A DNA stretch of 64,000 nt from NCBI GenBank assembly GCA_026683435.1, contig GCA_026683435.1_4866.1; one strand, given 5' to 3'. Numbering within the stretch: position 1 is the first letter of the stretch; every line of letters begins with the position of its first letter. The stretch comes from a phage. The notes beneath the pieces are model-generated. The model saw only the letters and a program-made list of their open reading frames with translations. It was not told the DNA's origin and made no database searches. This document shows positions 1 to 64,000 of the stretch, one piece after another. The position numbers and the translations under genes were made by a program.

Positions 1-1324
1 GTTCATGCAAATAGAGGGAAGAGGTGGTGGTCTCCAATCTTATGGTCGAGGAGTAAGTCGAACCGCGTCCCGTAACCGGATAACGCGTGATGAACGAGAA
101 GTAGTCATTCCAAATATCGTAACCTGACAAATAGAGGAGTTCCGCTAAGCTCAGTCCGCGGACAAGCTTACGGTCACGTCCTTCCGGCAGGTCTTCAATA
201 TCGTAAAAGATTTTGAAGCTGCGTTTGTCCTGGTAGATTAATGCCACGTAATGGTCCGGATCAATCATCAGCGGTTTATGTCGAAGCTCGCGCGCTTCCA
301 TTCTGTTGATGAGTGTTTCGATGCCATCGTCGGTAGTGAAAAGGTCATACACCCGCCCGGAGACTTCCAGGAACTCACGCTTGAGTGTTTTGGTGTTAAC
401 GCCGTATAAGTTGCCGTCCCCTGCCCGGATGTTACTGAGGTAACGTTCACGGATGTGGTATTGAGCCACAGGCAGTAATGCCTTCAGGGTTTGGTACAAA
501 CCGATACGGGTATCCGTTGGACGAATCGCATCTTCGCGACCCATGACCTTGGAACCGGTTGAGAATGAAGACAGTACGTTACGCGTACCGTTCATTAACT
601 TACGTGACGTCACTTTACGACGTGCAAAACCACCTTTACCATCCTGGATGTTGAAGAAGTACATCCAGATGTCATTAAAGGTTTGTTGGAGCTTCCAGCG
701 AACCGGGTCAGTCAGTTCCGTTCGCGTACTGCGGTCGGGGATTGCACGCGCCAGAGAAATCAGACGACGGTAGAGTCCGCCAATCTCTTCTTCTTGGTCG
801 CGGCCATCCTGACGAATGACCAAATCACGTAATCCCGCAGGCAGAACCAGCACATAGCGGCTGAGACTGACCGGACGGAACTTATTGAAGAAATCGACTG
901 TCTCGTCGCGACGCATCGACTCGTTGCGACCCGGAGTCAGTTGTTCGTAGTAGCGTAGGAAGAAGTTGAAGCCGGTGTCTGCACCTTTATCACTGGGCAG
1001 AGCCGGCTCGAAATCTTTTTCTTTCTCATTCCAGATAGCGAATCGCTTCCCGGAACAGATTTCTTCGTACAGCTGTTTCAGCTGGAACAATGCCAAACAA
1101 ACGGTCGGCGAAATGATATCCAGTTTGATATCAATGTACGAGAACGTTGAGTCTCGTGCTTCGCTCCCTGTGAGGCCAAAAATTTCGGTTGAATACAGTC
1201 CTTCAGGGTGAAAGTTTTTCGTCAGTCCCTGAAAGGTGTCTGTTGTTGTAACTGGTTTTAAATGCGACACCAGGGACTTATTAACGTTCAGTAGATAAAA
1301 ATCTACCCAGTTAAGCTTTCTCAC
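1..1324 (-). CDS. partial CDS (C-terminal part lies beyond left edge), hypothetical protein
   Basis: Manual translation of the minus strand gives an uninterrupted frame of >440 codons from about 1324 to position 1 (…GLYRRLISLARAIPDRSTRTELTDP…); absent from ORF track because no stop in window; start uncertain (GTG at 1324-1322 or internal codon). Confidence 0.5.
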   Translation of the reverse strand, partial: MRKLNWVDFYLLNVNKSLVSHLKPVTTTDTFQGLTKNFHPEGLYSTEIFGLTGSEARDSTFSYIDIKLDIISPTVCLALFQLKQLYEEICSGKRFAIWNEKEKDFEPALPSDKGADTGFNFFLRYYEQLTPGRNESMRRDETVDFFNKFRPVSLSRYVLVLPAGLRDLVIRQDGRDQEEEIGGLYRRLISLARAIPDRSTRTELTDPVRWKLQQTFNDIWMYFFNIQDGKGGFARRKVTSRKLMNGTRNVLSSFSTGSKVMGREDAIRPTDTRIGLYQTLKALLPVAQYHIRERYLSNIRAGDGNLYGVNTKTLKREFLEVSGRVYDLFTTDDGIETLINRMEARELRHKPLMIDPDHYVALIYQDKRSFKIFYDIEDLPEGRDRKLVRGLSLAELLYLSGYDIWNDYFSFITRYPVTGRGSTYSSTIRLETTTSSLYLHE

Positions 1325-1354
1325 TTTTTAGGCTCCTGAATTGGAAGAAACATT

Positions 1355-4300
1355 ATGGCAAAAAGAGGCAAAGACGGTTTCGATGATATCGATTTAGATA
1401 GACTCGACGACTGGGATGATTTCGGTGAACCACCCCGTCCCAAAGACGAGAAAAAACGAAGCCCGATACTCAGTACCCTGAATGTTGCCAGGAAGTCGGC
1501 GTTGTCAACTATCTGGCCAGAAGGGAAACGCGACCAAGTTATCCTCAAGGGGATGCCTAAGCCGGCAGCTGATGCATACGAGGGCTATCAGTCAGCGGCA
1601 GCTGCAGCAAAGGACATTTACGCCCATACGAAAGGGGAGCTTGAGAAGACCGAGCGCACGCTGAAGATGCAAGCGCGCCAACTCGGTCCGACAATGAAGA
1701 AATACTTGCCGGATGCAGTTACTAAGCGCATCGACAAGTGGTCAAAATCTGACCAGTTAGATTACCAGAACTACGATCCGAATCAGGCATTGATGGATCG
1801 TGAACTGGGCGACGTATTCTCAGGTGTGCCAAAGGACGCCGACGAACAACGTCAGCTGCAGGACCGCATGGTAGAGGATAAGCTCCGCGACAGCATCAAA
1901 GAGATGCGCGCGGATGCAATGCACCAAACCATGATTGGGATGGCGAAAGACATTAACCTGCTAACCGGGTTAAGCCGTGGGGTATTCTTAAACATCGAGC
2001 GTAAGAAACTCGAATTGCAATACCGTACCCTGTTCGCCATTCAAGACATCGTGAAGATGAAGCAGTCGGAGTTCGATCGTAACACGCCTGCTTTAGAAGC
2101 CATCGTGAAGAACACGGCGCTGCCAGACTACGCGAAGGAAGATTTCTCAGAAGTCCGTTGGGCAAACGTTAAACGCCAGGCTGCGGAATGGATGAACCCA
2201 TTGCGTTATGCTGACGGGTTTATGGACATGATTCGCGAAAATACCAAGAAGAAAATTTCTGGTATATTCGGCGAAGGTCGTGGTTTGTTAGAGTCTGTTC
2301 TCGGCATGGGTGTTGAAGACGATTTCGGCATGAGCGACAGCTCTTCGTTGACTGCCGAACGTCGCAAAACAAATGCTCGCGATAAAGCAACTGCATGGGG
2401 TAGCGGATTCCTTGCGAAGAAACTACTCGGCCCACAAATCGAGAAACTCCAGAAATGGACTCGTGAGGAGATGGAGAAAAATCCAGAGGTCATGAAACGC
2501 CTGCAGAAGGGCGCGTTCACCTTTGGTAATCTTTCCTCTATCTCGAACTCAGCTATCGCAGGCGAAACGCAAGGACCTTTGGCGGATTTGTTCCGGGTAC
2601 TGAATGAACTCGGTATTGTCCAACCGTTAAACCGTGAGAAAGCCTTCCTTGATGAGCGTAATGGCGAAACGTTAAGTCGCTCGGCGAAGTTTGACCGTAA
2701 AGCGTATCTTAGCCTGGTTGAAGTTATTCCTGCCTGGCTGGCAGAGATTAACAAATCTGTTCGTCGTGGCTATGGCGAACATGCCGATCTGGAATACGAC
2801 ATCACCAGTCGTGGTTTCGTGGACCGCAAAGTGGTCGGTAACCGTGTACGCAAAGCGGTTGCAAACGATGAGCAGCGCCTGCGTCTCCAAAATTCCATTA
2901 ACAGCACTGTGGATTTTGTTGACCGTGGCAAAACGCTCTCGCAGAAGGATCGGCAGCATCTTGCCGACTATATCGAGTCACGTGCCTCGCAGGGCCGCGC
3001 ATTCGACGTAGAAGCGATTCTGAAAGACCCGATGCATCTTCATCGGTATATGCCAGGAAACGCCGCAGAACGCATTAAGGAAGCGTTACAGGGGCATTCT
3101 GATAGCTTGGTCGGTGGTAGCAACGAATTAAGTAACGAGCTGGCCCGCAAAATCTCCACAGTGCAGTCATCTATCACCCAACGTCAGGCAATTATCGACG
3201 AGGCGGTGAATATTTACGGTGAGCGAGCATTGCGTGATGCGGGTATCTTTAACTACGACGCGAAGAGTGACACTTTCGGCGTGGATAAAGACCTGTCCGA
3301 TCCCTATACCTTGTTTAATGACTTGGCGATGGGTAAGACACGCAGCGGGCGTGCATTGACTCGTGACCAGGAGATTCAACGTAAGCTGCAAAACGGTTCG
3401 GCGTTAGGCGACTATCTGCGCCGAATGAACCAAGGGGCAAGTGGTGGTGCCGATGACACGTCGTTGCCGCCGGCTTTACGTGGCGGTGGTAAAGGCCGCG
3501 GAATGTCGCCTCGGCAGTTAGCCGCAGTTCTCTACGGTGAAACCTCGACTAACTTTGTTGAATTGTTGAGTCAACGTAACCGCGGCGAAGAAGCACCACG
3601 GAATAACTTTGACGGCATCATCGAAGCGATTCGGGGTAATAACAACAGCGACACCCTCCAGAAAATTCTGGAACACGTTAGAAGTATGGACGAAGAAGGG
3701 GTTCTCCTGGCTTCGTTAGCAGGGGGTGCTGGTTCTGGTGACGAAGAGATGGGACCACCTCGTCCTGGTGGTGGTAGCGGTGGCGGTAAACGCCGCCGTA
3801 TTATCATCGGTGAGGATGGGCTTATTCGTCGTTGGGGCGGTGTGTTGTTCGACACTGCAGCAGGAATCGGTGGCTTTGCAAAACGTGGTGTTAAAGGTGC
3901 CTGGAATAAACTGAATCAGTTCGGTGGCTGGGCGCGCGGTAAAATCGCGGGGATGGGCGGCGGAGAAGGTCCTGGTTTCTTAACCCGGATGCGTGGCCTT
4001 ATCAGCGGTAGTGTCCGTGGGGGCTTTGAAGCGGTAAGCTCTTTCGGTAAAGGATTGCTGGGTATCCGCGACGTTTACGATGACCATGGTAATGTTGTAC
4101 TGCAAGGTGCACGTCTGGAAGCTGGAGAATACTATCAGGTCATTGATGGTAAAATGGTTCAGCTGAAAACGCTGGACGACATCAAACTGGGGAGTGATAT
4201 TGTTGACTCCGCAGGTAATCTGGTATTAGCAGCCGCTGACTTAGCCGCTGCGGGTAAACTCCGCTACTATAAAGGCGGGAAAATCCAAGCACTGACCCAA

Positions 4301-7300
4301 GGTCTGGCCAGTAAGATTGGCTTAGGCTTTAATAAGGTGGCTAAGCTACCGAAACGGTTCCTGGATTTCCTGTCACCGAAAGCAGGCAGCATCGTTGGTA
4401 AGATTAAGGACTGGCTGAACGAGATTCCGGAGGGTGAAGAAAAGACACGTCTCCAGAAAGCGTTCAACCGCGTAACGAGCTTACCGGGTAAAGTGCTCGG
4501 TTTTGCGAAACGTGGTGTCGACCGTCTGAAAGACATGATTACCGACAACCCACTGACGCGTTGGTGGAAAGGCCGTAAAGATGGTGGGGGTGGTGGTTTC
4601 AGTATCTTCTCATCAACCGGAAAGAAAACCAACCACATTCTTATCCGTATCTACAAACTGTTGAACCAACGTTTACCGGGTGATCCGGAAGACGAAAGTT
4701 GGACAGAAGAAATGGAGAAGGGTGTCGGTGGCGGTGGTAGTACGATCGGCCGTGCAGTTCGCGGGGCGTATAATCGTGCGAAATCGTCGTTGTCTGAACG
4801 TTTTGGTGGACGTTGGTCAAGAACAAAAGCGTTCTTTGGTCGTGGACGTGACCGCCTGCGTGGTTGGTTCAGTGGTTTCCGAGGCCGGGCTGGGGATATG
4901 CTCGATGGGTATCGTGGAGCACGACACGACATTGCTACACGTTACGAAGTTGAACGTCGGTTGGCTGGACGTGATGACGACGTTGCTGAGTTTTATCGCA
5001 GTCATTTGAACGCGAAAGGTGGCCTTTCTGGCCGTAAAGTCTACGGTGACGCGAAGGACGACCTTGAGACCGCGCGCGATGCAGCAGGTCGGGTTATCAA
5101 CAAAGGGAAGAACGCTGCCAAATCTGCAGGTGCAAGGTTATTCGAACGCTTGGACCGAATGATTGGCTTGCAAGAGATGTCATGGTTTAACACCATGCGC
5201 GAATCAGTATCCCGTGCAGGTGGTGACGATGGCATTATTCGTACCATGTTTGCGAAGTTCGGTAAACGTAACAAGCCACCTGAAAGTGATGAAAAACGCG
5301 ACTACCTTAACTTCTTCAAACGTTGGCGTGAGAAACGTAAGGAGAAGAAAGAGAAAGCGCAGGGCTCCAAAGGGAAATCTGGCGGTCTGTGGGATATGGT
5401 GAAAGGCTTACCTATCATCGGTCCCATCGTCAGTATCTTGGGAACTGTGGGTAATATACTCGGTTCTATCACGAAATGGGGTGTGTTAAAACCAGTAGGT
5501 CTTTTAGGTAAGGCTGCGTGGAATGTCGGTAAGTTCGCAGTAACCCGTTTGGCGGCACCCGCGGTGTCCGCTGTGGCAACTGCGGCATCTGCCGTCGTGA
5601 CAGCAGTGGGCTGGCCGGCAATTCTTATCGGTGGTGCGATCGCTGCGGCTGGTTACGCCGCGTACAGGATTGCAACGACTACCTATACCCAGTACCTGGA
5701 TAAGATGCGTTTAGCTCAGTACGGTTTCCGTGATTACGATAAGTGGTCGTCGGACGACGGGGCGAAAGCGCGTTACTTAGAAGACGCATTGCGTGAGTAT
5801 GTGTCTTACGCGGAAGATGGCCAAGCCAGTCTCCGCGGGCTAAGTGGAAAAGACGTTCAGAAGTTAGCTGAAGGGTTCGGTATTAACGTCGAGGAAAAAG
5901 GCGAGATGTTGGCCTTCCAAGCGTTTATGCTTCAGCGCTTTATTCCGATTTATCTCCGCTGGATTACGGCACTGAAGTCAATGCCGAACAGTATCCAGTT
6001 GGCTGACGTCGGCGATGCGAAGAAAGTATCGAAAGAGGACATGCTGACTCTCTTCAACAAAATGAAGATGACTAAGGATGCAAAAGCGTTCTCTTCGTTA
6101 ACTGACCCACGCAAAGTCAACCAAGGTTTCTTCTCGAAGGCTTGGGACGTCGTAACCTTTACACCGAAGGAGTTTTTGAGCGGTGAAGAGGTTATGGAAG
6201 TGCAGAATGAAGTCGAGCGTGCAATCAAGTCCAGAATGGACGATAAGAAAGCACGTAAGTACGGAATGGCACCGGCCGTGGAGGGGATTAAATCCGCTGG
6301 CGTTGATGAAGCTATCAACAAACTAGGACAGCTGGATAACGAACGTAACAAAAATCTGGCGAAGGTAGAAGGTTGGGAAGACGGAACAGAGCAGGTTCAG
6401 ATTCAGGTAGACTGGAATGCGGTGCTCGACCAGAAAGACATGAATGCGATGGAATCGGTGCGTTGGAAGACTTACGGCTTTACCACCATCGATAACGCCA
6501 CCCGCACTTTGATCACGGTATTCGAGAAGAACGTCATCAAAGACATTGACGTGAAAACCGCAAGCTACAAAGGAGATTGGAAGAAAGCAATCGCCTCGAT
6601 GGTTCCAGACGCTATCGGCACACCGAAAGAAGATCGTTTGAAACGGTGGTTCTTTGACCGTTTCTTACCGGTATTCATGACGTATTTGGTTGGGGTGAAG
6701 CGTTACCTGCCAACAGCCGATCCGCTGAACTTGAAACTGACCGGCGGCTACCTGTACGAAATCAGTCTGATGATGTCAACTGCCTACAGCTTGAAAGGTG
6801 GTATAAGACAGTCGGTGTGGGAAGTGAATATCAACCCATTAGGGGGTGAGGCTAACACGAACCCATCGTCTATCAAAGCCGAGCTGGAAACGCTGAAGCT
6901 GTTGTCAAAAGAAGCTGACCTTGCCGTGCGTAACATGATTAAAGCCATTAAAAATAATGGCAAGCGTGCACGCTGGAAGGATCGTAACAAGAACCGCAGT
7001 TCTCTGGAAGTTACCGATGAAGATGAAGAAGACTCGAACATCAGTTCGGGAGATTCTTTGTCATCTGACGGTGCTCGCGCCTCAGGCTACATTCCATCGG
7101 GTACGAGTGGTGGTGTGCCGGGTAACTTGGGTCAAGTCGTCGATGCGGTTGGTGGTGTGCGGAACTACGCTGCAATGACCACTGGTTCGTCTTCGATTAA
7201 CCTGAGTGATGTGAAAGACGGTGATTATAAGTCACTGGCTGAAAAATACCCGATAGAAATGTTGGGTAGAAAGGGTGCGTTGAACGTTCCGAATATCAAA

Positions 7301-8476
7301 GCATTGATTACCGATGCGGCGAACATGATGGGCGTGCCACCTGCAGTAGCGTTAGCAATGGCTAAAGCGGAATCCGGTTTTAACTACACCGCTAAAAACC
7401 CGTATGCTTCGGCGTCTGGGCTGTTCCAGTTCATTGACGGCACGTGGAACGGGATGATGAAGGGGTATTCGCGGAAGTTCGGTATTCCGCGTGTTAACCA
7501 AATGGACCCGTGGGCGAATGCTATATTGGGTGTACAGTTCATTCGTGACAACATCCAACAAGCACAGCGTGACCTGGGTGGTAAAGCACCACCTCCAGCC
7601 GTGGCTTATCTGTACCACTTCTTGGGTGCAGGCGGCGGTAAGAAGTTCTTGGAAGCATGGAAGCGTAATCCGAATATGGCGGCATCAAGTGCTCCTGGGA
7701 TTACATCTGCAATACTGAGAGGGAATGCCAACGTCTTCTACAGCAACGGTCGTATACGTAGCGTAGACGGGGTTATTCAGGAACTGAACCGCCGCATGGG
7801 CGCAATTTCCGCCAACGAAGTCGCTGCCGATCCGAGTAAGACGAAGGATATGGTTGCAGGCTTGTCGCCTAATTCACCAACCAACCCGGCAGCAGCAATG
7901 GGTGCACCGGCCGCTAATGATCCGAGTCTGTCGCCAGCAGATAACCTGCCGGCAGATAATGCTAATCGTCGTGATGACGCATTGACGCAGAAAGGGGCCA
8001 TGGCGGCACAAGATGCAATGGCTACCGCCGCAGGTAATGTAGGACCAGCAGCACCTACACCAACCACAGGCGGTACCGGAACATCCGATGCCTCAACAAC
8101 GGCCGAAACCGTAGCGTCGCAAGCTGCAGCAGAAGGATTGTCTGCGACGGATGTTGCTAAAGTGAAAGCAGGCGCGGAAGCGCAGGTTAACGCAGCAGCT
8201 CGTCCAGTTGCCGCTCCAACTTCTGATGCTACAGCATCGACGCCAACGCTGAATGGTGACCCGATAGATGTTCAGCAGCTCAAGGTACTGATTCAGTCTC
8301 GCGATTACTTGAAAGAGATTCGTGATATTTTGAAATCAAATCCAAGAGCGGCAAACGACACACGGGGTGGTAGTATCCAGCAAGCGGCAAATGTGGCTCC
8401 TCCGGGCTCAGCTGCACGTAGGCAGGAAATAACCCAACCGACACCGTCGTTAAACGTAAGTCGGAAAGCAAGCTAA
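1355..8476 (+). CDS. giant tape-measure-like tail/ejection protein with C-terminal lytic transglycosylase (SLT) motif
   Basis: 2373-aa ORF; Gly-rich repeats; long hydrophobic segment (GLPIIGPIVSILG…AAGYAAYRI); SLT family-1 motif AESGFNYTAKNPYASASGLFQFIDGTW at nt ~7361-7447. Confidence 0.85.
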   Translation: MAKRGKDGFDDIDLDRLDDWDDFGEPPRPKDEKKRSPILSTLNVARKSALSTIWPEGKRDQVILKGMPKPAADAYEGYQSAAAAAKDIYAHTKGELEKTERTLKMQARQLGPTMKKYLPDAVTKRIDKWSKSDQLDYQNYDPNQALMDRELGDVFSGVPKDADEQRQLQDRMVEDKLRDSIKEMRADAMHQTMIGMAKDINLLTGLSRGVFLNIERKKLELQYRTLFAIQDIVKMKQSEFDRNTPALEAIVKNTALPDYAKEDFSEVRWANVKRQAAEWMNPLRYADGFMDMIRENTKKKISGIFGEGRGLLESVLGMGVEDDFGMSDSSSLTAERRKTNARDKATAWGSGFLAKKLLGPQIEKLQKWTREEMEKNPEVMKRLQKGAFTFGNLSSISNSAIAGETQGPLADLFRVLNELGIVQPLNREKAFLDERNGETLSRSAKFDRKAYLSLVEVIPAWLAEINKSVRRGYGEHADLEYDITSRGFVDRKVVGNRVRKAVANDEQRLRLQNSINSTVDFVDRGKTLSQKDRQHLADYIESRASQGRAFDVEAILKDPMHLHRYMPGNAAERIKEALQGHSDSLVGGSNELSNELARKISTVQSSITQRQAIIDEAVNIYGERALRDAGIFNYDAKSDTFGVDKDLSDPYTLFNDLAMGKTRSGRALTRDQEIQRKLQNGSALGDYLRRMNQGASGGADDTSLPPALRGGGKGRGMSPRQLAAVLYGETSTNFVELLSQRNRGEEAPRNNFDGIIEAIRGNNNSDTLQKILEHVRSMDEEGVLLASLAGGAGSGDEEMGPPRPGGGSGGGKRRRIIIGEDGLIRRWGGVLFDTAAGIGGFAKRGVKGAWNKLNQFGGWARGKIAGMGGGEGPGFLTRMRGLISGSVRGGFEAVSSFGKGLLGIRDVYDDHGNVVLQGARLEAGEYYQVIDGKMVQLKTLDDIKLGSDIVDSAGNLVLAAADLAAAGKLRYYKGGKIQALTQGLASKIGLGFNKVAKLPKRFLDFLSPKAGSIVGKIKDWLNEIPEGEEKTRLQKAFNRVTSLPGKVLGFAKRGVDRLKDMITDNPLTRWWKGRKDGGGGGFSIFSSTGKKTNHILIRIYKLLNQRLPGDPEDESWTEEMEKGVGGGGSTIGRAVRGAYNRAKSSLSERFGGRWSRTKAFFGRGRDRLRGWFSGFRGRAGDMLDGYRGARHDIATRYEVERRLAGRDDDVAEFYRSHLNAKGGLSGRKVYGDAKDDLETARDAAGRVINKGKNAAKSAGARLFERLDRMIGLQEMSWFNTMRESVSRAGGDDGIIRTMFAKFGKRNKPPESDEKRDYLNFFKRWREKRKEKKEKAQGSKGKSGGLWDMVKGLPIIGPIVSILGTVGNILGSITKWGVLKPVGLLGKAAWNVGKFAVTRLAAPAVSAVATAASAVVTAVGWPAILIGGAIAAAGYAAYRIATTTYTQYLDKMRLAQYGFRDYDKWSSDDGAKARYLEDALREYVSYAEDGQASLRGLSGKDVQKLAEGFGINVEEKGEMLAFQAFMLQRFIPIYLRWITALKSMPNSIQLADVGDAKKVSKEDMLTLFNKMKMTKDAKAFSSLTDPRKVNQGFFSKAWDVVTFTPKEFLSGEEVMEVQNEVERAIKSRMDDKKARKYGMAPAVEGIKSAGVDEAINKLGQLDNERNKNLAKVEGWEDGTEQVQIQVDWNAVLDQKDMNAMESVRWKTYGFTTIDNATRTLITVFEKNVIKDIDVKTASYKGDWKKAIASMVPDAIGTPKEDRLKRWFFDRFLPVFMTYLVGVKRYLPTADPLNLKLTGGYLYEISLMMSTAYSLKGGIRQSVWEVNINPLGGEANTNPSSIKAELETLKLLSKEADLAVRNMIKAIKNNGKRARWKDRNKNRSSLEVTDEDEEDSNISSGDSLSSDGARASGYIPSGTSGGVPGNLGQVVDAVGGVRNYAAMTTGSSSINLSDVKDGDYKSLAEKYPIEMLGRKGALNVPNIKALITDAANMMGVPPAVALAMAKAESGFNYTAKNPYASASGLFQFIDGTWNGMMKGYSRKFGIPRVNQMDPWANAILGVQFIRDNIQQAQRDLGGKAPPPAVAYLYHFLGAGGGKKFLEAWKRNPNMAASSAPGITSAILRGNANVFYSNGRIRSVDGVIQELNRRMGAISANEVAADPSKTKDMVAGLSPNSPTNPAAAMGAPAANDPSLSPADNLPADNANRRDDALTQKGAMAAQDAMATAAGNVGPAAPTPTTGGTGTSDASTTAETVASQAAAEGLSATDVAKVKAGAEAQVNAAARPVAAPTSDATASTPTLNGDPIDVQQLKVLIQSRDYLKEIRDILKSNPRAANDTRGGSIQQAANVAPPGSAARRQEITQPTPSLNVSRKAS

Positions 8477-8485
8477 TCGTAGGGG

Positions 8486-10747
8486 GTGGCAACACCCCCT
8501 AATCATCTTACAGAGAGGTTTTACGTGGAAGCAAGACAACTAAAAGATTCAGGATGGGTAACCGGCCTGTTTGGCGGTACAACCGCACAACGCGATGAGC
8601 GTTTCCTGGGTTTGCGTCGTTACTCTAACGCGATGCTCTCGTTTGAAGATACCACGATGGGTGGTTCGCAAGCGTTAAATGCGCCGCCGCAGTTTACGAT
8701 GTTTGCTGATCCGAGTTCAACAGGCGCCTTTGCACAACCTGATGCGGGTCGTGGCTCGTACTCAAAGTACGTTAAAGGTCAAGACCAACGTGGTTCCTAT
8801 CGTTTAGGGACTTTCTATTACGAAGCTATTAACCAAAACAGTTTTTATCTTCATTGTCGTTTCGGTAAACCTCGATATATCGGGGTCGCTGCATTCTTCG
8901 CGAATATGTACGATTCCAACCTAGCGTATCTGGCGCGCACAGGTGACTACCCTGGTATGTTGCGTGCGATGGGGACGTATGTTGCCGCCGCAGCAATATG
9001 GGCCGCAGTAGGTACGGTTGCCTTTGCGGTTATTCTAATTACACCACGTATGTTGAAGATGGTGCTGAACAAGCAGACTTCTCGCTACTACTACGTGAAA
9101 CCGACAATGCACTTGTATCTGCGCGCTGTGCAGAATATGGTTAACACCCAGTTAGTTTATCGCCGATTGGTACCAACGGGTGTGTTAGGGACTTTCCAGC
9201 TTGCTAATGCTGTAGACGGGTCTGAGAAAGGCGGTACTGCTAATAAGTACAACGGCGACCGTAAAGAGTGGTACTCCATGCTGCCAGAAATCTGGACAGC
9301 TGATGGTGAGTTCGATATCTATCGAATGATTAACCGCTACCAAACATTAGCCAACTACCAGGCGAAAACCATCGATAAAATTCGTAAAGAGTCGAGTAAC
9401 GAAGAGGACATGGCTCGTCGTTTGCGAAACTTCTATCTGGAAGCGACGTATTCAACAACCCATTTGGAGAAAGCTGCGCAGTACGAGGTTTCTTTACGTA
9501 ACCTTGAATACGTAGCCAAAGCTGGTAAAGGGTACGATGCTGGTTTTGAAAACGTCGACAACAAAGAAGACGAACTGGTAGCAGGGATGAACGGCAGCAT
9601 TCAGGATGCTCAGTCACAAGGAGGTAAAGCTGAAAACTTCGAAAACGAAGGTGATGCGCAACGTAAAAAGCTTGCCGAGCGTATGGCACAGGTTGAAAAG
9701 AACCAGGCTCAGGTTGCTAAAAGTCAGACTGAAGCAAACTCAATGGATGAGAATAATCTCGACATTGGGAAGATTGAAAACTGGATGGACCAAGGCCAGA
9801 AAGAATCTGTCGGTAGCGTCTTCAAAGACTATATCGATATTTTAGAAGGCGCTATGGATGGGTTAACTTCGAACATCGCTTCGGAGATACGCAATGGTTC
9901 GCAGTGGATTACTTGGCGTGTTGATGGACGTGATACCGTAGGGCGTTCGTTCTCCAACACCACCAAAGAACCTGAAATCTCTGGCACGGTTAACTCCGCC
10001 ACACAGAAAGCACGTTCTTTAGAAGTAAACCTCTCTGGTGGTAAGACTGGTTTCGACGCAGTCGATGGTCTCATTACTGGGTTGAAGTCCGCCTTTACAG
10101 GCGCACTCGATTTCTTGCATTTATCAGGGATTATGTCGCTGTACAACTCGTCAGTGATTGACTTCCCGGAAGTGTGGGACTCCTCAGACACCTCAGGTGA
10201 CGATATCTCGCTAAGTATTCCCCTTCGCTGTTGGTCGGGTAACGACTTAGATGTGTTCCAGGATCTGATTGTCCCGTTGTCGTTCTGGTTAGCGGCAGTT
10301 TGCCCGTTAGCAACCGGTAAACAATCGTTTACGCACCCGTTCTATCTGGAGTGTTATTCTCGTGGTCATTATTCCATGCGTAATGCCATGGTAACTAACT
10401 TGAGTCTCCAGTTTGGTACAGGTGGGTTAGGGTGGCGTGCTGACGGTCTGCCGTTGTCGTGTGATATACAGGTAACTATTCGTGACCTGTCGCGTGTTAT
10501 GTACATGCCGATTGTAACTGATATTGGTGTGTTTGATGATGATAACAAGTTCAGTGAATTTATGTCTGTGTTGGGCGCTGCCACGCTTTACGAGCGTACC
10601 AACGGTATCGCGCAGGCTAAAATCAATGCGTCTATCTGGGCGCAGAACTGGGCAAGTGCCTGGTCACAGGGCAGCATCGTCAACGCCGCATTAGATATCA
10701 TACCAGCACGACAAATCGCGAACATTTTCCTACCACAAGCGCGATAG
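8486..10747 (+). CDS. hypothetical virion/tail-module protein with internal hydrophobic segment
   Basis: 753-aa ORF directly after the giant protein; track start is GTG at 8486 inside a hairpin; alternative GTG at 8525 has RBS gagagg. Confidence 0.75.
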   Translation: MATPPNHLTERFYVEARQLKDSGWVTGLFGGTTAQRDERFLGLRRYSNAMLSFEDTTMGGSQALNAPPQFTMFADPSSTGAFAQPDAGRGSYSKYVKGQDQRGSYRLGTFYYEAINQNSFYLHCRFGKPRYIGVAAFFANMYDSNLAYLARTGDYPGMLRAMGTYVAAAAIWAAVGTVAFAVILITPRMLKMVLNKQTSRYYYVKPTMHLYLRAVQNMVNTQLVYRRLVPTGVLGTFQLANAVDGSEKGGTANKYNGDRKEWYSMLPEIWTADGEFDIYRMINRYQTLANYQAKTIDKIRKESSNEEDMARRLRNFYLEATYSTTHLEKAAQYEVSLRNLEYVAKAGKGYDAGFENVDNKEDELVAGMNGSIQDAQSQGGKAENFENEGDAQRKKLAERMAQVEKNQAQVAKSQTEANSMDENNLDIGKIENWMDQGQKESVGSVFKDYIDILEGAMDGLTSNIASEIRNGSQWITWRVDGRDTVGRSFSNTTKEPEISGTVNSATQKARSLEVNLSGGKTGFDAVDGLITGLKSAFTGALDFLHLSGIMSLYNSSVIDFPEVWDSSDTSGDDISLSIPLRCWSGNDLDVFQDLIVPLSFWLAAVCPLATGKQSFTHPFYLECYSRGHYSMRNAMVTNLSLQFGTGGLGWRADGLPLSCDIQVTIRDLSRVMYMPIVTDIGVFDDDNKFSEFMSVLGAATLYERTNGIAQAKINASIWAQNWASAWSQGSIVNAALDIIPARQIANIFLPQAR

Positions 10748-10769
10748 TACACCACAGAGGTAGCGCATT

Positions 10770-11309
10770 ATGAGTTTATTTGGAAAGACCGCAAAAGAGT
10801 TGGTTTACGATCTTATCGTGTCCCAGAATCCCGGACTGGCTGGTAAGGGCGTGACCATCGATAAATTGTCGTTCGGTAACCCGTCGCACATCACCGCAGC
10901 CGATCCTGACCCAGAACAGTACACCAGACTGAACACCAGTCTCGATGTTTCTGGTATCGTTGAGAAAGGTACGTTTGGTAAGATGGGTCTTACTTACCGT
11001 CGACTGGACGTAGCCCACCTGTTTGAAAACGTGGTGCTGTCTGTAGATGGTAGTAGCGCATCCACTGCTGCTGATCTTGTCCCGTTATTGCAGGCTAAGT
11101 ATAACTGGATGATTGACACATCGGAGATCTATGCAAACGAGTCAATGACATCTTCCACGAAACACAATTTGCGTTTCAATGGCAAGTCTTTGGCTTGGAC
11201 TGGCACGGTTGAAGTTTATCTAACCGAAGTTCCAAGTGATGGCGTCGATATCAGTAAACTGATCACTGTTACTGAGCTGAATGGCTTGGTTTATGAAGTC
11301 TCGATATGA
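10770..11309 (+). CDS. hypothetical protein (end of plus-strand structural island)
   Basis: 179-aa ORF, RBS gagg upstream, followed by strong terminator. Confidence 0.7.
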   Translation: MSLFGKTAKELVYDLIVSQNPGLAGKGVTIDKLSFGNPSHITAADPDPEQYTRLNTSLDVSGIVEKGTFGKMGLTYRRLDVAHLFENVVLSVDGSSASTAADLVPLLQAKYNWMIDTSEIYANESMTSSTKHNLRFNGKSLAWTGTVEVYLTEVPSDGVDISKLITVTELNGLVYEVSI

Positions 11310-11335
11310 CGCAGGCGTAACAAAAAATAAGTATT

Positions 11336-11372
11336 ACGAGTACCCCGTCGGGGTACTCGTTTGCTTTATTTT
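11336..11372. terminator. bidirectional intrinsic terminator between convergent genes
   Basis: hairpin acgagtacccc-gtc-ggggtactcgt with A-run upstream and T-run downstream. Confidence 0.7.
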
Positions 11373-11795
11373 TTAGCGTTCAATAATCACTTTTACGATA
11401 TCTTCTACCGGAGGGTAATACCACAGAACCACGCTGTTTCGTCCCAAGTCTTTTGGAAACGTTTGACAGTACGCAATGTCGGTGCCGAAGCGCTCAGAGA
11501 GCTTTAAAACGTTCTCTGGGAATTGACAGCCTCCTCGCCAATCATGCGTATAGAGTACCTGCTGTAGTAACTTCACATTAGCATCGAAGAAGTACAGATT
11601 TTCCACTGGCGCAATATGTGGTACCGGAATTGGCGTGTCTGTAAGTACGAACTCCAAACCACCACATTGTTCTGAACGCTCCGCTAGGAATTTCAGATGC
11701 CATGGCATTAGACCGTGGTCTTCCCAGACGATATTGTTGACCAGTAAACGATCAACGTATTCATCGTAATCAACCGTGAACAGTTTCTTCGCCAT
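11373..11795 (-). CDS. hypothetical protein
   Basis: ORF track 11373..11810; start moved to ATG 11795 (MAKKLF) which has RBS gagg; track start has none. Confidence 0.55.
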   Translation of the reverse strand: MAKKLFTVDYDEYVDRLLVNNIVWEDHGLMPWHLKFLAERSEQCGGLEFVLTDTPIPVPHIAPVENLYFFDANVKLLQQVLYTHDWRGGCQFPENVLKLSERFGTDIAYCQTFPKDLGRNSVVLWYYPPVEDIVKVIIER

Positions 11796-12711
11796 CGGTA
11801 AACGCCTCATCTTTTACAGTAAGGGAACCGTTTACTTCGATTTCAGCGGCGGTCATGTCTGCTTCTTTAACGAATATACCGTCCGCGTTCAGGAAACCCT
11901 TACGGTCTTTGATTTCATCCCACGCCAGAGAGAAACACTGTTCCAGAGTCATATCGTACGCATTAGCCAGCGCATTGGCGTATTCGACCATCTGCGCGAA
12001 GTGACATTCGATCATTACCGCGTCGCTGTTCTCGAAGTGTTTATATTCGAGTTGCTTAGCTGAGTCGATGCCGGCTTGATCCCAGATGTAATCAACAGCT
12101 GCTGTGAGATGGAAACGCATTTTGTGGAACAAGTAATGACTGTTCCCGGCATGTGGGTTCTTTGAACGCGCTTCGTTGACATATGTGCTGATATCGGTCG
12201 AGTCAAACTTAATGAGTTCCATCAAGTTAACCAGCACGACCAGAGCATCACCGATACCGTCCATGATGTAACGGCGTTTGTTTTTACTGATACCGGTTGC
12301 CGCTTCACCGTCTTCTTCGTAGAGTTTGGTGGCTTGGCTATACCAGACGCCGTTATCCAGAATACCACGCGCTTTAGACCAACCCATAACGTTAGTAATA
12401 CATTGTGGGATGGTGTACAAAGGTACGTAACGCGGACGATCAACCGTACCACGATACTCGACACCTTCCAATGTCCACGGCATTTCGAAATCGTTTACTT
12501 CTAAACTCTGATCGCCGGTAAAGACTTTACCTTCGACGTAAGTGTGACCGGTTTCACTGTTCACGCACAGGGTGTACAGTTTCTCAAAGGACCACGGTTT
12601 AACAAACTGACGTTGGCAAAATCCAGCCAGAAGCTCATTAATCTGTGCCAGGTACTGGTTAGGTTCAACAATTACGTTGTACGGAATCTGGATAATGAAA
12701 CGATCGCCCAT
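11770..12711 (-). CDS. hypothetical protein
   Basis: 313-aa ORF; RBS aaggag upstream of ATG. Confidence 0.7.
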   Translation of the reverse strand: MGDRFIIQIPYNVIVEPNQYLAQINELLAGFCQRQFVKPWSFEKLYTLCVNSETGHTYVEGKVFTGDQSLEVNDFEMPWTLEGVEYRGTVDRPRYVPLYTIPQCITNVMGWSKARGILDNGVWYSQATKLYEEDGEAATGISKNKRRYIMDGIGDALVVLVNLMELIKFDSTDISTYVNEARSKNPHAGNSHYLFHKMRFHLTAAVDYIWDQAGIDSAKQLEYKHFENSDAVMIECHFAQMVEYANALANAYDMTLEQCFSLAWDEIKDRKGFLNADGIFVKEADMTAAEIEVNGSLTVKDEAFTDGEETVHG

Positions 12712-12741
12712 TTTGATAGCTCCTTAAACAAAAAAATAACT

Positions 12742-12763
12742 AGGGTGTCCATATGGACACCCT
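12742..12763 (-). terminator. intrinsic terminator (minus strand)
   Basis: palindromic hairpin agggtgtccatatggacaccct followed by T-run on minus strand. Confidence 0.6.
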
Positions 12764-12773
12764 AATACGTATT

Positions 12774-12962
12774 TTAAATCTTGCACGCACCACCGGTGCA
12801 GTTGTCGTCGTCTTTCGACGGGTCAACGCCACCTTCCACACCTGCATCCGGGTCAAGTCCAGGGATAACCATCTCGTCATCCGGAGACATGTTTACATCC
12901 GCACCTAACCCATCACGATACATGAACGTTGTGGCTTGCCCACGACCGAGTTCTCCAGCCAT
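12774..12962 (-). CDS. small hypothetical protein (62 aa)
   Basis: ORF with RBS gaggaaa; own terminator downstream. Confidence 0.5.
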   Translation of the reverse strand: MAGELGRGQATTFMYRDGLGADVNMSPDDEMVIPGLDPDAGVEGGVDPSKDDDNCTGGACKI

Positions 12963-12974
12963 ATTTTCCTCTAC

Positions 12975-13454
12975 TTAATTAATCAGGTGTATCACAACGT
13001 CTGGCGTTACTACGTCGACCAGACTGCGATAGATTTTATCGTAACTGAACTTGTTGAAGAAGAAACCCGCTTCGTCGACAATAACCAAGCCGAATTTCTC
13101 GTAGCCGGATATACCAGCACCCGTCGCGCGTTTCCAACCCTCGGGCAAGTAGTTACAGTGTACGGTCAACCAACCGTTCCCGGCAGCCTTTTCATGGAAC
13201 TTCTCCACTACTTCGTTTCGTAACGATTCATTGTGGACCAGATACAGAACGCTGCCGTGGAACTTTGCTGACATATCAACGGCGTGTGTTGTAACGCCCT
13301 TCTGACGACCGGCACCGTAACGGATGGTACGGAACTCACTCAGTGCAATGTGTGGCAGGAAGCCACAGCTGCGGGCTTCATCGGAGTCCAGTTCGATAAG
13401 ACCTTTGGACAGTTCTTTTACCACGGCACGATAATCGATCCGAGTTATAGACAT
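12975..13454 (-). CDS. hypothetical protein with Walker-B-like motif (LVIVDEAGFF)
   Basis: 159-aa ORF with RBS; motif seen in translation only. Confidence 0.65.
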   Translation of the reverse strand: MSITRIDYRAVVKELSKGLIELDSDEARSCGFLPHIALSEFRTIRYGAGRQKGVTTHAVDMSAKFHGSVLYLVHNESLRNEVVEKFHEKAAGNGWLTVHCNYLPEGWKRATGAGISGYEKFGLVIVDEAGFFFNKFSYDKIYRSLVDVVTPDVVIHLIN

Positions 13455-13465
13455 CTGTTTTCACC

Positions 13466-14233
13466 TTATTTGTAGTTAACCATATACGGCGCGCCCTGCT
13501 TAGTAAAGCCAACCGTCAGCTTGCTCGCCTCTTCTTTTACCCATGCGGGTAATTCTTCACGGAATGCCGGATTCAGGAACCAAATCTGCTCATAGCGCCC
13601 GTCAATCTTTTCAACAACACGTTCCCAACCTTCGACGTACGTCAACGAGAACCATTTAGAACGCGCCTGGCGTGCCCAGTAGTGGTATTCGATGGTTCGA
13701 CCGACGTGAGTCAAGACATCAATCAGAACTTGGTAGAAGCTCGGCTTTCCGATGACATGGCTATACTCGAAGATAACAGACTCTTCGCCAGGGACGAAGT
13801 TATCTTCAAAATTCTTCTCCCCTGTTAACGGTACCATTATCGTGTCGTCGTTGATACATAACAACCAGTGCTTATTCGAAAATATCGGCGTGTCGCCTGA
13901 GAAACGAGCCCAGCGATAATTTTCAATCGCGACGCCAATCTGTGGCCGTAGTGTATCGACCACCTTCGCTATCGCTGCAGGGTCTATCGGCTCATAAACC
14001 AGACAAATCGCTTGCGCTTGCTCTCTTTCCTGCTCAGGTTCCGCAGGTCGTGGTCGCCGCCCCAGCATCAAAATACCACTAAGATTAGTTTCCCCAATCT
14101 CAATGATTTCTATTTCGCTAGTGGGAAGCTGCCGTTTAGCGTCCTCCATGTCGACGGCCCCTAATAACCCGTATTCGTAGTCGTCAAATTCCACTGTGTA
14201 GAATTCATCGGAGAACGCAAAGAGTTTCATCAT
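13466..14233 (-). CDS. hypothetical protein
   Basis: 255-aa ORF, RBS ggagaaa. Confidence 0.7.
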   Translation of the reverse strand: MMKLFAFSDEFYTVEFDDYEYGLLGAVDMEDAKRQLPTSEIEIIEIGETNLSGILMLGRRPRPAEPEQEREQAQAICLVYEPIDPAAIAKVVDTLRPQIGVAIENYRWARFSGDTPIFSNKHWLLCINDDTIMVPLTGEKNFEDNFVPGEESVIFEYSHVIGKPSFYQVLIDVLTHVGRTIEYHYWARQARSKWFSLTYVEGWERVVEKIDGRYEQIWFLNPAFREELPAWVKEEASKLTVGFTKQGAPYMVNYK

Positions 14234-14234
14234 C

Positions 14235-14498
14235 TTATTTCTCCATTGTTTTAAAGAGAACGTCTACGCTGTTACGGAGCATATTCAGTTCTTCTTCTTT
14301 CTTACGCAGCAGCATTTCAGGAGCGTTCTTTGCAAACTCTTTCAATGCCATTTGGACGACATGCGAATCGGTTTCGTCCGGGAACAGAGCCTTTAATGCG
14401 ACCCATTCTTCCGCCGTGAAAACGTCGCCTTTGCGAACATTACGCTGTTGTGGTAGTCGAATTGTTTTAGTGAGTCGGTCAGTCATAGCTCCACCCAA
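14235..14498 (-). CDS. hypothetical protein
   Basis: 87-aa ORF packed between neighbours. Confidence 0.5.
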   Translation of the reverse strand: MGGAMTDRLTKTIRLPQQRNVRKGDVFTAEEWVALKALFPDETDSHVVQMALKEFAKNAPEMLLRKKEEELNMLRNSVDVLFKTMEK

Positions 14499-15019
14499 AT
14501 CAGTTTAAAGGTATCACCTTCTAAGCCAGTCGGATGGATAATCATCGCTTCGGTATAGATAGGCTCTTCTTCTGCAATGCGGTGTTCAGCTGCTAAGCCT
14601 GAAAGGTGCATGTAGAGGTCTTCATCCATATCCCCGTTAAAAGATGAGGTCAGGATGAAAGGTGTGGATTCTGCGATTTGCAAAAGCGTTTCTTTGCTAA
14701 TCTGCATCTCCATTGTCCGACGTCGTTCCATCCAACTGCCTTGTTCGTGGATATACGGGTCGGTATTAATGCGAACGACAGGTTCCGTAGACACACCCAG
14801 ACCACGCGACATCATCTGGATGGCCAGAAGCGTCCACCATTCTTGTTCAGCTATCGGGAAACCGATAGCTTTCATCGTCCCGTCCGGTTGTGGAACGTGC
14901 AATTGCCCACGATGCTCGTCTGGAAACTCGATGATCTTCTGTCCATTGACAGGAACAAACGGCGGTTCGTCCGTAGCAACCACCACTTTAGGTTTGAATG
15001 GAACGACGTTGTCAACCAT
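14483..15019 (-). CDS. hypothetical protein
   Basis: 178-aa ORF, RBS aggagcg. Confidence 0.65.
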   Translation of the reverse strand: MVDNVVPFKPKVVVATDEPPFVPVNGQKIIEFPDEHRGQLHVPQPDGTMKAIGFPIAEQEWWTLLAIQMMSRGLGVSTEPVVRINTDPYIHEQGSWMERRRTMEMQISKETLLQIAESTPFILTSSFNGDMDEDLYMHLSGLAAEHRIAEEEPIYTEAMIIHPTGLEGDTFKLIWVEL

Positions 15020-15031
15020 AAACGCTCCTAA

Positions 15032-16069
15032 TTAGATAGCGACAGGCGCAGATATTTTTTCATGAGACTGATACCCAACGATCTCAAAATCTTCGAACTT
15101 ATAATCGAAGATAGAATCCGGTTTACGCTTGATGACCAGTTTCGGTAAAGGTAAAGGTTCGCGCGTCAGCTGCAATTTAGCCTGTTCCAGATGGTTGGAG
15201 TACAGATGTACGTCACCACCACTCCAAACGAAATCGCCTGGAACCATGTTAACTTGCTGAGCTACCATGTGTACGAGTAATGCGTAAGACGCGATGTTGA
15301 ACGGTGTTCCCAGGAAGAAGTCTTGGGAACGTGCATACAGCTGACATGAAAGAATGCGGCGAGGTATTTCAAGTGCGTCCATCTCAACGTGGAACACTGC
15401 GTCGTCTGCAACAGCTTCATTACTAAAGCGGGAATCGTTAAATTGATCTGGAAGGTTCTTTTCAAACCAATCAAGACGCTCGTCGATAGACAGCTCACGA
15501 GTGTAGAACTGAAAGAACGCATGACACGGAGCTAACGCCATTTGATCCAACTCACCCACATTCCATGCGCTGACAATAATACGGCGACTGTCAGGATCGT
15601 TACGCAGTTGGTCAATCACCTTAGAGATTTGGTCGTGTAGTTTCAGAAGTACACGCGCATCGAACATTTGTGAACCGTCGTCCGCGTCGCCATAATCCAC
15701 GTATCCTGCATCTTGCAGTTTCTCGAGTAAAGCTGCATTTTTCTTAGGCACCAGTTTCACATCTTTCCAACGTCTCCACTGTTCCCCATACAGGGGGCCA
15801 AGGTTCCCATTTTCATCTTGCCACTCCCGCCAAATGGTAACGCCGTTATCTTCCAGATATTTGGTGTTGGTATCGCCACTAAGGAACCACAGCAGTTCGT
15901 GAATAATAGAACGCAGGTGGAGTTTTTTAGTCGTGACTAGCGGGAAACCTTTGCGCAAATCAAAACGCATTTGGCGACCAAAGACGGAGAGCGTCCCTGT
16001 TCCAGTACGGTCGCCTTTAACATGCCCTTCATCCAGAATATTCTGCATCGTTTCAAGGTATTGCTTCAT
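15032..16069 (-). CDS. thyA: thymidylate synthase (ThyA family) with two insertions
   Basis: Motifs [25 protein letters not shown], catalytic [10 protein letters not shown], dUMP-specific [17 protein letters not shown]-terminus [20 protein letters not shown]…APVAI closely like E. coli ThyA; 345 aa versus about 264. Confidence 0.9.
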
Positions 16070-16929
16070 TAGATACTATCCCTCTTTAAGCTTTCAAATA
16101 AGTAAAGTAGATCATCATTCATCACCACATTCACACCGCCATCTGTGTAGGCTGCGGTTATTTCAGGTACACGTTCGAACAGGATACGATTCCAGCGCAC
16201 TGAGTCACGAACATATTTGTCCAGCAGTTCGTTTAACGTAGTTGCGAGTGCAGCATTGATTGTCGGCAACTCGTCGCGTTTAAACGGCCGGTGGCAATAG
16301 GGCGCAAGGTGCGTAGCGACACAACTGTCCAGGACAGTCTGGAACATCAGACAGATGGCTGGCCCAGACATCTGTCTAGAACCAGGCAATTTATCGCCAG
16401 TAAAATCATCAGACGCGGGAACAAACAACCCGATGCCGTTCATTTCACCTTTCGTGTTGATTAGCACACGATGTCCGTTGTATATTACACGGCCGAATTC
16501 CAGGCCGCAGATACGCGCCAACATTCGGTATTGTCGCGCCAAACTATGCAGCTCGGTAACGTAGCTGTGGGGCTCGTGCTCATCTTGCAATATGAGTCCA
16601 ACCACTTCGGTGGCAACAACAAAAAGGTTATGAAGACGGAACTCTTTGGTGTTTCCCGTGGTGCGGTCTTTTATAGCTGCATCCAGTGGAATAACGAAAT
16701 CTCCCACGTTCGTGTGCTTGCCGAAGTGCAACAGACCAACGAACGCCCAAAGAGAGCGACCCATGGCCGCCGCCACTTTCAAGTTGTCCATCTTCTGCAC
16801 ACCTTCAGCGACGTCGCCTAATGTGCGATAGAACTTGGCAAGCTGCTGCTCGCGTGTCCCGTATTGGTAAATCTTCGCTTGCCGGTACCAATCATCAACC
16901 GCCTGAGTCTGCTGAATAATACTAAGCAT
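16069..16929 (-). CDS. hypothetical protein
   Basis: ORF track 16069..16995; start moved to ATG 16929 (MLSIIQQ) preceded by AGGAGG. Confidence 0.7.
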
Positions 16930-17341
16930 ACTCTTCCTCCTGATACGCGTAGCAGATTGCAAAGTTAAGCTGGCCGGTTGCGCGAGAAACGACAACGGCG
17001 ATAGTCTGGTCTTCTACACCCGACATCGGTGTGCCCTGGTTAACCATTTGACCTGCGGCTTTACTTACCGGACCCAGCAAACGCCAGCTGTACAGACGGC
17101 TACGTAACGCGGCGTTTTGTAAGAAAGCGGAGCCGCAATCATAGTCGACGTTAAACGCTGCAAACATTGGACCACAGTCCGCCATTGTGCCGTTTAACGG
17201 TAACTCGCTCGTCACCACGATTTTCACCGGCTTGTCTTTGAGACGTTGCGCTAACGCTTCCCAGTTAGCGTTATTAGTGCCAGCGACGATGGTGTTGTTC
17301 AGAAGTAAGCCAACGCCTTTTTCAAACGCGATATTGTTCAT
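16922..17341 (-). CDS. hypothetical protein
   Basis: 139-aa ORF, RBS aaggag. Confidence 0.65.
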   Translation of the reverse strand: MNNIAFEKGVGLLLNNTIVAGTNNANWEALAQRLKDKPVKIVVTSELPLNGTMADCGPMFAAFNVDYDCGSAFLQNAALRSRLYSWRLLGPVSKAAGQMVNQGTPMSGVEDQTIAVVVSRATGQLNFAICYAYQEEEYA

Positions 17342-17389
17342 TATAGTTCTCCTTGGGGTCTTTTACATACGTACAGCCGTGGCCGTAAA

Positions 17390-17752
17390 TTATCGAAGAA
17401 TAAGAATTTGGCTACTGTCGTGCACATTGTACGTATTCATCCTGGGCTTGCTAGGCGGGTTGAATCCCATCAATAATTCGCACAATACACGACCAGGCTG
17501 CCCACTGAAGATAACCAGGTGTGTGGTGTCTTCGCCGTCTCCAAGTCGGGAGAAAGCAACGCGTGGTGATGCAGCTTGCGTGTAGAGTTGCAATAGTTGA
17601 AACTTACCTTCTGCGAAGGGAGCAAGTTTCTCTTTCCACTCGACCATAGATGTTTCGTCGAGTTCTAACGTGCGTACACGTCTCCCGTCACTATCCGGAA
17701 CACCACAAACAAACACGATTCCGTGACGATTAAAGAAGAAGCCGATTTGCAT
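17390..17752 (-). CDS. hypothetical protein
   Basis: 120-aa ORF, RBS aaggagt. Confidence 0.6.
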   Translation of the reverse strand: MQIGFFFNRHGIVFVCGVPDSDGRRVRTLELDETSMVEWKEKLAPFAEGKFQLLQLYTQAASPRVAFSRLGDGEDTTHLVIFSGQPGRVLCELLMGFNPPSKPRMNTYNVHDSSQILILR

Positions 17753-17782
17753 TTACATACTCCTTAAGATAAAAAATAAAGA

Positions 17783-17806
17783 TACCCTCTCCCGAAGGAG
17801 AGGGTA
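17783..17806 (-). terminator. intrinsic terminator (minus strand)
   Basis: hairpin taccctctc-ccgaag-gagagggta, T-run on minus strand. Confidence 0.65.
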
Positions 17807-17810
17807 CGAC

Positions 17811-18473
17811 TTAGATGCGGGTTTCATTATCCCAGTAGTTCCGAATGACTTCCTGGGCTTCAGCATCAGACGGGTTGCCTGGAATAGCGTCTTCTACTGC
17901 AAACGGCAATACGTCCTTGATAGACGTCAGCTCAAATCGCTCAACTTCCAGTTCGACTTTTACCCATTCACCGAATGTCGTGGAGTCACGCAGTTCGTTG
18001 ACAAGGTCTTCGAAACCTGCCTGCGATTCGATAACTGGGTGACCTGCCAGTTTAAAGAACAGATCAATATCCCAATGCTTCGCACCTTGCTCTGCCAGTT
18101 CACCTGGTTCGAGTTTGATACGACGCACGAGATGTGCAAGATTGCCATCTTCGTAGAAGGTCAGACCCGAAGCAAACCCGATATCCGAGTTCTCTTCGAT
18201 ACGTCCGTCAGATGCTTGTCGTTTTAACGTTAAGACTGCGGTTTTATCGGTGGACAACCGCACACGACGTTTGCCGTTAACGACCGGCATGATGACATCC
18301 AGGAACGTTTCACCTGTCTGACCAAACAGCCATTGCCAACCTTCTTCAGTGGGTTTAACCCACATGCAATACTCACGTTCCTTCTCCGTAGAGATGGACT
18401 CACGCGCAACAGTAATGACTTCTTTTTCCTGCTGCTCGTCTAAGTTTTTGAGAATATCAAATAGTCCCATCAT
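17811..18473 (-). CDS. hypothetical protein
   Basis: 220-aa ORF. Confidence 0.7.
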   Translation of the reverse strand: MMGLFDILKNLDEQQEKEVITVARESISTEKEREYCMWVKPTEEGWQWLFGQTGETFLDVIMPVVNGKRRVRLSTDKTAVLTLKRQASDGRIEENSDIGFASGLTFYEDGNLAHLVRRIKLEPGELAEQGAKHWDIDLFFKLAGHPVIESQAGFEDLVNELRDSTTFGEWVKVELEVERFELTSIKDVLPFAVEDAIPGNPSDAEAQEVIRNYWDNETRI

Positions 18474-19308
18474 CGATTCCTAGTTTCTTCAAAAGTTCGG
18501 TTCGATCAAACGTACTGTCCTCAGGATCGATATGTTCAGCTATCATCTCAATCAGATTTGGTAGCCAGTCCCAGTGTGCTGGGAATATCTTACGCCCTTG
18601 CATCATGTAATAATGCTTAAGCGGGATACGTGCTCGCAGAATCTCTGCAAATACATTACCTAACGATGTCCCGTCGACCGACAGTATAAAGAGTTTATTT
18701 ACCAGCGCATGGATAAAACGGCTTTCTGTAACCGGGGTAAATGAACCGGGCTTATAGCTGGTTCCTCCGTAGATTTCCGCTTTCAGATTACGACCTAACC
18801 GGATACAGTCGGTGCCATCCAGTGCACGCAACTTCTCAATATCAGGCCAGGTGTTCACTGCCTGTCGCATGATATCAAATTCCATCACCAAAGTGCGGTT
18901 ATCAATTTCACGCATTAAGTAATCCAGAATACGCAGGTAATGATAATAACCTTCGAGCGTCCGGAAAGGTCCGTGGGGGGTAACAAAATACTCACCAGGG
19001 CGAGCATAGAAGTTACTCGCCATCCGACCTATCTCAGTTCGCCCCTGCGAATAGATGTTGAAGTGATTCAGACCGTCTGTAGACGGCGTGATGTCCACCA
19101 AGGTACTCTGGTAACCCATACGCAGTAAATAGCGTACAAAGGCTTCCTTTTCTTCTGGTGGGAGGATGGGACGTAAAACAGGATATGTGGCTTCTACCGA
19201 GGCGGGCAACGTAAACCCAAAAGCAGCTGCCAAAGCATCCACCGATGCACCATCGACACGTAGACGTTCCAACGCACTACGCAAAAACTTACCTTCATCT
19301 TTCGACAT
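18457..19308 (-). CDS. hypothetical protein
   Basis: 283-aa ORF. Confidence 0.7.
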   Translation of the reverse strand: MSKDEGKFLRSALERLRVDGASVDALAAAFGFTLPASVEATYPVLRPILPPEEKEAFVRYLLRMGYQSTLVDITPSTDGLNHFNIYSQGRTEIGRMASNFYARPGEYFVTPHGPFRTLEGYYHYLRILDYLMREIDNRTLVMEFDIMRQAVNTWPDIEKLRALDGTDCIRLGRNLKAEIYGGTSYKPGSFTPVTESRFIHALVNKLFILSVDGTSLGNVFAEILRARIPLKHYYMMQGRKIFPAHWDWLPNLIEMIAEHIDPEDSTFDRTELLKKLGIDDGTI

Positions 19309-19317
19309 AGAGGTACC

Positions 19318-20592
19318 TTACAAGGCGAAATAGCTCTGCACCAGCGTACTGGCAGACTGATATTGGACACTACCACCGGCGATAACGTACGGACGTTTCT
19401 CGGTGGTCAGGAGTGCTTGAATCGCATTACTGTTGGCGTACGTGTAAAGCTTAAGCTCAACCATTCCCGGATTCGTTTTAGAGATATCCCAGTTTGGATT
19501 AAGCGTTTTAAACAACGTCAACAGTCGTTGGCCGTAGGTGCTGTAACCCACACCCGGCTCAACGTTAAGGTTCATCAGAAGATTCTGAATAACAGTATCT
19601 GCAATCTCAGCACCTTGACCTGGCTGTAGTTTAGGCAAGTAATACTCAACAGAATTGAGATTACCCGCAGCCGCAGCCTGTATCATCAGTTCGCCGTACA
19701 ACGCTTGTTGTGCAACAGGATCGGTGATAGCCTGAATCATCGGATCGATGCGATTCGGCAGACCGTATTGATTGAGCTTCGTGGACATACCGTATATCAA
19801 CGCAGACGAGGTGTTGATATCCAGCGAGGAGAAATTTCCACTCCCGCCCGTAAAGCTATCAATGATCCCGTCGATAGACAAGAAGTCGTCCAGGTCCTTA
19901 AAGCTATCAAACGTGTGCGTAACATCGTCAATCAGTGCGGTGACTTGCCACTTGGCGCTATTGGCCATATCGACGTAGTTACCGATTTCACGCTGTACCT
20001 CACCAGGCAGTTTGGCAAGCTGTCCCGCGATGTTCATCGTGGATTCCAGGCGAGCTTTCACTGACGCATAATCTGTCCCGACCGCGCTTAAAGCGCTATC
20101 GCGAAGATCAGTCAGTGTATCCCATCCCTTACTTAACAGACTACCTGCGCCGCCCGGTGAGAGATAGCTCAGTGCAGTTTTCCCTTCCTGGTTTACCTTC
20201 TGAAAGGGTTCGGACACATCACGCTTCTGTGGATCGATAACTGGCAGCGCTTCTTTCGTGTTGGAAGCAAAAGTAGGCACACGTTGTGGCGGCGATACTC
20301 CGGAAGCCGCTGAACCTGCTGCCTTTTTACCACCCACCGTGACTTGGTCGCCACCCCCGAACACGTTACCAAATTTTTCACTTATCGTGTTGCCAATGTT
20401 GGAGATCTTGTCGAACGTCTCTCCGGCTTTAGCAGTTGCGTTATTGTACAAATTTTGAGCACTTTCAATACCGCGCTCGGCATTACCAATCGTTGACTGG
20501 ACACGGTTTTGAACATCGTTAACTTTGTTCTCTATTGCGCCCGTTGTGCTGCTTATCTGGTTGGTAATCCCATCAAGGTTGTTCAGTTTCAT
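19318..20592 (-). CDS. hypothetical protein (Gly/Ser/Thr/Asn-rich)
   Basis: 424-aa ORF. Confidence 0.7.
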   Translation of the reverse strand: MKLNNLDGITNQISSTTGAIENKVNDVQNRVQSTIGNAERGIESAQNLYNNATAKAGETFDKISNIGNTISEKFGNVFGGGDQVTVGGKKAAGSAASGVSPPQRVPTFASNTKEALPVIDPQKRDVSEPFQKVNQEGKTALSYLSPGGAGSLLSKGWDTLTDLRDSALSAVGTDYASVKARLESTMNIAGQLAKLPGEVQREIGNYVDMANSAKWQVTALIDDVTHTFDSFKDLDDFLSIDGIIDSFTGGSGNFSSLDINTSSALIYGMSTKLNQYGLPNRIDPMIQAITDPVAQQALYGELMIQAAAAGNLNSVEYYLPKLQPGQGAEIADTVIQNLLMNLNVEPGVGYSTYGQRLLTLFKTLNPNWDISKTNPGMVELKLYTYANSNAIQALLTTEKRPYVIAGGSVQYQSASTLVQSYFAL

Positions 20593-21451
20593 TGGAACTC
20601 CAGAATCTATACGTCGCTAACGGAACGTTGTCGCTGACCTCATATTCTCTACCACTACGATGGCGAACTTTGAAAGTGATTTCGAACTCACGCACGTCCA
20701 GCGCTTGTAAGATTATTAGAAACCAACGCCAGGTGATTGCCTCGGTGTGACGCATCGCCTGTTTCATGTTGTTTCGTCTGTCCCCACGTTTGGATGATGT
20801 GCCTGGGCACAACTTAGGGTTGTTGACGTAGTTCGTCGTCCACCGTTCCAGTTTATCACCATCGATTTTATACCCACGAATAATTTTGTAGATTAAACGC
20901 AGGAGAATATGCTTCATCACATGTTCGATGGTGTGATCGATGTTCGCGATATACTCGTTAACGTCGTGAGATGCAGGATGCTCGAAACGCTCTTTACGTT
21001 TCTTCCTGTTCTCATTACGTAAGTTCTTAATGAAGTCCTCACGCACAAACGTACTGTCGAATACAAAACACTTCGTGTCAAAGCTTCCCCGCTTAGTCAG
21101 CATGGTGACTGTTAGCGTTTGCATCTCCAGGATAACTAATCCCTCGATGAAACGTTTCCACGTAAAATCGACTGTCAGGTTACGTACCGAACCACCCGTA
21201 AGTGAGGTGTTCAGCCGGTTAACGCGGTCAGTCATCGTGGTCAGTTTGCTGTCACGAAACTGTTTCAGATACTCCGGGTCGTTGACATGTTGACGGATAA
21301 GGTCTTTCCATATCCCGTCGCTAATACCCATCAACTTAACCAGATTCCAATAAGCATTCCTTAACGGGTAGCTGGTATCCGACGCTGGTGGCGTACCGTG
21401 CCAAATTTGCTCGCGTGTGCTATTCAGCGGCGGCTTTTTCTCATCATCCAT
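20573..21451 (-). CDS. hypothetical protein
   Basis: 292-aa ORF. Confidence 0.7.
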   Translation of the reverse strand: MDDEKKPPLNSTREQIWHGTPPASDTSYPLRNAYWNLVKLMGISDGIWKDLIRQHVNDPEYLKQFRDSKLTTMTDRVNRLNTSLTGGSVRNLTVDFTWKRFIEGLVILEMQTLTVTMLTKRGSFDTKCFVFDSTFVREDFIKNLRNENRKKRKERFEHPASHDVNEYIANIDHTIEHVMKHILLRLIYKIIRGYKIDGDKLERWTTNYVNNPKLCPGTSSKRGDRRNNMKQAMRHTEAITWRWFLIILQALDVREFEITFKVRHRSGREYEVSDNVPLATYRFWSSNETEQP

Positions 21452-21484
21452 ACATCACCTTGTTACAAGGGAATAGATTAAAAG

Positions 21485-22015
21485 TTAGAGATAGTGTTCC
21501 ACTATCACTTCTAACTCGCGGAAGATATGTGCGGTTTGATTAAACAGCGTATCCTGCTCGGGTGTTTGTTTATCAAATGCACGCTGATACAGTTCTAACA
21601 TAGCGAAGACTGTGCGCAGTTTTTCGCGCGCGACTTCAGGATCGGATGCACCGAAATAGTGATCAAGCCATCGTGGTTCTGAACTCTCTCCTTTTCTATC
21701 GATTGCCTCAGGCAACTCTAACCAACGTTGATTGGGAATGTTGCTACTGGATACACGGTTATACTCAGAAATGAAGAATTCCAATCGCTCCACCAACGTG
21801 TCAAAATCTCGAATACGTAATTCGAGTTGTCCACGCAATGAAAAAGGAAGGTATTCTTTCCCATTATATTCCAGAGGCTCTGTAATGAGTTCTAAGCCCA
21901 CCATCACTCTGTGCAGGGTGTTATGGGTATTCTTATGAAACTCAGCCTCCAAAGAGCGTCTGCGAGCTTCTACAGCCTTACGACGCAGGAGTGTTGAAAG
22001 CCATTTAAAAAGCAT
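21485..22015 (-). CDS. hypothetical protein
   Basis: 176-aa ORF. Confidence 0.65.
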   Translation of the reverse strand: MLFKWLSTLLRRKAVEARRRSLEAEFHKNTHNTLHRVMVGLELITEPLEYNGKEYLPFSLRGQLELRIRDFDTLVERLEFFISEYNRVSSSNIPNQRWLELPEAIDRKGESSEPRWLDHYFGASDPEVAREKLRTVFAMLELYQRAFDKQTPEQDTLFNQTAHIFRELEVIVEHYL

Positions 22016-22046
22016 AGGTGTTATCCTATTATGAGATGTTGTCTCG

Positions 22047-22081
22047 GATAGATAATATCTGTCTGAGTTCTTTTTGAGATG
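22047..22081. promoter_or_regulatory. conserved intergenic element, copy A
   Basis: GATAGATAATATCTGTCTGAGTTCTTTTTGAGATG; aligns with copies at 31167, 40259, 49531. Confidence 0.5.
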
Positions 22082-22091
22082 AGGTTATCCC

Positions 22092-22562
22092 ATGAGCGAA
22101 GAAGTGAAATACCAAGCGTTCGACGGAGATGTGGACAACGAAGATTCGCTTCTCCGCCAAACACAACAGCTACGCGTTAAGCTCGTCACGGATATGGTGA
22201 ACGACGGTGAAGTACACAAAGACTTAAAAGCCGTCGACCGAATCGAACGCCTAATCAACGGCATCGACAAACAGGTCATGACGAAGCGGAAAATTAAAGC
22301 TGCTGAGAAAGGCGCTGAGGCGACTCAAGATTTGGCCAACAGTTTAAACGGCTTCTTAATGACCCGTGCTGGCGTTGGTATCAAACGTCACGATGATGAA
22401 GAAGATTTAAATAACGGATACCAACCCACCGTCCCACAGATTGCCGCAGTACGGCCTCCGAAAGAAGGTGAGTTGGCACCAGTAGGCGAAAAGATTGACG
22501 TTGACCAGATCATGGCGTCTGCGTTTGCGAGTCGTCGTCCTGCTGATGACGACGAAGACTAA
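22092..22562 (+). CDS. acidic hypothetical protein
   Basis: 156-aa ORF with RBS gaggt; lone plus-strand gene in a minus block. Confidence 0.6.
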   Translation: MSEEVKYQAFDGDVDNEDSLLRQTQQLRVKLVTDMVNDGEVHKDLKAVDRIERLINGIDKQVMTKRKIKAAEKGAEATQDLANSLNGFLMTRAGVGIKRHDDEEDLNNGYQPTVPQIAAVRPPKEGELAPVGEKIDVDQIMASAFASRRPADDDED

Positions 22563-23238
22563 ACAGCGCAGTGTCCTTTACGTCAGTACCGACGTATTGT
22601 GCAAGAAAACGGGTGGACTCCTTAAAGGGGTTCACCTTATCTCTTTTTATTTGCGCGATTGCTTCTTCCGTTAATTCGCTGGTCAGCATACTCGGTCGGG
22701 TAATCGTAAAATCCGGAATCGGTTTCTGGAAATGGTTCGCGTGTTGTTCTATCCACGGATACCAATCGTACATTATCCAACCATCCCATGCAGATGCAAG
22801 TCGTCCTGGTGTAAGATCGCTGTGAGGAATAACAACGACGTCTACTTGCACTTCGTTATAGTAGTAACGCAGTTCTTCCAAAAACGCATGACGTTCTTCA
22901 TCATCGAGATCAGCGTATGGCCACAGGTTAAACGTTAAGACAGGTCGCTCGATAGGAGCGTGCATCTGTATCGTCATTAACATTGCCTGTACTTCGTTCT
23001 TTAGCGTAAGCAACATTTCTGTTGGCTGCGCGTTCTGCAACGCGCGTTTATCACGCTCCGCGAACTTTTTATTCCAGTCCTGAATTCCTACCACTTCGGC
23101 CCACGCATCTGTGAACCGCATCCGATACACTTCTAAATCAAGCTTCTCTAATACATCAGGCTGCAGCACTTTCGCCCAACCAATTCGTGTATCGAAGATT
23201 GTGTCGATATCGACTAAGAAACGGCGTCCTAATCTCAT
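22510..23238 (-). CDS. hypothetical protein
   Basis: 242-aa ORF. Confidence 0.65.
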   Translation of the reverse strand: MRLGRRFLVDIDTIFDTRIGWAKVLQPDVLEKLDLEVYRMRFTDAWAEVVGIQDWNKKFAERDKRALQNAQPTEMLLTLKNEVQAMLMTIQMHAPIERPVLTFNLWPYADLDDEERHAFLEELRYYYNEVQVDVVVIPHSDLTPGRLASAWDGWIMYDWYPWIEQHANHFQKPIPDFTITRPSMLTSELTEEAIAQIKRDKVNPFKESTRFLAQYVGTDVKDTALFSLRRHQQDDDSQTQTP

Positions 23239-23903
23239 TCCGGGCGTCCTAAGTTGTTACCGATGTGCATTGCTTTAAAGTACGAAGACCATGTACGCGG
23301 CGCTTTTGAACTAGTACGCTCAGCCCCTTCCAGGTTGATGCGACCTTTACCGGTTTGCCGTAGCGATTGATAGAACGCACGTTGTAACGTATCGTTACCA
23401 CCACGCGCCCACAGGAACTCCTGGAGCGTTGAGTCGTGTCCATCCGAGTACATGATGTACGCTTCTGGAAACGAAACACCCGAAGCTTTGGAAGGCCCTA
23501 CTACCTGACCTGAGAGTTTATCGCGGACTTTATCGTTCTTCGCCACCGCCATTTTCTTCTCATGCATCTGCGTCTGGCGACGTGCAGGCAGGCGGAAGAC
23601 TAAATGGGGGTAACGGGTACGTTGTAGGATACCGGTTTTCGGTTCCGTGAGCCACAGGCGCTGACACAAGCTCAGTCCCATCGCTTCGCAAATTTTAATA
23701 TTGCGCATATGGTCAATTTTGACCTTGCCACCAGTTGGGTTGTAAACAGGCAACCCTTCGCGCAGACGATTGAACTCTTCGTCAGACATTCGCGAGAAAG
23801 CGCGCTTGGCAGCTTCCGCGTTAATCCCGGTCGGGTCAACTAAGTTCAGTAACTGTAAAGCATAAGCTTCTGCTTTTTTTCGCCGTGCCGGGTCTAATCT
23901 CAT
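23235..23903 (-). CDS. hypothetical protein
   Basis: 222-aa ORF, 4-nt start/stop overlap with neighbour. Confidence 0.65.
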   Translation of the reverse strand: MRLDPARRKKAEAYALQLLNLVDPTGINAEAAKRAFSRMSDEEFNRLREGLPVYNPTGGKVKIDHMRNIKICEAMGLSLCQRLWLTEPKTGILQRTRYPHLVFRLPARRQTQMHEKKMAVAKNDKVRDKLSGQVVGPSKASGVSFPEAYIMYSDGHDSTLQEFLWARGGNDTLQRAFYQSLRQTGKGRINLEGAERTSSKAPRTWSSYFKAMHIGNNLGRPE

Positions 23904-24175
23904 TTTTTCATCCTCTCGCGGAGCACTGGAAGAACCACACGTTCCAGGTCTTCAATCCAGTACGGGATATCTTCATTGTGTTCAGGCACACCGACCGCAT
24001 CAACCTTCGGTTTATCATTAATCAGGTTGCCGTAATGGGCATTTACCTGATGACTAAATTCAGACAGTGCATGTCGCGGTGCTGAGAACTCGTTATGGAA
24101 CGCGGTGCTAAGTTCCTGGCTAATACCAGCGAGACCCAGACACAGACGCTCTACAATATCTTTCTGATAACGCAT
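23900..24175 (-). CDS. hypothetical protein
   Basis: 91-aa ORF, 4-nt overlap with upstream gene. Confidence 0.5.
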   Translation of the reverse strand: MRYQKDIVERLCLGLAGISQELSTAFHNEFSAPRHALSEFSHQVNAHYGNLINDKPKVDAVGVPEHNEDIPYWIEDLERVVLPVLRERMKK

Positions 24176-24200
24176 CGCTAATCCTCAGGGGGAAAAAACA

Positions 24201-24216
24201 GGCGGGTTGCCCCGCC
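24201..24216 (-). terminator. intrinsic terminator (minus strand)
   Basis: hairpin ggcggg-ttgc-cccgcc with T-run on minus strand. Confidence 0.5.
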
Positions 24217-24221
24217 CATGC

Positions 24222-25715
24222 TTATTTCTTCTTAGTCAAGAACTTAGGTTCCAGACCATCCACGGCCATCGCCAGTAATGACATTGCTGTTAAGCAACGC
24301 TTACCACCTTTGACTTCCTGATCCTTGAACATCCAGTATTCCACTGTATTGTCCAGAATTTCATTCCAGTCCCACTTTTCGTCGATAACTTTATAAAGCT
24401 CCGCCGGTGAGAGATGGTACTTCATTTCCAGTCGGTGGTAGTTATTCTGCATGTACGCTAGTGCGGCGGTGATTTCCAACGCACGGCGCAAACGCGGGTT
24501 GCTGTCACACATGTCGCGAATCGTGGTACGCATGAAAGATGTACCAGGTAGCAAATCGAGGGTATAGTTAGCACCACTACGTTTGTAGCCCCATTCATCT
24601 TTCAGTGTGTCGCTCAGGTAATGCCACAGAGAGAGGTGATAAAGCAGACCCATCTCCTGCGAGAAGACCATTTTGAACTTAACGCCTGTGTGACCACCCT
24701 TCGCACGGTACTGCGTGAAAACAATTTCTTTCAGGTCGTTCACCGAAGCATTCATTGCTTTCGAACGCGCAGTCGGGTATTTCTCTTCGTTTACACCGGT
24801 CTTCGCGTTGTAAGTCTGATCCTGCTTCAACTCACCAGACTTGGTTGCAACCAGCAGGGAGTTAGTTAAGAACGACAACTGACGGCGCGGGATACCCGCA
24901 AACTTCAGATCATCGCCTGCATCGTCCAGCAGTTTACCGTTCGCCTTCGGTCCACCACGGCCACCTGCCGCCATTGCTTTACCCGCATCGTCGGCCAACT
25001 GAGCAACGAAGCCCATATAGAAACCACCACGCGCAAACGCAGACGGCCAACGGCTCATCATATTCGATTTCTGCAACGCATCGTGGGCGTTCAGGATGTT
25101 CTGTTCAGAATCACCGACTTCTGATTTGGCATGTTTCTCTTCCAGGGAAGAAGTGTGCCATTCGGACAGGGAGTCAATCGAGTACAACCACGGGTCGAGA
25201 ATCTTTTTCGCAGAGCGACGGATTGGGTCCGGGAACGGTGTTTCGCGTGCCTTACCAGCCATGTACTCTTTGAAACGTTTTTCGACTTCGTCACGGATAT
25301 AAGCAGAGTAATACTCCTCACCCGCCATGATATCCGAGCCAACCATGTTGTAACGACCTTCGTGGATCAGGTCCAGCACGCCGCCCGTTGGTGGTACTTC
25401 TAATCCGTTTGCTTTCGCTGCGGAAATGTACCCTGTTTCCAGACGACTTAATGCTGCCGTAACTTCGGTATCATATTTCGATCCCCAGGCTGCATTATAA
25501 CGTTGCAGAATCATGAAAATACAGAAGTCCAATAAGGTGGACTTAAAGGTATTCCCACGACCTGCGAAGCCCATGATGTGGGCAAAACCACCGTTGAGGT
25601 AGTACAAACCATCTTCCCCGCGCTCGTAGTTACCGAGAGCGTGGTCCATGATGGTATATACGTTAAAACGAGGGCGAATCACTTCACCCATGACTTGTTT
25701 AGCTGGACCTGCCAT
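24222..25715 (-). CDS. hypothetical protein (497 aa)
   Basis: long ORF; no family recognised by eye. Confidence 0.75.
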   Translation of the reverse strand: MAGPAKQVMGEVIRPRFNVYTIMDHALGNYERGEDGLYYLNGGFAHIMGFAGRGNTFKSTLLDFCIFMILQRYNAAWGSKYDTEVTAALSRLETGYISAAKANGLEVPPTGGVLDLIHEGRYNMVGSDIMAGEEYYSAYIRDEVEKRFKEYMAGKARETPFPDPIRRSAKKILDPWLYSIDSLSEWHTSSLEEKHAKSEVGDSEQNILNAHDALQKSNMMSRWPSAFARGGFYMGFVAQLADDAGKAMAAGGRGGPKANGKLLDDAGDDLKFAGIPRRQLSFLTNSLLVATKSGELKQDQTYNAKTGVNEEKYPTARSKAMNASVNDLKEIVFTQYRAKGGHTGVKFKMVFSQEMGLLYHLSLWHYLSDTLKDEWGYKRSGANYTLDLLPGTSFMRTTIRDMCDSNPRLRRALEITAALAYMQNNYHRLEMKYHLSPAELYKVIDEKWDWNEILDNTVEYWMFKDQEVKGGKRCLTAMSLLAMAVDGLEPKFLTKKK

Positions 25716-25730
25716 TTAGCGCTCCGTCAA

Positions 25731-26030
25731 TTAGCGTTTTTTCAGTGGGAGTAACAGACGACGTTTATGCCAAACTTCGAAATGCATTTCTGCCCACTCG
25801 GTGACTTGACTGTCATCTTTAGGGTTGATATTAGAAATGCTTTTGAAGCGGTTACGGTTACGTTCGTCGATTTCGATTTCCAGAACGCGTTGACCATCAG
25901 CACGTGTGGTCACGTTCAGGATTTTACCAACCACGATCGGACTACCATCGGTATTCTTCTTCGTCGGGGTGGTGTAAATCTCAGGTTCGATACGAGAGGT
26001 TAAAGCGCGAGTCAGTAATTTGATTCTCAT
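25731..26030 (-). CDS. hypothetical protein
   Basis: 99-aa ORF. Confidence 0.55.
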   Translation of the reverse strand: MRIKLLTRALTSRIEPEIYTTPTKKNTDGSPIVVGKILNVTTRADGQRVLEIEIDERNRNRFKSISNINPKDDSQVTEWAEMHFEVWHKRRLLLPLKKR

Positions 26031-26128
26031 CAGATGTTACCTTTTTGCAGTTCTCGTACATAAGGTTTGGGTGATACGTAAAAGACTTACTATGTAGCCC
26101 AATCCCTTATATATTCGAGGTTGATAGA

Positions 26129-26884
26129 ATGAATGTTAATCCACTTGCAGCGTTGTCGGGCTTTGTTGCCAAAGCATCCACGATTCTGCCTAAAGCCTTT
26201 AGCGGCTCTCAACAGGAACTCGCGCTGACCACCTATGACGACATGTCTGATGTGTCCAAGTGGATGCAGCAAGAGAAGTTTTTAAACTTTACCGGAATGC
26301 TTGTACCCGTACCACCGGGCTTCAACACGTATGTGATGGACCACATAGAACGGTTGGAATCTGTATGGGCTGTGCTCCAGAAGATTCAGGAAGGGGTTTT
26401 AAGTCCCATCGACAAACGTTTCGGCGCGATGACCCACGACCTGGGCATGTTAACTCTGCCGATTGGGTTTAAGTTCAAAGACCTGAACTATCCACTGAAA
26501 AACATTAACCCGAAAGACCTGGTTGAGAAACTGGCGAAGTCGTACACCAACAATGTGATCGACCAGCGTGCGATTGAAAAGACCTACCACAGTGCAGGTG
26601 AGATTGACGTTGCGTTTAATCGTGCCAAAGCGCTGAACCTGGAAGTGACTAAGAAACTCCAGAAAGGTATTGACCGTACAGTTGAAAGCATCAACGTCTC
26701 TGTAGACATTATCTCTAATTCACAAGTCCATCCTAATGTGGCGGCAGAGTTAGTGAAAATGGCTGACATGGGTGCTGACTGGGTTGAGCTGTTCGGACTG
26801 TTTATGAAACAGATTAATGAACTGACAGAATGCCTGAACGTAACCGGTGATCGCCTCAAGACCCTGAAAGCAAACAAAAAATAA
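26129..26884 (+). CDS. hypothetical protein
   Basis: 251-aa ORF followed by strong bidirectional terminator. Confidence 0.7.
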   Translation: MNVNPLAALSGFVAKASTILPKAFSGSQQELALTTYDDMSDVSKWMQQEKFLNFTGMLVPVPPGFNTYVMDHIERLESVWAVLQKIQEGVLSPIDKRFGAMTHDLGMLTLPIGFKFKDLNYPLKNINPKDLVEKLAKSYTNNVIDQRAIEKTYHSAGEIDVAFNRAKALNLEVTKKLQKGIDRTVESINVSVDIISNSQVHPNVAAELVKMADMGADWVELFGLFMKQINELTECLNVTGDRLKTLKANKK

Positions 26885-26900
26885 AAAAAAATAAGCATTA

Positions 26901-26923
26901 CCCACTCCCATAAGGGGAGTGGG
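26901..26923. terminator. bidirectional intrinsic terminator
   Basis: hairpin cccactccc-ataa-ggggagtggg flanked by A-run and T-run. Confidence 0.75.
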
Positions 26924-26934
26924 TAGGCTTTATT

Positions 26935-27858
26935 TTATTTGCATTTAGAACCGTTGACAAATGTCGGCGGTATCCATTTCAAAATCTTTGTCCGATTCCC
27001 GTCACGTGGACCGAGCCAGTAAGTACGCCAGTGTGCACGACGCATATGCGCACATCTGCTACCTTGTGTTCTTTTCTCCGTATCAGTATCAAATTCTTCA
27101 AGATACTCGCTTTGTGCTTTTACGGTGGAGAGGACAGTCGGTTTAGATTTTGGTTCAATGTGGTAATTGGCGATACGTTTCTTTCCAGTTAATTGTCTCA
27201 GTTTGACGGGTGTAGGGTTGTGCGGGATCAGTGAGAATGTAAACATGGTAGCGCCGACAATGCGTAACGTTTTCTCATTGGCCGGCGTACCAGTTTCCGC
27301 CACACGCAAGGATACAAAGCCGTCACCCACGTCCACGATTTCAAAGGTTTCCCCCTCGATACGTTTTCCAAAAATCATCATTGTTAAACAATCTTTCCCT
27401 TTAAACATTCGCCGACCGAAAACGTAAGTCTTTTCTTGGATACCGATATCTTTAGCGCGATAGCACACTGAAAAGGAGACGGCCCAACCGGGAATCTTGT
27501 CTATCCAGCTGCGTGGTATCTCAGTGAGAACGTCGCCAAGTAGAACTTGTTCAAAAATATTAAGATCAAATTCCATTTGGATACCCCCGTATCGCCAGCC
27601 GTAGGCAAGAGACAGGAAGTCTGCGGTGCATTCTTCGGCGAAGCAGTTCTTTAGGAACGCCTCAATCGGTATAAAGTGCTGGCCTATCTCGCCACAATGG
27701 GCTATTGCGTATTGCTCGATGATGGCGGGATCTCCACTTCTGGATTTCACACGTTCGTCGATTTTAGTAAGACCGTTTAAGAAATTACTCGGGGATTCGC
27801 GCATACCGATTACATCTACATTTACCGATTCTGCCAAATCAAAAAGAAAGCTGTCCAT
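26935..27858 (-). CDS. hypothetical protein
   Basis: 307-aa ORF, RBS aaggag. Confidence 0.7.
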   Translation of the reverse strand: MDSFLFDLAESVNVDVIGMRESPSNFLNGLTKIDERVKSRSGDPAIIEQYAIAHCGEIGQHFIPIEAFLKNCFAEECTADFLSLAYGWRYGGIQMEFDLNIFEQVLLGDVLTEIPRSWIDKIPGWAVSFSVCYRAKDIGIQEKTYVFGRRMFKGKDCLTMMIFGKRIEGETFEIVDVGDGFVSLRVAETGTPANEKTLRIVGATMFTFSLIPHNPTPVKLRQLTGKKRIANYHIEPKSKPTVLSTVKAQSEYLEEFDTDTEKRTQGSRCAHMRRAHWRTYWLGPRDGNRTKILKWIPPTFVNGSKCK

Positions 27859-27898
27859 TTAATACTCCTTTAGATTAATGGTCGATTAAAATAAAACT

Positions 27899-27922
27899 AC
27901 GGACACTCCGAAGAGTGTCCGT
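27899..27922 (-). terminator. intrinsic terminator (minus strand)
   Basis: hairpin acggacactc-cgaa-gagtgtccgt. Confidence 0.65.
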
Positions 27923-27926
27923 TTAA

Positions 27927-28469
27927 CTAGAATTTACTAATAGCGAGTGGCTGCATTGGCTCAATCACAATCAGTATTTCTTTCAGACGTGAAACGATAT
28001 GCTCCCAGACCTGCGCTTCGAGATGACGTAGCATAGTGGTGAACTCCTCCATATACATCTTTTTATACTCTTCGCGGTTGAGATTTTCCCACGCTTCTTT
28101 CAATGGGCCTGCTTCCGGTCCAGACATCTTAATCATCATTTCGATGTCCTTCATTTCATCAAAGGCTTTACCGACCTTATCAATAACCTCATCGGTCTTG
28201 AGTTCGAGTGAGAAGCGACCCATCTTAGACTGCAGGAAGCCGTCTTCAATGTCTTCGTCGTTGTATTCGAAACACGCAATACGTTGCGCGAGTTGATGAA
28301 CTTCATTTACCGCGATATTGACATACGCTGCAGAGATAAGCCCAGCGAGGTGCTGACGATCGATATTCTTCGGTATTAGATAGTCTTCACACTTACGCTT
28401 AAACTCGAACAACGCCGCTGGAAATATTTCACGAAATTCGTCATCGAGTAAGTCAATGAATATCTTCAT
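27927..28469 (-). CDS. hypothetical protein, tandem paralog family member 1
   Basis: 180-aa ORF; N-terminus MKIFIDLL. Confidence 0.7.
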   Translation of the reverse strand: MKIFIDLLDDEFREIFPAALFEFKRKCEDYLIPKNIDRQHLAGLISAAYVNIAVNEVHQLAQRIACFEYNDEDIEDGFLQSKMGRFSLELKTDEVIDKVGKAFDEMKDIEMMIKMSGPEAGPLKEAWENLNREEYKKMYMEEFTTMLRHLEAQVWEHIVSRLKEILIVIEPMQPLAISKF

Positions 28470-28479
28470 TCAACACCCT

Positions 28480-29049
28480 CTATAGTTGAAAACTGAAACG
28501 CAAATGGATTTCCCTTACCGTATCTACCACTTTCCGATAAACGTCTCCCATCACATCCCTCAAATCACGCTCAAGCAGATACACGATTTTCTCACACAGC
28601 TCGCTGCTAAAAGGATAACGTGTCACTGTATAACTGCCCGGATGTTTTTCGGCATGTTCGATGATTGCTTTATCACTAACGGCATACGCGGCAACACGCT
28701 TGCCGTCGTCACGATAGACTACATAAGCGATGTTGTCGAAAGACTCGACGTGGCGTCGAAAATTCGCTACCAAATCCGAAACATCATCGCGTTCAGTCAG
28801 CGAAGTTATTCTGCCAGCATAAACCCCATCGACCAGATCGGCATCAGTAATCTCAACCTGTAAAACGCGCTCCGTTAACGCAATCAAATCTTTCAAAAAG
28901 GGATTGAGCAGCAGCAACATGATGTGCTTTCGATGTTCTTCAGGCATGATACTCTCAAGCATGGCGTCGTAATCTCTGTTGAGAGTTTCGATGAGGCCTT
29001 TCCACATTTCCTCATGCCCAGGCGTGGTCAGATCAAGGTAGATTTTCAT
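28480..29049 (-). CDS. hypothetical protein, tandem paralog family member 2
   Basis: 189-aa ORF; N-terminus MKIYLDLT. Confidence 0.7.
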   Translation of the reverse strand: MKIYLDLTTPGHEEMWKGLIETLNRDYDAMLESIMPEEHRKHIMLLLLNPFLKDLIALTERVLQVEITDADLVDGVYAGRITSLTERDDVSDLVANFRRHVESFDNIAYVVYRDDGKRVAAYAVSDKAIIEHAEKHPGSYTVTRYPFSSELCEKIVYLLERDLRDVMGDVYRKVVDTVREIHLRFSFQL

Positions 29050-29585
29050 TCAATAACCTCCCCATATTTCTCGCCGAGGTACAACAGCTCACGGCGACAG
29101 ATAGCCAGCACTTTCATTTCCGCTTCACGATACAACTTGGTGATTTTGTCAATGATTGGCTGGTCAACGATATCAGACCATGTTACCGTGTCCGTAACGT
29201 TTGACGATTGTCCGTTAATGACCACAGCAACGTACGTCTCGCCGAGGTTCTCTTGATGTAACCCCGCCAGAGATTCACCGACCTTATCAAAGGCTTCACT
29301 CAACAAGTCGGTGATTTGGTCCGTCCCTTCTACCAGTTCAAAACGATGGGGATAGTTCAGAATGTTACGCAGCCGCGTGAACATACGTTCAATAAGCTGA
29401 TTTACCATATCCCCAGTGTCACAGATAGTCACATCTACACCCGAACCTATTTCGTCAGACAAACGATTTTCGTGGACGGCCAACGCATCGTGAAGTTCAA
29501 ATTCCACGTCACGTTTTAATCCTAACAGAATTTCATCTAGCTGACGTCTCGACTCCGACAGAGCGAAGTCAATTACGATTTGCAT
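29046..29585 (-). CDS. hypothetical protein, tandem paralog family member 3
   Basis: 179-aa ORF; N-terminus MQIVIDFA. Confidence 0.7.
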   Translation of the reverse strand: MQIVIDFALSESRRQLDEILLGLKRDVEFELHDALAVHENRLSDEIGSGVDVTICDTGDMVNQLIERMFTRLRNILNYPHRFELVEGTDQITDLLSEAFDKVGESLAGLHQENLGETYVAVVINGQSSNVTDTVTWSDIVDQPIIDKITKLYREAEMKVLAICRRELLYLGEKYGEVIE

Positions 29586-29595
29586 CTAATGCTCC

Positions 29596-30003
29596 TTAAA
29601 AGTTACTTAACTCGGGCTGCGTATACCAGTATCTGCACGCTACGAGATCCACAACGTTATATTTCAGTTGTCCACCGTGCTGTGACGTGTCTGCCAATTC
29701 ACGCGCAAGCTTGAACGCCAAGTCTCCACGGTTGTCGAGGATAAGCAACACAACACGTTGCACCTCATTAAAGATATCCAGTTCACGTAAACAACTGTAG
29801 CGGTCGCTAAGATGCTTAATAACGCCTTTATAAACATCTCCTGGTACAGCAGTGCCATTTTCTGCCGCGTGGAATGAAACAAGCACGATTTTAATTAAAA
29901 TCTCGACAACCATGGAGTATATCATTCCACGGTTGCCGTTAATTTCCACATGCTTTAGATACTCTTGCAAGTCCATCAATGACTCGCTATACACCTTTAA
30001 CAT
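29596..30003 (-). CDS. hypothetical protein
   Basis: ORF track 29596..30084; start moved to ATG 30003 (MLKVYSESL) to avoid 71-nt overlap. Confidence 0.5.
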   Translation of the reverse strand: MLKVYSESLMDLQEYLKHVEINGNRGMIYSMVVEILIKIVLVSFHAAENGTAVPGDVYKGVIKHLSDRYSCLRELDIFNEVQRVVLLILDNRGDLAFKLARELADTSQHGGQLKYNVVDLVACRYWYTQPELSNF

Positions 30004-30013
30004 ACCGCCCCCA

Positions 30014-30385
30014 TTAGCTGGTAGCTGGCCAAACCCCCGGCGATGGAATCGCATCGTATCCACGCCATTTCTTAATGGCAACAAGGCTAGTGCCTGGGGA
30101 GCCGTCTAAATCGAAACCGACGGTTGCAACCACATCAACTTCGGTTTCTAAGTTAGAGTGGCCGATCGGAGAGAGGTGGGAGAAGCTGACGACTTTACCG
30201 CCCTGGATGGCGGTATCTCGAACTATACGAGCCATCTGTCTTATTTCTTGAGAAACTGGGCCGCGTAGGGTGGTTACCCGCGACGATAACGTCAACCAGT
30301 TTTCGCTCTCGGGTGCGACTATGTACAGAATAGTCCCTTCTTTAAAGTATTGTTTAACCAGTGTTTCAAATTCGTCTTGCGTCAT
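30014..30385 (-). CDS. hypothetical protein
   Basis: 123-aa ORF. Confidence 0.5.
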   Translation of the reverse strand: MTQDEFETLVKQYFKEGTILYIVAPESENWLTLSSRVTTLRGPVSQEIRQMARIVRDTAIQGGKVVSFSHLSPIGHSNLETEVDVVATVGFDLDGSPGTSLVAIKKWRGYDAIPSPGVWPATS

Positions 30386-30398
30386 GTTAAATACTCCT

Positions 30399-31133
30399 TC
30401 AGTAGTTTAGTTTCTCAGAGACTTCTTTACGGATGCGACACATCACCACCATCGCACCATTCGGAATTTGGCTCACGCAGTTATCCGTGTAAAACTTACC
30501 TTCACAGAGATAAAAGTCCAGACACATGGCATCGGTCAGTTCGTGCCACAGTGTGCCGAAACCGTACTGCCAAGGGCCAGAATGAACGACATCGTAATCG
30601 CCTTCAGTTATGCCAAAAGCGGCAGTAGCGGAAGACCACAGTGTTGAGGAGGTGGTATAAGTGTCATACCAGTAACCGAGCAGACGATGGTTACGACGTA
30701 TCTCAGCTAACCGCTCGTACATTGGGATGAATACATCTTCCACCTGCGTGACAAAATCAGCCAGCATCAACTTTTCCGTGAACCACTCGATCCACGCAAA
30801 GATTTGTTCTTCAACGTCTTGTTGACTTAACCCCGTGGAAGTGATACCTTCTTCGTAGCTGTAACCTTCGTAGACGTCAACAACATTAATCTCTACATGT
30901 TCTAGCGTGAACAACCGTTCGGTGTTGATGCAGTCGTACATCTCTTGTAACCACGCAGTGAAGACTTCTATACAGACGTTGATGGCTGTATACTTGAACT
31001 CGTCACGCAGAGGATACCACTGTGGGTTATCCTTTAGTTCGTTCTTCGCGAACGCGGGCCAATGCTTTTCGAACAACGCTTCAAAGAACTGGGGCGTGAG
31101 GTTTAAAAGCACTGGCACTTCGACTTTAAGCAT
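30399..31133 (-). CDS. hypothetical protein
   Basis: 244-aa ORF, RBS aaggag. Confidence 0.7.
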   Translation of the reverse strand: MLKVEVPVLLNLTPQFFEALFEKHWPAFAKNELKDNPQWYPLRDEFKYTAINVCIEVFTAWLQEMYDCINTERLFTLEHVEINVVDVYEGYSYEEGITSTGLSQQDVEEQIFAWIEWFTEKLMLADFVTQVEDVFIPMYERLAEIRRNHRLLGYWYDTYTTSSTLWSSATAAFGITEGDYDVVHSGPWQYGFGTLWHELTDAMCLDFYLCEGKFYTDNCVSQIPNGAMVVMCRIRKEVSEKLNY

Positions 31134-31166
31134 CGTGAATAAATTCTCCTTAAGGTTACGTCCCTG

Positions 31167-31201
31167 TAGATAATATCTATCTCAGATTACTTTAAGAGAT
31201 G
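31167..31201. promoter_or_regulatory. conserved intergenic element, copy B
   Basis: TAGATAATATCTATCTCAGATTACTTTAAGAGATG; overlaps stop codon of upstream minus gene. Confidence 0.5.
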
Positions 31202-31927
31202 CAAGAAGCGTGCTGCCTGTTCTGTAAAGTGAAAATACTCGATGGTATCAGGTTCGTCCGAGTGAATGTCATCCGGGTCCAGCAGGTAGCCCGAGATATC
31301 ATCCGTTAAAACCCAAGCGTCTCCCTGCAGGAAAATACCCATCGGTTTTTCTACCACGGACATCACCAAGTCGGAATAAGAGTTACCTTCTGCTACCTTT
31401 ACAATGTCTTCACACGGGTCAACAATATACAGGTTGCAGAGACTACGATCTTTAAGACTGCGATGAAACATCGCTCGATCGTACCAAATAACCTGAGAAC
31501 AATTATCTTCGTCACCCGCCACATCGACCAACTCTGTCCAGAACCGATGTAAGAACCAGTTCAACGCACCGGTTATTAGCTCGTTCGGTTTCAGCATTCT
31601 AACGTGTTCGTCGTACAACTCTTCCATTGTCCAGATTCGACAATGCTCACGATCGATTGTCGGTAGCGGAGGTATTTGCGGCGGGACTTGTTTAGGCATC
31701 GGTTCATCACATCTTGCGTTGTAACGCGCAATTGTTTCGGTAACCAGCTCTGCCACAACATCACAAGCCGCTTCAAATCCCCACTTGTACAACACGTCGT
31801 AATCTTCCATGGGCGCAGCACCAAACTCACGGTTCGTTGCCATCCACGACATCCATCCGTATTGCTCCACACAGTTAATCAGACTTTGTGTGTGGAGCGT
31901 GAGCGATTCACTCACGACTCGCAACAT
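31187..31927 (-). CDS. hypothetical protein
   Basis: ORF track 31187..31987; start moved to ATG 31927 (MLRVVSESL) with RBS gaggtg. Confidence 0.65.
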   Translation of the reverse strand: MLRVVSESLTLHTQSLINCVEQYGWMSWMATNREFGAAPMEDYDVLYKWGFEAACDVVAELVTETIARYNARCDEPMPKQVPPQIPPLPTIDREHCRIWTMEELYDEHVRMLKPNELITGALNWFLHRFWTELVDVAGDEDNCSQVIWYDRAMFHRSLKDRSLCNLYIVDPCEDIVKVAEGNSYSDLVMSVVEKPMGIFLQGDAWVLTDDISGYLLDPDDIHSDEPDTIEYFHFTEQAARFLHLLK

Positions 31928-31928
31928 G

Positions 31929-33443
31929 TTACACCTCTTCTTCTCGCAGTATGCGACGGTTTGCGTAATACGCACACCACAACCCATGATACTCTTTACC
32001 GATATAGATTAAGAAGTAACGGATGTAGTATTTTTCAGGACGACACACCGCGATGTAATAACGGCCTTCGGGTTCTTTAATACGGTTGATTTCCGTACGA
32101 GACGGAATATCAATACCACGCGTCAAAATAACCGAGACAGGTCGTTTACCCATCGGAAAGTCAATCTTTAACGTTATTGACTTATCGACGCTACGGTAGT
32201 ATTCCTTAACAGGCTTACCTTTGTCATCGAACAACAAGTCAGTAATATCATTTAAGACATAACCCTTTTCCTGATGCAGAACATCACGCAACGTTGTAGC
32301 GAGTTCGTCACGAATATCCAGCGCACGGTACGACAATAAGGGCGGGCGAAGCATTCTGGAGATGGCCAGGTCTTCAAAGAACCAGACATTGGAATCTTCT
32401 CCACTGAAATGCATCTTGTCTGCCGGTAATCCATCACCTGCCACGTCAACGAACTTCTTACGTTTAACGAACTCATTGTTAACAACACCGATTGGATCAT
32501 ACTGCCGCATCTTCGGTGTATCTTTCCATGCCAGGGCGGCGTGGTTGTTTACAATCGTGTAGATGTTATCCCACGGTTGTTTAGTGAACATTACGGAAAA
32601 GTGTGCATCAGGAATCATTTTCCCAATAAACACCAAGTCGTCCTTGTTCTTTGCATGGTTGCCACCAAACATGTAATAGAAAGTTTCATCTTTCACTTTT
32701 ACAGTAGGATGGTCCTCGTTCACCAACGGATAGCAATATTTAACCGTACAAATCGGCGGATATGCCGCAAGGTTCATCCCAGCGGCGATGGGCTCGGGTT
32801 CCGCGGATGCAGGCAACTCATCCTTCGACCAGTACGGCTGATATGGAACGCCGTCGTTGGTCGCTGTGATGGCTGAACCTTTTCTAGCCAATTCGTCCGC
32901 CCGGTCGTTACCGTAGTGGCCGGAGTGTCCTTTGATTTTGATAACCTTAACACCCCGTCCTTCTTTTTTCATCTGCTGTTTGATTTCCCAGATACGAACA
33001 ATAAGTTCTTTGTTCGCCAGCGGAGTACCGTCAGCACGAACCCAACCGCGTTTATGCCAGCCGTCTATCCACTCGTTAAAAGTGTTTACAACGTAACTGG
33101 CATCCACGTAGATGATATAGTTCTTCGCGCGGAAGGGCGCGTTCTCAAACAACGTGATGAAGGCGATTAACTCGCCCACATCTGAGTAGAACTCTTTCGG
33201 AACGGGAATAACGGCGTCGACAAATTGAACGGTGTCCGGCAACTCCGGACACTTCACATCCTGCGGCACTTTTTTGTATCCAACAGTGGTAATCCGTTCT
33301 GAAACACCCGGATGGCTATAAGCCTGACTGTCTTCCAAATCTCCGTTGTTGAATAAATAACCATGAATACCAGCCCCCGAACCTTTCGGGGACTCAGTAT
33401 GACTACCATCGGTATAAATAACCGCTACGTCGACGTCTTTCAT
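31929..33443 (-). CDS. RNase HI domain fused to C-terminal domain of unknown function
   Basis: N-terminal ~190 aa carry RNase HI motifs: TDGS, ELIAF, YVDASY, WHKRGW, KGHSGHYGNDRADELA; C-terminal ~310 aa unassigned. Confidence 0.85.
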   Translation of the reverse strand: MKDVDVAVIYTDGSHTESPKGSGAGIHGYLFNNGDLEDSQAYSHPGVSERITTVGYKKVPQDVKCPELPDTVQFVDAVIPVPKEFYSDVGELIAFITLFENAPFRAKNYIIYVDASYVVNTFNEWIDGWHKRGWVRADGTPLANKELIVRIWEIKQQMKKEGRGVKVIKIKGHSGHYGNDRADELARKGSAITATNDGVPYQPYWSKDELPASAEPEPIAAGMNLAAYPPICTVKYCYPLVNEDHPTVKVKDETFYYMFGGNHAKNKDDLVFIGKMIPDAHFSVMFTKQPWDNIYTIVNNHAALAWKDTPKMRQYDPIGVVNNEFVKRKKFVDVAGDGLPADKMHFSGEDSNVWFFEDLAISRMLRPPLLSYRALDIRDELATTLRDVLHQEKGYVLNDITDLLFDDKGKPVKEYYRSVDKSITLKIDFPMGKRPVSVILTRGIDIPSRTEINRIKEPEGRYYIAVCRPEKYYIRYFLIYIGKEYHGLWCAYYANRRILREEEV

Positions 33444-34162
33444 TATTCTCCTCGCAACTGCGGTGGAATGTATTCACCTGTGCACATTTCGCGGTGGGCT
33501 TCTAACATGCGTTCGAAGCCGTACGTACGCGCAACCAGGGCCAAATGATAGATGCGTGCCGTAGAATACGCTTCCTTCGCAGCATCAAAGCTAGCGTTAT
33601 GCTCGTACGCTTCTTTGCCACGGGTCCAGTGGTGCGCTTCTGCGTGCCAGTTCGGTTCCAGACCAAACGCATATGCAATACGTTCTGCAGTCCGGTCAGA
33701 GTCCAATATAGAAAACTTGCGGTACTTGCCCGGCGGGATATCGCACTGCGCGAACGCGTTCATCAGAATTGGAGCATCGAAATCGGGACCGCGCATGGTG
33801 ATAACCATTTTCACGTTGCCCAGATCATCCAACCATTTTTTAGCCGCCCACAGTGCTTCTGGCAGTGGAGTGGTCCCAGAAAACGCTTCAATGCGTGCTT
33901 TCTCGCTCGGTGCGTATTCGGGGTCGCCTTTACCTTCCCAATAACCGACCGTTTGTGGATCGATGTAGAAGATTTCTTTTGCTTTTGCATCGTTGGGGTC
34001 GATTTTGTGGTAACATGAACCGATCATTTTCATTGTCGGAACATCGAATGCCACGTTTGCCAACGTTAAGATGTAGGCATCTGGACGTAAAGCCAGGGTC
34101 TCTAAGTCCGTCCCAACAACAACGGTGGGCGTTAAAACAGGCAGAATTTTAGGATAGGTCAT
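33443..34162 (-). CDS. DEDDh-type 3'-5' exonuclease
   Basis: Exo I motif VVGTDLETLAL, later HNASFDAAKEAY (H-x4-D); 239 aa. Confidence 0.75.
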   Translation of the reverse strand: MTYPKILPVLTPTVVVGTDLETLALRPDAYILTLANVAFDVPTMKMIGSCYHKIDPNDAKAKEIFYIDPQTVGYWEGKGDPEYAPSEKARIEAFSGTTPLPEALWAAKKWLDDLGNVKMVITMRGPDFDAPILMNAFAQCDIPPGKYRKFSILDSDRTAERIAYAFGLEPNWHAEAHHWTRGKEAYEHNASFDAAKEAYSTARIYHLALVARTYGFERMLEAHREMCTGEYIPPQLRGE

Positions 34163-34221
34163 TTCAACTCTCCACGAGATTATATATCACACTATTGACT
34201 ATTAACGTAAAAAAGGAAATC

Positions 34222-34245
34222 CCCTCTTACCCGAAGGTAAGAGGG
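34222..34245 (-). terminator. intrinsic terminator (minus strand)
   Basis: hairpin ccctcttacc-cgaa-ggtaagaggg, T-run on minus strand. Confidence 0.65.
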
Positions 34246-34250
34246 AGTTT

Positions 34251-34730
34251 TCATTGCACAAGGCAACTACTTTTGTGCCGTTCGTAGGCACGATTAAAAG
34301 ACTCTCTGTCTTCGCGATAGCTGCGAATGAGAGACTTAATCTGTCGTGACAAATCACGACTAATGTCTTGAGGGCTACGAGAACCAGGGTCGAGATATAT
34401 CCCGGAGGGTATACCATGAAGAGTGGGGCGAATAAACTCTTCACAAAGCGGTGCGGTCATCGGGGTGTGCCACCCTTTAGCTTCTGCATAGTTGTTTACT
34501 GACTTAGCGTACAGATAAACGTAATAAGCATAAGCGTTCACATCCGCAACAAACATTTTCCCTGCCAGCTTTTTCGCCTCAGGACTGTTCCCACCGTTAT
34601 ATACTGGTGGGTGTTCTAAAGGACGAAAAGGCCAATCTCCGGTTGAGGAGTAATCTGGGTCTACGTGACGGATGACCCCAGGGCATCCTGTCAACAATAG
34701 CACCAGTATCGCCACCAAAAATAACTTCAT
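34251..34730 (-). CDS. lipoprotein (candidate outer-membrane partner of upstream gene)
   Basis: N-terminus MKLFLVAILVLLLTGC has signal peptide with lipobox LTGC; 159 aa. Confidence 0.75.
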   Translation of the reverse strand: MKLFLVAILVLLLTGCPGVIRHVDPDYSSTGDWPFRPLEHPPVYNGGNSPEAKKLAGKMFVADVNAYAYYVYLYAKSVNNYAEAKGWHTPMTAPLCEEFIRPTLHGIPSGIYLDPGSRSPQDISRDLSRQIKSLIRSYREDRESFNRAYERHKSSCLVQ

Positions 34731-34739
34731 GTATGCTCC

Positions 34740-35255
34740 TCATGGATTATTAAGCGTACTGATAATCTCCTGTCGGAAATCGTTTGCCGCCTGCGACCCC
34801 ACTGGGCGAGAAGCTGCCTGGTGTTTCTTGGCAGGCGGGCTAGACGGATTTAACGGTGCCTGTGGTGTTACCGGCTTGAGTTCTTCAGGCGGAACCGCGG
34901 CCCCAGTGCCTGTCCCTGTTGGAGATTTGGTACCATCATATGGCGATCGAGAACCCAGGCATGTGAAGAGACGATCGTACAGCTTATTGTTCTCCACTTC
35001 GCCATGATCGGACTTCTCTTTTAGCTCCTTATAGGATATCTCCAGATACTGAGTACGCGATTGGACGCTAACCAGTGTGTGGTATTGAACAATGTAGGCA
35101 TATGAGACAAATGCAGAGAACGCGATCAGTGCCACTATCACTAGTGTCACTATTTTCCCGGCTCGTGTTACTTTCTCCCCCTCGCCCGGTTTAAATGCTT
35201 CCCACAGAATCTGTAAGAATGGAAGCAGTTTGAAAACTGATGCTATCATGCTCAC
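34740..35255 (-). CDS. inner-membrane-anchored protein with short coiled-coil and Pro/Ser/Thr-rich C-terminus
   Basis: 171-aa ORF; single hydrophobic helix IVTLVIVALIAFSAFVSYAYIV near N-terminus. Confidence 0.7.
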   Translation of the reverse strand: MSMIASVFKLLPFLQILWEAFKPGEGEKVTRAGKIVTLVIVALIAFSAFVSYAYIVQYHTLVSVQSRTQYLEISYKELKEKSDHGEVENNKLYDRLFTCLGSRSPYDGTKSPTGTGTGAAVPPEELKPVTPQAPLNPSSPPAKKHQAASRPVGSQAANDFRQEIISTLNNP

Positions 35256-35273
35256 CTCGGAGAGTTTTTAATT

Positions 35274-36653
35274 ATGTATGATTTACAAGGCTTTATTCAA
35301 ATAGCGGCTCTGATTGATAATGGCCCTGGCAACACCGCTCCGGTAGGTGAGTTGTCTGAGCTGTCATATTCGTTCGCTAAAAGCAAGCAGTATTTTACTA
35401 AAGAAAATCTGCAGGTGGAACTGGTTGCTTTTACTTCTAAACGTGACGAGTTGCCTATTAAGACCCCGGCCGTCTTTAGCGACCACGTTCTTACTGTTTC
35501 CCAATGGATCTACCAACAGTCTATCCTGGGCAACTTAAGAAACGACGAAGTTGAATTCCAGCGTTTGCTGTTGGGGCAATTTAATAGTGTCATCAGCGGT
35601 GTTCAGTCTGGCGCGATGATTCAGACTAACAGTAACTGGTTCCCACGTTGGGTCAGTTGGAAACTTGAAACCACAGCAGATAAAGTCGAAGACCCGTCTG
35701 ATGTAAATAACCAGATTATTCTCTGGTTTGCTGATGAAGATTTCAATCAGGACTATACTGGATTTGAAATTGAAGTCCAAATGCCGATATTACCGGTTGA
35801 TACTTTCTTGGCTGTGAAATCTGTAGTCGAAAAGGCAATGGAAGGGTTCAACCTTCCGGATCACCATAATAAGATTAACGAATTAGCTGACGGTTATCCG
35901 TACACTAGCCTGATTACTAACATCTATACTTGGCACGACCAGGAAGACTTTGACTCCACCTTACCGATACCGATGTCGGCTATCATCTACGGACGCGCGG
36001 GTCGTAACCCGAGCAGGATTAAACAAGCGTTACGTGATTACATTTTGGCAAACTCCAGTTTTACTGTGGCGTTGGGTGTCAAAGTGTTCCCAGAAATCTT
36101 TACGACCACCAAGTTCACAATTGTTCCCGGTTGGTCAATTCGTGGGATTCCAAATGAGGAAGATGTTGCGGCATTATACTCGCCGATTCTCCCATATGAT
36201 TTCTGGGTCAAAGCAATCTCCCGATTTGGGGAGTGGACTGTTCAAACCATTACGGAAAAAAATAGTGGAGCGATCTCGATTCCAACTACCGATGTAACGG
36301 ATTTACCGTCCATCTATAAATCGTTGAACGCCGTGGTTATCGCTGGCCCTGAAAACGATTCACGCAAAACGACCCTGCATGACACAATTCCTGACTACGC
36401 ATTAATCGGCACTAATAATGCGGATATTGCGAGAATGTCGAAGAAAACCACCGAGTGGTTGGATCTGTTCTTCCAGGCGTTAATTGCAGCCGAAGAGTAC
36501 CATCCGCACTCCACCCCGTTGGATATCGTGAAGCTCGTAGACGACGTTGATCCTAACGTTTACTTCTACGTCTTCGAATTCGATAACGTGGAATATCGTG
36601 TCTTGGCCCGTAAGGCCATTTGGGATGTTCCTGCGGTAGAGCCAAAAGCCTAA
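35274..36653 (+). CDS. hypothetical protein (probable virion protein)
   Basis: 459-aa ORF; plus-strand island ending in strong terminator. Confidence 0.75.
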   Translation: MYDLQGFIQIAALIDNGPGNTAPVGELSELSYSFAKSKQYFTKENLQVELVAFTSKRDELPIKTPAVFSDHVLTVSQWIYQQSILGNLRNDEVEFQRLLLGQFNSVISGVQSGAMIQTNSNWFPRWVSWKLETTADKVEDPSDVNNQIILWFADEDFNQDYTGFEIEVQMPILPVDTFLAVKSVVEKAMEGFNLPDHHNKINELADGYPYTSLITNIYTWHDQEDFDSTLPIPMSAIIYGRAGRNPSRIKQALRDYILANSSFTVALGVKVFPEIFTTTKFTIVPGWSIRGIPNEEDVAALYSPILPYDFWVKAISRFGEWTVQTITEKNSGAISIPTTDVTDLPSIYKSLNAVVIAGPENDSRKTTLHDTIPDYALIGTNNADIARMSKKTTEWLDLFFQALIAAEEYHPHSTPLDIVKLVDDVDPNVYFYVFEFDNVEYRVLARKAIWDVPAVEPKA

Positions 36654-36663
36654 GGAGGGTTAA

Positions 36664-37287
36664 ATGGCACAACTGTTGCCTAACACGCCTCAGGTTAACC
36701 TTGAGGGGTTGTTCAAGGTTAAGACACCTTATACGTTGCCAGATAAAGTGATTTACCGTGTTGACGCGGTACAGAACTTTCCGAAACTCCAACGTAATAA
36801 TATTGACGTTTATAACAAGTATTATAAACCTGTCGGCCTAACTCGTGACGACTATATCAGCGACGCTAATGTCGAAGCCTCGATTGTAACATTAAAGTCG
36901 AGGGACGGTCAAGTCTACGAGTTGCCTGATACGTACATTGAGACGTATCCTGGACTGAACGGGTTAAATTATAGACGCAATGTGGTGGTTATTGACCTGG
37001 CATTAATACCCGAATACGTCGATGTCACACTGCTAACGAACGACCTGAAAAGCATCTTAGAACGCGGTTTAGGAATCGAAGCACGTGTGGACATCACATC
37101 GATGGATTACGAAGGGACGGTGACGGAAGAAGAACACTTGCAAATGGAAGCGGTGCGTAAAGCCAAAATCCGTGAGCAGGTTCCTCTGACAGAACAAGTT
37201 GCAACACTCACTAAGCAGAATCAAGAACTGCAGGCGTTGAATGATGCGATGTTGAAAATCCTGAAAGATAACGGGTTAACAAATTAA
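36664..37287 (+). CDS. hypothetical protein with C-terminal coiled-coil
   Basis: 207-aa ORF, RBS aggagg. Confidence 0.7.
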   Translation: MAQLLPNTPQVNLEGLFKVKTPYTLPDKVIYRVDAVQNFPKLQRNNIDVYNKYYKPVGLTRDDYISDANVEASIVTLKSRDGQVYELPDTYIETYPGLNGLNYRRNVVVIDLALIPEYVDVTLLTNDLKSILERGLGIEARVDITSMDYEGTVTEEEHLQMEAVRKAKIREQVPLTEQVATLTKQNQELQALNDAMLKILKDNGLTN

Positions 37288-37303
37288 AGAAAAAAAAAGA
37301 ACT

Positions 37304-37324
37304 ACCTACTCCCTTGGGAGTAGG
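37304..37324. terminator. bidirectional intrinsic terminator
   Basis: hairpin cctactccc-ttg-gggagtagg flanked by A-run and T-run. Confidence 0.75.
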
Positions 37325-37345
37325 TAGGCTTTTATTTTTATCGCA

Positions 37346-38503
37346 TTATTTACCGATGATATCACGGACCATTGCTTTGATTGTGGCAACAGTACGTTTC
37401 TTTTTCGGCAGCTTGCGGATTTCTGCGTACAGTTTATCCAGGTTCAGCGTTTTCTGTACCTGCGCAACAATCTGCATTTGCTCTTCGTCGATCTTCACTT
37501 CGACGGTTTGTTCCTGCATTTTGCCCAGTTCCTGAATCACACTGGAAACCGATACCGGATAAGCTGTTGATTTTGGACGTTCGATACCGAGGGTAACAAA
37601 GATTTCGTCGTCAATAAACACATTTTCGATATCAACCAAGTTTTCCAGAATGATTTCATCGTGGTCTTCATCTTCCGACGCATTCGGGTATGGACGTTTG
37701 TAGGTGTAATCCCACACGTCATAACCGAGTTTATCTGCGAGTTGTACGAAACCTTCCCAGGTTACTTCGCCGGGGTTGATAGTCTGACCACGGAAACCGG
37801 GGTTGGCCGTAAAGACTTTCACCCAGTCGATGTTCGCGATGTTACGACACTCTTCCAGCGGCGCGTAACGATCTCCCACTTCGTCATTGTCAGTCTCTTC
37901 AACATGCTCTGCTTCACAACGCTCGAAAGTAACTGAGTGTGGTTTACCGTCACCGAAGATAACGGAGGCAGCACGCCAGTCTTCGATAGTCCACTGGACA
38001 TGAGTCAATTCAATGTAACAATGCCCAACCTTAACACGACCATGTGGAGCACTTACTGGTTTAATCAGCTCACCTGGTTCGAAGAAGAATTCGTCAGAAT
38101 GTGCAATGGCATACCAGACACCATCAACACCTTCAACGAGAATAGACCAGTTATAAGGCGCGTGGCAATTTTGGAAAGCTACGCCCAGCATACTTCCCCA
38201 ACGGTCATCTGGCGAATATTTCAGTGGCGGCAGGTTATCAAACTGAAGAGTTTGAGAAGAAAGGCACAACTTATTACGCAGGTGCGGCAGCGGCAGATAA
38301 GCCTCCACATTGTTATCGACCAGCGCATTGTAAAGATCCGGGTTGATAACACCGGTGCCAGTGACGTGTTGTGCAATCAGAGCTTCTGAATATGCACGAA
38401 TACCTTCGTAGCTAAGCACATACGCACGGTCACGTACTACACGAGCCATATCTTCGATTACGGAAATTGGAAATTTCATGTTAATAGTCCTTATAAAAGT
38501 CAA
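37346..38503 (-). CDS. hypothetical protein
   Basis: 385-aa ORF. Confidence 0.7.
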   Translation of the reverse strand: MTFIRTINMKFPISVIEDMARVVRDRAYVLSYEGIRAYSEALIAQHVTGTGVINPDLYNALVDNNVEAYLPLPHLRNKLCLSSQTLQFDNLPPLKYSPDDRWGSMLGVAFQNCHAPYNWSILVEGVDGVWYAIAHSDEFFFEPGELIKPVSAPHGRVKVGHCYIELTHVQWTIEDWRAASVIFGDGKPHSVTFERCEAEHVEETDNDEVGDRYAPLEECRNIANIDWVKVFTANPGFRGQTINPGEVTWEGFVQLADKLGYDVWDYTYKRPYPNASEDEDHDEIILENLVDIENVFIDDEIFVTLGIERPKSTAYPVSVSSVIQELGKMQEQTVEVKIDEEQMQIVAQVQKTLNLDKLYAEIRKLPKKKRTVATIKAMVRDIIGK

Positions 38504-38539
38504 TGGTATTTTCAGATGATTAGTTACTGCTGTAAAAAA

Positions 38540-38806
38540 CTAGTTACGGTCGGAATTAAAGACGTGCCAGGTACTACGCCAGCGGAAGAATCGGGTTATG
38601 AAACCACGTATGTGGTAGCCTGAGAACAACATCCAGATCGTGAGAAAAAGCTGCGCCCATGGAGTGGTGAGTTCCATCAAATGCGCGACTATCGCACCAA
38701 CTATCAACATTACCGTGGAGAATAACAAACTATACATCATCGGAATGTTGTGGCTATAGCGTTTCTCCATCCAGTAGAGAAAATTTATTAAACGTTTCAC
38801 GAACAC
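38540..38806 (-). CDS. small membrane protein with two predicted helices (holin-like topology)
   Basis: 88-aa ORF; two hydrophobic stretches and basic C-terminus. Confidence 0.5.
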   Translation of the reverse strand: MFVKRLINFLYWMEKRYSHNIPMMYSLLFSTVMLIVGAIVAHLMELTTPWAQLFLTIWMLFSGYHIRGFITRFFRWRSTWHVFNSDRN

Positions 38807-38830
38807 ACATCCAAGAATTAAATAAAAGGT

Positions 38831-38852
38831 GGTCAGACCCGAAGGTCTGACC
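38831..38852 (-). terminator. intrinsic terminator (minus strand)
   Basis: hairpin ggtcagacc-cgaa-ggtctgacc. Confidence 0.65.
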
Positions 38853-38857
38853 GTTAA

Positions 38858-39451
38858 TTACGCATCGGCCTCAAAGAACGGCTGGTTTGGTACCACTGCG
38901 TATTCGAGCACGAACAGATGTTCTGGGGCATCTTCTGCTCGCCACAGTTTGTGGCACGTTGCCAGTTTTTCCAGGATGGTCAACCAGCTGAGCTGGCAGA
39001 AAGCACGGTCGCCGAAGAACAGTTTCTGCAGTGCAATCGACACATCCATATACGCCTGTTTGAAGTCGAGTTCTTTATCGTAACCCGCCGACTGTCGCCA
39101 CGTCAGCACGAAACCTGCTTCGGTTTCGTTAATTGCTGGACGTAAACCACAAATCCACATCAGTGCCAGATTAACGTTCCAGTCGAATTCGATACCTTCG
39201 TCTTCGTCATCACCAAACGCCGCGTTTAACGCATCGTAGAAACCGTGGTTCTCTGCGAACCATTCGCCGTACTCAACGTAGACCGGTGCTTCGACAGCTT
39301 CCCCATCGACTTCACCGATAGGACGCTCTACATAGTTCGGGTTGGTTTGAACGTGTTCCGCACCCGCGCGAATTAATTCGTAGACATCTTTGGCGGTGAT
39401 TTGTGCGGCTGTTTTAAGACCTGGATACCAGGGGCGTGTTACGAGTGTCAA
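38858..39451 (-). CDS. hypothetical protein
   Basis: 197-aa ORF, 4-nt overlap with upstream gene. Confidence 0.65.
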   Translation of the reverse strand: MTLVTRPWYPGLKTAAQITAKDVYELIRAGAEHVQTNPNYVERPIGEVDGEAVEAPVYVEYGEWFAENHGFYDALNAAFGDDEDEGIEFDWNVNLALMWICGLRPAINETEAGFVLTWRQSAGYDKELDFKQAYMDVSIALQKLFFGDRAFCQLSWLTILEKLATCHKLWRAEDAPEHLFVLEYAVVPNQPFFEADA

Positions 39452-40170
39452 AGCAATGCTCCTTTCATGATAGTGTTATTTGCCAGTAGTGTACCGGCCG
39501 CAGGTGATATTTTGGTGTACAGCGTATCCCAGATTTTCTGAAGCTCAGCGACGCGTTGGTCGCGGTCTTCCTTCGCAAAAGCAAGCTGACGTGTTTCAGC
39601 TTTCGGTGGCGTCATTTTCGCACCGTAGAATGCTGCGTCTTTTCGGTAGCTGTCCATCCAGCGTTTCCCGACCGATGATTTCTTTTTAATCATCGCAACA
39701 GCAGCGCTCTCACCGAAGCGGTAGCCTAATGCAATTTCGGCTGTGCTCGGCTTGCGTTTGAGTTGTTTTGTCAGATGATCCTCGATGTGTTTCATGTAAA
39801 CAGCAGCAAGCTGTACAGCATATTTCGGTTTATTAAGGTCTGCGTTCTTTGGGATGTTAAGTTGTTTCCCATACAGACGTATCATGGAGCGTTTAGTACC
39901 TGTCGTCATTTGGACAACACTACTAGCACTGCTCGATTTATTCTTACCCACGTTTTTATTAAAACGGGATTCGCGGTAAATGGTGGTCGCAAGCATCCCG
40001 GCATGTACACCTTGCTTTTGAGATGCAGAGACGATGAGAGGTTTAATCTCATTGAACTGGTCCTGGATAAGGACAAATTCTTTTTGATGTTTGTTACTGG
40101 TGGACTGGTAAGAAGCGTTGCTGTTGAATGTGGTCACTGCTACCAGAAGAAATAAAATGGTGCGAAACAT
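39448..40170 (-). CDS. secreted or signal-anchored lytic transglycosylase-like protein (candidate endolysin)
   Basis: N-terminal hydrophobic signal MFRTILFLLVAVTTF; motif ESRFN…SSSASSVVQMTTGT parallels the SLT motif of the giant protein. Confidence 0.65.
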   Translation of the reverse strand: MFRTILFLLVAVTTFNSNASYQSTSNKHQKEFVLIQDQFNEIKPLIVSASQKQGVHAGMLATTIYRESRFNKNVGKNKSSSASSVVQMTTGTKRSMIRLYGKQLNIPKNADLNKPKYAVQLAAVYMKHIEDHLTKQLKRKPSTAEIALGYRFGESAAVAMIKKKSSVGKRWMDSYRKDAAFYGAKMTPPKAETRQLAFAKEDRDQRVAELQKIWDTLYTKISPAAGTLLANNTIMKGALL

Positions 40171-40258
40171 GGATGTATCTCCAAACGGATTTATACTTTT
40201 CCGTTCCCAATCCGGGAAGACGGCGCGGACGGCATTGTGCTCCTTTGTAATGTGCCCT

Positions 40259-40291
40259 GATGATAATATCTATTTGAAACTTTTTGGGATG
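40259..40291. promoter_or_regulatory. conserved intergenic element, copy C
   Basis: GATGATAATATCTATTTGAAACTTTTTGGGATG; overlaps stop codon of macro-domain gene. Confidence 0.45.
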
Positions 40292-40770
40292 ATTTTCTCT
40301 GCTTCCCTCAGCAGGGTGTCTGGTAAATAGAATCGATAAGTCTGCTCCGTGTGCTGTAGTCGTTTCTGTAAGTGTATAAAGATTTCCAATCGCTCATGGT
40401 AACGTAACCAGCCGTTAGCCATCCCTAGGGGCGGTATCGCAATCCCTCCTTCTAAGTCTTCCCCTAGTCGCGCCAGCGCATCAATGCCGGACGTGACATA
40501 GTAAATCTGCGATTTATAGCGAAAATGGGTTTTAGTAGGAAGGAGTATTACCCCTTCCTCAGGATAACAATAGACCTCACCAATAACGATTTGCTCTTTA
40601 CGGCATTTCTGGCGATAGTCATTATAAAGCGATGGGAAGCGTTCTCGGCACGCCAAAGCAATGCCCCTTCCCATTGCACCAACACAGTTAACTGTAACGA
40701 CCTTGAAGCGCTCAGGCGCGTTAAACAGGTCGTGGGAGATAATAGCCTCGTCGATCAGTTCTAGTGGCAT
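40270..40770 (-). CDS. macro-domain protein (putative ADP-ribose binding/processing)
   Basis: Motifs VTVNCVGAMGRGIALACRERFP and GIAIPPLGMANG resemble the two macro-domain signatures; 166 aa. Confidence 0.65.
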   Translation of the reverse strand: MPLELIDEAIISHDLFNAPERFKVVTVNCVGAMGRGIALACRERFPSLYNDYRQKCRKEQIVIGEVYCYPEEGVILLPTKTHFRYKSQIYYVTSGIDALARLGEDLEGGIAIPPLGMANGWLRYHERLEIFIHLQKRLQHTEQTYRFYLPDTLLREAEKIIPKSFK

Positions 40771-40969
40771 CTATTGCCATACCCCATTGTGAAATAACCG
40801 GAGACTGAAGCAACGATTCCAGCTCAGTAAGAACTCTGGCTTTTGCTTCTTCGCGCAACTTACGGACTTCCGGATCGGGTTTACCTGCGCCTAAATATTG
40901 GGGTTCTGTTTGTGGGGTAGGGAAACCACAGAAAGAACTAACCATTATTCCGATGATTGTTTTTTGCAT
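40721..40969 (-). CDS. small hypothetical protein with N-terminal hydrophobic signal
   Basis: 82-aa ORF with RBS gaagga; 50-nt overlap with macro gene lowers confidence. Confidence 0.35.
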   Translation of the reverse strand: MQKTIIGIMVSSFCGFPTPQTEPQYLGAGKPDPEVRKLREEAKARVLTELESLLQSPVISQWGMAIDATRTDRRGYYLPRPV

Positions 40970-41392
40970 TTAGCTATTCCTTCTCACCCAGGTTTGTACC
41001 GCTGACTCGAAACCTTCGTGTTCGATACCGAGTCGTTTCATTGCCAACATAGTGTTGAGGCTATTCGTAATTTCTTCACGGTAGCGATGGTCGTCCATCT
41101 TACGCCAACACTTCTCCGGGTCAACACCTAAGCGTTGGAGTAGATACGCCTCACGCACCATACCAGGCCGCCAGAATTTAGGGCGGGTAATCGCGATTTC
41201 AATCATGGGTGTCATGTCCAACGTGTGCGCGAGAATACTAACCGGCGTTTCCCCAACTTTATCACGTAACGCTAAACGTAACCACCACTGAACGTTTGCT
41301 TTGGTTTCAGGTAACAGATCGTAGAATAAGGCTGTTTCTTCTTCTGATAAATGATCGTATAGTGATTTTGTTTCGCGAATAGCGGTAACCAT
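40970..41392 (-). CDS. hypothetical protein
   Basis: 140-aa ORF. Confidence 0.6.
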   Translation of the reverse strand: MVTAIRETKSLYDHLSEEETALFYDLLPETKANVQWWLRLALRDKVGETPVSILAHTLDMTPMIEIAITRPKFWRPGMVREAYLLQRLGVDPEKCWRKMDDHRYREEITNSLNTMLAMKRLGIEHEGFESAVQTWVRRNS

Positions 41393-41410
41393 TTTAATGC
41401 TCCTTTAGAT

Positions 41411-41929
41411 TTAATCAATCTCGCGTTTAGGGCTCCTGTGAAACTTCACTTCAGGATTATCCTTAAATGTTTCCCAGATAAGGGACGCACCACCAAGCTC
41501 TTTGGTTTTCGTGGTGCGCAGGTGTGAGTCGCCGAGCATAACAGCACAACGTCCTTTTGCCATATACTTTTTAATTTTTTCAACCATTTTAGCTTCACGA
41601 ATATAAAAAGAACGGCTAAAGTTTACAGCCATTCCCTTTTTATCCTTGATATCTTTAGCGTAGGTTGCGTCGCTCCAGTCATCGATCCCAATAGCAGGGA
41701 TGCCGAGTTTCTTAGCCAACTCCAGCCCCATGGGCCCAATAGAGTACATCTTCTCCTTTAATGCCTTATCTTGCGCTTTTGCAGTGTGATATTCATACGG
41801 CCCCAGTTCTTCACACAGTAAAAAATCGTATGGTTTTTTCCGATGGTTATCGATGATCGCCCATTCAACACGATTACGATCGGCCGTGGTATGAATTTCC
41901 CCATATATGTCAACACGAATGTCTGTCAT
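41411..41929 (-). CDS. hypothetical protein
   Basis: 172-aa ORF. Confidence 0.65.
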   Translation of the reverse strand: MTDIRVDIYGEIHTTADRNRVEWAIIDNHRKKPYDFLLCEELGPYEYHTAKAQDKALKEKMYSIGPMGLELAKKLGIPAIGIDDWSDATYAKDIKDKKGMAVNFSRSFYIREAKMVEKIKKYMAKGRCAVMLGDSHLRTTKTKELGGASLIWETFKDNPEVKFHRSPKREID

Positions 41930-42171
41930 TTTAATTCCTCAAAAACTATAGACGCCGGCAGCGTACCAAGCGCTGCTTTAATACACGTACTCAGCGGAGT
42001 ATCATCGAACGCAACACGACCGATAGTACCCACGTTGATGTGTTTTGGATTTACGGGTAAGAACTCCTTCGCCCGTTCGTACTCAGCCCAACAGACATCG
42101 GTGTTTAAAGCTGAAAACCCAGGACGGTGAAACATAAATAGCACCCCTCGCGTAAAAAATACCCCACTCAT
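41926..42171 (-). CDS. hypothetical protein
   Basis: 81-aa ORF, 4-nt overlap with downstream gene. Confidence 0.45.
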   Translation of the reverse strand: MSGVFFTRGVLFMFHRPGFSALNTDVCWAEYERAKEFLPVNPKHINVGTIGRVAFDDTPLSTCIKAALGTLPASIVFEELK

Positions 42172-42206
42172 AGTGAGGCATAATCGTAAGGAGTGCTAAA
42201 ACAGGA

Positions 42207-42722
42207 CTATGCTACCGCAGTCCTTAAAGGATCATCTGCTTCCGCAGGAACCTGCTTCGTAAATTCAAGCCATTGTCCGTCTGTAGAGACGGTCTTGTCA
42301 AAACCGCGAGCGGTAAAGAACGCAATACCAGCTTCCTGGCAAGCGTATATTCCCCCATGCGCACTGGTGAACTTTTCATTCACATCAAGCGCATCAAAAA
42401 TCTGCGTCATCGTTTTGCGACGGCGTGCCATTTCGGACACGAACATCGTACGAATCTTCAGAACCCCAGCGATTACGCGATAGAGACAGTAACCAACAGG
42501 GGTACCCCCTTCCAGAGCAACACAAGCACGGTTCCCCGCCAACAGTTTCTCCAGAGTGAGGTTCGGAATCTCACCTTTTTCGATATGGAGTATGGTACGT
42601 TGGTGGTTCAGAAATTTATAATGCAGCCCCAACAGCTGTTTATTTTGTGCTTCCGTTAAATCTGAAGATGAGGAAAGAATGACAATTTCGGCCATGAGCT
42701 GAATTCCTAAGTGAGCTTTCAC
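42207..42722 (-). CDS. GNAT-like acetyltransferase (tentative)
   Basis: 171-aa ORF; GTG start at 42722 or ATG at 42695; C-terminal YACQEAGIAFFTARGF resembles a GNAT motif. Confidence 0.55.
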   Translation of the reverse strand: MKAHLGIQLMAEIVILSSSSDLTEAQNKQLLGLHYKFLNHQRTILHIEKGEIPNLTLEKLLAGNRACVALEGGTPVGYCLYRVIAGVLKIRTMFVSEMARRRKTMTQIFDALDVNEKFTSAHGGIYACQEAGIAFFTARGFDKTVSTDGQWLEFTKQVPAEADDPLRTAVA

Positions 42723-42763
42723 CTGCGATGAAAGCGAGTAACGAAGAATTGCGTTTGTGTTTT

Positions 42764-42787
42764 CTTAAGTTTACCGGTAAACTTAAG
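42764..42787. promoter_or_regulatory. perfect 24-bp palindrome (candidate operator)
   Basis: CTTAAGTTTACCGGTAAACTTAAG, about 40 nt upstream of the GNAT-like gene. Confidence 0.6.
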
Positions 42788-42841
42788 CGGTGTATACCGC
42801 TGCAGGTAAAGACCAGTTCTCTATCGGAACCGTGTCTTTGA

Positions 42842-43120
42842 TCAACAACGTCGTTGAAAACGCTGCGATGCTGAGGTAACCTTCCGTCGCCACATTCGCT
42901 CATGGCGCTTCTGATTACCACGCCAGTCTTCCCCGACTGTACGTGAAACTGCAAAATCATCCGGCCCGCAGACTTCCGCGATGTCTGCTAGAAGGTTCTT
43001 TGAAGACCCTATAGCCATCCCCGCGCTCGAAAGAACGATACGCCGGGTTGGCACGGCCGCCCCTGAACCCACGACCACGGGATCAGAGACTGTTTCACTG
43101 TTACATGATACTTCTCCCAC
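42842..43120 (-). CDS. hypothetical Gly/Ser-rich protein
   Basis: 92-aa ORF with GTG start and RBS aggaggg. Confidence 0.45.
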   Translation of the reverse strand: MGEVSCNSETVSDPVVVGSGAAVPTRRIVLSSAGMAIGSSKNLLADIAEVCGPDDFAVSRTVGEDWRGNQKRHERMWRRKVTSASQRFQRRC

Positions 43121-43138
43121 TTCGTAATTACCCTCCTG

Positions 43139-43246
43139 TTAAAACCAACCTTGCGTCAATGCAAGGATTGCGCCTAGGGCGTATGCGCCTGCTCCTAGTA
43201 CCAGACTACAGATGATACACCCAACCCACTTCACTAAAATAACCAT
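43139..43246 (-). CDS. small hydrophobic peptide (35 aa)
   Basis: Manual translation MVILVKWVGCIICSLVLGAGAYALGAILALTQGWF; below ORF-track cutoff; weak RBS. Confidence 0.3.
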   Translation of the reverse strand: MVILVKWVGCIICSLVLGAGAYALGAILALTQGWF

Positions 43247-43365
43247 GATGCCAGAAATGCTCCGATTGCACAGATGATAATCGTAATGCCAAGGTCTGTC
43301 CAGGTGGCACCATCATACGCACCTGTTGCAATCATCGCCGCGTTGACACTATTCACGACTGTCAT
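43234..43365 (-). CDS. small hydrophobic peptide (43 aa)
   Basis: Manual translation MTVVNSVNAAMIATGAYDGATWTDLGITIIICAIGAFLASWLF; RBS aaggga. Confidence 0.35.
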   Translation of the reverse strand: MTVVNSVNAAMIATGAYDGATWTDLGITIIICAIGAFLASWLF

Positions 43366-43552
43366 AAGCCGGGTCCCTTAAACGCGGGGGCTTGCTCCAC
43401 AGATTACCGAAGTAAACCCCTTCTAAGAACACCAAAACAACTAAGCCCCAAAAGGCAGGCGTAGCGCGAGACATGAAAATACCGAGTAGCACCACAGTGT
43501 GCATTACCACAACTGCCCAAAACTTTAAACGACCAGGTTTACGTCTTGCCAT
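43349..43552 (-). CDS. small membrane protein (67 aa)
   Basis: ORF track 43349..43597 (GTG start); trimmed to ATG 43552 (MARRKPGRLKFWAVVVMHTVVLLGIF…). Confidence 0.45.
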   Translation of the reverse strand: MARRKPGRLKFWAVVVMHTVVLLGIFMSRATPAFWGLVVLVFLEGVYFGNLWSKPPRLRDPAYDSRE

Positions 43553-43643
43553 GGAATGCCCATCCTTTCGTGCGGATAATCCAACCCCAGGCACCACGAA
43601 TCAACCACAGTGCAATACCGGTTAATACGATACCTTCAATCAT
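43539..43643 (-). CDS. small hydrophobic peptide (34 aa)
   Basis: Manual translation MIEGIVLTGIALWLIRGAWGWIIRTKGWAFHGKT; RBS ggagaa; ATGA overlap with upstream stop. Confidence 0.4.
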   Translation of the reverse strand: MIEGIVLTGIALWLIRGAWGWIIRTKGWAFHGKT

Positions 43644-43831
43644 GTCCGTTCTCCTATATCTCGCCACTCACAACGCGTGTCGAACAGACGTTCTTTAAGA
43701 GCAGCAGCTAAATAAACGACCGCAGCGATAACCACTACGGTTGCACAAAAGGAGAGGTACAGTACCATCACAACAAACTGAAGGAACTGAAAACCCCACC
43801 AAGCCCATAAGCGCCAACCGTTATGATGCAT
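43640..43831 (-). CDS. small membrane protein (63 aa)
   Basis: ORF track; hydrophobic helix FQFLQFVVMVLYLSFCATVVVIAAVVYLAAAL. Confidence 0.5.
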   Translation of the reverse strand: MHHNGWRLWAWWGFQFLQFVVMVLYLSFCATVVVIAAVVYLAAALKERLFDTRCEWRDIGERT

Positions 43832-46331
43832 ATTTGATTATTACCCCTTCGTTATAAACCGGTGGAAGCGTTACACCTTCTGGCTCCACGACACAGTAGG
43901 TGGCTTCGTTAAGTTTAGAATGAACTTCCGCTTCATGCGAAACGACCAGCAATTGAGAAAACTCTCCCGACAACGCCAACGATTTAATGAAGTTGACCAG
44001 TCGATTTTTGTGTTCTTCATCCATGCCTTCAGAGGGTTCATCCAATAACAAAGGATAGTTTTGTAAACCAAGCGCTTTATACGCTGTTAAACGAAACATC
44101 ATGTTAAAGATAATACGCTGTGCCTTCGAACCTTTCTTCACATCCGGCACCAGTTCTTCATGGTCTTTTAATCGCACCGGGAAAGTATAATCCAAATCCC
44201 CGTCGGTTAGATCGCATGGAATAACCTGCATCGGATATGCCCATACCGTTTCGATATACCGATTCATTAAATCCATGATGCGGGTAATCGCAGCATAAAA
44301 GTAACGACGCAATAATCCCTTTTCGGGTGAGACGGCATTGATAATCAATCTGGCATGATGGTGTTCTTTGAGCAACTCAGCTTGCTCTTTTTCCAATTCC
44401 GCTAAACGTGCAATAGCCCCTTCCATTTGACGAAACCGTTCACGAGCGGAAGTGTACGCATCGAGCTTCGCTTCGCGTCGGTTTAACAACTCGCGAACCA
44501 CGACGTTGTTAACGGAGATGTTCATTTCCGATACCAGATGTTCGTAGCCTTTTTGGAAACGTTCGATTGCTTCTTTGGTTTGTTGCAGTTGGGTGGTTTC
44601 GCGTTCCAGCACATTGGCTTGTCTGCGGTATTCTATCAGTCGACGGTTAGCCCCGTCCAGTTGTGAACGGATATGTTCAATTTTCTGGCTCAGCGCACCA
44701 TCAACGTTACCTACTGCGGCAACAGCCTCTTGCCATTCCCGTTCCGCTGTTGCAAGCTTCTCCGATTGACGCAGATACATCATGGCCGAATCTAGCTCTT
44801 CAGTAAAGGCACGTGCAATGGCACCGTAACGATCCCGCGCCATGGTGAAGATATCCAGCTCCTGCAGTTTACGGAAAAACAAACCGACAACGGGATGGTT
44901 GGAATACGACATGACGATTTCGCGAATCGTACGTAAGCTACGGACGTCCTCTTCAATCTCTTTGCGGTCACGCAAAAGACTATCCATTTCGTCTTTCAGC
45001 TGCTTCTTCCAACCTTCATTATCGTTGATGGCCTTTTCAATTTCAGGTAACGACTTACGAATCCCAGGACGGAAACGGTGGTTACACTGTGGACAATCAA
45101 CTTCTGCAGTTTCTAAGAAGTGTTGACGGTCGTGGTATAAACCGTGTAGCACATTCTCACAACGTTGCAGCTTTTCAGATAGACCCGCAGAGGTTAAATC
45201 CATACCCTGTAAACGCTTCTCTAACGCTCCCAGGCGCTCTGTTGTCTTTAACTGGTCCAGATGCATGGACAACGGTAAATTCCAGTTACAGGCATCGTTT
45301 AACGCGTTCTGAATGCTATCCACATCGATGCGGGTGCCTTCAAACAGAGCCGGGAACATCCAGTTCTGTTGGAACGTTGCCAGTTCCTGTTTTAAGCTGT
45401 CGATTGTTTGTTTTAGACCGGTATGGTTGCGCATCAGATATGCTTGACGCGACTCCTCATCCAGTAGCTGTGACAACTCTTTATTGTACATGTTGCATTC
45501 AGTTTCAGCAGAGGCCGCTTGCTCACGCCAGGCAACCACACGACTTTGAAACTCGTTAATCAGTTCGTCAGAAGGCAGAACGCCATAACGTTCCATAATG
45601 AGTTTTACAGCCGGTTGCAACGAGGCAATGCGTTTCCGGATACTATCAACCGAAACGGCGTTATCTAAACCGGGTCTCGCTTCAATGGTGCGGTTTAGTT
45701 CCTGAAGCTCAACGTCCAGTTCTTTCAAACGAACTTCTAAACGTGCACGATCTTCTTCATCGTCCACCACGCGCATTTTTGCCTCACCGATTTTACGGCC
45801 GGTGTGCTCAATGGCCCCACTTAAACTGGAAGCGAGTTTACGCAGACGACGATAACAACCAACGACGTACGTCAGATCAGATTCTGACATTAACGTAAAC
45901 CATTTACGACGAACTTCAGTGGTAGCGTCTGTTAATAAGGTTTCACCGTTAATTAACTCTTTGATTTCTTTGGTGATCCCGGTTAACTGTTCCACCATGG
46001 AGTTGTAAACTTTGGCGTTTACCGAGTCTACGACGGAGACACCTTTAGTGATGTTGAAGATACTACAAGACAGAGAAGAGCCACGACGCAGGACTTCAAA
46101 CTTAAGACGGTCGTCCCCAACTAACGCGTAGTTAGTGTAGGAACCACCTTCACGGAATTCTGATTTTGCTGGAGCTAAGGGGAGAAAAACAGATAGGAGG
46201 CTTGTTTTACCGCAGCCGTTGCCACCGAGGATGATGGTAACGGTTGACTTAAGGGTGAAATCAAACGTTTCGATTTCATGTAACCCCATGCCGGTAAATC
46301 CTTTCAAAATGATACGTTCGACCTTGAGCAT
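43821..46331 (-). CDS. Rad50/SbcC-like recombination/repair ATPase
   Basis: N-terminal Walker A GGNGCGKTSLL; central CxxC zinc hook (CPQCNHRF) within coiled-coil-like sequence; C-terminal Walker B LLLDEPSEGMD; 836 aa. Confidence 0.85.
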   Translation of the reverse strand: MLKVERIILKGFTGMGLHEIETFDFTLKSTVTIILGGNGCGKTSLLSVFLPLAPAKSEFREGGSYTNYALVGDDRLKFEVLRRGSSLSCSIFNITKGVSVVDSVNAKVYNSMVEQLTGITKEIKELINGETLLTDATTEVRRKWFTLMSESDLTYVVGCYRRLRKLASSLSGAIEHTGRKIGEAKMRVVDDEEDRARLEVRLKELDVELQELNRTIEARPGLDNAVSVDSIRKRIASLQPAVKLIMERYGVLPSDELINEFQSRVVAWREQAASAETECNMYNKELSQLLDEESRQAYLMRNHTGLKQTIDSLKQELATFQQNWMFPALFEGTRIDVDSIQNALNDACNWNLPLSMHLDQLKTTERLGALEKRLQGMDLTSAGLSEKLQRCENVLHGLYHDRQHFLETAEVDCPQCNHRFRPGIRKSLPEIEKAINDNEGWKKQLKDEMDSLLRDRKEIEEDVRSLRTIREIVMSYSNHPVVGLFFRKLQELDIFTMARDRYGAIARAFTEELDSAMMYLRQSEKLATAEREWQEAVAAVGNVDGALSQKIEHIRSQLDGANRRLIEYRRQANVLERETTQLQQTKEAIERFQKGYEHLVSEMNISVNNVVVRELLNRREAKLDAYTSARERFRQMEGAIARLAELEKEQAELLKEHHHARLIINAVSPEKGLLRRYFYAAITRIMDLMNRYIETVWAYPMQVIPCDLTDGDLDYTFPVRLKDHEELVPDVKKGSKAQRIIFNMMFRLTAYKALGLQNYPLLLDEPSEGMDEEHKNRLVNFIKSLALSGEFSQLLVVSHEAEVHSKLNEATYCVVEPEGVTLPPVYNEGVIIKYAS

Positions 46332-46398
46332 GTTTGCCTTCTAATGAGAAAGTATTAGTCGTTCATATCCAAAAGGTCATGCGTAAAAAAGAAGAAAT

Positions 46399-46416
46399 GG
46401 AACCCCGAAGGGTTCC
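46399..46416 (-). terminator. intrinsic terminator (minus strand)
   Basis: hairpin ggaaccc-cgaa-gggttcc with T-run on minus strand. Confidence 0.55.
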
Positions 46417-46427
46417 AGAGAGGAGAG

Positions 46428-47054
46428 TTATTGCGGAATAAACTTACGGTGTCCGAGTGATTCCCAAAAACTATCGGTGCGCTCTTTGGTTAATTCATAC
46501 CACGCCCGCCCGGCATCAGAATCGACAACCTTTAACGTTTCAGTAAGCAGGAATTTGAACAGTTCGGCACTACGACCGGGTGCCACGCCGTCGAGATATA
46601 TCGGGATTAAATAACCGGTTTTGATTTCTTCGTACGCTTGCGATTGGTGCTGGCCAACAACCCAGGCATCAGCAGCGCTACCGACCAAAGTGGTGTTTAC
46701 AGTCAACTCATCAGAAATCCAGTTAACTGTATCAGCCATTATTGAATCGCCATTGACGTAGAAGAAAACCAAACGCTTAGGTTGCTCCACCGAACCAGCC
46801 AAATCTAATGCGGTGGTTCCGGTAAAGATCGTATTGTTAGGGTTACGTTCTGCAATAGGTAGAGCAAACCACGCTTCTAGCTGTTCCCAGCTACGCGGCA
46901 GTGCTTCTTTAAACCACTTCACCAATCGCGGGTATTCCAGAAACCCTTCTACCTCTTCTTCCATCAGATTGATACGCAGTTTGGTATCCCGACGATTCGC
47001 TTTCTGACACGTCACCATGTCGTCGATGAAACGAATCAGGGTAATCTCGTTCAT
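46428..47054 (-). CDS. hypothetical protein
   Basis: 208-aa ORF. Confidence 0.65.
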   Translation of the reverse strand: MNEITLIRFIDDMVTCQKANRRDTKLRINLMEEEVEGFLEYPRLVKWFKEALPRSWEQLEAWFALPIAERNPNNTIFTGTTALDLAGSVEQPKRLVFFYVNGDSIMADTVNWISDELTVNTTLVGSAADAWVVGQHQSQAYEEIKTGYLIPIYLDGVAPGRSAELFKFLLTETLKVVDSDAGRAWYELTKERTDSFWESLGHRKFIPQ

Positions 47055-47081
47055 GTTTAATCCTTCTTCAACAAAAAAAGA

Positions 47082-47101
47082 AGGTAGCCCGTAGGCTACC
47101 T
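47082..47101 (-). terminator. intrinsic terminator (minus strand)
   Basis: hairpin aggtagcc-cgta-ggctacct with T-run on minus strand. Confidence 0.6.
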
Positions 47102-47108
47102 CTCGTAT

Positions 47109-47609
47109 TTACAGCCCCATATGCATAAGGGAAATGATTGGGACCTTATGGCCACGAATCATTGCATACGGTTCGTACATTTGTGCGTTGGTTTCGAATA
47201 ACTCACAGGCCGGAATACGGTCACCGGTAGAGAGTTGTAAGACCTCAATTTGGTCGCCCCAGAAGTTATTCACTAATACGTGGTCGACGGTGTTGTCTTC
47301 ACGACCTTCAGGGGTGCTACGATAGGTGGCTGCATCGTACCAACCTTTGCGGTATACTTCATATCCCGCGTGAAGCATCCGGTAGTACGGACGTAGCTGT
47401 GGGGCATTCAACGCAGCATCTAACCATTCGCTGTGGATGCTGTTAATCAGTACAGTTGCTTCTGCTGGCCAGTCGGTGCGATTGAGGGTTAACTCGCCTA
47501 ACAACTTCAACTTCCAACCAGTAGAAAGAATAGCACGGGTACGTTCAGGGTTAACGTTCATCTGAGTAAAGAAAGAAGAACGGGTATCGTCGAGAATGTT
47601 CATGTTCAT
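47109..47609 (-). CDS. hypothetical protein
   Basis: ORF track 47109..47675; start moved to ATG 47609 (MNMNILDD) with RBS aagga so the upstream hairpin is intergenic. Confidence 0.6.
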   Translation of the reverse strand: MNMNILDDTRSSFFTQMNVNPERTRAILSTGWKLKLLGELTLNRTDWPAEATVLINSIHSEWLDAALNAPQLRPYYRMLHAGYEVYRKGWYDAATYRSTPEGREDNTVDHVLVNNFWGDQIEVLQLSTGDRIPACELFETNAQMYEPYAMIRGHKVPIISLMHMGL

Positions 47610-47647
47610 TTGCTTAATCCTTACGGGTAATAGTCGATTAAAAAGGA

Positions 47648-47683
47648 CCCTGCGGCTAAGTGTTGGGGAAATCACCGCAGGGC
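47648..47683 (-). terminator. hairpin with long loop (putative terminator)
   Basis: ccctgcgg…ccgcaggg 8-bp stem followed by T-run on minus strand. Confidence 0.4.
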
Positions 47684-47709
47684 CAAAGTGAGATGGGTCG
47701 TCATCTCAC

Positions 47710-47738
47710 GTTATAACATCTGTCTGAAAACTTTTCGG
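47710..47738. promoter_or_regulatory. partial copy of conserved element (copy E)
   Basis: GTTATAACATCTGTCTGAAAACTTTTCGG; shares ATCTGTCTGA with copy A. Confidence 0.3.
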
Positions 47739-48122
47739 TTACTGGTCGAGCGCTATTGAACCACGCACTTCGCCTTGTTGTTCAATAACCAGGAGGCGCT
47801 GTTTGGTTTTCGTATTGTAAGCGAGCGACGCGCGAAGCGTCGGGTCGCACGTTATTGTCTCTACTGGCACAATCTCTTGTGCCTTTGAGTTCAACAGAAA
47901 GTAATAACCTGCCGGACAAGTTTCCTCGCCCTTTGCGTGGACTAGGATGTACTCGTCGTGCCGGCTGACTTCTTCACATCTACCATCGTCGCCAGTACAG
48001 ACTTCGAACGAAGGCGGGTTGTACTGATACGGTGTGCCTGGTAGTAAATCTTCTACGCTGGTTGTAGCTGAAGCAGAAGCGGTCAAGAACACCGCCGCGA
48101 TAATACCCATAAATCCACGCAT
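47739..48122 (-). CDS. small secreted Cys-containing protein, paralog S1
   Basis: 127-aa ORF; signal peptide MRGFMGIIAAVFLTASASA; motif ILVHAKGEETCPAGYYF. Confidence 0.7.
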   Translation of the reverse strand: MRGFMGIIAAVFLTASASATTSVEDLLPGTPYQYNPPSFEVCTGDDGRCEEVSRHDEYILVHAKGEETCPAGYYFLLNSKAQEIVPVETITCDPTLRASLAYNTKTKQRLLVIEQQGEVRGSIALDQ

Positions 48123-48135
48123 GTTGTTTCCTTAC

Positions 48136-48546
48136 TTAAAAGTCGAGTTTATTGATGCCCACGTTTTTCTTAATCGTAGGGTCGTACATGATAACCGTCA
48201 GGGCATTGTCGCCTGGGTCGCGAGTAAACTCGGCAACGGCTTCACCACTGCAGGCTTGGTTATCATTATAGTTCATGGATTCGGCTTGCCCGGTTGCCAT
48301 GTTAATGACCCCGTATTCAGGGTCGCCACATGCGACACCGCCCATCGTTTTCACTAACAGATAACGGTTGTTATCGGACATCGCAACGATCTGGCAGCTA
48401 CCGCCTTGTACGTCAGAGTTCTGGCACCAGAACTCTCCGCCGTATTCGTGATCGTTAACAACTTTTGGTAACTCGATACTTCCAGCACGAGCGAAGAAGC
48501 TAATGGCCAGAGTAGCAAGTAAAACTGGTAATAAAAAATGTTTCAT
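48136..48546 (-). CDS. small secreted Cys-containing protein, paralog S2
   Basis: 136-aa ORF; signal peptide MKHFLLPVLLATLAISFFARA; motif LLVKTMGGVACGDPEYG. Confidence 0.7.
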   Translation of the reverse strand: MKHFLLPVLLATLAISFFARAGSIELPKVVNDHEYGGEFWCQNSDVQGGSCQIVAMSDNNRYLLVKTMGGVACGDPEYGVINMATGQAESMNYNDNQACSGEAVAEFTRDPGDNALTVIMYDPTIKKNVGINKLDF

Positions 48547-48568
48547 AATAGCACCTCAATTTTTTGAG

Positions 48569-49060
48569 TTATTCTGAATAGTCGATTGTTTTGATGGTTT
48601 CCATACCGTAGTACATAGCGATGGAGGCCAGAGTTTTGGTATCCGGTCGCTGTACAAAACCGGCCCTGAAATCTTTGCTGCAAATTTTCTCCACTGATAG
48701 TTCATCACGATTAGGGATAAGCCATAACGCGTCACCGTTGTGACGGTCGACTGCACCCCACCAACCTCCTGGGCAATCTTTATCGCCCGGACGGTGTACG
48801 ATAGCGACACGACCGTTGAAGGATATGTCAACTACACGACACTGTTTCTTAAGCAGCTTACGCGCATTGCACCAGAACGGCTTATCATTAAGATTGATGG
48901 TGCGGGTATATGCTGGAATGCTGCCGTTAATACTGCCCTGGAACCCGCTGAATTCGTCAGCGCGTGCCTTAGAAATCCGTAGCCCAACAACAACTGCCAT
49001 CAACAGCACAGTAAAAAGCACCACTTTGGCCAAGTGGCGATTAACGTTATTGCATTTCAT
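48569..49060 (-). CDS. small secreted Cys-containing protein, paralog S3
   Basis: ORF track 48569..49105; start moved to ATG 49060 (MKCNNV) with RBS ggagat; motif AIVHRPGDKDCPGGWWG. Confidence 0.65.
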   Translation of the reverse strand: MKCNNVNRHLAKVVLFTVLLMAVVVGLRISKARADEFSGFQGSINGSIPAYTRTINLNDKPFWCNARKLLKKQCRVVDISFNGRVAIVHRPGDKDCPGGWWGAVDRHNGDALWLIPNRDELSVEKICSKDFRAGFVQRPDTKTLASIAMYYGMETIKTIDYSE

Positions 49061-49448
49061 TTTTGATATCTCCACGAATGAGGGTGATGCGACCAACGAG
49101 CACATCGTTGTGATAAAAACTCACAGCAACCAGATCTGGTAATTCCAACGGTGATACGCTGACCGAAGTGACTTTTGGTTGATCGCACGATATGTCGATT
49201 AACCGCTGATACATTTTCAATTTCTTATCAGCGATAACCAGCCCTGTGCAGTTCTTACCGTCCGTCAGTCTGTAGATTTGTAACTGTTCGACCTCACGCA
49301 TCAGTTCCGGTTTTTCATTCGGCGCAATGCCATAATCCGAATCAGCTGATGTGTATTCAGTCACGTCTGGCTTATCGAAAGCATAAGTTGCTGCAATGCC
49401 ACATGCGGCCAGAACTACTACTGCTTGTAAGAACTTCTTGATAGTCAT
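49047..49448 (-). CDS. small lipoprotein or secreted protein S4
   Basis: 133-aa ORF; N-terminus MTIKKFLQAVVVLAACG with lipobox-like LAAC. Confidence 0.65.
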   Translation of the reverse strand: MTIKKFLQAVVVLAACGIAATYAFDKPDVTEYTSADSDYGIAPNEKPELMREVEQLQIYRLTDGKNCTGLVIADKKLKMYQRLIDISCDQPKVTSVSVSPLELPDLVAVSFYHNDVLVGRITLIRGDIKNEMQ

Positions 49449-49484
49449 GTTTTACTCTATAGTCGATTGGTTTAAAAAAGAATA

Positions 49485-49502
49485 GGCTACCCGAGGGTAG
49501 CC
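49485..49502 (-). terminator. intrinsic terminator (minus strand)
   Basis: hairpin ggctaccc-gag-ggtagcc, T-run on minus strand. Confidence 0.6.
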
Positions 49503-49530
49503 AGTTGAGTTAATCTCTTAACTCTCACCT

Positions 49531-49561
49531 AGGTAATATATATCTGAGATATTTTACAATG
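49531..49561. promoter_or_regulatory. conserved intergenic element, copy D
   Basis: AGGTAATATATATCTGAGATATTTTACAATG; begins at stop codon of upstream minus gene. Confidence 0.45.
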
Positions 49562-50150
49562 TGAACGTTGTGTTAAGAATACGAAAACCCAACGCACGCT
49601 TAGCGATTTGCATATTTGCAGGCGTAAAGTCCACCAGTTTGATTTGAACGATCGATAAATCGTAAAGCTTGTGAAGCACTTCGATTTTGTGTCGCCAATC
49701 TGTTTTTTGGTGCAGCTCTATCGTCGTTGGTATCTCGCCTAGTCTCGGCAACTGTGCTCCAAGTAAACGATGGTGGACTTTACCGTTTATAGTTGGAGTG
49801 CCTTCCGTGACCATCAGCCGCGCATCGATGTAGTTATTTCGCTTAGCGTATTCCATAAAAGTTTTGACGTTTATCTTTTCCTCGTATAGAATGCTGCGAA
49901 AGTATTCGTAAATGATGTGTCCCGCCACCTTACCACTTTCCGAGTCCGGAATAACCTTATCGATGAAAATCGCAGAGACCACTTCGCTCCCACGCGAATG
50001 CATTGTAATGACCCTATCCCCGTGCTGTGCGGCAGTTAATAATCCACTCACATCAAGCCCCACCGGAAACAAGCCACGACTACGCATTACGTGCAGGTCT
50101 TCTAACTTGTTCTCTTGCAGTCGTAAAATACGTTCTGTCATATACCACAC
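49554..50150 (-). CDS. hypothetical protein
   Basis: 198-aa ORF. Confidence 0.65.
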   Translation of the reverse strand: MWYMTERILRLQENKLEDLHVMRSRGLFPVGLDVSGLLTAAQHGDRVITMHSRGSEVVSAIFIDKVIPDSESGKVAGHIIYEYFRSILYEEKINVKTFMEYAKRNNYIDARLMVTEGTPTINGKVHHRLLGAQLPRLGEIPTTIELHQKTDWRHKIEVLHKLYDLSIVQIKLVDFTPANMQIAKRALGFRILNTTFTL

Positions 50151-50188
50151 CTCAAATTAATTTGAGTTAAGTGTAAAAAATAAGAGGA

Positions 50189-50215
50189 CTCCAGTAACCC
50201 TCGTGGTTACTGGAG
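50189..50215 (-). terminator. intrinsic terminator (minus strand)
   Basis: 11-bp stem ctccagtaacc/ggttactggag, T-run on minus strand. Confidence 0.6.
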
Positions 50216-50220
50216 ATAAA

Positions 50221-50748
50221 CTACACACTCAACGTTTCAATGAATTTGATGCGCGCTGGGTGAAATGTGTGATAAACAGTTACCGGTGCGTGCGGGCCTT
50301 CGGCTGCGTGTATTGCGCCATCGTATCCGCTCAGCAACAGATGGTCATATATCGCACCACAGTTATACGCCACTGATGCCCATAGTGGTAACTTGTCAAA
50401 CTCTTTAGGGTGTTGGTGGTAAACCTCCATCAAACCCTTTTCAGGATGACGCTCTTGGATACGCTCCCACTCATTTGTTTCAATGAGCAAGTTCCCTTTC
50501 TTCTGTGCAACTGTCTGGTATTGATGCGGGGAAAGAATCTCGCGGAAATTACCGATATCGACGAACGGGTCAGTAGGATCGTCGATAAACGGATTGGTGA
50601 TTTCCAAAGAAACGTGGTTGATTAGCCGGCTGGGATTCGCTTTAACAATTTCAGCAGGGACGTCGATGTCTTTATAGACAACTTGAGAACGTGAAAGGTT
50701 AGCCTCAACAAACGGCTTATCAGTAACAATATAACCTTCGAGTTTCAT
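50221..50748 (-). CDS. hypothetical protein
   Basis: 175-aa ORF. Confidence 0.65.
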   Translation of the reverse strand: MKLEGYIVTDKPFVEANLSRSQVVYKDIDVPAEIVKANPSRLINHVSLEITNPFIDDPTDPFVDIGNFREILSPHQYQTVAQKKGNLLIETNEWERIQERHPEKGLMEVYHQHPKEFDKLPLWASVAYNCGAIYDHLLLSGYDGAIHAAEGPHAPVTVYHTFHPARIKFIETLSV

Positions 50749-51311
50749 TATAAGGCTCCTTTAAAGTGGTATGTCATGCTTTCTACGAGGTGAGAAGTCT
50801 GGCTTTCAAAGAAGTGTAAAACGGGTTCGAGCGGCACACCACCGAGATTATAAATAGTGACGTCCTGCTTTAATCCCGCATTAACTTCACTAAGAAAAGA
50901 CTCGATTGCCTGTTCGCTGTTCGTTGTGGAGAGGGTGATCATTGTTTCACCATCTTCGCTAAAGCCTGACGCATCTTGTAAACGTAAAACGCTTGGCACA
51001 GTTTTACTAATACGGATGTCTGGCGGAAGGACGACCTCCAATTGTGGCGTACGTACTTTACGCGCAAGGTAATTAACAAACAGATTGACATCAAGCTCAC
51101 TGACTCCGCAGCAAATGCAGTTTAGAACTGTTGCCAAACTCGTTGTCTTCCGTTCAAAAATTCCCTTGATCTGTTTAGCTTTATCGCTGTAAAGGAACAC
51201 CAGTAGTTGGTCGGGATTATCTGGTAAATCCTTTTCCACTCCCTCCCATTCCGGATCGTCGCGGATATGTTCTTGCCAGATATCGTTACGTATTTCTAAC
51301 AAGCGGAACAT
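50748..51311 (-). CDS. hypothetical protein
   Basis: 187-aa ORF. Confidence 0.65.
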   Translation of the reverse strand: MFRLLEIRNDIWQEHIRDDPEWEGVEKDLPDNPDQLLVFLYSDKAKQIKGIFERKTTSLATVLNCICCGVSELDVNLFVNYLARKVRTPQLEVVLPPDIRISKTVPSVLRLQDASGFSEDGETMITLSTTNSEQAIESFLSEVNAGLKQDVTIYNLGGVPLEPVLHFFESQTSHLVESMTYHFKGAL

Positions 51312-51320
51312 ATACCCTCC

Positions 51321-51902
51321 TTACGCAACGTAAACCGCGCGATGGTTGCGGAAGCCGTGTTCTTCGGTAAGGTGGCGGGCGTAGGTGTGTTCAATAGACG
51401 GAGTATAACAAAGCAGATGCAGTTCCTGCCCTTCAGCTAGGCCAGGCAACATCACACTCAACCAGTCCATTCCACCGTTCTGTTGAAGCATGTCTTGAGT
51501 TAGCGTTAACGGTTGAACGATATGTTCCGGATTGCAATCGTCTTCACTTTTTGTAAAACGAAGAATTCCCGGACGAGAACCCTCCACCAGTACCGTGCGC
51601 GGTAAGTCAAACGCGACCACTTTCGCTTTCTGTTCGTAGGACGATTTATAACGACGTAACAGTCCAATATCGGTATCTAGTACGGTAGCCATCACGTTAT
51701 ACAGCATCACTAGACGGTCGTCGTTATCGGTGGTGACGTGTTTTACGAACACCAACATCGGAATACCTTCGCGTTGGAATACCACGAAGTCTGCTTCTTT
51801 GTATTTCTCGCAACCTTCTACTACCCGTGGGGCTTTCACGCGATAGCGGCGGGTCAGTTCTTCGTAGTTCATTTCATGTTGTTCAATAATTGGTTGTGGC
51901 AT
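51321..51902 (-). CDS. hypothetical protein
   Basis: 193-aa ORF. Confidence 0.65.
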   Translation of the reverse strand: MPQPIIEQHEMNYEELTRRYRVKAPRVVEGCEKYKEADFVVFQREGIPMLVFVKHVTTDNDDRLVMLYNVMATVLDTDIGLLRRYKSSYEQKAKVVAFDLPRTVLVEGSRPGILRFTKSEDDCNPEHIVQPLTLTQDMLQQNGGMDWLSVMLPGLAEGQELHLLCYTPSIEHTYARHLTEEHGFRNHRAVYVA

Positions 51903-51934
51903 GGTTAAATACTCTTTACGGTTAAAAAATAAGA

Positions 51935-51951
51935 AGGGGGTACAAGACCCC
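51935..51951 (-). terminator. intrinsic terminator (minus strand)
   Basis: hairpin gggggt-acaag-accccc with T-run on minus strand. Confidence 0.5.
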
Positions 51952-51962
51952 CGATGGCGAGA

Positions 51963-53237
51963 TTACAGTAAACGCAAATCTGCGACAAACAATAGTTGAC
52001 GGCCGTACTTAGTCACTTCTTTCCAGCCATTGTTAACACCCCATTTGATGATAGCGTCGTAATGCCATTGTTTCAGTTCGTTGGTACCCCACGCATCCCG
52101 TACCGCCTTCGCCGACATCAAATAAGCAGGTTCGGCAACGGAGCGCATTTCAGAATCTGGCAGGCGAGAAACAACATAACTGTTCACACGCTGCAGCTTT
52201 CCTGTCACCTGTATCCAGAACGCAGGCGATATTGTATTTGTCGGTCGGCAGTCAAATACCCACGCCGTGTCATTTTCACTGGCCGGGGTCTTGCGTTTAT
52301 AGATGCTTAACAGTATTTCTGACTGGATAACTTCGCGGAAAACAGCAAGAAGAGTGAGGACTTTCTCATTAACCACCTCATCCTTTTCGACCTTATAGTA
52401 ATCTTTAAGGTTTCCTGGCTCTGTTATCGGCATTACTGACCAAACATCGGCGTCTAACATCTCACCGAAATAATGGTTAGCGTTTTCATCAGATGTCCAG
52501 AACATCATATTGCTATCATTGGCTATGGTGACTAGATCACGCAGTGCTTCCTTGGTGTCTTCGTCAATTTCCACAGGTTTGGCTGCTTCACGCGGTGCGT
52601 TTTTCGTGTAGAATCTGCGCTTGCTTACCGCTCTATTCCATACGGTAGTAATTTGGTACGCAGTGAATTCGGGGAACTGCTGCACCAACACTTCCGCATC
52701 AACATCAAGCCGCTCTGAATTAAAGTTTTGTAATTTCTCATTAAACCCTGTATTCAGCTCTCCGCCAATCCACCAGTTGCTATCGCTTAGTGCAGGCATG
52801 TCAGGTGTTAACTCGAACACCGGTTTACCGGTCAGCAGAGTAAGAATGTAGTGCACCCACATTGTGTTACCCTCAGCAATGGCGCGTCCGATGTTTTGAT
52901 TACCCGATAGGTAAGCTACCCGCGAATCCCCTTCGAATGTCATGGTTAATTCAACCCACGGCGCTAAGTCAGAGACGTGGTGGCCTAAACGGCACTTTAC
53001 TTCCCCTTTGTCAAGCAGACGCTTTTCGACAACGGTTGAGAGCTTTTGTGGCAGGCACGCACAATCCTGCCACGTTACGTCGCTGTAAGCCATACTCCGA
53101 ATATTGAACTGCATTCCCAACAGTACAATTGAGTTAGTAATTACTGCATTAAAGAATGCTTCTTTCGGTGTCTGGTAAACTAATTCGTATTCGTTATACA
53201 TTTGGTATTTCCTTTTAAAGTACACTAAAGTGACCAA
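51963..53237 (-). CDS. hypothetical protein
   Basis: 424-aa ORF (start may be internal ATG). Confidence 0.7.
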   Translation of the reverse strand: MVTLVYFKRKYQMYNEYELVYQTPKEAFFNAVITNSIVLLGMQFNIRSMAYSDVTWQDCACLPQKLSTVVEKRLLDKGEVKCRLGHHVSDLAPWVELTMTFEGDSRVAYLSGNQNIGRAIAEGNTMWVHYILTLLTGKPVFELTPDMPALSDSNWWIGGELNTGFNEKLQNFNSERLDVDAEVLVQQFPEFTAYQITTVWNRAVSKRRFYTKNAPREAAKPVEIDEDTKEALRDLVTIANDSNMMFWTSDENANHYFGEMLDADVWSVMPITEPGNLKDYYKVEKDEVVNEKVLTLLAVFREVIQSEILLSIYKRKTPASENDTAWVFDCRPTNTISPAFWIQVTGKLQRVNSYVVSRLPDSEMRSVAEPAYLMSAKAVRDAWGTNELKQWHYDAIIKWGVNNGWKEVTKYGRQLLFVADLRLL

Positions 53238-53238
53238 A

Positions 53239-53259
53239 AACTGTTACTAAAGAACAGTT
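53239..53259 (-). terminator. putative intrinsic terminator (minus strand)
   Basis: hairpin aactgtt-actaaag-aacagtt with T-run on minus strand. Confidence 0.4.
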
Positions 53260-53322
53260 GGTGTTTAAGCGACTGTGGGTTTATACACAATGCTCACTAA
53301 GATGACATCTATCTGTAAAAAC

Positions 53323-53640
53323 TTAGTATACGACCAGTACGATGCAGTCATCGATAGCCAGATTCAGTAATGAGTAGTCGTTACTTAACCGCTGGTAACG
53401 CATCCCTTTTTCAAACTGACTTAATTGTTCAGTCGGCATGACGTATACCGCGCTTTGCACTACTCCCGTAAACAGTTCGTCGTAGAACTGGTCTACTTCC
53501 CCGACTTTGTAAAAGCGCATTCTTTGATTGTTAGCAAAGACGCTGTCTAGCTTCCCGTTACTGGCTTTCTGTAACGCAGTAAAGGCACTGTCTGCATCAT
53601 TACGCTCTAATGCACTTTTAATGGTTTGAAATAAAGACAT
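53323..53640 (-). CDS. hypothetical protein
   Basis: 105-aa ORF. Confidence 0.6.
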   Translation of the reverse strand: MSLFQTIKSALERNDADSAFTALQKASNGKLDSVFANNQRMRFYKVGEVDQFYDELFTGVVQSAVYVMPTEQLSQFEKGMRYQRLSNDYSLLNLAIDDCIVLVVY

Positions 53641-53824
53641 GGTACTGCACTCCTCGTTAGGTTAGAAGTCAAGGTCAACTACAAAACAAAAGGATGTCGG
53701 TATCCTACGGATACCTCCGTTTATGTTCGCATCCAATACATAAACCCCCTTACCCCCGTACTCTCCTCGATTGTCAAACGATGAGATCGAAACGTAAAAA
53801 AGTGTAGTATGAGAGGAGGGTGGT

Positions 53825-54757
53825 ATGAATAAATCTAAGTCAGGGTTGCACATCTTCTCGATAGGTATCGTCGCGGAAGATAAACCTCGTGGTGCCACTC
53901 GAGTTAAAGTCATCCCTATCGAAGTTAACTTTATTAATCCTACAGCTGTCGATGCAACAGAGACACCTGTAGAGAAGCAACACAACAGTTTAAGTGGTAC
54001 TGACAACCTTACTGTAAAGCAAGGTAATGCCATCACTGCAAAATGGATGAAGTCCAACAGCAACCGGGTTAACCCTCCGGATGTGAAAAAAGAAGACTAT
54101 GTAAGAATCTGGCGTATCGGTGAAACCGATATGTACTTCTGGGAAGATTTAAACAACAGTAACGTTAAGCGACTGGAAGATGGGGTATATGCCTGGTCTG
54201 CTGACCCAGTAAACCAGATGGCCGATGACCTCTCTAACGCCTACGTACTGAATGTCTCCCCGATGGATGGTCACGTTACTTTACGCACCAGTATGACTAA
54301 CGGTGAGAAAAATGCGTATTTGCTCCAGCTGAATACCCGTGACGGGTTTTGCCAGTTAGTGGATGACGAAGGGCGTAAGTTCTACCTCAACTCTCCAGAG
54401 GATGACTTAGGGTTTGAAAACGCCTGCCGGTCGAAGATTAATATCAATAAAGAGGACGCTTTCATTTATGCTAAACGTTCTATTAATCTCGAGACAAAGA
54501 CGATTAACGAGAAGTGCGAAACTCGCAACTCTACAGCGTCGAAAAACATGGCATGGACGACTGAAGACTGGAAGACCACATGCCCAACGAATCTATTTAC
54601 CGGTAACCTGGAAGTAGGTAAGGATTTCCTCTATAATGGCAAGGGTGAAGGTAAGGGTACATTCACAGTTACCGAATCGGTTATCGGCGGCATCACCTTT
54701 AGTCTTCACTTGCATACTGGCCATGGTCCGGGCAACGACACCAGTACACCGCACTAA
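53825..54757 (+). CDS. hypothetical protein (probable virion protein)
   Basis: 310-aa ORF with RBS gaggaggg. Confidence 0.7.
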   Translation: MNKSKSGLHIFSIGIVAEDKPRGATRVKVIPIEVNFINPTAVDATETPVEKQHNSLSGTDNLTVKQGNAITAKWMKSNSNRVNPPDVKKEDYVRIWRIGETDMYFWEDLNNSNVKRLEDGVYAWSADPVNQMADDLSNAYVLNVSPMDGHVTLRTSMTNGEKNAYLLQLNTRDGFCQLVDDEGRKFYLNSPEDDLGFENACRSKININKEDAFIYAKRSINLETKTINEKCETRNSTASKNMAWTTEDWKTTCPTNLFTGNLEVGKDFLYNGKGEGKGTFTVTESVIGGITFSLHLHTGHGPGNDTSTPH

Positions 54758-54965
54758 TTTAATTACGTGTGAGCTGTATATTGTGACAATAAACCTCCTA
54801 ACTGTAACGATAACCCAAATCGCTTGTACACGGTTAGCCACTTTTTTCGCACAAAAGCCGGTTTATTGTCAACTAATTTACGAGACGGGGCAGTTAATAT
54901 GCCTCGAAGTACAAGTAGTTGAACATAGGGTTCTTCTGCTATCATTTGTTAATGGAGATAAGTAA

Positions 54966-55175
54966 ATGAGCATTCGTGAAATCACCGCAGGCAGCGACGT
55001 TTCTGGTCTGGTAGAAGCAGGCACTGTTCAGGTTTCTGGACTGAGCACCGTTACCGAAGTTACCGAAGCGCTGGCTAAGAAAGCCGAAGCTGAAGGCGGC
55101 GTAGCATTTAAAGTTACCGCTTGTGGCGGCAACAACAAAATGTTCGGCAACGCCATCTATTACGTAAACGCGTAA
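54966..55175 (+). CDS. YdgH/BhsA/McbA-like (DUF1471) small protein, no signal peptide
   Basis: 69-aa ORF with RBS ggaga and strong terminator; pattern GTVQVSG…ALAKKAEAEGG…FKVT…GNNKMFGNAIYY matches DUF1471 signature. Confidence 0.75.
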   Translation: MSIREITAGSDVSGLVEAGTVQVSGLSTVTEVTEALAKKAEAEGGVAFKVTACGGNNKMFGNAIYYVNA

Positions 55176-55206
55176 TCGGCCTGCAGGCAAAAAAAAGATA
55201 TAGGTA

Positions 55207-55229
55207 CCCTACTCCCAACGGGAGTAGGG
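55207..55229. terminator. bidirectional intrinsic terminator
   Basis: hairpin ccctactccc-aac-gggagtaggg flanked by A-run and long T-run. Confidence 0.75.
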
Positions 55230-55237
55230 TTTACCTT

Positions 55238-56500
55238 TTATTTTTTTCGTGCTTTGTAGCGATGCATTTCAACAAATGGCTTACCCCAAGCCCCGAAAGG
55301 CCCGACGATCGCCTGCGCGTCGTTTACCAAATTCTGGTTATACCAACGCGCGTTCCCCAACAAAAAGTTTTCCCGGTCGAAGAATGTGGTATTAAAGACC
55401 CACTCCCCTTCTTCCCAGGTCGGCCAGTACCCTACACATTTACCAATACGGTTAAAGATAGGACCTAGCGTCTTCTTCCCATCTGGGTCAGTCGGGTCTT
55501 TTAAATAGAACCGGCCCCAGATAGCGTTGTGGCTTATTCCGTGAATCTCTTTTTCGAGATACGGGTTGTCTATCGTAAAGATAAACGAGGATTCGTGCGT
55601 CAGCAACGCTTTTAACGTTTCTGAGTTACGAATACGTTGAACGGACGTAGGCGTACTTAAATCACCTACACCGATGGCGTCCCAATCGTAATAGCGACGG
55701 GTTTCCAATACAATCTTCGCCACGCTAAGGTTTGGCAGACTCAGCATAATCGCACGGTCGCTGAAATAGCCCTGCGGTGGCAACCAATGCAGAATACCCC
55801 CGATGACGAACCCAACGGTTTTCCCTGTAATGGAATCGGGTAAGGTCAACATTAACGAAGAATAGTAATCTCGCGTAGTATCGAGTTTGTTCATCGTTAA
55901 ACCGGATATGGGGTAAGTCTTCACTTTACCAATATTCGCCATCACTAGACAGCCGATGTCGGGTGTGTTGGCTCTCCGCACGATGTTACCAGCGCCGGTT
56001 AAGCGAACACCCACTGGGTCAGATTGGTGCGGTACCCATTGACCGTTGATGTTGTACAGTACCCCGGTACGGTATTTCTCTTTCCACTCATCGTCGCAGA
56101 CTACAACAACGTCGTGTGCATCATCAGGATTGAAGTCCTGAGTGTAGTGGTACCCAGGAGGGCACAGGTGCGTTTCTACGGGCACATCTGCATTAATAGA
56201 CTGGTAATGTGCCTCAACGAATTCGAGCTTCGGTAGGCCCTTCCCAAGCGTTGGAATCGCGATTCCTGACTTGGTGTTTAACCAATCTTGCAACGTGTCC
56301 GTACGGTTTTGTAAATCAGCCAGGTGATACTGGCTATAGAAGGTATATTCGGCACCTAGTGCTTCTAGTCCTACTTCGAAAAAGTGGTAGTTAGCACAAA
56401 GGGTATTTAAGGGCTGCGTGACATCGATGGTTCCCCAAGTTCGGGTGTCTCGAGAGAAGCCAAAAGCGCTGTCGGCCCGCACTTGATAAGCAGTAGTCAC
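55238..56500 (-). CDS. hypothetical protein
   Basis: 420-aa ORF between two plus-strand virion islands. Confidence 0.7.
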   Translation of the reverse strand: MTTAYQVRADSAFGFSRDTRTWGTIDVTQPLNTLCANYHFFEVGLEALGAEYTFYSQYHLADLQNRTDTLQDWLNTKSGIAIPTLGKGLPKLEFVEAHYQSINADVPVETHLCPPGYHYTQDFNPDDAHDVVVVCDDEWKEKYRTGVLYNINGQWVPHQSDPVGVRLTGAGNIVRRANTPDIGCLVMANIGKVKTYPISGLTMNKLDTTRDYYSSLMLTLPDSITGKTVGFVIGGILHWLPPQGYFSDRAIMLSLPNLSVAKIVLETRRYYDWDAIGVGDLSTPTSVQRIRNSETLKALLTHESSFIFTIDNPYLEKEIHGISHNAIWGRFYLKDPTDPDGKKTLGPIFNRIGKCVGYWPTWEEGEWVFNTTFFDRENFLLGNARWYNQNLVNDAQAIVGPFGAWGKPFVEMHRYKARKK

Positions 56501-56567
56501 TGGCTGTTTCCTCTAAGGATTCGGGTCATAGTATGAACTCGACGCCCTCAGAGAAAAGGAGTGTAAA

Positions 56568-59500
56568 ATGGCTGTCGTCCCTGACCCGCACTATCAAGAA
56601 CCGGGGAATATGCAGACCGGTGAAGCGGTAACGCCGATCGGTACTAAGTACCGGATGCTGTTCCCCGCACACGCCCCCTTTTATACCACATCCCTGGTGG
56701 TCAAGAGTGGCGGCAAGAAATTAACATTAGGTGATGATTACGTCATCACCCATGCGTACGTTACGGGCATGGCCCGCACTGGTCATGTTTGTCACGGCGG
56801 CGTGTGGATTACCAACCCGAAATACCAGAGTGGCTTTACACTCGATTACCATGCAATTGGTATCGGCGAAGCCACTGCAGAAATGATCGCCGCAGAACGA
56901 GAAGCGAATAAAGATCGGTATCCCGTAGACTGCCAATGGGATAACGTCATTGGGGATTTATATTTCCCACCGGTCGATATTAAGTTCGACTGGGAAAACT
57001 GGCGTGGCGAATCCGAGTTGATGGAAGCCATTGTTGCGGTTGGTGCTAAGCTCGGTGAAGCGATCAGCCGCGTTGACCCGATTGCTCGTAACACGTTAGA
57101 CCTTCAATATCGCGCCGGCGTCACGCTTATCACATCCGAGCAGTATGCGACGTACGACGGTACTGGCGGCTACACGTATAACGCGTCACGTCGTCGTTAT
57201 TCGTTATCTTACCAGAATACGACATTCGATGCGTATTCGTTAGCGGTAAAATACCGTTTACCGAGCATTCCACCGGAAACAACGTTGAATCCAGGCGAGT
57301 TGATCGATTGGATGCTCTGTTACGCAAACGGTGGGGCAAGTATCCTGCGTCTTCAGTTGAAGCAACGCGCGATTTATCTTACCTTAACGACAGCGATTGG
57401 TTCCGGTTCGTCTAATTACAGCTATACGTTGACGACTGGCCTGACCGATACCGAGTTGGCGGGTGAGGTTGAGTTTAGCGTGGTCAGACGCGAAGGTAAC
57501 GGCATTTACGACATCACCGTTAAAACAAGCAAGCAAACCGTTAACTACAGCTTTAACGTTGACAACCCACCGAGCGAATTTGCGCCAGGGTATCAGAAAA
57601 CTAATGTCGCAAAATGGTTGAAGTTTAAATCGGGCGTCAACCTAAACTGGTGGGCAGGTGAGAACGATTACGTCCAGATTCGTTCATTACCAGGCGCACC
57701 GGCACCTGACGTTAACAATGACGTGTACCAGCTGCTGGTAAAATATCACCAGATTGTCGATAAACTGTACCGTGATGCACCGGCACACACACACGTGCCG
57801 CGCAAGGATAACCCGCATCGCGATTCGTGGGGCGCAATCCGTGCTTTGGAGAATAACGGTATTGCTTCGGACGCGACACTGGTATACGGAAAAACGCAAC
57901 CGCAGCTGACAGATTACGTTAACAATCTGTTGCCGAAACTGTCAACGCTGGCGAATAAGCTTTTACGCTTACCGACGGCTGCACAGTCTATCAACGGCAC
58001 GTTCGGCATGAAGCCTGGCCTGACTTCAATAACGTCAGCAGTGGGTACCGATGAGTCTGAAGGCGTGGGTGCACAATTCACGGTTGACCCGAGGGTTATC
58101 CGTTTTATTGGACGCGATTCGCAAACCGTTAACGCCGGGAACAATCCGATTACATGGCAAGGTGGGGCTAACCAGCTCATCCTTTATCCGGATTCCCGTG
58201 GATTGGAGTTCAACGGTAAGAAACTGTTGGACCCTACTACGGTCGGGCCGTACCTGCCGGGTAACGAATCAGGTGGTGATGGACTGTTTTACGGAGCATC
58301 CACAGCTACTGTAACCATTAACGGTAACGGTATTCAGTCGGTTCCGTTCATTTGTACTTTTGTTCCACCGGAGTCCGACGACCTTGGCCTGATGGCTGTC
58401 CGTTTGTTGGCTACTGAATTCGGTGATCGTGAGGACTTGGCCGCAACGCCGGCACTCATCAAGAAATTGGATCAGCAGTTTACGGGCAAGTTGGTTGCCG
58501 TTAAATCGTACATCAACGACATGCCACTGACGAGTTCTATTTACATCGATAAAACTAACTTCGGCTTATCGAACGTACAGAACATCCCAGATGTACAATT
58601 GCCGATTTCCCCGCTCCAACAAGCTGAGCTGGACAAGTATGCAGTCGTCGGTCACAAACACACTTCTGCCGCGTTCGGGATTAAGCGTGCAACAACGACG
58701 GAGTTCGGTTTAGTACAGTTCGGCACCGCGGTTGACGATGCCACGCTGGCATTAGACGGCGGTGAGGTCATCCGACAGGCGGACGCCATCACAGAGATAG
58801 TGAAGGTTGCGAAGACAGTCGACTCTGGTGCTTCAATCAACATTATTCGTTACGGTTTACCCGGCACGGATATCATTGAAAACGGCATCACTTACACCGA
58901 CTGGATGGTTACTATTAAAGCGAACGATTATTTCGTTGGTCGCGAGTACAAAGTACCTCTCTCCACATTTAACTTGGCGGAGCTATTCCCAGCGACGCAC
59001 GAAGATGCCGAGTTTGGCGTGTATGTTGACGCGGCGGGCGATGATGGCAAGTACATTATCTACGAAAATCCAAATACGGCAGAAACTGAGACGATGACTA
59101 AAATAGGTTCCATCGTCACCAGTGAAACCGGTGTGGTGTTTGTAGAAATCCGCAACGTGACGCGTTTAGGTGAGTTTCGTGAATTAGGCGAGCATATCGA
59201 GGATGATAACGCCCATATTCGTCGGGGCATGACGCAAGCTGAATTCGGATTTACTTACGGTACCGGCGGGCCTGTGTGGTCCACGGGTGCACCGGGTACA
59301 AAACGTATAGATGCCGATTGGCGTTACGCGCAGGCTAGCAGCTATACGCCTATGTTGAAAGCGGACTACGATCCGGCTGCTGATAAATGGACGTTTAAAA
59401 CAACCGGTTTAACTGTAGCCGATTATCGTTTTGTCCACAACACATTCCCAATGTTCCAGAATAACGGCATTACCGCGACGTGGACACCTTTAACCGCAAC

Positions 59501-60281
59501 AGCGGACAGTGTGCTAGAAACGGTAATTGGGTGTTGCCATCACTCGGCCACGTTCATGCACCGTATTTCTGTACTCGTCGTACGCACCGCAGGGCGTATT
59601 ACCACTCCAGGCGGCGTGAGCACGTATGCGGGAATCGCGGTTAACTACGGACGTGCTGCTCAGGTTGTTATTGGCTTGAACGGTGTTACTGGTTCCGGCC
59701 ATGACTGGACGGCACTTAATCCATCGGTGCGTTTCAGCCACACGCGAACAGCGGACGGTATTTCGTTCGAGGGAACGATTAACATCGATTCCAAAACGAT
59801 TAACTTTGAGCTGACGCTAACCGCGACAACAAAGACGCTGAAATACACCTTGCAGTCGACCGGAGAGTCGTGGACTGAGGATTTGTCTACCCGTCTCCGT
59901 CCTGACTATATCGACTTGACGAAACTGATTACCGATCCGAGTACGCCGATTTATCACGGCGTGGGTGGTTTGTTTAGTTCCGACACCGAAGTGCGTTTGA
60001 CTTACGCTAACCTGAACACGATGCCGACAAAGAATCGTTATTACGCCACGTTCCTTGACTATGCGATTAACTATTCCGGCTTAAACCGCGCAAGATTCTT
60101 TACTGGCGTGGTGGATGCAGGTTCAACGATTAATGAGATGAACAGCGCGATGTGCAACTATTCATACAGTTCGTTCCGACCAGTGGATACAGGTAAAATT
60201 CCACTGGTGGCACACCCATCCAAGATGATGACGTTCAATCCGAAAAACACGTCAGCTCGAACACTTATTATTCGTGATTAA
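56568..60281 (+). CDS. large tail-fibre-like protein
   Basis: 1237-aa ORF with RBS aaggag; directly followed by a second giant fibre-like ORF. Confidence 0.75.
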   Translation: MAVVPDPHYQEPGNMQTGEAVTPIGTKYRMLFPAHAPFYTTSLVVKSGGKKLTLGDDYVITHAYVTGMARTGHVCHGGVWITNPKYQSGFTLDYHAIGIGEATAEMIAAEREANKDRYPVDCQWDNVIGDLYFPPVDIKFDWENWRGESELMEAIVAVGAKLGEAISRVDPIARNTLDLQYRAGVTLITSEQYATYDGTGGYTYNASRRRYSLSYQNTTFDAYSLAVKYRLPSIPPETTLNPGELIDWMLCYANGGASILRLQLKQRAIYLTLTTAIGSGSSNYSYTLTTGLTDTELAGEVEFSVVRREGNGIYDITVKTSKQTVNYSFNVDNPPSEFAPGYQKTNVAKWLKFKSGVNLNWWAGENDYVQIRSLPGAPAPDVNNDVYQLLVKYHQIVDKLYRDAPAHTHVPRKDNPHRDSWGAIRALENNGIASDATLVYGKTQPQLTDYVNNLLPKLSTLANKLLRLPTAAQSINGTFGMKPGLTSITSAVGTDESEGVGAQFTVDPRVIRFIGRDSQTVNAGNNPITWQGGANQLILYPDSRGLEFNGKKLLDPTTVGPYLPGNESGGDGLFYGASTATVTINGNGIQSVPFICTFVPPESDDLGLMAVRLLATEFGDREDLAATPALIKKLDQQFTGKLVAVKSYINDMPLTSSIYIDKTNFGLSNVQNIPDVQLPISPLQQAELDKYAVVGHKHTSAAFGIKRATTTEFGLVQFGTAVDDATLALDGGEVIRQADAITEIVKVAKTVDSGASINIIRYGLPGTDIIENGITYTDWMVTIKANDYFVGREYKVPLSTFNLAELFPATHEDAEFGVYVDAAGDDGKYIIYENPNTAETETMTKIGSIVTSETGVVFVEIRNVTRLGEFRELGEHIEDDNAHIRRGMTQAEFGFTYGTGGPVWSTGAPGTKRIDADWRYAQASSYTPMLKADYDPAADKWTFKTTGLTVADYRFVHNTFPMFQNNGITATWTPLTATADSVLETVIGCCHHSATFMHRISVLVVRTAGRITTPGGVSTYAGIAVNYGRAAQVVIGLNGVTGSGHDWTALNPSVRFSHTRTADGISFEGTINIDSKTINFELTLTATTKTLKYTLQSTGESWTEDLSTRLRPDYIDLTKLITDPSTPIYHGVGGLFSSDTEVRLTYANLNTMPTKNRYYATFLDYAINYSGLNRARFFTGVVDAGSTINEMNSAMCNYSYSSFRPVDTGKIPLVAHPSKMMTFNPKNTSARTLIIRD

Positions 60282-60293
60282 GGAGATTTTTGA

Positions 60294-63200
60294 ATGAAAA
60301 CGTATCCTTACGATCCTCGGGGTGTAAATCCTGAGTGTCACTTCATCGAGGAACGTATCATCGACTCCGACAATCCTAACGATCGGGTGGTGATGCTAGA
60401 TCATCGCCCGTTTTTCGAAGGATTGGTGGTAAGGCTCGCCGGCTCGTCCATACCGCTTACCCGCGGGACGGACTATGAGCTGGAGTATGCTTTAACACCG
60501 TTGGACGACTCGGTGACGACCCCGGTGTTTTGCGGGGTGCATCTTATTAACCCTAAACTGCGTGGTGCGGTGGTCTTTGAAGGCCAGATGCTCGGGGGTA
60601 CGTTTTACAGTGGTTTGATTGAGATGTTGGATGAGCTAATTAAGGCTCTCAACAATCCAACGGCTGCAGATTGGCTGCTTTTAGGTAATCGACCCTCCCT
60701 GTACCCAGCCACCCCTGCAGCGGTAGCTTGGTCAGACATGCTGAATAAAAAGTATGTTGCCTCTGCAGTGCATGATGTGGAGTTAGATGCCGGGGCGGCC
60801 AACGAGCAGATTCGTGAAAAGCTTACTGAGCTGAAAGATGCGGTTTTGGGCTTAGGAACTGAAATCGCCACATTTAACTACCCCGGACACATTGCGTCGA
60901 CTAACCCCCATGGGACTACCGCGGCGCAGGCCGGTGCGCATCCTGTCAACCTGAAAACGCCAGATACTTTCCTGGCGTATGGAAAGACGTTGCGTCAATT
61001 AACCAGCGAGGTCCGTGCACTGGGCCTGCAACAATCGGATATCGACAAGTACATTTCTAAATGGGTATCGAAAGAATCCAAAGGGGTGTTTAACGCGACG
61101 ATATCCGGTACTCGTGCCCTGTTCCGTTCTCCTGCTGGTGAATCCGAAATTGTGTTCTCTGCTGAGGCATTCACTCTTAAATCTAATGGCTCTGTTGTGT
61201 TGGCGTGTGGGTATGCCGACACTACTGGAACCGTCCGGTTTATGGAGTGGAAAGCAGGCATCAATACATTACGTATTGAGTCGACTGGCAGTGCCTTGGG
61301 GATGGATAAGCTGACGCTTAATGGTACGACGTTACTGACCACAACTGCTCTCATGGGCTATCAACAAGACCCTGGTACCGGCGGTGGTACCGTTGACCCG
61401 GATGACAACAAACTGTACATTAGCGGGGTGAACGGCATCACTTTCACGGGTAAAGGGTCAAAAGCCGATCCCGTCACCGGGAAGGTCACAGCCAAACCCG
61501 CGACGACCTCTGAACCTGGCGTTGTGACGCTGACTGATAAGCCGAGCGATGTAGTCAAAGGGCAAGCAGCCACCCCGTCGGCGCTTTTGCCGTATGAGGG
61601 CGACCTGTCTTCGTACGTCAGGAAGACAACGCTGCTGAATAACCAGCCGATGAACACTGGTAGTCGAACGCTGACGAAAAAGGATTTAGGTTTAGACTTG
61701 GCTGATAACACAGCTGACGTCGATAAACCACTTTCTGATGCGTTGGCAGAAGCAGTTACCGGTCTTAGTGATAAAGGTCACCATCACAACTTCGCCGATT
61801 TACAGATCCCAACGGCTTCTCAAACAGTTCCCGGTATCGCTCGATATTCTACCAACCTAAACGGCTTGTCGGGTAATCGCGGCGTTACCCCGAACGTTCT
61901 GAACGATTTGTCAAAACGTTTAGACGTAGTTGCAGCTGCGCTAGCAAACGCGAAAGAGGATTCCGTGACCGATTTTGCCGCTGTGCGTGGTAAGACTTGG
62001 ACTGTGGGATCTACACGTACCACCCTCGCCGTAACGGATTTGAATTATTTCTATCTGTTAAATGGTGCACGTAAAGAGGGGACGGTATCTGGTTCGATAG
62101 ACCTGCAAACCACCCCGATGTTCCAGTGGTTCTCTCCAGATAACCGTATGGAAAGAACGTGGCAGAACGCGGTAATTAATATCGGTGACGGTATTGATTT
62201 TAGTGGGTTTGAGGTTGCCGTCCCGGAAACGAACTACGGTGCGCAGATTGGGTTAACGGCAACCGGCATGGGTGACTTATCGGTTGTTAACCTTTTAGCA
62301 AAAACGTGGGTTCGTTGCGATACAGGTAAACTACGTATTTGGGTTCGTGGCGGTGGTGCTGTTTCTGTTTATCTGGACGGTGTAATTATCGGTGCGGGTA
62401 TTACAGAAGCGGGGTATCTGGAGGCGACTGTCAAAGAGGGGTGGAAGCAACATTGCCTGGCGTTTCGTGCGGAATGTAACAATAGCGCGAAAGCAGCTGC
62501 TATACGCTTCACCATTTACGATGGTGATTACCCGGTTGCGGTGTCGGACAAAAACACCAAGGTCGCCCGTTTGCAGGAGTTTGTTAAGACCGCGAACGGT
62601 TTACGACATTATCTTTACGTGAACATGATAACCGACGCATTGTATTCACGTGCGGAACCCATTGTGGACACTGAAGGTATTAACCTGGAGCGTGGGTACA
62701 TTGGTTACATTGATGTACCCGAGACGGGATTGGTTGCAGGTACGACTTACGAGTTTGAAACGACGTTTGATTTTGGCATGGCGTCCGAACTTAAACGACA
62801 CTTCGAAACACGTCTGGCGCACGGAGTGAGTAATGCCGACTGGTCGTTGACGGATAACCCAAAAATGTTACCGCTAAACAAAGTCGATCCGTTGCCTAAA
62901 CAGTGGCTTTATGCGTACCCTAATAGTCCAGTTTCTGGTAACCACTATATTCGATTAGACCGAGGGTTATTCGATTATAAATTTGATAGTACCATTTCAA
63001 GCCTAGTGTTTGTTGGAGCGGTTGTCTCCACAGAAAGCGCATCACCGTACTGCTGGTTTACACCAAGCAACCCGAAAGAAAAAGGGATGGCGACGTTTGA
63101 AGGTTCTGTGGTGGTCGATGTTGATTTGTCGGAAGCACAAACAGTTCGCGTTCGCGATATCACATTAAACTTCATGGCCCCGTCTGCAGATGATAAAAGC

Positions 63201-64000
63201 AAGACTAGGGTACTGAGATGGAGTGGCAATCGTCCAGAATTGAATTGTGGCTTCATCACGTCTCCTTATAACCAAGCAACTGGAGGCATCATCTCGACCA
63301 CGCAGGGCAGTGTTACAAATAAGGTGCTTGAAAATCCGAGGGTAATTAAAAACCTGACGAGCCAATCTACCGAGTGTTTAGATTTTCTTTCGGTTCATAC
63401 CGATAGTGAGCCTGCGCCGCTTGGAGATCGTTGGCTTGTACGTTATCGATACATTGTTGATACGCAGGTACTGCGCATCTCAATGGTTTCTAAGTTGATA
63501 GCCAATCCGCTGGTGCAGGTTTACGAAATGGAATACGACATTCCGTTTGATGCGATCGATTACTTTAAAGGTGGGGCGCTAGCCATCCACGTTTCCGGTA
63601 TTGAAACTGGAGACAACGTGACTATTAACCACGGTTTGATGCAGCCGATCATCTCAGATGTGGATATAAATCGTTTCCATTATTTACGTTCACTGTTTGA
63701 GTCGTATATTGAAAGGACACCAGATAGACAGTCTTCCGGCCACGAGGAGATGACAGTAACAACGGTACCTTTTGCGTCATTTGGAGATAACGTTGATCAC
63801 CCGGTTACGGAATACATCACGATGTCTGCTGCAAGTGAAGGTTATCCGGAACTTGCACCGAACGGTAAACTCCCCGCGCCGTTTTATAAAGGGCTGCAGA
63901 AACGTGGTGCTCCGCTACTTGAGTCGGCTCCTGCCGACTATACGGCTAACGGTGGTGAATGGAAGAACGGCTTTATGCGGGCCTATCGCCCAACTCAAAC
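60294..64000 (+). CDS. partial tail-fibre-like protein (C-terminus beyond right edge)
   Basis: Manual translation from ATG 60294 (RBS aggag) is open to the window end; absent from ORF track; contains KKDLGLDLADNTADVDKPLSDA and GHHHNFADL, motifs typical of phage tail fibres. Confidence 0.75.
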   Translation, partial: MKTYPYDPRGVNPECHFIEERIIDSDNPNDRVVMLDHRPFFEGLVVRLAGSSIPLTRGTDYELEYALTPLDDSVTTPVFCGVHLINPKLRGAVVFEGQMLGGTFYSGLIEMLDELIKALNNPTAADWLLLGNRPSLYPATPAAVAWSDMLNKKYVASAVHDVELDAGAANEQIREKLTELKDAVLGLGTEIATFNYPGHIASTNPHGTTAAQAGAHPVNLKTPDTFLAYGKTLRQLTSEVRALGLQQSDIDKYISKWVSKESKGVFNATISGTRALFRSPAGESEIVFSAEAFTLKSNGSVVLACGYADTTGTVRFMEWKAGINTLRIESTGSALGMDKLTLNGTTLLTTTALMGYQQDPGTGGGTVDPDDNKLYISGVNGITFTGKGSKADPVTGKVTAKPATTSEPGVVTLTDKPSDVVKGQAATPSALLPYEGDLSSYVRKTTLLNNQPMNTGSRTLTKKDLGLDLADNTADVDKPLSDALAEAVTGLSDKGHHHNFADLQIPTASQTVPGIARYSTNLNGLSGNRGVTPNVLNDLSKRLDVVAAALANAKEDSVTDFAAVRGKTWTVGSTRTTLAVTDLNYFYLLNGARKEGTVSGSIDLQTTPMFQWFSPDNRMERTWQNAVINIGDGIDFSGFEVAVPETNYGAQIGLTATGMGDLSVVNLLAKTWVRCDTGKLRIWVRGGGAVSVYLDGVIIGAGITEAGYLEATVKEGWKQHCLAFRAECNNSAKAAAIRFTIYDGDYPVAVSDKNTKVARLQEFVKTANGLRHYLYVNMITDALYSRAEPIVDTEGINLERGYIGYIDVPETGLVAGTTYEFETTFDFGMASELKRHFETRLAHGVSNADWSLTDNPKMLPLNKVDPLPKQWLYAYPNSPVSGNHYIRLDRGLFDYKFDSTISSLVFVGAVVSTESASPYCWFTPSNPKEKGMATFEGSVVVDVDLSEAQTVRVRDITLNFMAPSADDKSKTRVLRWSGNRPELNCGFITSPYNQATGGIISTTQGSVTNKVLENPRVIKNLTSQSTECLDFLSVHTDSEPAPLGDRWLVRYRYIVDTQVLRISMVSKLIANPLVQVYEMEYDIPFDAIDYFKGGALAIHVSGIETGDNVTINHGLMQPIISDVDINRFHYLRSLFESYIERTPDRQSSGHEEMTVTTVPFASFGDNVDHPVTEYITMSAASEGYPELAPNGKLPAPFYKGLQKRGAPLLESAPADYTANGGEWKNGFMRAYRPTQ

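What the first reader, a model, noticed from the sequence alone, without database searches (positions are those of the whole stretch)
40270..40770. Phage-encoded macro-domain protein
The motifs VTVNCVGAMGRGIALACRERFP and GIAIPPLGMANG correspond to the two signature segments of macro domains (ADP-ribose binding or hydrolysis). A phage macro domain could reverse host ADP-ribosylation-based defence or degrade ADP-ribose-derived signals. Its 3' end carries copy C of the conserved element.
Basis: partly seen in the sequence, partly recalled or inferred. Interest (0 to 1): 0.5.

Follow-up and report, generated by a model that had tools for sequence, protein, structure and literature searches.

The report
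Jumbo-phage DarG-like macrodomain (AdfM orthologue)
This is a real macro-domain gene of an SPN3US-like jumbo phage, and it is the orthologue of AdfM, a recently characterised phage enzyme that strips ADP-ribose off DNA to defeat the bacterial DarTG2 defence, so the finding is correct but already known.

Summary
The ORF at 40270-40770 (minus strand, 166 aa) exists and contains both quoted motifs. It is a macrodomain of the DarG/TARG1 type. PADLOC matches DarG at 4e-32 and NCBIfam matches antitoxin DarG at 1e-30, over the macro half of the profile only. The best PDB sequence and fold matches are the T. aquaticus and M. tuberculosis DarG macrodomains (AF2 model pLDDT 93.7). The catalytic Lys (K80) and Asn (N28) are invariant in 47 homologues.

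The window is 98-99% identical to SPN3US-like jumbo phages. There the gene (SPN3US_0196) is already annotated "macro domain-containing protein". It is 69% identical to, and syntenic with, Erwinia phage Asesino gp217, and 36% identical to PhiKZ gp104. Both are AdfM ("anti-DarT factor macro"; Morgan et al., Cell Rep 2026). PhiKZ AdfM is imported into the phage nucleus, removes DarT2-made thymidine-ADP-ribose from DNA and protects against DarTG2.

Activity of this particular orthologue is inferred, not shown.

The "conserved element" at the gene's 3' end is also real: GATAATATCTRTYTGA has 6 matches against 0.05 expected. It overlaps the stop codon and looks like a promoter or leader for the downstream transglycosylase gene.

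The finding is ordinary and already described, so interest is low.

The parts
40270..40770 (-). adfM-like gene: a 166-aa stand-alone DarG2-type macrodomain (SPN3US_0196 / ACQ60_gp070 orthologue). Predicted active-site residues are N28 and K80. The ADP-ribose loops are 26-TVNCVGAMGRG-36 and 113-PPLGMANG-120.
   Evidence: ORF. DarG profile hits. PDB DarG matches. AF2 model with pLDDT 93.7. Foldseek top hits 5m31, 5m3e and 5m3i. Invariant N28, T79, K80, G116 and G120. Alignment to Asesino gp217, PhiKZ gp104 and DarG. RefSeq annotation.
40240..40288 (-). On the minus strand it reads CCCAAAAAGTTTCAAATAGATATTATCATCAGGGCACATTACAAAGGAG. The 16-nt core is at 40262-40277 and overlaps the last two codons and the TAG stop of the macro gene. 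It is a candidate phage promoter or leader for the downstream transglycosylase gene (39448-40170, minus strand). It is not part of the enzyme.
   Evidence: The 16-mer has 6 matches against 0.05 expected. All copies sit in gaps upstream of minus-strand gene starts. The block is conserved at the same place in Asesino, between gp217 and gp218.
39448..40170 (-). Downstream neighbour: an SLT-domain lytic transglycosylase, annotated 'putative endolysin' in SPN3US. Context only. It is the conserved syntenic partner of the macro gene in both SPN3US and Asesino.
   Evidence: Pfam SLT at 1.4e-6. PHROG 4067 transglycosylase at 7e-58. Synteny.
40721..40969 (-). Upstream 82-aa ORF that overlaps the start of the macro gene by 50 nt. 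Context only. It is probably a real small gene of unknown function.
   Evidence: ORF. Annotated as hypothetical in SPN3US. No Pfam or PHROG hit. tblastn gives 42% identity, E = 6e-13, to an unannotated frame in Asesino that likewise overlaps the gp217 start.

Best explanation
The gene encodes an orphan, DarG2-type macrodomain. It is the orthologue in SPN3US-like (Seoulvirus) jumbo phages of AdfM, 'anti-DarT factor macro'.

Proposed mechanism. During infection the host DarT2 toxin of a DarTG2 system transfers ADP-ribose from NAD+ onto thymidines in single-stranded phage DNA (TNTC-type motifs), which blocks replication and packaging. The phage macrodomain binds the ADP-ribose through its two glycine-rich loops (residues 26-36 and 113-120). 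It uses the TARG1/DarG-type catalytic lysine (K80), helped by N28, to cleave the thymidine-ribose bond and restore unmodified DNA. It lacks the C-terminal DarT-binding domain of bacterial DarG, so it acts only as an eraser and not as a stoichiometric toxin inhibitor. By analogy with its Asesino and PhiKZ orthologues, it is probably imported into the phage nucleus, where the phage DNA resides.

Shown here: fold, subfamily, conserved catalytic residues, orphan architecture, orthology and synteny.

Inferred: enzymatic activity on T-ADPr DNA, nuclear import and anti-DarTG2 protection in this phage.
For: Subfamily assignment:
- DarG is the only PADLOC hit (4e-32) and the only NCBIfam hit (1e-30). 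The NCBIfam match covers profile positions 7-150 of 338, which is the macro half.
- The best PDB sequence matches are the DarG macrodomains 5m3i and 5m31 (2e-20 and 8e-19). Poa1p-type phosphatases score only 0.05.
- The AF2 model has pLDDT 93.7 and pTM 0.90. Its top Foldseek hits are T. aquaticus DarG (E = 2.7e-13, TM 0.84), M. tuberculosis DarG and Thermosipho DarTG, followed by TARG1.

Catalytic residues:
- N28 and K80 align with TaqDarG N22 and K80 and with PhiKZ AdfM N23 and K78.
- Both are invariant in 47 homologues.
- K80A inactivates TaqDarG, and N22A is the next most damaging mutation (PMC5179494).
- The aromatic residue at TaqDarG W83 is kept as F83.

Orthology and experimental background:
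- 68.7% identity over 100% of the length to Asesino gp217 (YP_009290835.1), with the same gene order: SMC, acetyltransferase, macro, transglycosylase.
- 36% identity, E = 2e-25, to PhiKZ gp104.
- PMC13309987 shows that PhiKZ gp104/AdfM removes T-ADPr from DNA, rescues DarT2 toxicity and is required for plating on DarTG2 hosts. It also shows that the Asesino, PhiKZ and PhiPA3 AdfM proteins localise to the phage nucleus.

Context:
- The window is 98-99% identical to SPN3US-like phages, for which a chimallin homologue is reported (PMC9365700).
- No DarT or other ADP-ribosyltransferase was found among the eight or nine nearest ORFs scanned.
Against: - There are no experimental data for this orthologue or for any Salmonella or E. 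coli chimallivirus AdfM.
- Several ADPr-contacting positions of TaqDarG differ: G119 to A118, Q34 to A40, K29 to R35 and N8 to D14. PhiKZ AdfM, which is active, also has Ala at the G119 position and lacks Q34 and K29.
- The generic Pfam Macro score is just below the gathering threshold.
- The NCBIfam DarG score (107 bits) is far below the equivalog cut-off (250) because half of DarG is missing.
- The SPN3US/Asesino clade is about as far from PhiKZ AdfM (34-36% identity) as from bacterial DarG (37-38%). Functional equivalence with PhiKZ AdfM therefore rests on conserved residues, not on close identity.
- A PicA/Imp1 homologue was not detected in SPN3US-like records by single-sequence tblastn, so the import step is unverified for this phage.
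Confidence: 0.8

Rival explanations
1. It is a macrodomain eraser with a different or broader substrate. It could remove ADP-ribose from proteins or RNA modified by other host ADP-ribosyltransferase defences or by the phage's own transferases, in the way TARG1 or MacroD enzymes act. Anti-DarT2 action would then be absent or secondary.
For: TARG1, a protein Glu-ADPr hydrolase, is the next-best structural relative after DarG and shares the catalytic lysine. Macro domains occur in 56% of jumbo phages and are linked to many NAD+/ADPr conflicts (PMC9503650). One record annotates the orthologue as 'protein-ADP-ribosylation protein'.
Against: All specific profile and structure hits rank DarG above TARG1 by 5-6 orders of magnitude. 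According to PMC13309987, DarG2 macrodomains exclusively counteract DNA ADP-ribosylation. The orthologues are targeted to the DNA-containing phage nucleus. No ADP-ribosyltransferase gene was found among the nearest ORFs scanned.
Confidence: 0.12
2. It is an ADP-ribose-1''-phosphate phosphatase or O-acetyl-ADP-ribose deacetylase, that is, small-molecule metabolism. This is what the database labels 'Appr-1-p processing protein' and 'phosphatase' imply. Alternatively it degrades ADP-ribose-derived immune signals.
For: PHROG 335 is labelled 'phosphatase'. Erwinia phage orthologues are annotated 'putative Appr-1-p processing protein'. There are weak phmmer hits to yeast Poa1p (E about 0.05).
Against: These labels are generic macro-domain names carried over by annotation pipelines. 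Poa1p matches are 18 orders of magnitude weaker than DarG matches and cover only residues 21-59. The invariant catalytic lysine in the PTK motif (K80) is the TARG1/DarG signature. None of the searches run here linked the protein to signal-degrading enzymes.
Confidence: 0.05
3. It is an inactive ADP-ribose reader or a decaying gene with no enzymatic role.
For: No experimental data exist for this orthologue. Some ADPr-contacting residues differ from TaqDarG.
Against: The full-length ORF is conserved at 97.6-99.4% identity in 23 SPN3US-like phage records, and at 44-81% across Erwinia, Cronobacter and Salmonella jumbo phages. All key residues are invariant. The model is a confident, complete macro fold.
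Confidence: 0.03

Closest known systems
AdfM (anti-DarT factor macro) of chimalliviruses: PhiKZ gp104, PhiPA3 gp108, Goslar gp83, Asesino gp217 (Morgan et al., Cell Rep 2026, PMC13309987)
   Same: Both are stand-alone DarG2-like macrodomains of about 160 aa encoded by a nucleus-forming jumbo phage. The active-site Asn and Lys are conserved. This protein is 68.7% identical to and syntenic with Asesino gp217, and 36% identical to PhiKZ gp104.
   Different: This orthologue, from a Salmonella/E. coli SPN3US-like phage, has not itself been tested. It has a longer C-terminal helix than PhiKZ gp104 and lacks the PhiKZ insertion before the PPLG loop. Its import factor was not detectable by simple tblastn.
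Bacterial DarG (DarG2) antitoxin of DarTG2 toxin-antitoxin systems (T. aquaticus, M. tuberculosis, EPEC; PDB 5M31, 5M3E, 5M3I, 7OMU)
   Same: It is the best sequence and structure match. The macro fold, ADP-ribose loops and catalytic K80 and N22 equivalents are the same.
   Different: This protein has no C-terminal DarT-binding domain (166 aa against about 340; NCBIfam profile covered only at 7-150 of 338; 107 bits against a cut-off of 250). There is no adjacent darT gene. It is encoded by a phage, so it is an orphan antitoxin-like eraser and not a toxin-antitoxin component.
Human TARG1 (C6orf130; PDB 4J5S)
   Same: It belongs to the same macrodomain subclass with a catalytic lysine. It is the second-best fold match (TM about 0.76-0.80).
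   Different: Identity is only 16%. TARG1 acts mainly on Glu-linked protein ADP-ribose and uses a second catalytic Asp (D125).
Other phage anti-DarT factors: AdfA (RB69), AdfB (ICP1 gp145), AdfN (T4 NADAR)
   Same: They have the same strategic role, phage counter-defence against DarTG.
   Different: AdfA and AdfB are small non-enzymatic DarT binders. AdfN is a NADAR enzyme that reverses guanine ADP-ribosylation by DarT1. None of them is a macrodomain, and none is homologous to this protein.

Membership tests
Macro domain superfamily (Pfam PF01661) | Profile match and the alpha/beta/alpha macro fold with two ADP-ribose-binding loops | tested here: met
   Pfam Macro gives E = 2e-4 and 21.6 bits, which is 0.4 bits under the gathering cut-off. 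The AF2 model (pLDDT 93.7) matches more than 170 macrodomain chains at E <= 1e-3. Specific DarG profiles match at 1e-30 to 4e-32.
DarG2/TARG1-type macrodomain | Catalytic lysine in the PTK(x)H(W/F) motif (TaqDarG K80) and the Asn of the TVN motif (N22) | tested here: met
   K80 and N28 align with TaqDarG K80 and N22. Both are invariant in 47 homologues. Their roles are documented in PMC5179494.
Bacterial DarG antitoxin (NCBIfam NF048014 equivalog) | Two-domain protein (macro plus C-terminal DarT-binding domain) that scores above the equivalog cut-off and is encoded next to darT | tested here: not met
   The score is 107 bits against a cut-off of 250, and only profile positions 7-150 of 338 are covered. 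The protein is 166 aa long. No DarT-like neighbour was found. It is therefore not a DarG antitoxin proper, only its macro module.
AdfM (anti-DarT factor macro) | Stand-alone DarG2-like macrodomain homologous to PhiKZ gp104 and Asesino gp217 | tested here: met
   BLASTP against PhiKZ gp104 gives 36% identity, E = 2e-25. tblastn against Asesino gp217 gives 68.7% identity over 100% of the length, in conserved synteny.
AdfM (anti-DarT factor macro) | Encoded by a nucleus-forming (chimallin-encoding) jumbo phage | tested here: met
   The 4-kb stretch around the gene (39000-43000) is 98-99% identical to SPN3US, JN03 and EC001, all genus Seoulvirus. A diverged chimallin homologue and a square shell lattice are reported for SPN3US (PMC9365700). 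Chimallin itself was not searched for in this window.
AdfM (anti-DarT factor macro) | Import into the phage nucleus (PicA/Imp1-dependent in PhiKZ) | not testable with these tools
   This was shown for the Asesino, PhiKZ and PhiPA3 proteins. Here it is only inferred from 69% identity to the Asesino protein. tblastn with PhiKZ PicA did not find SPN3US-like phages, although picA is described as a core gene of all ChmA-encoding phages.
AdfM (anti-DarT factor macro) | Hydrolysis of DarT2-made thymidine-ADP-ribose on DNA, and protection of the phage from DarTG2 | not testable with these tools
   This has been demonstrated only for PhiKZ (biochemistry and genetics) and PhiPA3 (genetics).

The most novel reading that the evidence does not exclude
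The SPN3US/Asesino-type macrodomain is as distant from PhiKZ AdfM (34-36% identity) as from bacterial DarG (37-38%). It might therefore be an independent capture of a DarG macro module with a shifted substrate range. For example, it could erase ADP-ribose placed on DNA or RNA by enterobacterial transferases other than DarT2.

Separately, the overlap of its stop codon with a repeated palindromic promoter-like element might couple its expression to that of the downstream lytic transglycosylase gene.
Probability: 0.07. Interest if true: 0.45.

Novelty: already known. Interest (0 to 1): 0.15.

Why it matters
The result shows that the anti-DarTG2 eraser AdfM, described in Pseudomonas and Erwinia nucleus-forming phages, is also conserved in the Salmonella and E. 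coli SPN3US group. It sits there at the same genomic position and keeps an intact active site. This matters modestly for predicting the host range of therapeutic SPN3US-like phages on DarTG2-carrying enterobacteria. It adds no new biology beyond the published family.

Tried and rejected
- Generic Pfam annotation alone gave a marginal hit (21.6 against 22 bits). It would have been inconclusive without the DarG-specific profiles.
- The database labels 'phosphatase' and 'Appr-1-p processing' were considered and rejected as generic. Poa1p-type matches are negligible.
- I looked for a toxin or transferase partner among the neighbours with Pfam and PHROGs. Only a transglycosylase, a GNAT acetyltransferase, an SMC-like ATPase and unknowns were found.
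- I tried to verify the nuclear-import route by tblastn with PhiKZ PicA/gp69. SPN3US-like phages were not hit, so this is inconclusive, probably because of divergence.
- I looked for literature on SPN3US gp196. There is nothing specific.
- The supplement of the AdfM paper, which would list which chimalliviruses carry AdfM, is not held.
- A sigma-70 promoter and intrinsic terminator scan around the gene found nothing above the shuffled expectation.
- Odd truncated 'homologues' from SPFM phage records turned out to be block-scrambled annotation artefacts, not real variants.

Full report
**Observation.** The window has a single ORF at exactly 40270..40770 on the minus strand (ATG start, 166 aa). 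It contains both quoted peptides: VTVNCVGAMGRGIALACRERFP (residues 25-46) and GIAIPPLGMANG (residues 109-120). The coordinates and the motifs are therefore correct.

**Origin of the window.** A 4-kb stretch around the gene is 99.0% identical to Salmonella phage JN03, 98.9% to Escherichia phage vB_EcoM_EC001 and 98.0% to Salmonella phage SPN3US (genus Seoulvirus, about 240 kb).
- The gene corresponds to SPN3US_0196 (GenBank, 'hypothetical protein') and to ACQ60_gp070 / YP_009153490.1 (RefSeq, 'macro domain-containing protein').
- Other records call it 'phosphatase', 'protein-ADP-ribosylation protein' or 'putative Appr-1-p processing protein'.
- The macro-domain nature of the gene is thus already in public annotation.

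**What kind of macrodomain.**
- The generic Pfam Macro model is only marginal (E = 2e-4, 21.6 bits against a gathering score of 22).
- Subfamily-specific evidence is strong and consistent. The only PADLOC hit is DarG (4e-32). The only NCBIfam hit is the DarG antitoxin equivalog (1e-30).
- phmmer against PDB sequences ranks the DarG macrodomains of M. tuberculosis (5m3i, 2e-20) and T. aquaticus (5m31, 8e-19) first, then Thermosipho DarTG (7omu). Poa1p-type Appr-1''-p phosphatases reach only E about 0.05 over 39 residues.
- An AlphaFold2 model built on 47 homologues is confident (pLDDT 93.7, pTM 0.90). Its best Foldseek matches in the PDB are TaqDarG (E = 2.7e-13, TM 0.84, rmsd 2.0 A), TaqDarG with ADPr, MtbDarG and Thermosipho DarTG. 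Human TARG1 and the alphavirus nsP3 macrodomains follow.

**Active site.** In TaqDarG, K80A abolishes de-ADP-ribosylation of DNA and N22A is the next most damaging mutation. K80 is the equivalent of the catalytic lysine of TARG1 (PMC5179494).
- In the alignment with TaqDarG, MtbDarG, PhiKZ gp104 and Asesino gp217, N28 of this protein aligns with Taq N22 and PhiKZ N23.
- K80 aligns with Taq K80 and PhiKZ K78, T79 with T79, and F83 with W83 (aromatic retained).
- The loop 113-PPLGMANG-120 aligns with the Taq G117-G121 loop.
- T26, N28, G31, M33, G34, G36, T79, K80, G116 and G120 are invariant in all 47 homologues.
- The differences from TaqDarG are G119 to A118, Q34 to A40 and K29 to R35. The biochemically active PhiKZ protein also has Ala at the G119 position and lacks Q34 and K29.

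**Architecture.** The NCBIfam DarG profile is matched only over positions 7-150 of 338, and the score (107 bits) is well under the equivalog cut-off of 250.
- The protein is therefore the macro module alone, without the C-terminal DarT-binding domain of bacterial DarG.
- No DarT or other ADP-ribosyltransferase was found among the neighbouring ORFs.
- Those neighbours are an SLT transglycosylase, a GNAT acetyltransferase, an SMC-like ATPase and proteins of unknown function.
- It is not a DarG antitoxin in the strict sense but an orphan, antitoxin-like eraser.

**Link to a characterised family.** Morgan et al. (Cell Rep 2026, PMC13309987) describe AdfM, 'anti-DarT factor macro', a DarG2-like macrodomain found in about half of chimalliviruses.
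- PhiKZ gp104 removes ADP-ribose from a DarT2-modified TNTC oligonucleotide, and the N23A mutant is impaired.
- It rescues DarT2 toxicity in E. coli.
- It is needed for PhiKZ and PhiPA3 to plate on P. aeruginosa carrying DarTG2. Without it, phage DNA becomes ADP-ribosylated and replication and packaging fail.
- GFP fusions of AdfM from PhiKZ, PhiPA3 and Erwinia phage Asesino (gp217, YP_009290835.1) localise to the phage nucleus. Import of gp104 depends on PicA/Imp1 (PMC11087766 and bioRxiv 10.1101/2024.03.27.586873).

The window protein relates to these as follows.
- It is 68.7% identical over its full length to Asesino gp217.
- It sits in the same gene order: SMC-like, small ORFs, acetyltransferase, unknowns, macro, transglycosylase.
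- It is 36% identical (E = 2e-25) to PhiKZ gp104.
- SPN3US is reported to have a diverged chimallin homologue and a shell-like square lattice (PMC9365700).
- The protein therefore meets every computationally testable criterion for AdfM.

**Mechanism.**
- Shown here: a DarG2-type macro fold, conserved catalytic Lys and Asn and ADPr loops, orphan architecture, and orthology and synteny with experimentally studied AdfM proteins.
- Inferred: host DarT2 ADP-ribosylates thymidines in single-stranded phage DNA. The phage macrodomain, probably concentrated in the phage nucleus, binds the ADP-ribose and uses K80 to cleave the thymidine-ribose bond, restoring replicable and packageable DNA.
- Relevance to the hosts: enteric hosts do carry DarTG systems, for example EPEC DarTG (PMC7003065, listed).
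- I put about 0.8 on this explanation.

**Rivals.**
- A broader or different eraser specificity (protein or RNA ADP-ribose, TARG1-like) is possible but not favoured. DarG outranks TARG1 by several orders of magnitude, and the orthologues are sent to the DNA compartment.
- The 'Appr-1-p phosphatase' and signal-degrading readings rest on generic labels only.
- An inactive reader is unlikely given strict conservation of the catalytic residues. The full-length ORF is also conserved at 97.6-99.4% in 23 SPN3US-like records and at 44-81% across Erwinia, Cronobacter and Salmonella jumbo phages.

**Caveats.**
- No experiment exists for this orthologue. A literature search for SPN3US gp196 found nothing relevant.
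- The SPN3US/Asesino clade is about as far from PhiKZ AdfM (34-36%) as from bacterial DarG (37-38%).
- A single-sequence tblastn with PhiKZ PicA finds 144 phage records but not the SPN3US-like ones. The import machinery is thus either highly diverged or different here, although the literature calls picA a core gene of all ChmA-encoding phages.
- The supplement listing all AdfM-carrying chimalliviruses was not available. I cannot say whether SPN3US is named there.

**The element at the 3' end.**
- GATAATATCTRTYTGA occurs at 22051, 31169 and 40262. Two-mismatch copies are at 47712 and 49532, and there is a minus-strand copy at 22044 that forms a 23-nt palindrome. That is 6 matches against 0.05 expected.
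- The copy at 40262-40277 overlaps the last two codons and the TAG stop of the macro gene.
- Every copy lies in an intergenic gap 36-91 nt upstream of a minus-strand gene start.
- Read on the minus strand, the consensus is AAAAG-N3-4-TCARAYAGATATTATC, followed in two cases by CAGGGMACRTWAC..AAGGAG.
- The block is conserved at the same place in Asesino, between gp217 and the transglycosylase gene gp218.
- It is most simply an AT-rich phage promoter or leader for the downstream transglycosylase gene, analogous to the AT-rich early promoters described for phiKZ (PMC10914365). This is inference. No transcription start data for SPN3US were found.
- It has no bearing on the enzyme's function.

**Verdict.** The gene is already annotated as a macro-domain protein and belongs to a family characterised in 2026. 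It is not novel, and interest is low.

Noticed in passing
window 22044-22066, 31169-31184, 40262-40277, 47712-47727, 49532-49547: A repeated 16-nt element, GATAATATCTRTYTGA, whose core TAGATA-A-TATCTA is an inverted repeat. It has 6 matches against 0.05 expected. Every copy is in an intergenic gap 36-91 nt upstream of a minus-strand gene start. At 22044-22066 it forms a 23-nt palindrome between divergent genes. It is a candidate phage promoter or operator.
   Followed up: partly
window 40171-40269 (minus strand); L003 4502-4603: The 99-nt leader between the macro stop and the transglycosylase ATG is conserved with Erwinia phage Asesino (GGGCACRTWACAAAGGAG, GTCCGCGCCGT, GGAAAAGTA). In the window, AAGGAG-N5-ATG opens a 14-codon mini-ORF (40235..40191) that is not conserved in Asesino. 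The leader may be a structured 5' UTR.
   Followed up: no
window 40721-40969 (minus strand); L003 3811-4047: An 82-aa ORF overlaps the macro gene start by 50 nt and has no Pfam or PHROG family. A 42%-identical frame (E = 6e-13) exists in Asesino. It is unannotated there and also overlaps the gp217 start, so it is probably a real, conserved small gene.
   Followed up: partly
window 40128-40250 (plus strand): A 40-aa ORF, annotated in SPN3US as SPN3US_0197 / ACQ60_gp069, lies antisense across the transglycosylase start and its leader, on the opposite strand to all its neighbours. It is likely a spurious gene call.
   Followed up: no
database proteins P0037, P0043, P0050 (Salmonella phages SPFM1, SPFM6, SPFM14): These 'homologues' are the macro protein cut into blocks of about 20 aa and joined in reverse order. 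This is an annotation or translation artefact in the SPFM records, not a biological variant. tblastn shows the intact gene in other SPFM genomes of the same set.
   Followed up: yes
phage collection: DarG-like orphan macro genes (30-38% identity) also occur in phages not known to form a nucleus: E. coli phages of about 58-82 kb (vB_EcoP type), the 145-kb Vibrio phage VAP7 and Streptomyces phages. PhiKZ PicA/gp69 tblastn does not detect SPN3US-like phages, although their AdfM orthologue in Asesino is nuclear.
   Followed up: no
literature: Two papers use 'SPN3US gp244' for different things. PMC9365700 uses it for a diverged chimallin homologue, and PMC5312081 for a virion RNAP beta'-C-terminal fragment. 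One of the gene numbers must be wrong or from another numbering scheme.
   Followed up: no

Follow-up and report, generated by a model that had tools for sequence, protein, structure and literature searches.

The perfect 24-bp palindrome CTTAAGTTTACCGGTAAACTTAAG that lies upstream of an acetyltransferase gene in a jumbo phage may have arisen recently and in one lineage, when template switching made an older imperfect repeat in a transcribed and structured mRNA leader exact, and it would then have no conserved function of its own. We hold this reading about as strongly as we doubt it. The proposed route is one replication template switch in a quasipalindrome, in which the conserved right arm would have been copied onto the left arm (TAAGC to TTAAG). 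The polycistronic mRNA would thereby gain an extra A/U-rich stem-loop (H3, predicted) between pre-existing hairpins, and the palindrome would at most modulate the folding or stability of the leader. On this reading the palindrome belongs to a familiar class, that of inverted repeats of an mRNA leader made perfect by a known mutational route. As a regulatory element it is probably unimportant, and its value is that of a clean natural case of a quasipalindrome "corrected" to perfection in a jumbo phage, from which it follows that a striking perfect dyad may arise by mutation and need not be an operator.

The window, by which we mean the whole stretch of 64,000 nucleotides that was analyzed, belongs to an SPN3US-like jumbo phage (Seoulvirus). 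With 2 kb around the palindrome as the query, 36 phage records matched, and the top matches are Escherichia phage vB_EcoM_EC001 (99.1%), Salmonella phage JN03 (98.7%) and SPN3US (97.6%), each of which is a 240-kb jumbo phage of this genus. The complete EC001 genome (99% identical, 240 kb) served as the reference for whole-genome scans. All local genes are co-directional on the minus strand, and transcription would pass from an SMC/SbcC-like gene through a run of tiny membrane-protein genes and the palindrome region to the acetyltransferase gene and then to more small genes (Table 1). Neither a canonical terminator nor an early-promoter motif is found between gene X and the acetyltransferase gene, and the 146-nt spacer between them is probably transcribed through as part of a polycistronic mRNA. 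Read-through, processing and folding of this leader are discussed below as predictions. No transcript maps for SPN3US or the SPN3US-like group were found in the literature searched.

Table 1. Features of the palindrome locus, in window coordinates and ordered as they would be transcribed
Feature	Position	Strand	Sequence or size	Remarks
SMC/SbcC-like gene	43821-46331	-		First in transcription order at the locus
Hydrophobic 35-aa ORF	43139-43246	-	MVILVKWVGCIICSLVLGAGAYALGAILALTQGWF	Conserved in pEa_SNUABM_29 and SPAsTU
Shine-Dalgarno sequence of gene X	43131-43137	-	AGGAGGG	10 nt before GTG
Gene X	42842-43120	-	92 aa	GTG start; phrog_15402 (function unknown), E 8.6e-12
Non-coding leader/spacer	42696-42841		146 nt	Between gene X and the acetyltransferase gene
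Hairpin H1	42808-42839	-	AAAGAC-A-CGGUUC...GAACUG-GUCUUU	Begins 3 nt past the gene X stop
Hairpin H2	42787-42800	-	GCGGT-AUAC-ACCGC	Second palindrome of the original prediction
Perfect 24-bp palindrome	42764-42787		CTTAAGTTTACCGGTAAACTTAAG	Hairpin H3 in the minus-strand mRNA
Derived bases 42782, 42783 and 42785	42782-42785	-	TTAAG	Ancestral TAAGC
Right arm of the palindrome	42764-42775	-	GGTAAACTTAAG	Acetyltransferase-proximal; invariant in 12 SPN3US-like phages
Conserved linear motif	42738-42763	-	AAAACACAAACGCAATTCTTCGTTAC	Unpaired; between H3 and H4
Hairpin H4	42715-42735	-	GCUUUCA-UCGCAGG-UGAAAGC	Ends 6 nt before AGGA
Shine-Dalgarno core of the acetyltransferase gene	42705-42708	-	AGGA	Within conserved CACTyAGGAA
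GNAT-type acetyltransferase gene	42207-42695	-	162 aa	Starts with ATG; homologous to SPN3US gp075

The downstream gene, which the original prediction called GNAT-like, is indeed acetyltransferase-like by two profiles: it matches Pfam Acetyltransf_1 at 21.2 bits, barely over the cut-off of 20.7, and phrog_3810 with an E value of 1e-42. A search of IMG/VR with this gene returns SPN3US itself as the sole match. Translation most likely starts at ATG 42695, given the AGGA core at 42705-42708, the annotation of SPN3US and the conservation of the first codons (ATGGCCGAAATT/ATGACCGAGATT) across three genera. With this start, 69 nt separate the palindrome from the gene downstream; the distance of about 40 nt that was first proposed applies to the GTG at 42722 only.

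The exact palindrome reported at 42764-42787 is confirmed by the sequence. As RNA it is predicted to fold into a hairpin with a 10-bp stem and a CCGG loop (-8.4 kcal/mol), and 4 of the 12 base pairs in its stem are G/C (33% G+C) around a central C|G at 42775/42776. A perfect palindrome of 24 bp is expected by chance about 0.004 times per 64-kb window and 0.014 times per 240-kb genome. Order-1 shuffling of EC001, done 30 times, gave maximum lengths of 14-22 bp for perfect palindromes, and the real genome has three of 24 bp. The flanks read CGGTGTATACC on the plus strand and AAAACACAAACG on the minus strand, with CGGTGTATACCG as the plus-strand 3' flank. The second, imperfect palindrome (GCGGTGTATACCGC) that had been placed next to the first does exist, though at 42787-42800 rather than 42788-42801, so that the two have G42787 in common. 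Within 41500-44500, Rfam yields only a chance miRNA match (E 0.52), and no tRNA is found in the window and no sigma-70-like promoter at the palindrome. A replication origin or skew switch was considered and rejected, as cumulative GC skew is monotonic across the site.

An intrinsic (Rho-independent) terminator can likewise be set aside at this position, as had been proposed from the lack of a flanking T-run. The only T-run nearby is the TTTT at 42760-42763, which lies 5' of the palindrome on the plus strand, and since none follows the palindrome on the 3' side of either strand, it does not have the form of a terminator. The stem is A/U-rich (33% G+C), AAAACAC comes after it, and the site is absent from the output of the terminator scan. 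The phage's own terminators, which are often bidirectional (window 12741-12764, 37277-37352 and 55189-55247), resemble the palindrome in being intergenic repeats with zero or short loops, and two of them are also perfect 24-bp palindromes. However, they have G+C-rich stems of the GGGAGT/ACTCCC type with an A-run on the 5' side and a T-run on the 3' side, and they stand immediately past stop codons, whereas the palindrome lies in the middle of a leader. The other two 24-bp palindromes in EC001 (at 43614, and at 200455, which corresponds to window 12741-12764) are ordinary terminators of this kind, followed by cctttcttttttt and cttattttttt; the sequence that follows the palindrome at 42764-42787 is aaaacacaaacg.

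The distribution of the palindrome among related phages suggests that its full symmetry is recent. In an alignment of 14 phages in transcript orientation (12 SPN3US-like phages and the outgroups pEa_SNUABM_29 and SPAsTU), together with read-archive (Logan) contigs, perfect symmetry is confined to one sublineage, made up of the window, EC001, JN03, Lh1B and the contigs L028 and L030. SEGD1, Proteus phage 7, MET_P1_082_240, 1252, SPLA1a, SPN3US, SPFM4, SaP7 and the contig L029 have CTAAGCTTTACCGGTAAACTTAAG instead. The outgroups have CTAAGCAACACCGGTATACTTAAG and CCAAACAACACCGGTAGACTTAAG, in which the left arm is largely lost, and a left arm of the form CTAAGC/CCAAAC is common to eight SPN3US-like phages, one Logan contig and the two outgroups. 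The imperfect state is thus the ancestral one, as indicated by the outgroup sequences together with CTAAGCTTTACCGGTAAACTTAAG in the other SPN3US-like phages. The right arm is the only conserved arm, and its segment CCGGTAnACTTAAG is retained in both outgroups. Farther away, the leaders of Erskinevirus (Asesino and phiEaH2) and Machinavirus have no equivalent of H3, and in Machinavirus H2 directly adjoins GTAAAGAAGA.

The differences that separate the perfect from the imperfect form are tightly clustered. The window differs from its nearest relative, MET_P1, at 14 of 801 positions, three of which are 42782, 42783 and 42785; these three are the sole differences throughout 42540-42839, and the next one lies 55 nt off at 42840. 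All three derived bases mirror the right arm and create complementarity that perfects the dyad. Clustered changes templated by the opposite arm are the signature of quasipalindrome-associated template-switch mutation (PMC7202029), and two of its marks are found here, an ancestral imperfect repeat and a clustered, templated change with no other change nearby. A single template-switch event within the quasipalindrome therefore probably made the left arm mirror the right arm. The pattern resembles the template switching described in E. coli reporters, phage T4 rII and yeast (PMC7202029), where an imperfect repeat also becomes perfect through a tight templated cluster with intact surroundings. Unlike in those assays, the event is deduced here from natural isolates, and it would have involved a jumbo phage's own replication machinery. 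An untemplated T insertion and C deletion 4 nt apart would yield the same sequence.

A single origin on the phylogeny would be a further mark of such an event. Of the carriers of the perfect allele, the window, EC001, JN03, L028 and L030 have flanking markers in common. Lh1B carries the derived allele on SPN3US-like flanks, which would reflect either recombination or an artefact of reference-guided assembly; its record looks reference-guided. The isolates with the perfect allele come from several countries, which indicates that it is at least tolerated and that it could have been selected.

Variability has a boundary at the palindrome's center. Among the 12 SPN3US-like phages there are 15 variable sites in the 66 nt of 42776-42841, 3 in the 80 nt of 42696-42775 and 3 in 156 nt of the acetyltransferase coding part, so variability is dense from gene X to the left arm and sparse from the right arm onward. 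Recombination may have set this boundary. The right arm CCGGTAnACTTAAG is among the best-conserved blocks of the leader, an observation that runs against the by-product reading. Its high conservation implies that something there is functional, and this could be a contact for a protein or a polymerase.

The leader as a whole is predicted to form four successive hairpins (z = -3.18 relative to shuffled sequences). Compensatory changes occur in 5 of the 12 pairs of H1 and in 1 of the 5 pairs of H2, where GCGGU/ACCGC becomes GCAGU/ACUGC in the outgroups. At the position of H2, Machinavirus phages have CCGCA/UGCGG or UAGCA/UGCUA, and in the leader of phiEaH2 H2 is not predicted. The two cores of the linear motif, ACAyACAC/ACACAAC and CTTCGTT, keep their order in Erskinevirus and Machinavirus leaders. 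Because RNAalifold on alignment A2 puts H4 in the wrong register in the outgroups, this hairpin was judged leader by leader. Each of the nine distinct leaders, which come from three genera, has a hairpin of the H4 type (7-14 bp, -6.8 to -13.8 kcal/mol, predicted), and in all nine it ends 6-7 nt before AGGA even though the stems of different genera have unrelated sequences. From these comparisons, selection appears to maintain H1, H2, the linear motif and above all H4.

Hairpins upstream of the Shine-Dalgarno sequence are familiar from bacterial and phage mRNA leaders, with examples in the ompA 5' stem-loop and in the hairpins retained at T7 RNase III sites. It is H4 and not the palindrome that may be likened to these elements, in that a structure known from predicted folds is kept at a fixed 6-7 nt from the ribosome-binding site and its sequence varies.

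H3 could instead be a selected RNA element that joins H1 and H2 in forming a non-canonical 3'-end, pause, processing or stabilizing signal for the gene X transcript, and it would then uncouple or tune expression of the acetyltransferase. We regard this as rather unlikely. The three hairpins do stand in a row from 3 nt past the gene X stop, and both H1 and H2 show covariation. Canonical intrinsic terminators are present at only 52 of 132 mapped 3' ends in a related jumbo phage, 201phi2-1 (PMC11512511), which indicates that in this phage family an RNA end can be marked by a hairpin that lacks a U-tract. With the perfect allele, H3 is also predicted to shift from about -1 to -8 kcal/mol. However, H3 is missing or unstable in most relatives, although they keep H1, H2 and H4: the isolated hairpin is predicted at -8.4 kcal/mol for the window type, -0.8 kcal/mol for the SPN3US type and 0 to -1 kcal/mol for the outgroups. 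Nine H3 pairs were counted in the 14-phage alignment; 9 of 12 distinct sequences leave two of these pairs open, and five H3 pairs depart by unpaired cells only. The element also lacks a U-tract, and its A/U-rich stem is below the length of a classical RNase III site.

The original prediction favored a dimeric protein-binding site over a terminator, and only the second half of this choice stands, since a protein site gets little comparative support. In its most specific form, a phage or host LacI-like dimer of the GntR/IdnR type would bind the dyad about 80 nt upstream and control transcription of the acetyltransferase gene. LacI-family sites are even palindromes of 16-22 nt that are centered on CG and mostly precede start codons by 30-140 nt (PMC4052901), and the palindrome, which is even, has a central CG and is centered 80 nt before ATG 42695, fits this description. 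Among LacI/GalR operators it comes closest to that of E. coli GntR, with a TTACC.GTAA core; its own core TTACCGGTAA agrees with the GntR consensus ATGTTACCCGTAACAT at 9 of 10 positions (PMC10450161). The 12-bp core TTTACCGGTAAA is retained in 12 of 12 SPN3US-like phages, and the phage genome encodes at least one Cro/C1-type HTH protein elsewhere, at 96948-97313 in EC001. A scan for the 20-mer core in 185,579 bacterial and archaeal genomes (596 Gb) found the nearly identical GGTAAGTTTACCGGTAAACTTACC in a Thermaceae genome, where it precedes a LacI-family gene (Pfam LacI, E 1e-18) by 27 nt and stands between TTGACA and the ATG of that regulator gene, which indicates that sequences of the palindrome's kind can be operators.

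Most of the comparative evidence argues against such an operator, and we consider it unlikely. Full symmetry is a derived state: 8 of the 12 SPN3US-like phages have 3 differences in the left arm, the left half-site is unconserved in the outgroups, and it is missing in Erskinevirus and Machinavirus despite the conserved gene pair and leader. Half-site positions -6 and -7 deviate from the GntR consensus. The two matches to the 20-mer in 596 Gb are near the chance expectation (about 0.5), and the exact 20-mer core was not found in IMG/VR, nor the 31-nt site in complete E. coli genomes. A cognate regulator is likewise lacking in the phage, as a LacI-family query finds no homologue in EC001 (tblastn, best E 3.8), and none of the neighboring genes has an HTH domain. 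It is also established that phiKZ-like phages use their own RNA polymerases, inside a compartment from which most host proteins are kept out (PMC7598289), and neither the early-promoter motif nor a sigma-70-like promoter overlaps the palindrome.

An operator of this type would also stand alone in the genome. The proposed search for further half-sites, run on the 240 kb of EC001 with up to one mismatch, finds no copy elsewhere outside coding sequence and thus no second site. At this threshold TTTACCGGTAAA occurs at two other places, both within genes, and GGTAAACTTAAG occurs at the palindrome locus only. No second copy of the leader was found in EC001 with blastn-short, and scans of the window and EC001 with the half-sites, the right arm plus its flank and the linear motif give nothing above chance.

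Transcription might alternatively start within the conserved part of the leader, with the right arm and linear motif (CCGGTAAACTTAAGAAAACACAAACGCAATTCTTCGTTAC) forming a promoter for the non-virion RNA polymerase just upstream of H4. The resulting mRNA would carry H4 as a stabilizing 5'-terminal hairpin, a role that its position suits. The right arm and linear motif belong to the part of the leader that varies least (at 3 sites in 80 nt, compared with 15 in 66 nt upstream), pieces of them occur in the same order in three genera, and 24 of the 67 mapped promoters of 201phi2-1 lack a recognizable motif (PMC11512511). However, no similar sequence was found upstream of other EC001 genes, and none of its k-mers is enriched upstream; k-mer enrichment across 117 upstream regions recovers only the Shine-Dalgarno, terminator, early-promoter and AATCGACCATTAATCTA motifs. 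The low variability also extends into the acetyltransferase coding sequence and may mark a recombination boundary rather than selection. We judge a promoter at this site to be very unlikely.

The promoter motifs that can be compared are also absent here. In phiKZ-like phages, the promoters of the virion polymerase (early) consist of a conserved A+T-rich motif, about 10-15 nt long, that is repeated upstream of early operons (PMC7598289). A candidate for such an early-promoter motif, CAGATAGATATTATC, has 19 copies in EC001 about 50 nt upstream of start codons, and several of its copies are in the window. No copy lies in 42696-42841, so the promoter motifs of the phage do not overlap the palindrome, and the conserved TATG of phiKZ late promoters (PMC7598289) is absent from the site as well. 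The candidate motif may be useful in its own right, as the transcription signals of SPN3US-like phages are unmapped in the literature searched.

The most far-reaching interpretation takes the whole 146-nt spacer for an undescribed cis-regulatory leader of Seoulvirus, Erskinevirus and Machinavirus, in which H1, H2, the linear motif and the SD-proximal H4 would control the acetyltransferase. The perfected dyad would then have rewired this leader in the sublineage of the window, either as a new dimer site (for a LacI/GntR-like host factor or a phage HTH protein) or as a new RNA switch. We judge this interpretation, too, to be very unlikely.

Apart from the palindrome, which we continue to read as a by-product of template switching, the analysis yields results that may prove more useful: the overlooked gene X (phrog_15402), the 35-aa ORF, a leader with a register-locked H4 that extends across genera, and the candidate early-promoter motif. 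The surrounding 400 bp or so had been described as having only weak ORFs, which is incorrect, as the region contains both conserved gene X (42842-43120) and the conserved 35-aa ORF. Syntenic homologues of gene X occur in the Machinavirus Erwinia phages Caitlin, Machina and pEa_SNUABM_4, and gene callers also predict the gene on independent read-archive assemblies. Its protein has a conserved C-terminal motif, EDWRGNQ.RHER, followed by a basic tail, and its stop codon is fixed in position in four phages but differs in identity (TGA/TGA/TAG/TAA). Variable sites among close relatives number 6, 8 and 8 by codon position. Because the third position shows no excess among these relatives, the case for gene X rests on the cross-genus evidence.

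The annotation of EC001 includes a 106-aa ORF that crosses the palindrome on the minus strand (42640-42960); this ORF was rejected as coding. It is disrupted in SPN3US, overlaps the acetyltransferase start and is merely the +1 frame of the gene X C-terminus. Most GenBank records of the group omit gene X and the 35-aa ORF or annotate them in the wrong frame. The 35-aa ORF would encode a membrane protein whose C-terminus, ILALTQGWF, is kept in the outgroups, and a terminator-like hairpin (43149-43166) is located within it.

In the spacer that precedes the acetyltransferase gene (42696-42841), a comparison of 12 SPN3US-like phages shows a high density of variable sites on the upstream side of the palindrome centre (15 of 66) and a low one on the downstream side (3 of 80), which stays low on into the acetyltransferase gene. 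The change in density at the dyad may mark a mosaic or recombination boundary. The record of Escherichia phage vB_EcoM_Lh1B (OK428535.1) agrees exactly with that of the close relative EC001 in length (240,200) and in feature coordinates, contains an N within the leader and may be a reference-guided assembly, so the derived palindrome that it places on SPN3US-like flanks should be read with caution. Several SPFM records could be aligned only as 9-30 fragments.

Most GenBank records of Seoulvirus phages either lack gene X, the conserved reading frame upstream of the spacer, or call it in another frame. The EC001 annotation has instead a 106-aa ORF at this locus, which crosses the palindrome and also covers the start of the acetyltransferase gene. 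Farther upstream, a hydrophobic 35-aa ORF shares 13 nt (43234-43246) with the end of the preceding 43-aa gene and terminates in a stop codon 1 nt ahead of the gene X SD.

The hairpin near the acetyltransferase SD and its equivalents (L003, L004, L006-L008, L023-L025) have unrelated stem sequences and a fixed spacing to that SD. The distance is 6-7 nt in three phage genera (Seoulvirus, Erskinevirus and Machinavirus), and these hairpins are candidates for a conserved element that acts on translation or mRNA stability.

The phage genome has two other perfect 24-bp palindromes, and the one within the window is a canonical bidirectional terminator. Similar palindromes also occur in bacteria. The near-identical copy in a Thermaceae MAG has a TTGACA box on one side and, on the other, the start of a gene for a LacI-family regulator, of which it is likely the autoregulatory operator. 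The shorter copy in Elizabethkingia miricola has A+T-rich surroundings without a long ORF, in a locus that is incomplete on its right side.

Two further motifs recur upstream of genes. The A+T-rich CAGAyAGATrTTATC, with 19 copies in the EC001 genome, sits some 50 nt ahead of start codons and probably serves SPN3US-like phages as their early promoter, used by the virion RNA polymerase; two copies on opposite strands overlap at ~22050 in the window. The second motif, AATCGACCATTAATCTA, lies directly 5' of the SD AAGGAGTATT in several genes and could either provide a context for translation initiation or act as a promoter whose leader is very short.

Locations of genes, hairpins, palindromes and recurrent motifs (window coordinates unless another sequence is named)
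Feature	Location	Strand	Remarks
Gene X	42842-43120	-	conserved; 92 aa; phrog_15402; EDWRGNQ.RHER motif and a basic tail at the C-terminus
106-aa ORF	42640-42960	-	
SD-proximal hairpin	42715-42735	-	
Hydrophobic ORF	43139-43246	-	35 aa; C-terminus ILALTQGWF conserved
Terminator-like hairpin CCTTGCATTGACGCAAGG+TTGGTTTT	43149-43166		inside hydrophobic ORF; invariant
Second perfect palindrome TAGGGTGTCCATATGGACACCCTA	12741-12764		24 bp; A-run and T-run on its flanks
Third perfect palindrome	EC001 43614-43637		24 bp; between convergent genes
Near-identical palindrome GGTAAGTTTACCGGTAAACTTACC	L031 7120-7143		Thermaceae MAG JADMIM010000056.1
20-bp palindrome copy	L032 7964-7983		Elizabethkingia miricola
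CAGAyAGATrTTATC	22045-22059	+	
CAGAyAGATrTTATC	22051-22065, 31169-31183, 40262-40276, 47712-47726, 49532-49546, 53301-53315	-	
AATCGACCATTAATCTA	27871-27887	-	
AATCGACCATTAATCTA	EC001 59578, 67886, 96917, 116710, 185338, 223738

Follow-up and report, generated by a model that had tools for sequence, protein, structure and literature searches.

A conserved string of five small hydrophobic-protein genes behind the SbcC gene of SPN3US-like jumbo phages, and its possible role at the host envelope

Several kinds of small membrane proteins have been described in bacteria and in their phages. Small inner-membrane regulators and exclusion proteins, such as Imm and Sp of phage T4 and the bacterial AcrZ-, MgrB- and CydX-type proteins, are of about 30–80 aa, carry one or two transmembrane (TM) helices, are embedded in operons, are restricted to given lineages and act through the binding of larger membrane proteins. 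Class II holins (e.g., S68 of phage 21) are about 70 aa long and possess two TM helices, with both ends in the cytoplasm. Another case is found next to a nuclease gene. In phage T4, gp47.1 is a 46-aa predicted membrane protein, whose gene lies upstream of gene 47, the Mre11 (SbcD) gene, and overlaps it by 4 nt (NC_000866); the tethering role proposed for gp47.1 is itself only a suggestion. By analogy with gp47.1, Thomas et al. (2016) raised the possibility that gp187 of phage SPN3US could be a nuclease tether (PMC5105663). In the literature on holins and small membrane proteins of SPN3US-like phages, we found just this one remark on gp187.

The gene of gp187 has its counterpart in the window that we analysed, i.e., the whole stretch of 64,000 nucleotides, which comes from a Seoulvirus (an SPN3US-like nucleus-forming jumbo phage) and shows 99.3% identity with Escherichia phage EC001. 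On the minus strand, between positions 43139 and 43831, five consecutive short ORFs of 63, 34, 67, 43 and 35 aa (named m1 to m5) directly follow an SbcC/Rad50-like gene, at the coordinates and with the sizes that a previous sequence-only reading had given. The string starts with this SbcC gene (43821–46331, minus strand), which encodes an 836-aa SMC ATPase, is annotated as SMC/SbcC in EC001 and SPN3US, and is the equivalent of SPN3US gp186, essential in that phage (PMC5105663). Two of the short ORFs had been described as coupled to the preceding gene by an overlap; in fact, we found an overlap at all five starts, ranging from 4 to 17 nt. The ATG of m1 (43640–43831) overlaps the SbcC stop by 11 nt; m2 (43539–43643), whose ATG lies within a 42-aa GTG ORF, overlaps the m1 stop by 4 nt through an ATGA; m3 (43349–43552), whose ATG lies within an 82-aa GTG ORF, overlaps m2 by 14 nt; and m4 (43234–43365) and m5 (43139–43246) overlap their preceding genes by 17 and 13 nt, respectively. 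The ribosome-binding sites announced for most of these genes are only partly there, as partial Shine-Dalgarno-like purine runs, the best being those of m2 (AGGAG, with a spacing of 7 nt) and m3 (AGGA, 10 nt). The string continues on the same strand with p92 (42842–43120; 92 aa, phrog_15402), which uses a GTG start after AGGAGG and has a conserved C-terminal motif, EDWRGNQ...QRR, and then with a GNAT acetyltransferase gene (42207–42695; 162 aa from a conserved ATG, phrog_3810), which is equivalent to SPN3US gp191 and is the last gene of the unit. p92 comes 18 nt after m5 in every genus carrying the array, and the corresponding stretch is annotated in other (wrong) frames in SPN3US and EC001. 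The GNAT homologues of the Wellington-like phages match Pfam Acetyltransf_1.

A single membrane helix had been proposed for each of the five peptides. This does not hold for m3, which has two hydrophobic helices, and m1 carries a hydrophobic stretch of 38 residues, as one long helix. This m1 stretch lies between a basic N-terminus and a charged C-terminal tail, and the AF2 model shows a single long helix (residues 5–49, mean pLDDT 82). In m3, the AF2 model is a hairpin (H8–27 and H32–52, mean pLDDT 71), preceded by a strongly basic N-terminus (MARRKPGRLK) and followed by a charged C-terminal tail (RLRDPAYDSRE); because of the positive-inside rule, both ends of this two-TM hairpin should face the cytoplasm. 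In m2, a TM segment at the N-terminus precedes a tail that is basic and aromatic (W.WIIRTKGWAF). m4 is acidic in its N-terminal half, lacks basic residues altogether and finishes with a TM helix at the extreme C-terminus, and m5 is nearly all hydrophobic, with a single TM helix ending in a conserved ALTQGWF. The Kyte-Doolittle maxima reach 2.3–2.7 for m1, m3, m4 and m5 and are lower for m2, at 1.6–1.7 (42-aa GTG ORF). The ALTQGWF motif is found at the m5 C-terminus in five of the six aligned sequences, which come from four genera (Huxley has SLCMGLF), and the synonymous positions of its codons vary. We rejected a lipoprotein or secreted form of m5, as its WVGC is not conserved: there is no Cys at this place in the SPAsTU, pEa_SNUABM_29 and Asesino orthologues. 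We also discarded the idea that the five peptides are paralogues of each other (cross-scores of 2 bits at most).

These genes are present in public records. m1, m3 and m4 are 95–100% identical to SPN3US gp187, gp188 and gp189, respectively. All five are covered by the SPAsTU annotation (MLDJOKPK_00249–00253), and m1, m3, m4 and m5 by that of EC001 (ACEC001_1870–1895). m2 and m5 are omitted from the SPN3US reference annotation; m2, which is annotated in SPAsTU, SEGD1 and SPFM4, is also unannotated in EC001. The SPN3US, SPAsTU and EC001 orthologues show no structural difference from the genes of the window and carry the labels "hypothetical protein" or "unknown function". The five ORFs are thus already catalogued as hypothetical proteins, and their discovery is a modest and ordinary one.

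Short frames, weak Shine-Dalgarno sequences for some of them and the omission of some of the five in several genome annotations would all be expected of chance ORFs, or of a non-coding spacer that happens to be open. This explanation has practically no chance of being right and we consider it refuted by purifying selection, intact frames and syntenic profile matches. Indeed, reading the ORFs in their named frames gives a pooled pN/pS of 0.36 and no stop, whereas the shifted frames give 1.27 with 52 stops and 1.44 with 27 stops, so that the selection is specific to the frame, and no relative shows in-frame stops. Using SPAsTU and the Erwinia phage pEa_SNUABM_29 (around 69% nucleotide identity) as comparison genomes, we obtained dN/dS values of 0.06–0.41 across the array ORFs where dS could be estimated. 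m2 is under the strongest constraint of the five (0.06–0.12), followed by m3 (0.17), m1 (around 0.3) and m5 (0.21–0.41). For m4, dS is saturated and we give pN (0.18–0.23) and pS (0.76–0.87), i.e., a pN/pS of 0.24–0.28. All five ORFs are open in nine out of nine close genomes. Among these, a single indel was observed, an insertion of 1 nt in EC001 and Lh1B, by which the 11 C-terminal residues of m3 are changed. Gene order is, moreover, kept across four genera. The conservation of the frames between phages, on which the sequence-only reading had made its own case depend, is therefore clear, and its description of real, translated-looking genes for small hydrophobic proteins packed behind a Rad50/SbcC-like gene was borne out. 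We conclude with high confidence that all five ORFs are true genes, and that they encode small hydrophobic proteins which are unrelated to each other and specific to this clade.

The signals around the string delimit a putative transcription unit. On the 5' side of SbcC, a hairpin followed by a T-run (GGAACCC-TTCG-GGGTTCC, 46398–46417, minus strand) would terminate the gene before it and delimit the unit on its 5' side; its stem is maintained in four genera through compensatory changes. The next hairpin terminator is found only past the GNAT gene, where a hairpin with a T-run (42159–42181, minus strand) would form the 3' end of an SbcC-m1..m5-p92-GNAT unit. Terminator-like hairpins within m1 (43741–43719) and at the end of m5 (43166–43149) are located inside coding sequence and were treated as chance; the stem of the m5-end hairpin is lost in pEa_SNUABM_29. 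Just after the 5' hairpin, the 8-mer TGGATATG (46364–46371, minus strand), which occurs once in the window, contains a TATG and is a candidate promoter or transcription start element for the non-virion RNA polymerase. This TATG starts 36 nt 5' of the SbcC ATG and does not vary among the seven sequences compared, which represent four genera. TATG is the late-promoter element of phiKZ (PMC7598289), and the TATG at SbcC can be likened to it by analogy only. On the other hand, the AT-rich early-type motif AGATRTTAT..A, spotted by eye in intergenic regions and then tested, has no copy within 42000–47000; one copy, at 47710–47721, is located 5' of gp184. A search for early promoters among AT-rich 10–12-mers found none occurring five or more times. 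The presence of the TATG element and the lack of the early-type motif suggest that the non-virion RNA polymerase transcribes the unit during the middle or late phase of infection, a temporal class that would be assigned through a 4-nt motif borrowed from phiKZ. A scan for sigma-70 promoters revealed no enrichment (6 found versus 7.0 expected) and is not relevant here because the phage has its own RNA polymerases. Neither Rfam families nor tRNAs were found in the whole window. From this organisation, we infer that the string from SbcC to GNAT is carried by one polycistronic mRNA and that the five peptides are coupled in translation and made in a fixed proportion.

The distribution of the families is narrow. 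Four phage genera have m1, m2 and m5 in an unchanged order, with p92 and GNAT behind them. Profile HMMs recovered the three of them in the same order and on the same strand in phiEaH2, in a metagenomic Asesino-like contig and in five Logan contigs, all of these test loci having been excluded from profile building, and the same search gave zero matches on the opposite strand. m3 is missing in one Seoulvirus, pEa_SNUABM_29, and was not detected by profile HMMs in Wellington-like phages, which have extra peptides in the array, and m4 is limited to Seoulvirus. None of the m1–m5 families occurs in the loci of phiKZ, pVa-21 and Derbicusvirus that we examined, where SbcC is conserved. Four of the five peptides match PHROGs, all without an assigned function, over nearly the whole profile: m1 (phrog_16515, E = 1.2e-28), m2 (phrog_13448, 5.8e-9), m3 (phrog_18173, 3.6e-40) and m4 (phrog_29196, 7.7e-33); for m5, the best PHROG hit is not significant (E = 0.11). 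None of the five belongs to a functional family in Pfam, PHROGs or NCBIfam. Since no family matches any of the pieces, the idea of a larger membrane protein that was split is unsupported. Profile searches of 5.8 billion proteins retrieved 15 homologues of m1 and 16 of m3, all from this phage clade, and nothing for a concatenated m2 + m5 profile. When m2 was searched with phmmer against 1.84 billion representative proteins, just two matches were credible, namely m2 itself and a 36-aa Asesino-like peptide; the third match, P0033, was rejected as a spurious repeat protein. In IMG/VR, we found only four loci, three of which are copies of isolate genomes already considered, the last being a metagenomic Asesino-like contig. 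A comparison with the Pf3 coat protein gave nothing (8 bits at most).

The sequence-only reading had suggested three roles for the array, namely holin/antiholin-like factors, modulators of host membrane proteins, or toxins. In the lysis explanation, m1 and/or m3 would be the holin/antiholin or the lysis-timing regulators of the transglycosylase endolysin gp198 (39448–40170), the shorter peptides being accessory. We regard this as unlikely. In its favour, a hydropathy scan of gp198 reveals no N-terminal TM or SAR segment, so that this endolysin needs a holin, none is annotated in the related genomes examined, and two recent reviews of nucleus-forming phages are silent on holins and spanins. m3 does resemble class II holins by its size (67 aa), its two-helix hairpin, its basic N-terminus and its charged C-terminal tail; yet it matches no such family, does not adjoin the endolysin and is missing in one close relative, pEa_SNUABM_29, where the endolysin region remains. 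A comparison with S68, taken as a lead only, gave nothing (8 bits at most). The holin-type combination of a TM helix and a charged C-terminal tail is also present in m1, whose tail is highly charged, but m2 has just a short basic tail, and m4 and m5 end within or right after the TM helix, without any charged tail. We know of no holin as short as these last three peptides, and no holin family matches any of the five (Pfam and PHROGs at E ≤ 1, NCBIfam at E ≤ 10). The array and the endolysin share a minus-strand gene run with a late-type TATG motif 5' of the unit; however, gp198 lies around 3 kb 3' of the array, seven ORFs and the 42159–42181 hairpin terminator stand in between, the array does not have the usual (though not universal) place of holin genes in a lysis cassette beside endolysin or spanin genes, and its translational coupling is to a nuclease gene of DNA repair. 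Better-placed genes are found near or beyond the endolysin, i.e., gp200, an 88-aa ORF with two TM segments (38540–38806) located around 640 nt downstream of it, and a spanin-like pair (34251–35255). Nothing that we found makes m1–m5 the holin of the phage. The toxin explanation, in which the peptides, as small membrane toxins comparable to type I toxins or to single-gene lysis proteins, would depolarise or kill the host, appears highly improbable. m2, m4 and m5 have the size and hydrophobicity of small pore-forming peptides, but their genes belong to an operon that also contains an essential gene, neither a promoter of their own nor an antisense partner was found, and no toxin family matches in NCBIfam or Pfam. 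Moreover, purifying selection acts on W.WIIRTKGWAF and ALTQGWF, and selection on such specific motifs suggests specific contacts and not a generic membrane damage.

The coupling to SbcC could reflect a functional link with the nuclease rather than mere packing. In this tether explanation, m1 (gp187), perhaps with other peptides, would bind SbcC and hold the nuclease at the inner membrane, as in the suggestion made for T4 gp47.1 with gp46/gp47; in a phage that forms a nucleus, the enzyme could thereby stay outside this compartment and go on acting on the DNA of the host. In four genera, the start of m1 either overlaps the end of SbcC or lies very near it, the spacing going from an overlap of 17 nt to a gap of 3 nt (Wellington), and m1 and gp47.1 are both small hydrophobic proteins whose genes overlap that of a Rad50/Mre11-type nuclease subunit. 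The two cases also differ: the T4 gene precedes an Mre11 gene whereas the peptides of the window follow a Rad50 gene, the single peptide of T4 contrasts with five unrelated ones here, which is more than a tether needs, and m1 does not resemble gp47.1 in sequence. Indeed, gp47.1 (taken from NC_000866) scored no more than 1.3 bits against the five peptide profiles, this value being that of m1, and the best BLASTP match (E = 0.44) spans 7 residues. Small TM ORFs are also present downstream of SbcC in phiKZ and Derbicusvirus, at a distance of up to about 1–2 kb, but the families of the array are absent from both, and from pVa-21, all of which keep SbcC. SbcD is, furthermore, encoded far off, as gp27 (PMC5105663), and the replication and recombination of phage DNA occur inside a protein shell, away from the membrane (PMC13282480). 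We therefore hold a tether to be rather improbable. The same low credence goes to a bolder proposal, in which the core m1-m2-(m3)-m5, in a fixed ratio with SbcC, would be a dedicated membrane complex serving as a holin/antiholin timer or as an SbcCD tether.

Of the three suggested roles, that of modulators of host membrane proteins is the most plausible, by exclusion only. Our preferred reading, to which we give a probability of roughly 35%, is that the array encodes a co-translated inner-membrane accessory module acting on the host envelope, being neither a lysis holin nor a part of the nuclease. The m1–m5 peptides would insert in the host inner membrane, and the conserved core of m1, m2 and m5, usually with m3, would assemble into a small hetero-oligomeric membrane module, a possibility to which only co-occurrence and coupling point. 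This module might bind or perturb an envelope component specific to Enterobacterales hosts, and thereby block superinfection, blunt a membrane-associated defence or adjust the physiology of the membrane over the long infection cycle. The additional peptides of the Wellington-like phages, like m4, would then be lineage-specific add-ons. The families are, consistent with a host interaction, confined to one clade of jumbo phages infecting Enterobacterales; the composition of the array differs between lineages, and m1 and m5 (dN/dS of 0.2–0.4) evolve faster than SbcC (0.08). On the contrary, selection constrains m2 as strongly as SbcC, an uncommon situation for a host-interaction factor of the fast-evolving kind. 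The five peptides share with the Imm, Sp, AcrZ, MgrB and CydX types their size, their one or two TM helices, their place in an operon and their restriction to a lineage; there is no sequence relationship with any of them (NCBIfam, E ≤ 10), and the likeness is one of functional analogy only. The host-envelope explanation is also a broad one, because its target is unspecified.

Small uncharacterised genes are an open question for jumbo phages (2026 review, PMC13282480). Here, the gene map of one such region is cleaned: m2 and m5 are real although missing in the SPN3US reference, and the frame of p92 is corrected. Better-placed lysis candidates are now listed elsewhere in the window. The conserved core of m1, m2 and m5, together with p92 and GNAT, constitutes a target for SPN3US genetics, using the amber-mutant or Cas13 systems. 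If m1 and its neighbours did hold SbcC at the membrane, SbcCD located outside the phage nucleus would destroy host DNA and spare phage DNA; if they were a lysis timer, they would be the missing holin/antiholin timing device of this clade. In either form, a dedicated membrane complex would have a role specific to nucleus-forming jumbo phages of Enterobacterales.

The string of short ORFs lying directly 3' of the SbcC/Rad50-like gene (SbcC, 43821-46331, minus strand) consists of five real protein-coding genes. As the sequence-only reading had described, they are consecutive and encode 63, 34, 67, 43 and 35 aa, i.e., m1 (43640-43831), m2 (43539-43643), m3 (43349-43552), m4 (43234-43365) and m5 (43139-43246), all on the minus strand; m1, m3 and m5 lie in the same reading frame, and m2 and m4 occupy the remaining two. 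Coupling to the upstream stop had been proposed for two of them. In fact, each start lies within the 3' end of the gene before it, with overlaps of 11, 4 (ATGA), 14, 17 and 13 nt from m1 to m5, and coupling is thus more complete than first noted. The RBS-like sequences attributed to most of the ORFs came down to partial Shine-Dalgarno matches, and the array is probably translated largely through coupling.

Compared with SPAsTU and Erwinia phage pEa_SNUABM_29 (~69% nucleotide identity), m1-m5 are almost saturated in synonymous differences (pS 0.51-0.87) and show low levels of non-synonymous ones (pN 0.09-0.37), with dN/dS of 0.06-0.41 wherever dS can be estimated; for m4, dS is saturated and pN/pS is 0.24-0.28. 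The constraint on m2 (dN/dS 0.06-0.12) equals that on SbcC (0.08). Pooled pN/pS in the named frames is 0.36 with zero stops; in the two shifted frames, the same alignments give 1.27 (52 stop codons) and 1.44 (27 stop codons). Across nine close genomes, third codon positions take 53 of the 86 substitutions, and all five ORFs stay open with one exception: in Escherichia phage vB_EcoM_EC001 (EC001) and in Lh1B, a 1-nt insertion at window position 43391 (minus strand) replaces the last 11 aa of m3 by 7 different residues. This insertion, which is absent from the window and from the seven other close genomes, reflects either tolerance of a changed C-terminus or a sequencing error common to both. 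The m2 motif W.WIIRTKGWAF is kept, and so is the m5 C-terminus ALTQGWF; the synonymous positions of the latter's codons vary, therefore the constraint acts on the protein. That the five are chance ORFs is unlikely.

Between 42800 and 44300, the window is 99.3% identical to EC001 and 96-98% identical to Salmonella phage SPN3US (whose plus strand is the minus strand here) and to about 30 other Seoulvirus genomes, a genus of nucleus-forming jumbo phages with 240-kb genomes (PMC13282480). SbcC is the 836-aa SMC ATPase gp186 of SPN3US, found essential with amber mutants (PMC5105663). Using profile HMMs built from six genomes, we scanned all six frames of 26 phage loci, and the frames proved conserved across phages: m1, m2 and m5 occur in four genera, with the same order and strand in Seoulvirus, Erskinevirus (Asesino, phiEaH2), Machinavirus (Huxley) and Wellingtonvirus, always followed by p92 (a 92-aa ORF, 42842-43120, minus strand), then by a GNAT acetyltransferase (42207-42695, minus strand). 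The same arrangement was found in loci outside the training set, i.e., phiEaH2, a metagenomic Asesino-like contig and five Logan contigs (L022-L026). Three genera carry m3, which is missing from pEa_SNUABM_29, and m4 was found only in Seoulvirus among the 26 loci. Wellington-like phages have extra small TM ORFs inside the array, as well as a 128-129-aa protein with a HEAVH (HExxH-like) motif and no Pfam match, between the m1 and m2 homologues (3316-3702 in L007; ~3162-3551 in L024-L026). In Derbicusvirus, Vibrio phage pVa-21 and phiKZ, the HMM scan did not detect any of the array families downstream of SbcC; Derbicusvirus and phiKZ carry other small TM ORFs there.

One membrane helix per ORF had been predicted. 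AF2 models m1 as a single long helix (5-49, mean pLDDT 82), and the prediction fails for m3, whose model (14-sequence alignment, mean pLDDT 71) is a hairpin of two hydrophobic helices, 8-27 and 32-52. Hydropathy maxima reach 2.3-2.7 in m1, m3, m4 and m5, and are lower in m2 (1.6-1.7, measured on its 42-aa GTG ORF). Cross-comparison rejected the five as paralogues of one another. Public annotations and family catalogues already list them as hypothetical proteins: m1, m3 and m4 are gp187, gp188 and gp189 of SPN3US, m5 is also annotated in EC001, m2 in SEGD1 and SPFM4, and all five in SPAsTU. Four of the five match PHROG families of unknown function, and none has a Pfam or NCBIfam match. In a 5.8-billion-protein collection, the m3 and m1 profiles retrieved 16 and 15 proteins, every one of them from this phage clade and lacking a functional name; among 1.84 billion representatives, m2 matched only itself and an Asesino-like peptide.

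Upstream of SbcC, a hairpin followed by a T-run (46398-46417, minus strand) keeps its stem in four genera through compensatory changes. The T-run is followed, at a distance of about 15 nt, by a TATG (in TGGATATG, 46364-46371, minus strand) that begins 36 nt ahead of the SbcC start codon; this TATG is invariant in the four genera and may be likened to the phiKZ late-promoter element (PMC7598289). The next hairpin terminator on this strand comes only after GNAT (42159-42181), therefore SbcC, m1-m5, p92 and GNAT look like one transcription unit. A 'hairpin, T-run, ACG, 12-17 nt, (T/G)ATAT(G/A)' arrangement recurs before operons (46364-46417, 42125-42181 and 34170-34250, minus strand), and the window has four copies of TTTTTTACG, all on its minus strand, versus 1.15 expected. 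Early promoters of jumbo phages have a common AT-rich motif of ~10 nt (PMC7598289). An AGATRTTAT..A-type motif (ACAGATATTATCTA), similar to motifs reported from early (virion-RNAP) promoters in other jumbo phages, lies in several intergenic regions (22049-22062, 31167-31180, 40260-40273, 47710-47721, upstream of gp184, and 49530-49543, minus strand), with 15 matches versus 6.6 expected and 0 of 100 shuffles reaching 15. One copy directly precedes the endolysin gene, which would be unexpected for a lysis gene. The motif is absent from 42000-47000 on the minus strand, therefore the array is probably not early, unless transcripts from the gp184 promoter read through two terminators.

Several neighbouring genes also deserve mention. 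The p92 ORF has a GTG start preceded by AGGAGG and a C-terminal motif, EDWRGNQ...QRR, kept in four genera; SPN3US (gp190) and EC001 annotate other frames at 42842-43120, so these are probably mis-annotations. Within Seoulvirus, nucleotide conservation of its 3' half is far above the surroundings and may reflect an extra constraint. A few kb upstream of SbcC, three consecutive ORFs of 133, 178 and 136 aa (48136-49448, minus strand), each with an N-terminal signal-like or TM segment and one with a lipobox-like VVLAAC, look like an exported or envelope protein cluster. Downstream, gp196 (40270-40770, minus strand) has a weak Macro-domain match (E = 2e-4, just under the Pfam cut-off). pVa-21 has the compact order SbcC, hypothetical, Appr-1-p (macro), lytic transglycosylase; the block formed by the mini-genes, p92, GNAT and gp192-195 therefore looks inserted into an older SbcC...macro-endolysin neighbourhood.

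What is solid is that an overlapping string behind SbcC yields five real, clade-restricted small hydrophobic proteins. Tentatively, at about one chance in three (0.35), we propose that they would serve an accessory role in the inner membrane and act on the host envelope, and that m1, m2 and m5 (plus m3) may operate together as a small complex. We favor this because only Enterobacterales-infecting relatives carry the families, membership of the set changes by gain and loss from one lineage to the next, the rate of evolution of m1 and m5 is several times that of SbcC, and no feature links the peptides specifically to lysis or to the nuclease. A control of lysis as holins or antiholins is doubtful: m3 and m1 do have a holin-like build and no holin is annotated in the related genomes examined, but the location of the array and its coupling to SbcC argue against it, as does the fact that one relative has lost m3. 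Moreover, the endolysin gp198, a transglycosylase (39448-40170, minus strand; downstream, with ~3 kb and seven ORFs between it and the array) without an N-terminal hydrophobic segment in the hydropathy scan, is followed ~640 nt downstream by gp200 (38540-38806, minus strand), an 88-aa ORF with two TM helices and no PHROG, Pfam or NCBIfam match, which is a better-placed holin candidate. Further on, gp204 (34740-35255, minus strand; 171 aa, N-terminal TM helix) and gp205 (34251-34730, minus strand; 159 aa, lipoprotein signal MKLFLVAILVLLLTGC, lipobox LLTGC), belonging to PHROGs 8719 and 8165 of unknown function, form a candidate two-component spanin-like pair; like gp200, both are annotated hypothetical. 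Since these exist elsewhere, the array is not needed for the holin slot, although nothing proves that gp200 occupies it.

Less probable still is a role as membrane tether of the SbcCD nuclease. Thomas et al. (2016) noted gp187 as a 63-aa TM protein adjoining SbcC and brought up an earlier proposal of T4 gp47.1 as the membrane anchor of gp46/gp47 (PMC5105663), the only comment on the five peptides in the literature searched. This parallel and the kept overlap or close abutment with SbcC speak for a tether; T4 gp47.1 is an annotated predicted membrane protein of 46 aa whose gene overlaps gene 47 by 4 nt, but it has no similarity to any of m1-m5. Moreover, the peptides are absent from other phages having the same SbcC, and in nucleus-forming phages DNA is replicated within a protein shell (PMC13282480). 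Small membrane toxins, as also suggested, are unlikely. In conclusion, the initial observation holds and concerns real genes; the finding is an ordinary one, whose modest value lies mainly in a corrected gene map of the locus and a shortlist for experiments.
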